Virus record (IMG/VR): IMGVR_UViG_2695420871_000012
DNA from: a virus
Taxonomy: Duplodnaviria > Heunggongvirae > Uroviricota > Caudoviricetes
Length of the DNA: 29,870 bases
Direction: 5' to 3' (one strand)
Each line of letters begins with the position of its first letter. Position 1 is the first letter of the stretch. Shown here piece by piece: positions 1 to 29,870 of the stretch. Made by a program: the position numbers and the translations under genes. The notes beneath the pieces were generated by a model. It was not told the origin of the DNA. It did no database searches and saw nothing but the letters and a program-made list of their open reading frames with translations.

Positions 1-158
1 TATATTAAAATATTTTCTCCATCTGGAAATATTTTAGCCACACAATATAAAGCAGCTGAATCCGAATTACTTAAAAATATATTATCATCACCCATAACTC
101 CAGCCATTAAATGACTGGAGACTAAAGCAAGGAAATAACAACATTGTATTGCCTTCAT
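1..158 (-). CDS. Partial CDS (5' end only, runs off window start): hypothetical protein directly downstream of the Rhs toxin tip, candidate Rhs immunity protein; hydrophobic N-terminus MKAIQCCYFLALVSSHLMAG
   Basis: ATG at 158-156 (minus) lies 2 nt after the Rhs stop (160-162); open frame continues to window edge; AT-rich like the toxin tip. Function inferred from position only. Confidence 0.3.
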   Translation of the reverse strand, partial: MKAIQCCYFLALVSSHLMAGVMGDDNIFLSNSDSAALYCVAKIFPDGENILI

Positions 159-159
159 T

Positions 160-1095
160 TTAATTACTCCCTTGCCTGATAATTGTAACTCCATTCCCTT
201 TAGCTTTGGGATTATATTTTAGATAGGTGTTATTTGGTGTTCCCAAGTAACTACTGTATTCTTTTTTTCCCATTCCATTCATATAAGAATTCGTTAAATC
301 TTTGCTTGAAAAATTTAGACTATCATAAACATCATTTTCTTTTGTTACTTTATTTCCTTTATCGTCAGAGTAAAAACCGTGAGTGTGATAATCGCCTACT
401 CTCTCTGAACCTTCAGGGCATTTTATATTTCGCAAGTCTACACTATCATTATCATTTGAACTTATCGGATTCATGGGGAAATATTCACCTTGCTTCTTAC
501 ATATTAGTCCACCATATTCTTTATTCTCGTTAATTGATTCTCCATTACACATTGCCAATGCAAATATTCCAATATCATCAATATTTTTTGATTTAAATTC
601 ATATAATCCTAATGGATCCATGCTATTCACCGGGCTCAGCGGATATGTATACAGGTTCCATCCCCCCTTCAGCCCAATCGGATCCTGAGTGATATACCGC
701 CCCTGCAGCGGGTCATAATAGCGGTGGCGGTTATAATACAGGCCGGACTCCTCATCATACTGCTGCCCCGGCAAACGAATAAGCTGCTGCAGCTGATGCG
801 GGTTCTCTTCATTCAGCAGGTTGCCCCATTCATCATATTCCCGGCGTATTTCCAGCCCGTCAGGCCCGGTGGCTGACGTTAACTGGCTGTGGTGGTTATA
901 GTAAAACGCCGATGCCCTGCCATCCGGCGTGGTGATGCGCGTGATGAGACCCGTCACCACATCCGGGCTGTATTCTGTTGTCCGGCCTGCGGCATCCGTC
1001 TGTGTCCTGAGCCTGCCCACGGCGTCAAACTGACTCTGCGTGACGCTGCCGTCCGCGTGTTCCTTTTTCACCACCCGCTTCAGCCCGGCTTCACC
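160..1095 (-). CDS. Rhs-family protein C-terminal fragment: end of conserved RHS core (…[40 protein letters not shown]) followed by ~150-aa AT-rich variable toxin tip; 5'-truncated (no credible start, in-frame TAG at 1096-1098, IS end at 1106)
   Basis: ORF track 160..1074 plus in-frame extension to 1095; RHS core hallmark DPxGL at ~607-621 (minus); sharp drop in GC content after the motif. Confidence 0.7.
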
Positions 1096-1164
1096 CTACG
1101 TGTGCTGTCAACGCCACGATGTTTGACCGTTATTTGCCATTTTCATGCCCGCTAAATACTTTCG

Positions 1165-3134
<1,970 letters not shown>

Positions 3135-3324
3135 GTTGATGTCCTTTCTGGTGTGAGAACCTTAAGGAAACAACATGTTGGGTGGAGCGGACAATCCAAA
3201 TGGCGAATTACCGTCTTATATCACTGGCGCTGACATCTCCGGATGACGGGGGCAGCTGTTATCTCTGGCTCAACCGTGGGCAACCACCCGCAGTTAACCG
3301 GCGACGATAAACGCAGGGTGAATT

Positions 3325-3900
3325 ATGGCGATAAAAGGGCTTGATCAGGCGATTGACAATCTGAGCCGGGTTCGTAAAAACGCCATTCCGGCTGCTTCTG
3401 CAATGACCATTAACCGCGTGGCCACAACGGCGATTAATCAGTCTTCGTCACAGGTTGCCCGGGAAACCAGGGTGAGACGGAAACTGGTAAAGGAACGGTC
3501 CAGACTGAAACGGGCGACGGTCAGAAATCCGAATGCCAGAATTATCGTTAACCGCGGTGATCTCCCTGTGATTAAGCTGGGGATCAGAATGCTGGGGCGT
3601 CGTCCGAACAGCATACTCAAAGCCGGTCAGCATCGTTATCAGCGGGCATTTATCCAGCGATTAAATAATGGGCGCTGGCATGTTATGCAACGTCTTCCCC
3701 AGGCCAGATATGAGGAGGGCAATGACGACAAGGGAAGGAAAAAGCGTAATCGCCTTCCCATTCAGGTGGTGAAAATCCCGATGGCGGCCCCACTGAAACA
3801 GGCATTTGATGAGAATGTTGACCGTATCCGGCGTGAACGCCTGCCTAAAGAACTGGCATACGCGCTGAAACAACAACTGAGGATTGCGATAAAACGATGA
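3325..3900 (+). CDS. Z: Lambda Z-like tail completion protein
   Basis: 191 aa, recognisably similar to lambda gpZ from start (MAIKGL…) to end (…RERLPKEL.YAL..QLR…IKR); synteny with U, V, G. Confidence 0.85.
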   Translation: MAIKGLDQAIDNLSRVRKNAIPAASAMTINRVATTAINQSSSQVARETRVRRKLVKERSRLKRATVRNPNARIIVNRGDLPVIKLGIRMLGRRPNSILKAGQHRYQRAFIQRLNNGRWHVMQRLPQARYEEGNDDKGRKKRNRLPIQVVKIPMAAPLKQAFDENVDRIRRERLPKELAYALKQQLRIAIKR

Positions 3901-4292
3901 AACACACTGACATTCGTGCCGCAGTGCTGGATGCACTCGAGCAGCATGAACACGGGGCGACGCTGTTTGATGGTCGCCCCGTTGTTTTTGACGAAGAGGA
4001 TTTTCCTGCGATCGCGGTTTATCTGACGGATGCAGAGTATACCGGTGAAGAGCTGGATGCAGATACCTGGCGGGCCACACTGCATATTGAGGTGTTTTTA
4101 CCGGCACAGGTACCTGATTCGGAGCTCGATCAGTGGATGGAAAGCCGGATTTATCCGGCGATGACTGCGATCCCTGCACTGGCAGGACTGATTACCACGA
4201 TGGTTACGCAGGGCTATGAGTATCGTCGTGATGACGATATGGCGTTATGGAGCTCTGCGGATCTGACTTATTCCATTACATACGAGATGTGA
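3897..4292 (+). CDS. U: Lambda U-like tail tube terminator protein
   Basis: 131 aa, same length as lambda gpU; start overlaps Z stop (ATGA). Confidence 0.88.
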
Positions 4293-4299
4293 GGACGAT

Positions 4300-5052
4300 A
4301 TGGCAACACCAAATCCCCTGGAGCCGGTAAAAGGTGCCGGTACCACTCTGTGGGTTTACAACGGCAAGGCTGATGCTTATGCAAACCCGTTGTCAGACGA
4401 TGACTGGCAGCGACTGGCTAAGGTGAAGGATCTGACGCCGGGCGAGATGACGGCTGAATCCTATGATGATAACTACCTGGATGATGAAGACGCGGACTGG
4501 AGCGCGACCGGGCAGGGGCAGAAATCTGCAGGTGATACCAGTTTTACGCTGGCCTGGAAACCGGGAGAGGAAGGCCAGAAAGGGCTTATAGGCTGGTTTG
4601 AAAGCGGCGATGTCCGGGCCTATAAAATCCGTTTTCCGAATGGCACGGTGGATGTGTTTCGTGGCTGGGTCAGCAGTATCGGTAAGGCCGTGACGGCGAA
4701 AGAAGTGATCACCCGCACGGTGAAAGTCACTAACGTGGGTAAACCTTCTGTAGCGGAAGAACGCAGCAAAATTACGCCGGTCAGTGCGATTAAGGTGACG
4801 CCGACATCCGGTACGGTGGCAAAAGGGAAAACAACCACCCTGACGGTTTCTTTTGAGCCGGAAAGTGCAACCGACAAGACGTTCAGAGCGGTTTCCGCCG
4901 ATCCGTCGAAAGCCACCATTAGTGTGAAAGATATGACAATTACGGTAAACGGCGTGGCGACAGGTAAGGTGCAGATCCCTGTGGTGAGCGGAAATGGTCA
5001 GTTCGCCGCAGTGGCTGAAGTCACCGTTACTGAAGCGGGCGCTGCAGGGTAA
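4300..5052 (+). CDS. V: Lambda V-like major tail tube protein with C-terminal Ig-like domain
   Basis: 250 aa; conserved stretches such as [65 protein letters not shown]. Confidence 0.9.
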
Positions 5053-5065
5053 ACGGAGGTAATAC

Positions 5066-5497
5066 ATGTTTCTGAAAACAGAACAATTTGAATATAACGG
5101 TGTGTCTGTCACGCTTTCCGAATTGTCTGCGCTGCAGCGTATCGAGCATCTTGCCCTCCTGAAACGGCGTGCAGAACAGGCAGAATCCAGCGGCAACCTG
5201 CAGGTAAGCGTGGAAGATCTCGTCAGAACCGGCGCGTTTCTGGTGGCGATGTCCCTGTGGCATAACCATCCACAGAAAACGCAGTCACCGTCAATGAATG
5301 AGGCCGTGATGAAGATAGAGCAGGAAGTGCTCACCACCTGGCCTGCCGATGCCATTGCCCGGGCGGAAGACGTGGTGTTGTGCCTGTCCGGGATGATCGA
5401 AGCTGTTCGTCCGGATACTGATATTACTGAAGTGGCGAAAAATAACACGCTGACTGATGATGATTTTTCTGCGGGAAAGTCTTCGACGGCGAGCTGA
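5066..5497 (+). CDS. G: Lambda G-like tail assembly chaperone
   Basis: 143 aa (MFLKTE…); ends just after the slippery heptamer. Confidence 0.85.
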   Translation: MFLKTEQFEYNGVSVTLSELSALQRIEHLALLKRRAEQAESSGNLQVSVEDLVRTGAFLVAMSLWHNHPQKTQSPSMNEAVMKIEQEVLTTWPADAIARAEDVVLCLSGMIEAVRPDTDITEVAKNNTLTDDDFSAGKSSTAS

Positions 5498-5937
5498 ACT
5501 TTGCCCTCAGACTGGCGCGTGAGATGGGGAGACCCGACTGGCGCGCCATGCTTGCCGGGATGACATCCACCGAATATGCCGACTGGCACCGTTTTTACCG
5601 CACGCATTATTTTCAGGATACCCAGCTGGATATGCATTTTTCCGGGCTGACGTACGCTGTACTCAGCCTGTTTTTTTGCGATCCGGATATGCATCCCTCT
5701 GATTTCAGTCTGCTTGTCCCCCGGCATGAGGAAGAGCAGGTGGAGAGGCCGGATGAGGACAAAATGCTGATGCAGAAAGCGGCAGGACTTGCCGGAGGCG
5801 TCCGGTTCGGTGGGGACGGAGGGCGCGATATTTTATCGTCTGCGGATGTGGCGGATGTCATGGTGGATGATGCCGCATTAATGATGGCTTCAGCGGGGAT
5901 TCCGGGAGGTGTGAGATATGTCCCAGCCGGTTGGTGA
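5066..5937 (+). CDS. GT: G-T tail assembly chaperone fusion produced by programmed -1 ribosomal frameshift at GGGAAAG (5473-5479)
   Basis: The -1 frame after the heptamer is open to 5937 and encodes VFDGELNFAL.LAREMGRPDWRAMLAGM.STEYADWHRFY, matching the lambda gpT region. Confidence 0.75.
5473..5479 (+). promoter_or_regulatory. Slippery heptamer G_GGA_AAG for the G/GT -1 programmed frameshift
   Basis: Heptamer in the zero frame of G (codons GGA AAG) at the position expected from lambda. Confidence 0.7.
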
Positions 5938-8491
5938 TCTTGTTATTGACCTGAGTCTGGATGCTGTCCGTTTCGATGAGCAGATGAGCCGGGTAAGGCG
6001 TCATTTTTCAGGTCTGGATACCGACGCCAGAAAAACCGCCAGTGCTGTTGAACAGGGCCTGAGCCGCCAGGCGCTGGCTGCACAAAAAGCCGGGATTTCC
6101 GTCGGGCAGTATAAAGCGGCCATGCGAACCCTGCCCGCACAGTTTACGGATATCGCCACGCAGCTTGCCGGTGGTCAGAATCCCTGGCTGATCCTGCTGC
6201 AACAGGGCGGTCAGGTGAAGGACTCCTTCGGCGGGATGATCCCCATGTTCAGGGGGCTTGCCGATGCGATCACCCTGCCGATGGTCGGGGTCACCTCGCT
6301 GGCGGTGGCGACAGGTGCACTGGTGTACGCCTGGTACCAGGGAGATTCCACGCTTTCAGCGTTTAATAAAACCCTGGTTCTTTCCGGTAATCAGTCCGGA
6401 CTGACTGCCGATCGTATGCTGACTCTCTCAAGAGCCGGGCAGGCAGCAGGGCTGACGTTTAACCAGGCGAGAGAGTCACTGGCAGCCCTGGTGAATGCCG
6501 GTGTGCGTGGTGGTGAACAGTTTGATGCCATCAACCAGAGTGTCGCGCGTTTTGCGTCTGCATCCGGTGTGGAGGTGGATAAAGTCGCTGAAGCCTTCGG
6601 GAAGCTGACCACTGACCCGACGTCGGGACTGATGGCGATGGCGCGCCAGTTCCGTAACGTGACGGCAGAGCAGATTGCGTATGTTGCACAGCTGCAGCGT
6701 TCCGGAGACGAGGCCGGGGCATTGCAGGCGGCGAACGATATCGCCACGAAAGGCTTTGATGAGCAGACCCGTCGCCTGAAAGAAAACATGGGAACACTGG
6801 AGACCTGGGCGGATAAAACAGGGAAGGCATTCAAATCGATGTGGGATGCCATTCTGGATATCGGTCGTCCGGAATCCTCAGCGGATATGCTCGCCAGTGC
6901 GCAGAAGGCATTTGATGAGGCGGATAAAAAATGGCAGTGGTACCAGAGTCGGAGCCAGCGCCGCGGTAAAACCTCCTCTTTCCGGGCCAACCTTCAGGGC
7001 GCATGGGATGACCGGGAAAATGCCCGTCTGGGTCTGGCAGCGGCAACGCTGCAGTCGGATATGGAAAAAGCCGGTGAACTGGCGGCAAGGGACAGGGCTG
7101 AGCGTGAGTCGTCACAGCTGAAGTATACCGGAGAGGCGCAGAAGGCGTATGAGCGCCTGCTGACGCCACTGGAGAAATATACCGCCCGGCAGGAAGAGCT
7201 GAATAAGGCCCTGAAAGACGGGAAAATCCTGCAGGCGGATTACAACACGCTGATGGCGTCGGCAAAAAAGGATTATGAGTCGACGCAGAAAAAGCCGTCC
7301 GGTGTGAAGGTGTCTGCCGGTGAGCGCCAGGAAGACCAGGCGCATGCAGCCCTGCTGGCGCTTGAAACTGAGCTCAGGACGCTGGAGAAGCACAGCGGTG
7401 CGAATGAAAAAATCAGCCAGCAGCGCCGTGATTTATGGAAAGCGGAAAATCAGTATGTGGTCCTGAAAGAGGCCGCCACGAAACGGCAGTTATCTGAGCA
7501 GGAAAAATCCCTGCTGGCCCATGAGAAAGAAACGCTGGAGTACAAACGCCAGCTGGCTGAGCTGGGCGACAAGATTGAACACCAGAAACGGCTGAATGAG
7601 CTGGCACAGCAGGCGGCGCGGTTTGAACAGCAGCAGAGCGCGAAGCAGGCGGCAATCAGCGCAAAAGCCCGCGGACTCACCGACCGTCAGGCGCAGCGGG
7701 AGTCGGAAGAGCAGCGCCTTCGTGAGGTGTACGGTGATAATCCGGCTGCGCTGGCGAAGGCCACATCTGCACTGAAGAACACCTGGTCTGCGGAGGAGCA
7801 GCTTCGTGGAAGCTGGATGGCCGGGATGAAGTCCGGCTGGGGCGAGTGGGCGGAAAGTGCGACGGACAGTTTTTCGCAGGTTAAAAACGCGGCCACGCAG
7901 ACCTTTGACGGTATTGCACAGAATATGGCAGCGATGCTGATCGGCAGCGAACAGAACTGGCGTGGTTTCACCCGTTCTGTGCTGTCCATGCTGACAGAGA
8001 TTTTTCTGAAGCAGGCGATGGTGGGGATAGTCGGGAGTATCGGCAGCGCCATTGGCGGTGCTTTCGGTGGTGGTGCGTCTGCCTCCACGGGGACGGCCAT
8101 TCAGGCTGCGGCGGCGAACTTCCATTTCGCGACCGGGGGATTTACGGGGACGGGGGGTAAATATGAACCTGCGGGGATTGTTCATCGCGGGGAGTTTGTC
8201 TTCACGAAGGAGGCGACCAGCCGGATTGGTGTCGGCAATCTGTACCGCCTGATGCGGGGCTATGCGGAAAGTGGTTATGTCGGCGGTGCCGGAAGTCCGG
8301 CGCAGATGCGGCGGGCGGAAGGCATTAATTTTAATCAGAACAATCACGTGGTGATTCAGAACGACGGCCCCAACGGGCGGGCAGGGCCGCAGCTGATGAA
8401 AGCGGTGTATGAGATGGCCCGCAAGGGGGCACAGGATGAACTCCGGCTGCAGTTGCGTGATGGCGGTATGTTATCAGGGAGCGGTGGATGA
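5918..8491 (+). CDS. H: Lambda H-like tail tape measure protein
   Basis: 857 aa (lambda gpH is about 853 aa); position between GT and M; start overlaps the T frame. Confidence 0.9.
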   Translation: MSQPVGDLVIDLSLDAVRFDEQMSRVRRHFSGLDTDARKTASAVEQGLSRQALAAQKAGISVGQYKAAMRTLPAQFTDIATQLAGGQNPWLILLQQGGQVKDSFGGMIPMFRGLADAITLPMVGVTSLAVATGALVYAWYQGDSTLSAFNKTLVLSGNQSGLTADRMLTLSRAGQAAGLTFNQARESLAALVNAGVRGGEQFDAINQSVARFASASGVEVDKVAEAFGKLTTDPTSGLMAMARQFRNVTAEQIAYVAQLQRSGDEAGALQAANDIATKGFDEQTRRLKENMGTLETWADKTGKAFKSMWDAILDIGRPESSADMLASAQKAFDEADKKWQWYQSRSQRRGKTSSFRANLQGAWDDRENARLGLAAATLQSDMEKAGELAARDRAERESSQLKYTGEAQKAYERLLTPLEKYTARQEELNKALKDGKILQADYNTLMASAKKDYESTQKKPSGVKVSAGERQEDQAHAALLALETELRTLEKHSGANEKISQQRRDLWKAENQYVVLKEAATKRQLSEQEKSLLAHEKETLEYKRQLAELGDKIEHQKRLNELAQQAARFEQQQSAKQAAISAKARGLTDRQAQRESEEQRLREVYGDNPAALAKATSALKNTWSAEEQLRGSWMAGMKSGWGEWAESATDSFSQVKNAATQTFDGIAQNMAAMLIGSEQNWRGFTRSVLSMLTEIFLKQAMVGIVGSIGSAIGGAFGGGASASTGTAIQAAAANFHFATGGFTGTGGKYEPAGIVHRGEFVFTKEATSRIGVGNLYRLMRGYAESGYVGGAGSPAQMRRAEGINFNQNNHVVIQNDGPNGRAGPQLMKAVYEMARKGAQDELRLQLRDGGMLSGSGG

Positions 8492-8817
8492 AAACCTTTC
8501 GCTGGAAAGTGAAGCCGGATATGGAGGTGAACTCGCAGCCATCGGTGCGTGAAGTGCGTTTTGGTGACGGGTACTCACAGCGTATGGCGGCAGGGCTGAA
8601 TGCTGACCTGAAAACATACAGGGTGACGCTTTCCGTGACCCGGGAGGAGGCCCGGCATCTGGAAGCGTTCCTGGCAGAGCACGGTGGCTGGAAGGCATTT
8701 TTGTGGAAGCCACCCTATGCATACCGGCAGATAAAGGTGACCTGTGCCGGGTGGTCTGCGCGGGTCGGGATGTTGCGCGTTGAGTTCAGCGCGGAGTTTA
8801 AGCAGGTGGTGAACTGA
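8488..8817 (+). CDS. M: Lambda M-like minor tail protein
   Basis: 109 aa, same length as lambda gpM; overlapping start/stop with H and L. Confidence 0.85.
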   Translation: MKTFRWKVKPDMEVNSQPSVREVRFGDGYSQRMAAGLNADLKTYRVTLSVTREEARHLEAFLAEHGGWKAFLWKPPYAYRQIKVTCAGWSARVGMLRVEFSAEFKQVVN

Positions 8818-9515
8818 TGCAGGATATTCGCGAAGAAAGTCTGAACGAGTCGGTTAAGTCAGAGCAGTCACCGCGGGTGGTACTCTGGGAAATCGACCTG
8901 ACGGTACAGGGTGGTGAGCGGTATTTTTTCTGTAATGAGCTGAATGAAAAAGGGGAGCCGGTCACCTGGCAGGGGCGTAAGTATGAGGCATACCCGATTG
9001 ACGGCAGCGGCTTTGAGATGAACGGCCGGGGCAGCAGTGCCAGACCGTCGCTGACGGTGTCCAATCTGTTCGGTCTGGTCACCGGGATGGCGGAAGACCT
9101 GCAGAGTCTGGTGGGGGCCACGGTGGTCCGCCGCCGGGTGTATGCCCGTTTTCTGGATGCGGTGAATTTCGTTGCGGGCAATCCGGAGGCGGACCCGGAG
9201 CAGGAGCTGAGTGACCGCTGGGTGGTGGAGCAGATGTCGCAGCTGACAGCCATGACGGCCTCGTTTGTGCTGGCTACACCGACCGAGACGGACGGGGCGC
9301 TGTTTCCCGGTCGCATCATGCTGGCGAACACCTGTATGTGGGATTACCGGGGAGATGAATGCGGGTATAACGGTCCTGCGGTGGCGGATGAGTTCGACAA
9401 CCCCACCACGGATATCCGTAAGGACAGATGCAGCAAGTGCATGCGCGGGTGTGAACTGCGCAGGAATGTCGGCAATTTTGGCGGTTTCCTTTCCATTAAT
9501 AAACTTTCGCAGTAA
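8817..9515 (+). CDS. L: Lambda L-like minor tail (tail tip) protein
   Basis: 232 aa, same length as lambda gpL; C-terminal Cys cluster (CSKCMRGC). Confidence 0.85.
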   Translation: MQDIREESLNESVKSEQSPRVVLWEIDLTVQGGERYFFCNELNEKGEPVTWQGRKYEAYPIDGSGFEMNGRGSSARPSLTVSNLFGLVTGMAEDLQSLVGATVVRRRVYARFLDAVNFVAGNPEADPEQELSDRWVVEQMSQLTAMTASFVLATPTETDGALFPGRIMLANTCMWDYRGDECGYNGPAVADEFDNPTTDIRKDRCSKCMRGCELRRNVGNFGGFLSINKLSQ

Positions 9516-9525
9516 ATCCCGGTTT

Positions 9526-10269
9526 ATGACACAGACTGAATCAGCGATTCTGGCACATGCCCGGCGGTGTGCGCCTGCGGAGTCGTGCGGCTTCGTGATA
9601 AGCACGCCGGAGGGGGAGCGGTATATCCCTTGTGTGAATATTTCCGCAGAGCCGGAGGCGTATTTTCGTATCGCACCGGAAGACTGGCTGCGGGCAGAGA
9701 TGCAGGGGGAGATTGTGGCACTGGTCCACAGTCATCCCGGTGGGCTGCCCTGGCTGAGCGAGGCTGACCGGCGGTTGCAGATAAAAAGCGCACTGCCCTG
9801 GTGGTTGGTCTGCCGGGGTGACATTCACAAATTCCGCTGTGTGCCACATCTGACAGGACGGCGCTTTGAGCACGGGGTGACGGACTGTTACACGCTGTTC
9901 CGGGATGCTTATCATCTGGCGGGGACTGAAATGCCGGATTTTCATCGCGAGGATGACTGGTGGCGCAACGGTCAGAACCTTTACCTGGACAATATGGCGG
10001 TCACCGGCTTTTACCGGGTGCCCCTGTCCTCTGCACAGGCGGGCGATATTCTGCTGTGCTGCTTTGGTGCTTCGGTACCGAACCATGCCGCCATTTACTG
10101 CGGCAACGGTGAGCTGCTTCACCATCTGCCTGAACAACTGAGTAAACGGGAGAGGTATTCCGAAAAATGGCAACGACGAACGCATTCAGTCTGGCGTCAC
10201 CGCCACTGGCACGCATCTGCCTTCACGGGGATTTACAACGATTTGGCCGCCGCCTCAGCCTGTATGTGA
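9526..10269 (+). CDS. K: Lambda K-like tail tip assembly protein (JAMM/MPN motif HSHPGGLPWLSEAD plus NlpC/P60-like Cys-His domain)
   Basis: Start MTQTESAIL at 9526 inside the longer ORF 9265..10269; JAMM H-x-H-x7-S-x2-D motif; 103-nt overlap with I, as in lambda. Confidence 0.85.
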   Translation: MTQTESAILAHARRCAPAESCGFVISTPEGERYIPCVNISAEPEAYFRIAPEDWLRAEMQGEIVALVHSHPGGLPWLSEADRRLQIKSALPWWLVCRGDIHKFRCVPHLTGRRFEHGVTDCYTLFRDAYHLAGTEMPDFHREDDWWRNGQNLYLDNMAVTGFYRVPLSSAQAGDILLCCFGASVPNHAAIYCGNGELLHHLPEQLSKRERYSEKWQRRTHSVWRHRHWHASAFTGIYNDLAAASACM

Positions 10270-10847
10270 ACACGGCAGCGGAAGCCATTCGCGCCCTGTC
10301 GATGCAGATGCCGGGCTTTCGCCGTCAGATGAACGAAGGCTGGTACCAGATACGTATTGCCGGTTATGACACGGCACCGGAGGCGGTGTACGCCCGTCTT
10401 CACGAACAGCTGGGTGAGGGAACGGTCATCCACATTGTGCCGCGACTGGCCGGGGCCGGAAAGGGTGGACTGCAGATTGTGCTGGGGGCGGCAGCCATCG
10501 TGGGCTCTTTCTTCACTGCCGGGGCATCAATGGCGTTATGGGGTTCAGCCCTGGCAGCCGGTGGTTTTTCTGCCACCACGATGCTGTTTTCACTTGGAGC
10601 CAGCATGATTCTGGGCGGTGTGGCCCAGATGCTGGCCCCGAAGGCAAAAACACCGGATTACCGCGCAACGGATAACGGCAGACAGAACACGTACTTTTCC
10701 TCACTGGATAACATGATTGCCCAGGGGAACCCGATGCCGGTGCCTTACGGGGAAATGCTGGTTGGCTCCCGCCGTATATCCCAGGACATCAGCACCCGTG
10801 ATGAAGGCGGGGGCGGAAAGGTCGTGGTTATCGGGCGGCAGGGGTAA
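10167..10847 (+). CDS. I: Lambda I-like tail tip assembly protein
   Basis: 226 aa; conserved ARICL.GDLQRFGRR and hydrophobic Gly/Ala-rich segment; YFSSLDNM.AQGN. Confidence 0.85.
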   Translation: MATTNAFSLASPPLARICLHGDLQRFGRRLSLYVNTAAEAIRALSMQMPGFRRQMNEGWYQIRIAGYDTAPEAVYARLHEQLGEGTVIHIVPRLAGAGKGGLQIVLGAAAIVGSFFTAGASMALWGSALAAGGFSATTMLFSLGASMILGGVAQMLAPKAKTPDYRATDNGRQNTYFSSLDNMIAQGNPMPVPYGEMLVGSRRISQDISTRDEGGGGKVVVIGRQG

Positions 10848-11056
10848 AAAGAATAAAAAAATCCCGCAGTGATCGCGGACAGGAACTGCGGGAGAGTTAC
10901 GAAGATTAAGTGTAAGGAATTATTCTTATATCACGACAAAAAAATTAACGCAGAGAAATTATACGCGCCACAGTCAGTTTGTGAAAATGTGAAGATATTC
11001 AGAATTTTTATGCCATTACCGGTTTTAACCAACAGGATTATCGGTGGGCATGAAAG

Positions 11057-11093
11057 AAAACCCCGGTATCTGCTGATACCGGGGTTTCTCTTT
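11057..11093. terminator. GC-rich stem-loop (CCCCGGTATC/GATACCGGGG) flanked by T-runs on both strands; candidate bidirectional rho-independent terminator inside the I-J insert
   Basis: Perfect 10-bp stem, 4-nt loop, followed by TTTCTCTTT on plus and TTTTCTTTC on minus. Confidence 0.45.
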
Positions 11094-11190
11094 AGCATGG
11101 CAGAAATGTGTTTCATGCTTTTCGGGCGAAGGATATCCGACTTCTGTACGGAATGGCAAGTGGCGGTTAATTTATTCAGGGGAAGGCTGT

Positions 11191-29870: not shown

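Follow-up and report, generated by a model that had tools for sequence, protein, structure and literature searches.

The window analysed here (the whole stretch of viral DNA, 29,870 nucleotides) begins with the 3' remnant of an rhs gene. The explanation that best accounts for this remnant, to which we assign a probability of roughly 0.6, is that it is a decayed piece of the rhs gene between rpmE and yiiX, and that the module in its intact form pairs a periplasm-acting hydrolase of the JAMM type with an exported inhibitor, dsORF-f3. [quoted passage not shown] The locus itself is of little weight, as an IS-riddled pseudogene in a Shigella-type genome with a tip family that was catalogued in 2012. 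Locus and tip family were both known before this analysis, and the compartment in which the toxin may act is the sole new point. It comes from the partner immunity proteins, most of which carry export signals, which suggests an attack on the envelope and not an RNase.

Organization of the rhs fragment

The rhs remnant and its downstream gene occupy positions 1-1105 of the window, both on the minus strand, with an open frame running from 1095 to 163 and a TAA stop at 162-160. The features of this region and of the adjoining insertion element are as follows.

1..158, minus strand: 5' 52 codons of a dsORF-f3 family gene (107 amino acids when intact), from translation; the gene leaves the window at its start
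90..158, minus strand: predicted Sec-type signal peptide of dsORF-f3, codons 1-23, MKAIQCCYFLALVSSHLMAGVMG, with V at -3 and G at -1
160..162, minus strand: TAA stop of the rhs frame, a single base (159) before the downstream ATG
163..621, minus strand: Tox-JAB-2/DUF4329 toxin domain, 153 codons counted from MDPLGL
604..618, minus strand: DPLGL, the Rhs autoproteolysis/demarcation motif (PxxxxDPxGL), from translation; end of the TIGR03696 Rhs_assc_core match
622..1095, minus strand: Rhs core remnant, 158 codons, a chimera of two parts (blastn and blastp alignment with the full-length O157:H7 allele)
1096..1098, minus strand: in-frame TAG, a nonsense change (alignment with three E. coli alleles)
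1102..1105: GTGC, read as GCAC on the coding strand; it is one of the two copies of the 4-bp IS21 target-site duplication, and the second lies outside the window
1106..3235, minus strand: complete IS21-family element cutting rhs, with istA at 1962-3134 and istB at 1165-1965

The GC content is 53-63% in the core (600-1100) and 30-34% in positions 1-600, and this succession of a GC-rich core, an AT-rich tip and a small downstream gene is the classic Rhs pattern. The tip comprises 147 residues after DPLGL, or 153 with MDPLGL included. A first-pass annotation of the same DNA had described the end of an RHS core, a DPxGL motif and an AT-rich tip of about 150 residues, and all of these are present. 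The same holds for a second gene with a hydrophobic N-terminus starting 2 nt after the stop (its ATG is at 158-156, with 52 codons inside the window), for an in-frame TAG 7 bp from the IS21 end (7 nt, 1099-1105, lie between the TAG at 1098-1096 and the end of the element at 1106), and for the absence from the window of the remainder of the rhs gene. The remnant begins at residue 403 of the full-length protein.

The core remnant is recognized by the Rhs-associated core model TIGR03696 (E 4e-24, 85 bits against a cut-off of 32.5), with the PxxxxDPxGL stretch at 604-633 closing the match, and by the RHS/YD repeat models PF05593 (E 2e-18, four stretches) and TIGR01643 (E 8e-11). The RHS_core equivalog reaches 288 bits, short of its cut-off of 2000, and the window fragment lacks the combination of a complete shell and an N-terminal PAAR-like delivery region in one gene. 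Aligned with the O157:H7 allele by blastn and blastp, the remnant corresponds to full-length residues 403-501 fused to residues ~1136-1394 (the core part being ~1136-1241), with an internal deletion of ~2.0 kb whose junction maps to window positions ~828-840; residues 1-402 and ~502-1135 (~635 shell residues) are missing from this copy. In a 713-aa deletion allele, the NCBIfam RHS_core model matches at model positions 1-501 and then at 1183-1261. The ~158 core residues that precede the tip are thus a chimera, which is more than the plain end of the core that had been annotated.

A decayed rhs gene between rpmE and yiiX

E. coli and Shigella have an rhs gene between rpmE and yiiX, and the fragment is what remains of its 3' end; window positions 1-1105 are 99.3-99.5% identical to this E. 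coli locus. The exact 304-aa ORF is annotated as 'protein in rhs element [Shigella sonnei]' and occurs on 762 contigs, and a Shigella flexneri genome preserves the full-length arrangement at 93-97% identity. Of 5426 complete E. coli genomes, 2165 (40%) carry the tip, always in single copy, and it ranks among the commonest Rhs tips of the species, O157:H7 included. In O157:H7, the full-length protein at this locus (WP_000014969.1, 1394 aa, intact, named 'rhs element protein RhsC' by PGAP) is apparently the z5488 product that is called 'RhsB' in PMC7216683. It shares the locus, the tip and the downstream dsORF-f3 with the window copy, with 98.5% DNA identity over window positions 1-840, and its N-terminal PAAR-like start is also found in the deletion alleles. 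However, the O157:H7 gene is intact with a frameshifted dsORF-f3, whereas the window copy is truncated, cut by IS21 and interrupted by the TAG.

The 2130-bp IS21-family element is bounded by the terminal inverted repeats TGTCAACGCCAC.../...CTGGCGCTGACA, and annotated IS21-family copies match it with 100% identity. In two genomes that are 100% identical over window positions 1-1105, GCAC is present on both sides of the element, within rhs. In these sister genomes the rhs gene was split by a simple IS21 insertion with this 4-bp target duplication. In the window, the far side of the element adjoins a prophage gene instead of rhs, and the remnant was probably joined to a lambdoid prophage by later recombination at the IS21 copy. 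Aligned with three uninterrupted E. coli alleles, the TAG at 1096-1098 corresponds to CAG, and it is a point change and no natural frame boundary.

The window copy has decayed through four lesions, namely the ~2 kb deletion, the IS21 insertion, the CAG>TAG change and a frameshift in the downstream gene, the last of these in genomes that are identical over positions 1-1105. Such Shigella sonnei genomes (100% identical over this region) carry a downstream ORF that a frameshift shortens to 78 aa, and frameshifts in dsORF-f3 were also seen in several inspected E. coli alleles, O157:H7 among them. The part of dsORF-f3 that would reveal the frameshift lies beyond the start of the window. Given these lesions and the joining to a prophage, the remnant is without a delivery module and almost certainly inert as a weapon.

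The fragment had first been annotated as an orphan Rhs tip, a description that does not hold, since in the sister genomes it forms the 3' end of the locus's main rhs gene, which is split by IS21 with a 4-bp target duplication. Orphan rhs toxin/immunity cassettes have reportedly been described by Poole in 2011 and Koskiniemi in 2014, for example in Salmonella and Dickeya. The window fragment resembles them in combining a start-less core fragment, a tip and an immunity gene. However, a classical orphan has an intact main rhs gene upstream of it, whereas the window fragment is the interrupted main gene itself: where genomes carry the identical fragment, the 5' part of rhs, the IS21 element and the fragment are contiguous, and the tip is not displaced.

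The Tox-JAB-2 toxin tip

The tip matches the Pfam family DUF4329 (PF14220) with 60.8 bits against a cut-off of 28.6 (E 1.5e-16). This family was named Tox-JAB-2 by Zhang et al. (2012; PMC3482391), and an in silico study had already identified the O157:H7 orthologue z5488 as a DUF4329 protein with an Rpn11-like structure (PMC7216683). The tip was thus not unrecognised, as the first-pass annotation had called it, and structure prediction of the residues after DPLGL, which that annotation had proposed, also places it, with a JAMM/MPN+ fold. The accompanying suggestion of an uncharacterised toxin family is not supported, as the tip belongs to a family that is already catalogued; yet this family is not fully a well-characterised Rhs toxin domain either, given that no experimental report of Tox-JAB-2 toxicity or zinc-dependent catalysis was found in the searchable literature.

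The model of the tip (pLDDT 93) has the JAB (deaminase-like alpha+beta) fold, and its structural matches are JAMM/MPN+ metalloenzymes only. Peptidases and isopeptidases are the top matches and stand above RadC; the proteasome lid chain 5l4k_V, noted in PMC7216683, is also among the Foldseek matches. Sequence searches of the PDB returned one chance-level match (a sugar kinase, E 0.18) for the tip alone and no match for the family profile. The catalytic-type residues are E35 (519-517), H79 (387-385), H81 (381-379), S105 (309-307) and D108 (300-298), and of 137 representatives, 131-137 retain the corresponding E, H[ST]H, S and D (H79-T-H81 in the window). Profile match, motif and predicted fold together identify the tip as a Tox-JAB-2 domain, with a predicted JAMM-type zinc hydrolase fold and an intact E/HxH/SxxD set.

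A comparison with the JAMM/MPN+ proteins Rpn11, CSN5, AMSH/Sst2, BRCC36, archaeal JAMM1 and bacterial Cap3 and BilC, and with RadC, gave sequence identities of only 9-17%. The residue types of the canonical E-x(n)-H-x-H-x(7)-S-x-x-D motif are all present, but the spacing is not, with 23 residues between HxH and SxxD in the tip (H81 to S105) as opposed to the canonical 7 in JAMM isopeptidases. Unlike these isopeptidases, the tip is used as a secreted toxin, and no ubiquitin-like partner was found near the locus, which is surrounded by rhs, the immunity gene and IS elements.

The wider family comprises 399 DUF4329 representatives at E<=1e-3, with the domain at the C-terminus in 128 of 136. Fusions to PAAR-like, VgrG-like and Rhs/YD modules occur among its members, and the Salmonella loci adjoin vgrG. 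Secretion of the toxins themselves by the Sec pathway was considered and rejected, as just 6-7 of 83 complete representatives carry a signal peptide; delivery is by T6SS-type carriers. The E/H[ST]H/S/D motif, the C-terminal position after RHS repeats and the T6SS association are all shared with Tox-JAB-2 as defined by Zhang et al. (2012).

The downstream gene dsORF-f3

It had been considered that the downstream ORF might turn out to be the 3' end of an unrelated gene. It is instead the start of the 107-aa dsORF-f3 gene, and the piece inside the window is 96% identical to an annotated E. coli 'RHS element protein dsORF-f3', an NCBI product name that presumably points to the RhsF element. The proposed layout of an Rhs C-terminal toxin with a tightly linked cognate gene is borne out, and the pair is conserved in Enterobacter, Citrobacter, Rahnella, Superficieibacter and Salmonella. 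Homologues of dsORF-f3 directly follow related tips in six enterobacterial genera, and profile searches recover the conserved pair in soil and marine metagenomes as well; the dsORF-f3 family and the metagenomic downstream-ORF family align with an hhalign probability of 98.5% (E 2e-15). The family as a whole spans Enterobacterales to Verrucomicrobia-type metagenome contigs.

A search of Pfam and NCBIfam with dsORF-f3 and 16 relatives detected nothing above noise (a sub-threshold match to Emfourin, E 0.012, was not used). In the AlphaFold model of dsORF-f3, the leader is a low-confidence helix that is followed by a disordered linker and a folded core, and the fold matches cystatins, PepSY, metalloprotease propeptides, latexin, fetuin-B and a periplasmic T6SS immunity protein. 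We describe dsORF-f3 as a putative immunity family of predicted cystatin/NTF2-like fold, absent from Pfam and NCBIfam, that follows Tox-JAB-2 toxins across phyla, mostly with export signals. Zhang et al. (2012; PMC3482391) had given Tox-JAB-2 the partner Imm-NTF2-2 ('E. coli only') and predicted a nuclease; the partner family here differs in its distribution across phyla and its export leaders, and no Pfam model, that of Imm-NTF2-2 (PF15631) included, matched dsORF-f3 or its relatives even at E 1-10, although their predicted fold is cystatin/NTF2-like. The 'RhsFI' paper (PMC7618764) was considered as a direct match to the immunity gene and set aside, as it concerns ECs0604, S-loop 44, a different locus and toxin.

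Export leaders and the site of action

Leaders resembling export signals were detected on 50 of the 66 distinct downstream ORFs (~76%) and on 18 of 136 control ORFs (Fisher p 1.7e-18), the calls being made with a crude home-made rule and the control set including non-coding ORFs. Every full-length enterobacterial member opens with an export-type leader. All 18 leader-bearing enterobacterial members have a hydrophobic core and S, G or A at -1 and obey the -3/-1 rule, and the leader start contains K/R or N in all of them (K/R in 16). The remaining ~24% of the downstream ORFs are leaderless, including some beside Rhs toxins, and leaderless and leader-bearing immunity types were not separated by toxin architecture.

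In Rhs systems generally, the type VI secretion spike carries a PAAR-Rhs protein whose tip is cleaved off at DPxGL. A target in the cytoplasm would be out of reach of an exported immunity protein, and the leaders therefore argue against a cytoplasmic nuclease. The intact tip may attack an envelope substrate from within the periplasm of the target cell, where it would work as a metallo-amidase, peptidase or isopeptidase; the peptide links of peptidoglycan and the Lpp-peptidoglycan link are the obvious candidates. Protection of the producer and its kin would come from dsORF-f3 (~85 mature residues, exported, cystatin/NTF2/PepSY-like), which would bind and block the enzyme. The T6SS pairs known to act in the periplasm (Tae/Tai, Tge/Tgi and Tse1/Tsi1; structural example 4kt3_B) would work in a similar way. 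Effectors of the Tae, Tge and Tse1 types are papain-like/NlpC amidases or glycoside hydrolases and usually not Rhs tips, and for the tip described here peptidoglycan is a candidate substrate.

A partial parallel is provided by the Tox-JAB-1/Imm65 pair of Bacteroidetes Rhs toxins (PMC3482391), in which a JAB-fold tip is likewise accompanied by an immunity protein with an N-terminal export signal. However, Tox-JAB-1 belongs to another JAB clade (with an NxxxE motif) and has an unrelated immunity family, and while Imm65 is a lipoprotein, the dsORF-f3 leaders resemble signal peptidase I substrates and the lipobox is not conserved. A lipoprotein leader was rejected for dsORF-f3 because, despite a conserved cysteine near the cleavage site, many members have R, K, N or P at -1, unlike a lipobox, and E. 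coli dsORF-f3 has no cysteine near that site.

In the toxin, Cys41 and Cys68 co-occur in a subclade (both present in 21, neither in 112, discordant in 4), which is compatible with a disulfide formed in an oxidising compartment. Shared ancestry alone could also account for this pair. The leaderless quarter of the partners, the crude leader rule, the candidate status of the substrates and the 23-residue HxH-SxxD spacing count against a periplasmic peptidase. If periplasmic action is correct, Tox-JAB-2 would be a new enzymatic class of envelope-targeting T6SS effectors and the first JAB-fold cell-wall toxin, and the RNase label of survey papers, for which no experimental support was found in the literature, would have to be corrected where it is spreading in T6SS effector surveys of E. 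coli, Shigella and Salmonella.

Alternative explanations

Most characterised Rhs tips act in the cytoplasm, and this precedent, together with the leaderless partners, favours a tip that is a cytoplasm-acting nuclease (RNase or DNase), by analogy with RadC, and that dsORF-f3 neutralises in the cytoplasm. Zhang et al. (2012) proposed a nuclease on the grounds that the ubiquitin-tail groove is not conserved in Tox-JAB-2 (PMC3482391), and secondary papers, PMC7216683 included, label DUF4329 as RNase, citing Ma et al. (2017). However, a search of the accessible literature found no experimental nuclease data, according to one preprint neither activity nor substrate is yet known, and the export-type leaders, the ranking of peptidases and isopeptidases above RadC and the likeness of the immunity fold to protease inhibitors all speak against a nuclease, which we consider unlikely but worth keeping in mind. 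Far less probable is that dsORF-f3 is no immunity protein at all but an unrelated small secreted protein, or a spurious ORF, that travels with the tip. It belongs to no Pfam or NCBIfam family and is often frameshifted in E. coli, and a Salmonella study assigned another gene, with a CdiI domain, as the immunity gene for a DUF4329 Rhs. Such an ORF would hardly be expected to adjoin the toxin so closely (here it follows the stop after a single base, and most of the metagenomic Tox-JAB-2 loci with measured offsets show a 4-nt overlap with the toxin stop), to keep this position from Enterobacterales to Verrucomicrobia-type contigs with strong profile-profile homology, or to be modelled with a folded core of pLDDT ~90. 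Immunity genes typically diverge faster than toxins, and the identities among homologues are 46-50% for dsORF-f3 and 72-74% for the toxin.

The periplasmic hydrolase with an exported inhibitor is proposed for the intact module, and the fragment in the window might also be a functional orphan cassette in its own right, either as a recombination reservoir or as a toxin/immunity pair that is expressed from an internal start and has taken on a new role. The toxin ORF and all of its catalytic residues are intact, an in-frame ATG lies directly before DPLGL with a Shine-Dalgarno-like GGTGA 5 nt upstream, both of which count against inertness, and PGAP calls a 153-aa protein here. There is also ~470 nt of core homology left, and internal promoters for tip and immunity genes have been shown in other EHEC rhs genes (PMC7618764). 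These points are opposed by the frameshift of the downstream gene in genomes identical over positions 1-1105, by the decay pattern formed by four independent lesions and frequent dsORF-f3 frameshifts, and by the sister genomes, in which the fragment is a plain interrupted main gene; we consider a functional cassette improbable. A promoter scan of positions 1-1200 found promoter-like sites to be no commoner than in shuffled sequence, and the three terminator-like sites in the same region (shuffle mean 1.0, sd 1.1) led to no conclusion. True orphan DUF4329 cassettes of the classical type are present in Salmonella, in SPI-6-like regions.

Origin of the rhs fragment

The rhs fragment (window 1-1105) is encoded on the minus strand, where everything that the first-pass annotation had described is present: the end of an RHS core, an AT-rich tip, a closely linked gene and a TAG 7 bp from the IS21-family element. 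The features are as follows.

1095-163, minus: rhs open frame, 311 codons (translation)
162-160, minus: TAA stop of the rhs frame
158-156, minus: ATG of the downstream gene (dsORF-f3), one base past the rhs TAA; opens MKAIQCCYFLALVSSHLMAGVMGDDNIF, with 52 codons inside the window
1098-1096, minus: in-frame TAG, 7 nt from the IS21-family element
1106-3235: complete IS21-family element, 2130 bp, with matching terminal inverted repeats, istA and istB; 100% identical to annotated copies

Four RHS/YD repeats (PF05593, E 2e-18) and an Rhs-associated core domain (TIGR03696, 85 bits) are detected in the fragment. The core domain ends at the DPLGL motif, leaving 147 residues in frame before the TAA, and GC content is 53-63% across 600-1100 versus 30-34% across 1-600.

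The fragment is 99.3-99.5% identical to an E. coli chromosomal locus with the gene order metJ, yiiX, IS1 remnant, dsORF-f3, rhs and rpmE (in the window's plus-strand orientation). Of 5426 complete E. coli genomes, 2165 have a match to window 1-620 (the tip and the first part of the downstream gene). These matches number 2182, every one of them on the chromosome and nearly always one to a genome (median one, highest three), and every tip copy inspected lies at the rpmE-yiiX site. In the O157:H7 strain F6294, the tip forms the end of an intact 1394-aa Rhs protein. The rpmE-yiiX locus of other strains is therefore the full-length rhs locus for which a search had initially been proposed.

The core piece of the window is colinear only with a minority allele (45 genomes), in which residues 403-501 of the full-length protein are fused to residues ~1136-1394 by an in-frame deletion of ~2.0 kb, with the junction at window ~828-840. 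In strain 90-3040, the deletion allele is a 713-aa open frame with a PAAR-like N-terminus. The TAG stands where uninterrupted alleles have CAG, and the window's exact 304-aa ORF (GTG at 1074) is found on 762 contigs under the name 'protein in rhs element [Shigella sonnei]'.

In two complete chromosomes 100% identical to the window over 1-1105 (L104 and L107), the order is rpmE, the 5' part of rhs, IS21 and the fragment, and the IS21 is bordered by a 4-bp duplication (GCAC), from which it follows that IS21 simply inserted into rhs. The fragment is thus not an orphan, as first annotated, but the rhs gene of the rpmE-yiiX locus split by IS21. In the window, the far flank of the element (3236-3324) belongs to an FII-like head-tail joining gene of a lambdoid prophage, truncated 75 bp short of its end, no target duplication is present between the flanks (1099-1105 and 3236-3324), and other S. 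sonnei assemblies (L105, L106) have still different left flanks. Later recombination between IS21 copies has therefore put the rhs remnant beside the prophage, and the pattern points to repeated IS21-mediated rearrangement at the window's copy.

The window copy preserves an intact toxin domain, with an ATG directly 5' of DPLGL. A decaying remnant is a better description of it than a working orphan cassette, because it has no delivery region, lies behind a stop codon and an IS, and shows no promoter signal above chance in a scan of 1-1200 compared with shuffled sequence, and because dsORF-f3 is frameshifted past ~codon 64-68 (beyond the window) in all five sampled genomes with an identical fragment, giving 78 aa in four of them.

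The tip family

The tip had been regarded as unrecognised; it matches Pfam DUF4329 at 60.8 bits (cut-off 28.6). The family was named Tox-JAB-2 in work that noted its E, H[ST]H, S and D motifs and connected it with RHS and T6SS (Zhang et al. 2012, PMC3482391). With a threshold of E<=1e-3, an exhaustive search recovered 399 cluster representatives. In 128 of 136 representatives, the domain is <=25 residues from the C-terminus, and E35, H79, H81, S105 and D108 (numbered from MDPLGL) are kept in 131-137 of 137. The AlphaFold model (46-sequence alignment) has a mean pLDDT of 93.2, and PDB searches with the tip and the family profile detected no solved structure related by sequence. The O157:H7 orthologue has been classified in silico as DUF4329, resembling proteasome lid chain 5l4k_V (PMC7216683). 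The tip thus belongs to a recognised family, and its model shows a clear enzyme fold. Experimental studies of it were not found in the literature searched, and one preprint describes DUF4329 activity and substrate as unknown. The feature is already known, with both the locus and the domain family on record and the protein annotated.

The partner gene

Intact dsORF-f3 encodes 107 aa and matches no Pfam or NCBIfam family. Related tips in Citrobacter, Rahnella, Superficieibacter, Salmonella, an Enterobacter sp. genome and a metagenome contig related to the latter have ORFs of 100-109 aa with 19-50% identity directly 3' of them. In Salmonella, the tip/partner cassettes are in regions also holding vgrG. 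Partners are 46-50% identical where toxins are 72-74% identical. Across 80 metagenomic loci encoding mainstream Tox-JAB-2 domains, the ORF after the toxin typically has ~110 aa, often with a 4-nt overlap with the toxin stop; no Pfam model matches these ORFs, and hhalign pairs their alignment with the dsORF-f3 family (98.5% probability, E 2e-15, 90 columns). dsORF-f3 is a genuine partner gene of the tip, and the toxin/immunity layout suggested at first sight is correct, the partner being conserved directly after related tips. In its model, the N-terminal helix (4-19) has low confidence and leads through a disordered linker to a helix lying on four strands at pLDDT ~90.

Several loci differ in arrangement. 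The partners in two metagenomic loci (L028, L052) are tandem immunity-domain duplications of 190-194 aa, with two repeats behind one leader. Verrucomicrobia-type contigs (L012-L014, L058/L059) encode >2100-aa proteins ending in DUF4329 (the L012-L014 ORFs run off the fetched DNA). The gene after them encodes not a member of the ~110-aa family but a secreted protein of 300-390 aa in which the motif PPGVPEPGLI is conserved, and a ~1200-aa protein comes next; immunity or accessory genes may be arranged differently in these contigs. In a Salmonella enterica locus (L019 9434-13376), what follows the DUF4329 cassette with its 100-aa partner is a CdiI-domain ORF plus about eight small unannotated same-strand ORFs, a run that looks like an immunity-gene array. 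A Salmonella survey assigned a CdiI-type gene as the immunity gene of its DUF4329 Rhs, and may have overlooked the small adjacent ORF.

Compartment and mechanism

All 18 leader-bearing enterobacterial partners have a basic or polar start (K/R in 16), a hydrophobic stretch, S/G/A at -1 and mostly C/A/V at -3. By a crude home-made rule, export-type leaders are present in 50 of 66 distinct metagenomic partner ORFs versus 18 of 136 other ORFs of the same loci (Fisher p 1.7e-18). Signal peptides are rare among Tox-JAB-2 toxins, which have PAAR-like or VgrG-like starts or carry YD repeats. A signal-peptide-free effector whose immunity protein is exported is the established hallmark of T6SS effectors that act in the periplasm (Tae/Tai, Tge/Tgi, Tse1/Tsi1). 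Cys41 and Cys68 occur together in the subclade to which the tip belongs (both present in 21 sequences, both absent from 112, four discordant), which is consistent with a disulfide.

Given the leaders, the carrier pattern, the cysteine pair, the peptidase-type fold and the inhibitor-like immunity fold, the mechanism that seems most likely is a zinc amidase, peptidase or isopeptidase that would work on the envelope from the periplasm, a reading to which we assign a probability of roughly 0.5-0.6. Against it stand the partners without a leader (about 24%), the home-made predictor, the non-canonical motif spacing and the published proposal that the domain is a nuclease (Zhang et al. 2012, PMC3482391), a reading that we consider less likely. 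The partner immunity family is unmodelled and mostly exported, an argument for Tox-JAB-2 being an enzyme that targets the envelope rather than an RNase. This is the one point worth keeping, and it concerns the family, not the window. In O157:H7 F6294 (L102 7836-8158 and 8160-12344), the full-length toxin is intact and its cognate dsORF-f3 is frameshifted; such a state is tolerable provided that the T6SS is silent and the toxin works only once delivered to the periplasm.

Remainder of the window

Window 3236-18238 holds the tail module of a lambdoid prophage, with Z-like, U, V, G and T proteins, the tape measure, tip proteins and a phage_tail_N-containing tail fibre; it is 99.7% identical to prophages of several E. 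coli genomes; head genes are absent within the window. Genes for tail-fibre C-termini and for tail-fibre assembly (Caudo_TAP) lie in a perfect inverted repeat of 2089 bp (17300-19388 and 22554-24642, 100% complementary) whose arms are 3165 bp apart, and a second perfect inverted repeat, of 447 bp, is found at 16883-17329 and 20220-20666. An invertible or duplicated tail-fibre segment could explain them, as could an artefact of rearrangement or assembly. The interval enclosed by the longer repeat contains an apparently truncated 314-aa ORF (20647-21588, minus) that has a type III secretion LRR and the first part of a NEL E3-ligase domain (IpaH-like), consistent with a Shigella origin. Another repeat, carrying a SAM-methyltransferase-domain ORF (194-222 aa), is present in three copies of 98-100% identity (21868-22167, 25038-25337, 27226-27525), with an IS110-family transposase gene (26147-27304) between the second and third copies.

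Follow-up and report, generated by a model that had tools for sequence, protein, structure and literature searches.

Prophage-encoded RNAs and the EcOnc22/23/24 family

AgvB, AsxR and HnrS of EHEC (PMC4104026, PMC13502914) are short small RNAs (sRNAs) encoded by lambdoid prophages that bind Hfq, are expressed in lysogens and are often present in multiple copies; like the RNA predicted here, they combine an intrinsic terminator, ARN motifs and a conserved 3' part with a variable pairing region. Their targets are known (GcvB, FnrS and hha), and their positions differ from that of our locus, with AgvB and AsxR encoded downstream of PR' and HnrS (EcOnc10-12) at other late-gene sites; their sequences also differ from it. 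STnc6030 of Salmonella phage BTP1 (Owen et al. 2020, PMC7067206) is similarly a lysogen-expressed prophage RNA that opposes late structural genes, and shows that an antisense RNA can exclude superinfecting relatives; however, it exceeds 700 nt and overlaps coding sequence, whereas the RNA predicted here spans ~97 nt of a non-coding spacer.

The closest described system is a family of three RNAs in E. coli O157:H7 Sakai. EcOnc22, EcOnc23 and EcOnc24 were reported as Hfq-crosslinked peaks in prophages Sp15, Sp14 and Sp11, respectively (Tree et al. 2014, PMC4104026, Table S2). EcOnc22 gave a northern band of ~85 nt that was destabilised in a Δhfq strain, and an RNAmotif screen in the same study flagged no Rho-independent terminator for any of the three (PMC4104026). 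RNase E-CLASH later recovered hybrids in which the EcOnc22/23/24 half was printed as GCCTGAAAAATAACTCCATAACGTTAATCTTCA (Waters et al. 2017, PMC5286369, Table EV7). Transcription, a size of ~85 nt, crosslinking to both Hfq and RNase E, and Hfq-dependent stability have thus been shown for the Sakai alleles (PMC4104026, PMC5286369). The CLASH partners were the mRNAs of ECs5028 and ECs5349, each with only 1-2 hybrid reads and weak statistics (PMC5286369), so that even for the Sakai RNAs regulation in trans is no more than a possibility, and a 2021 review gave the target of the family as unknown (PMC7873438).

We located the EcOnc22/23/24 sites on NC_002695.2 in the spacers between tail genes I and J of Sp15, Sp14 and Sp11, where they run opposite to the tail genes; the three spacers were identical to each other. 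The coordinates of Tree et al. refer to NC_002695.1 and required an offset of +135/136 for NC_002695.2; the value of +136 was calibrated on the 5' and 3' ends of StxS given in PMC7547250, and AgvB1 gave about +139. With this offset applied, the Hfq peak fell within the RNA that we predict for the Sp15 spacer. Raw Table S2 coordinates had placed the peak on Sakai's J-proximal hairpin, an artefact of the offset between the two versions that was discarded. The CLASH sequence GCCTGAAAAATAACTCCATAACGTTAATCTTCA corresponds to nucleotides 17-49 of the predicted Sp15 antisense RNA, and this match fixes which RNA the family is, where it lies and on which strand. At the Sakai EcOnc22 locus we found a terminator like the one described below, with the same stem and U7 tract; a promoter scan of the Sakai allele returned no consensus promoter.

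A predicted minus-strand sRNA gene next to I

The window analysed here (29,870 nucleotides of virus record IMGVR_UViG_2695420871_000012) covers the late region of a lambda-like prophage, with H (5918-8491), M, L, K and I (10167-10847) ahead of J, which starts at 11191; a lom-like gene (14710-15309) and, from 15461, a tail-fibre gene come next. J was interrupted twice, by an in-frame TGA at 11392-11394 and by a frameshift near 13101-13107, and the best intact relatives were 98.4% identical. Further downstream, the window carried CssrB, an sRNA of Shigella, and a truncated IpaH-like gene in which LRR and NEL domains were recognised. Based on the broken J, CssrB and the IpaH-like remnant, the prophage is cryptic and defective, and probably that of a Shigella-type host; any phage-directed role of the locus described below would therefore be moot in its present host.

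Between the stop codon of I (TAA, 10845-10847) and the start codon of J (ATG, 11191) lies a spacer of 343 bp (10848-11190), compared to a gap of 60 bp in lambda and of 42-54 bp in prophages of Enterobacter, Rahnella and Pantoea. GC content was 0.37-0.38 across 10850-11074, against 0.57-0.62 in I and 0.61-0.64 farther into J, bearing out an initial annotation that had described an AT-rich insert of this length between genes that are nearly contiguous in lambda. The spacer is composed of two modules in mosaic fashion, one I-proximal (10848-11011) and the other J-linked (11012-11190).

Within the I-proximal module, the combination of a covariance model and a promoter and terminator scan predicted an sRNA gene of ~97 nt on the minus strand (10855-10951). 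Its putative σ70-type promoter (10985 to 10958, minus strand) reads TTCACA-16-TATAAT, with 11 of 12 consensus matches and an expected transcription start at ~10951; in an alignment of other alleles the -10 element was TATAAT, AATAAT or TATCAT. The predicted transcript starts with GCGUUA and continues through an AU-rich, unstructured body, a terminator hairpin and a U7 tail. The body carries an (ARN)3 motif, AAGAAUAAU, and a CUUCC/UUAAUCUUC stretch, and contains a UUCC/CUCC stretch resembling an anti-Shine-Dalgarno sequence. The predicted intrinsic terminator (10855-10892, minus strand) adjoins the I stop codon and consists of a 7-bp stem with a variable loop, followed by A and U7 (10861 down to 10855). 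On the plus strand the same hairpin pairs CCCGCAG (10863-10869) with CTGCGGG (10886-10892), preceded by A7 (10855-10861). Its folding energy was -17 kcal/mol (z = -3.8), and none of 200 shuffled sequences folded as well. The 7-bp stem had been noticed in the initial annotation at 10870-10899; it exists, ~7 nt to the left of that position. The stem was invariant in 12 of 12 alleles while its loop varied, and since the stem never varies it offers no covariation support. The consensus structure of the sRNA alleles comprised this terminator, with no conserved structure elsewhere.

To place the locus in the family, we built a covariance model from ten alleles including EcOnc22, with the window type left out and the terminator as its sole structure, and searched the whole window without filtering. 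The model matched 10855-10951 on the minus strand over its full length (68.9 bits, E about 1e-10), and this was the sole match in 29.9 kb; the Sakai loci scored 96 bits, and the I-J junctions of lambda and of the Enterobacter, Rahnella, Pantoea and Pseudocitrobacter prophages gave no match. Identity between the window allele and the Sp15 allele (EcOnc22) was 74%. All 20 alleles compared kept the GCGUUA 5' end, an ARN motif at nucleotides 21-29, the stretch UNAAUCUU and the terminator stem, and also retained the -10 element, a U-run, (ARN)3-5 and the U-tail; the remainder was variable. These conserved features fit an Hfq-dependent sRNA. The window locus is therefore best read, with good but not full confidence, as a divergent and unannotated allele of a published, uncharacterised sRNA family and not as a new kind of element.

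The window and Sakai loci share the site next to the I stop codon in the I-J spacer, the antisense strand, the 5' motif, the stem with U7 and the ARN motifs, and the predicted length of the window RNA is similar. They differ in that the window promoter is much better (11 of 12 matches, compared to none found by scan in Sakai), in the J-linked module, which is different and longer in the window (spacers of 343 bp and 240 bp, respectively), and in the single-stranded body, whose divergence accompanies an identity of only ~74%. The size of the Sakai RNA was ~85 nt by northern blot, and that of the window RNA is ~97 nt as predicted from promoter and terminator. As the body of the window RNA is ~26% diverged from EcOnc22, its targets, if any, may differ. 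AgvB and AsxR were considered as identities for the locus and rejected on their position downstream of PR'. HnrS was rejected as well, since it corresponds to EcOnc10-12. An Rfam scan, proposed as a check in the initial annotation, returned zero matches at the gathering threshold anywhere in the spacer; in a permissive scan the best sub-threshold hits reached 15-20 bits against thresholds of 39-315. A full-text literature search with the hairpin sequences retrieved no papers.

Spacer mosaics, cargo and the hairpin before J

Spacer matches were found in 1662 of 5426 complete E. coli genomes (~30%), often in several copies, and 633 records were at least 99% identical to the spacer, none of them annotated there by PGAP. 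Fully identical copies occurred in many E. coli genomes, ATCC 25922 (NZ_CP009072, 3960539-3960881) being one example. Phages with the spacer or its I-proximal half included Stx1a-, Stx2a- and Stx2c-converting phages. The initial annotation had suggested comparing I-J junctions of related prophages, and among 81 loci encoding a close I protein we found 37 distinct I-J spacers of 246-915 bp. These were mosaics in which a common I-proximal module is followed by a near-invariant block and then by one of several unrelated J-linked modules, so that the I side is shared and the J side is switched. In the alignments the spacer types diverge at the near-invariant block AATGTGAAGATATTCAGAATTTTTAT (10986-11011), just upstream of the sRNA -35 element, which is probably the recombination joint between I-side and J-side modules. 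The 60-bp lambda gap aligned with the spacer by scattered matches only, which gives no ground for deriving this block from lambda.

Other cargo was encoded at the same junction. Two spacers of 863 and 915 bp carried a periplasmic Cu,Zn sodC gene on the antisense strand between the sRNA module and J, and these cassettes had their own two-way terminator; in Pseudocitrobacter and Enterobacter prophages the I-J junction held a sense-strand ORF resembling a lipoprotein gene. The spacer fits a moron-like insertion into an ancestrally short I-J gap, to use the term of Juhala et al. 2000 (cited via PMC4104026): it is extra DNA absent from the junction of related phages, has its own predicted promoter and terminator, and deviates in GC content. 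It is the low GC, the sRNA's own promoter and terminator and the presence of cargo at the junction that make the moron concept apt. The sodC cassettes resemble the window locus in site and antisense strand, and differ in their cargo, which is a protein gene in their case and a predicted RNA of ~97 nt in the window. The initial annotation had proposed a small moron or structured sRNA locus inserted into the tail operon. That proposal survives in its essentials, given the EcOnc22/23/24 allele with its own predicted signals and foreign composition, with the corrections that the gene is predicted on the minus strand and that the weaker of two hairpins appears to be its terminator, the stronger hairpin near J being a separate element.

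This second hairpin (11053-11093) is a predicted bidirectional intrinsic terminator that ends 98 nt before the J start. Its perfect 10-bp core (11060-11069 paired with 11076-11085) is extended to 11053-11093 by A/U and G-C pairs, and its tails read TTTCTCTTT (plus) and TTTTCTTTC (minus). The U-rich tracts that count for an intrinsic terminator were UUUCUCUUU (plus) and UUUUCUUUC (minus), so a stem-loop with a U-tract was present in both directions. Folding energies were -27.1 (plus) and -26.0 (minus) kcal/mol, with z = -7.1 and -7.7 and none of 200 shuffles as good. The core, which had been described as a perfect 10-bp GC stem with U-tracts on both strands, is perfect and has the U-tracts, although with six GC and four AU pairs it is not purely GC. 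Directly upstream lies an imperfect long stem-loop (11007-11054, plus strand), and the segment 10990-11098 folded on the plus strand at -43.9 kcal/mol (z = -7.1). On the minus strand, 11045-11123 folded at -32.2 kcal/mol (z = -6.6), and a weak promoter-like site was found at 11159 to 11130 (TTGCCA-18-TATCCT, 9 of 12 matches). The J leader (11094-11190, plus strand) contains a Shine-Dalgarno sequence, AGGGGAAGG, at 11178-11186 ahead of the ATG, and co-varied with the J allele in spacer alignments.

The J-linked module (11012-11190) was at least 99% identical in 1442 E. coli records and always preceded the same J 5' end; since it is this uniform everywhere, no covariation could be drawn from it. 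In two related loci, hairpin 2 was exactly deleted (47 bp, between AGAAA repeats), and its absence there indicates that it is dispensable. Other spacer types had a sense terminator of the form CAGGCAYCC...GGRTGCCTG followed by TGTTTTT, 41-51 nt before J, with a compensatory C-G to T-A change between alleles; in the Sakai spacer the sense-strand hairpin is CAGGCACCC...GGGTGCCTG. The 60-bp gap of lambda contains a hairpin, AAACCGCC-TGCG-GGCGGTTT, followed by TGTCATTT, and the Enterobacter, Rahnella and Pantoea prophages have unrelated hairpins with T7 immediately before J. As the position is kept across unrelated sequences including lambda, lambdoid phages in general have a sense terminator ahead of J. 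The window hairpin shares the sense terminator-like structure with those of lambda, Enterobacter, Rahnella and Pantoea and is unrelated in sequence, and in contrast to them it is stronger, acts as a candidate terminator in two directions and is farther from J, at 98 nt compared to 0-50 nt. Termination or attenuation of transcription ahead of J, which the initial annotation had also proposed, is plausible. Hairpin 2 does not appear to be the terminator of the sRNA, a part that hairpin 1 would play.

Taken together, we propose that an autonomous sRNA gene on the minus strand occupies the 135 bp nearest to I, and that its transcription would start at ~10951 and end at hairpin 1 with its U7 tract. 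Its RNA would be transcribed constitutively from the near-consensus σ70 promoter, would bind Hfq via the U7 tail and the (ARN)3 motif, and would base-pair through its single-stranded body, either with host mRNAs or sRNAs in trans, in the manner of AgvB, AsxR and HnrS, or with the exactly complementary I-J stretch of the late tail mRNA. The J-proximal hairpin (11053-11093) would replace the weaker sense terminator of other lambdoid phages, most likely stopping RNA polymerase that lacks Q modification from reaching J-lom-stf; in the reverse direction, it would halt antisense transcription short of the sRNA promoter. Late transcription by Q-modified polymerase would pass it. We regard this combination of an autonomous antisense sRNA allele with a two-way insulating terminator as probable overall; the anatomy, homology and distribution of the locus are established, and for the window allele itself, expression, Hfq binding, terminator function and every regulatory role are inferred.

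Alternative readings and implications

The spacer also contains two ORFs, of 113 residues on the plus strand (10869-11210) and 94 residues on the minus strand (10931-11215), which the initial annotation had listed at these coordinates and called unconvincing. The minus-strand ORF crosses both hairpin 2 and the sRNA promoter and is unsupported. The plus-strand ORF contains the decayed remnant of a sense ORF of ~40 codons (10899-11014), which begins MKINVKELF... in other alleles and here has an ACG start and has lost its stop; the 113-residue frame arose because that stop was lost by the module switch. It could be argued that the functional element is the ~40-residue protein, expressed from the late operon, with the window copy decayed and the antisense RNA a by-product or regulator. 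Several alleles, including Sakai, do have an intact ORF of 39-41 codons (MKINVKELF...NVKIFRNFIPS) with a GGAG-type Shine-Dalgarno sequence in hairpin 1 and an end just before the sense terminator; indels between intact copies are multiples of three, and variable sites in the first ten codons lean to position 3. This third-position variation where the sRNA gene overlaps the start of the ORF hints that part of the conservation there reflects coding on the opposite strand. However, most alleles have lost the start codon or acquired a premature stop or frameshift: ACG or ACA stands in place of the start in several alleles including the window type, the commonest allele is cut short at codon 23, A-runs are the site of frameshifts in others, and one allele type has lost the C-terminal frame. 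Values of pN/pS among intact copies were mostly 0.4-0.7 but reached 1.0-1.2 in some pairs. Neither of the spacer ORFs nor the intact 39/41-residue versions matched Pfam, a PHROGs search gave only non-significant hits (E of 0.1 or more), and among 5.8 billion proteins the sense ORF formed four clusters, all from E. coli; PGAP leaves it unannotated, and no plus-strand promoter for it was predicted. An ORF intact across alleles and under purifying selection, as expected of a small protein gene, was not found. Doubt about these ORFs was thus largely justified by disrupted alleles, missing family matches and pN/pS of 0.4-1.2; a coding role for the sense ORF is possible but weak, and we consider it distinctly unlikely that the protein is the functional element. 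Still less credible, indeed very improbable, is a type I toxin-antitoxin-like pair of sense ORF and antisense Hfq-dependent RNA, similar to RalR/RalA of rac, which would stabilise the prophage or abort infection. The antisense RNA does cover the Shine-Dalgarno sequence and the first ~17 codons of the ORF, and the Sakai RNA is Hfq-dependent (PMC4104026), but the peptide lacks a hydrophobic helix, most copies of the ORF are disrupted, those of the two most frequent alleles among them, and both a promoter for the ORF and support in the literature are absent.

Two further readings concern the spacer as a whole or its J-proximal part. The module 11012-11190 could encode a second RNA, either a minus-strand sRNA of ~72 nt made from the weak promoter-like site at 11159 to 11130 and ended by hairpin 2, or a plus-strand 3'-end fragment, made up of the stem-loop 11007-11054 and the terminator, that is released from transcripts stopping at 11093. 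The 9 of 12 promoter matches, the stable folds (z = -6.6 and -7.1) with U-rich tails on both strands and the near-perfect conservation in 1442 records would all suit such an RNA. That conservation, however, may merely reflect recent spread together with one J allele; hairpin 2 has been lost from two loci without further change, the nearest Rfam family for this part, STnc310, scored 19 bits where its gathering threshold is 40, and a promoter scan and manual inspection yielded no plus-strand promoter for a sense sRNA ending at 11093. The ~72-nt antisense RNA is accordingly speculative, and a second RNA from this module seems unlikely, if conceivable. Alternatively, the spacer might be a functionless recombination linker between tail-shaft and host-range modules, holding leftover terminators of lost cargo such as sodC, with its RNA as noise. 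The switching of mosaic types at 10986-11011, the sodC cassettes with a two-way terminator at the same junction and the lack of a known sRNA target are in keeping with a linker. Set against this, the -10 element, 5' end, ARN motifs and terminator are kept amid 25-30% divergence, the Sakai RNA is abundant enough to be detected on northern blots and crosslinked to Hfq and RNase E, and ~30% of complete E. coli genomes retain the locus. We consider a functionless linker highly unlikely.

Returning to the antisense sRNA, a stronger version of its role would make it an allele-specific governor of the tail operon that excludes phages of the same allele. RNA made constitutively by the lysogen, complementary to 97 nt of the I-J late mRNA, could trigger cleavage of incoming or induced transcripts from phages with the same allele; J synthesis would fall, and close relatives would be excluded, as STnc6030 does for BTP1. 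We think this role improbable, though worth stating: if true, the 25-30% divergence between alleles amid fixed promoter, Hfq and terminator signals would be a product of phage competition. On this reading the invariant J-linked module might also specify a second RNA that has not been described before.

The spacer locus is real and very widespread; its sRNA is of a known kind, and its strong terminator is an ordinary element, though unusually strong. The link to EcOnc22-24 shows that this family is not a speciality of O157 but a general cargo of lambdoid tail operons that occurs as several alleles, and it supplies a precise gene model with a predicted promoter, 5' end and terminator, so that the family can now be annotated, an Rfam seed being one option. 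The I-J junction likewise emerges as a site of repeated cargo insertion in these phages, at which an sRNA, sodC or a lipoprotein-like ORF may be carried.

Gene J and the inverted repeats of the window

Gene J of the window (11191-14642) is a pseudogene, interrupted by an in-frame TGA at 11392-11394, where the window reads AV*RAGEQEQ against VVFRAGEQEQ in lambda, and by a frameshift near 13101-13107. The nearest intact E. coli gpJ genes, compared over 10100-14700, are 98.4% identical to the window and approximately 22 bp longer. Further downstream, a perfect inverted repeat of 2,089 bp (17300-19388 and 22554-24642), comprising the 3' end of the tail-fibre gene and two tail-fibre-assembly genes, bounds a segment of 3,165 bp. 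Within this segment lie a tail-fibre-like ORF, a truncated gene for an IpaH-like LRR/NEL effector (20644-21588, minus strand), a methyltransferase ORF and the sRNA CssrB (21716-21895; Rfam, 230 bits). A second perfect inverted repeat, of 447 bp, occupies 16883-17329 and 20220-20666. This arrangement of the two repeats could reflect an inversion, a duplication or an assembly artefact.

Besides CssrB, matches at the Rfam gathering level in the window were IS009 (25822-26025, 129 bits) and two minus-strand neighbours, the C4 antisense RNA (29276-29363, 76 bits) and isrK (29387-29461, 72 bits), which lie side by side as they do in P1/P7-type immunity and anti-Q regions.

Hairpins upstream of J and sources of the compared loci

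A terminator-like hairpin followed by a T-run stands immediately upstream of J in lambda (I-J gap, 15445-15504) and in six other loci compared at the I-J junction (L011, L012, L014, L015, L017 and L018). Among lambda and these distant enterobacterial lambdoid prophages its position is conserved and the sequences are unrelated; to our knowledge, no function has been described for it. The strong hairpin at 11053-11093 in the window, a predicted two-way intrinsic terminator, has been lost from two 307-bp spacers (L034 and L094) by a precise 47-bp deletion bounded by short AGAAA direct repeats, consistent with slippage across the palindrome.

Four contigs (L007, L009, L012 and L016), labelled Streptomyces flavalbus, Parendozoicomonas haliclonae, a Geobacteraceae MAG and a Clostridiales MAG, bear lambdoid tail genes of E. 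coli or Enterobacter, with 91-98% identity in three of the four, and these assemblies are probably contaminated. Sakai positions in Tree et al. 2014 (PMC4104026), Waters et al. 2017 (PMC5286369) and Sy et al. 2020 are given on NC_002695.1, and between 1.94 and 2.93 Mb fall 135-139 bp below those on NC_002695.2; placement of EcOnc22-24 on the other hairpin of the Sakai spacer was rejected as a product of unadjusted NC_002695.1 coordinates.

Other cargo at the I-J junction

In two related prophages (L056 and L090), whose genes I and J are 863 and 915 bp apart, sodC, encoding a periplasmic Cu,Zn superoxide dismutase, lies on the antisense strand between the predicted sRNA module and J. Prophages of the L056 type have other DNA in place of the sRNA promoter region, which puts the sRNA body downstream of the sodC terminator. 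Pseudocitrobacter and Enterobacter loci (L010 and L013) carry a 580-630-bp insert at the junction with a sense-strand, lipoprotein-like ORF, whose protein begins MKKYGLVLLGGLLISACAPQ and which precedes the conserved hairpin and T-run upstream of J; this ORF is further cargo at the I-J junction.
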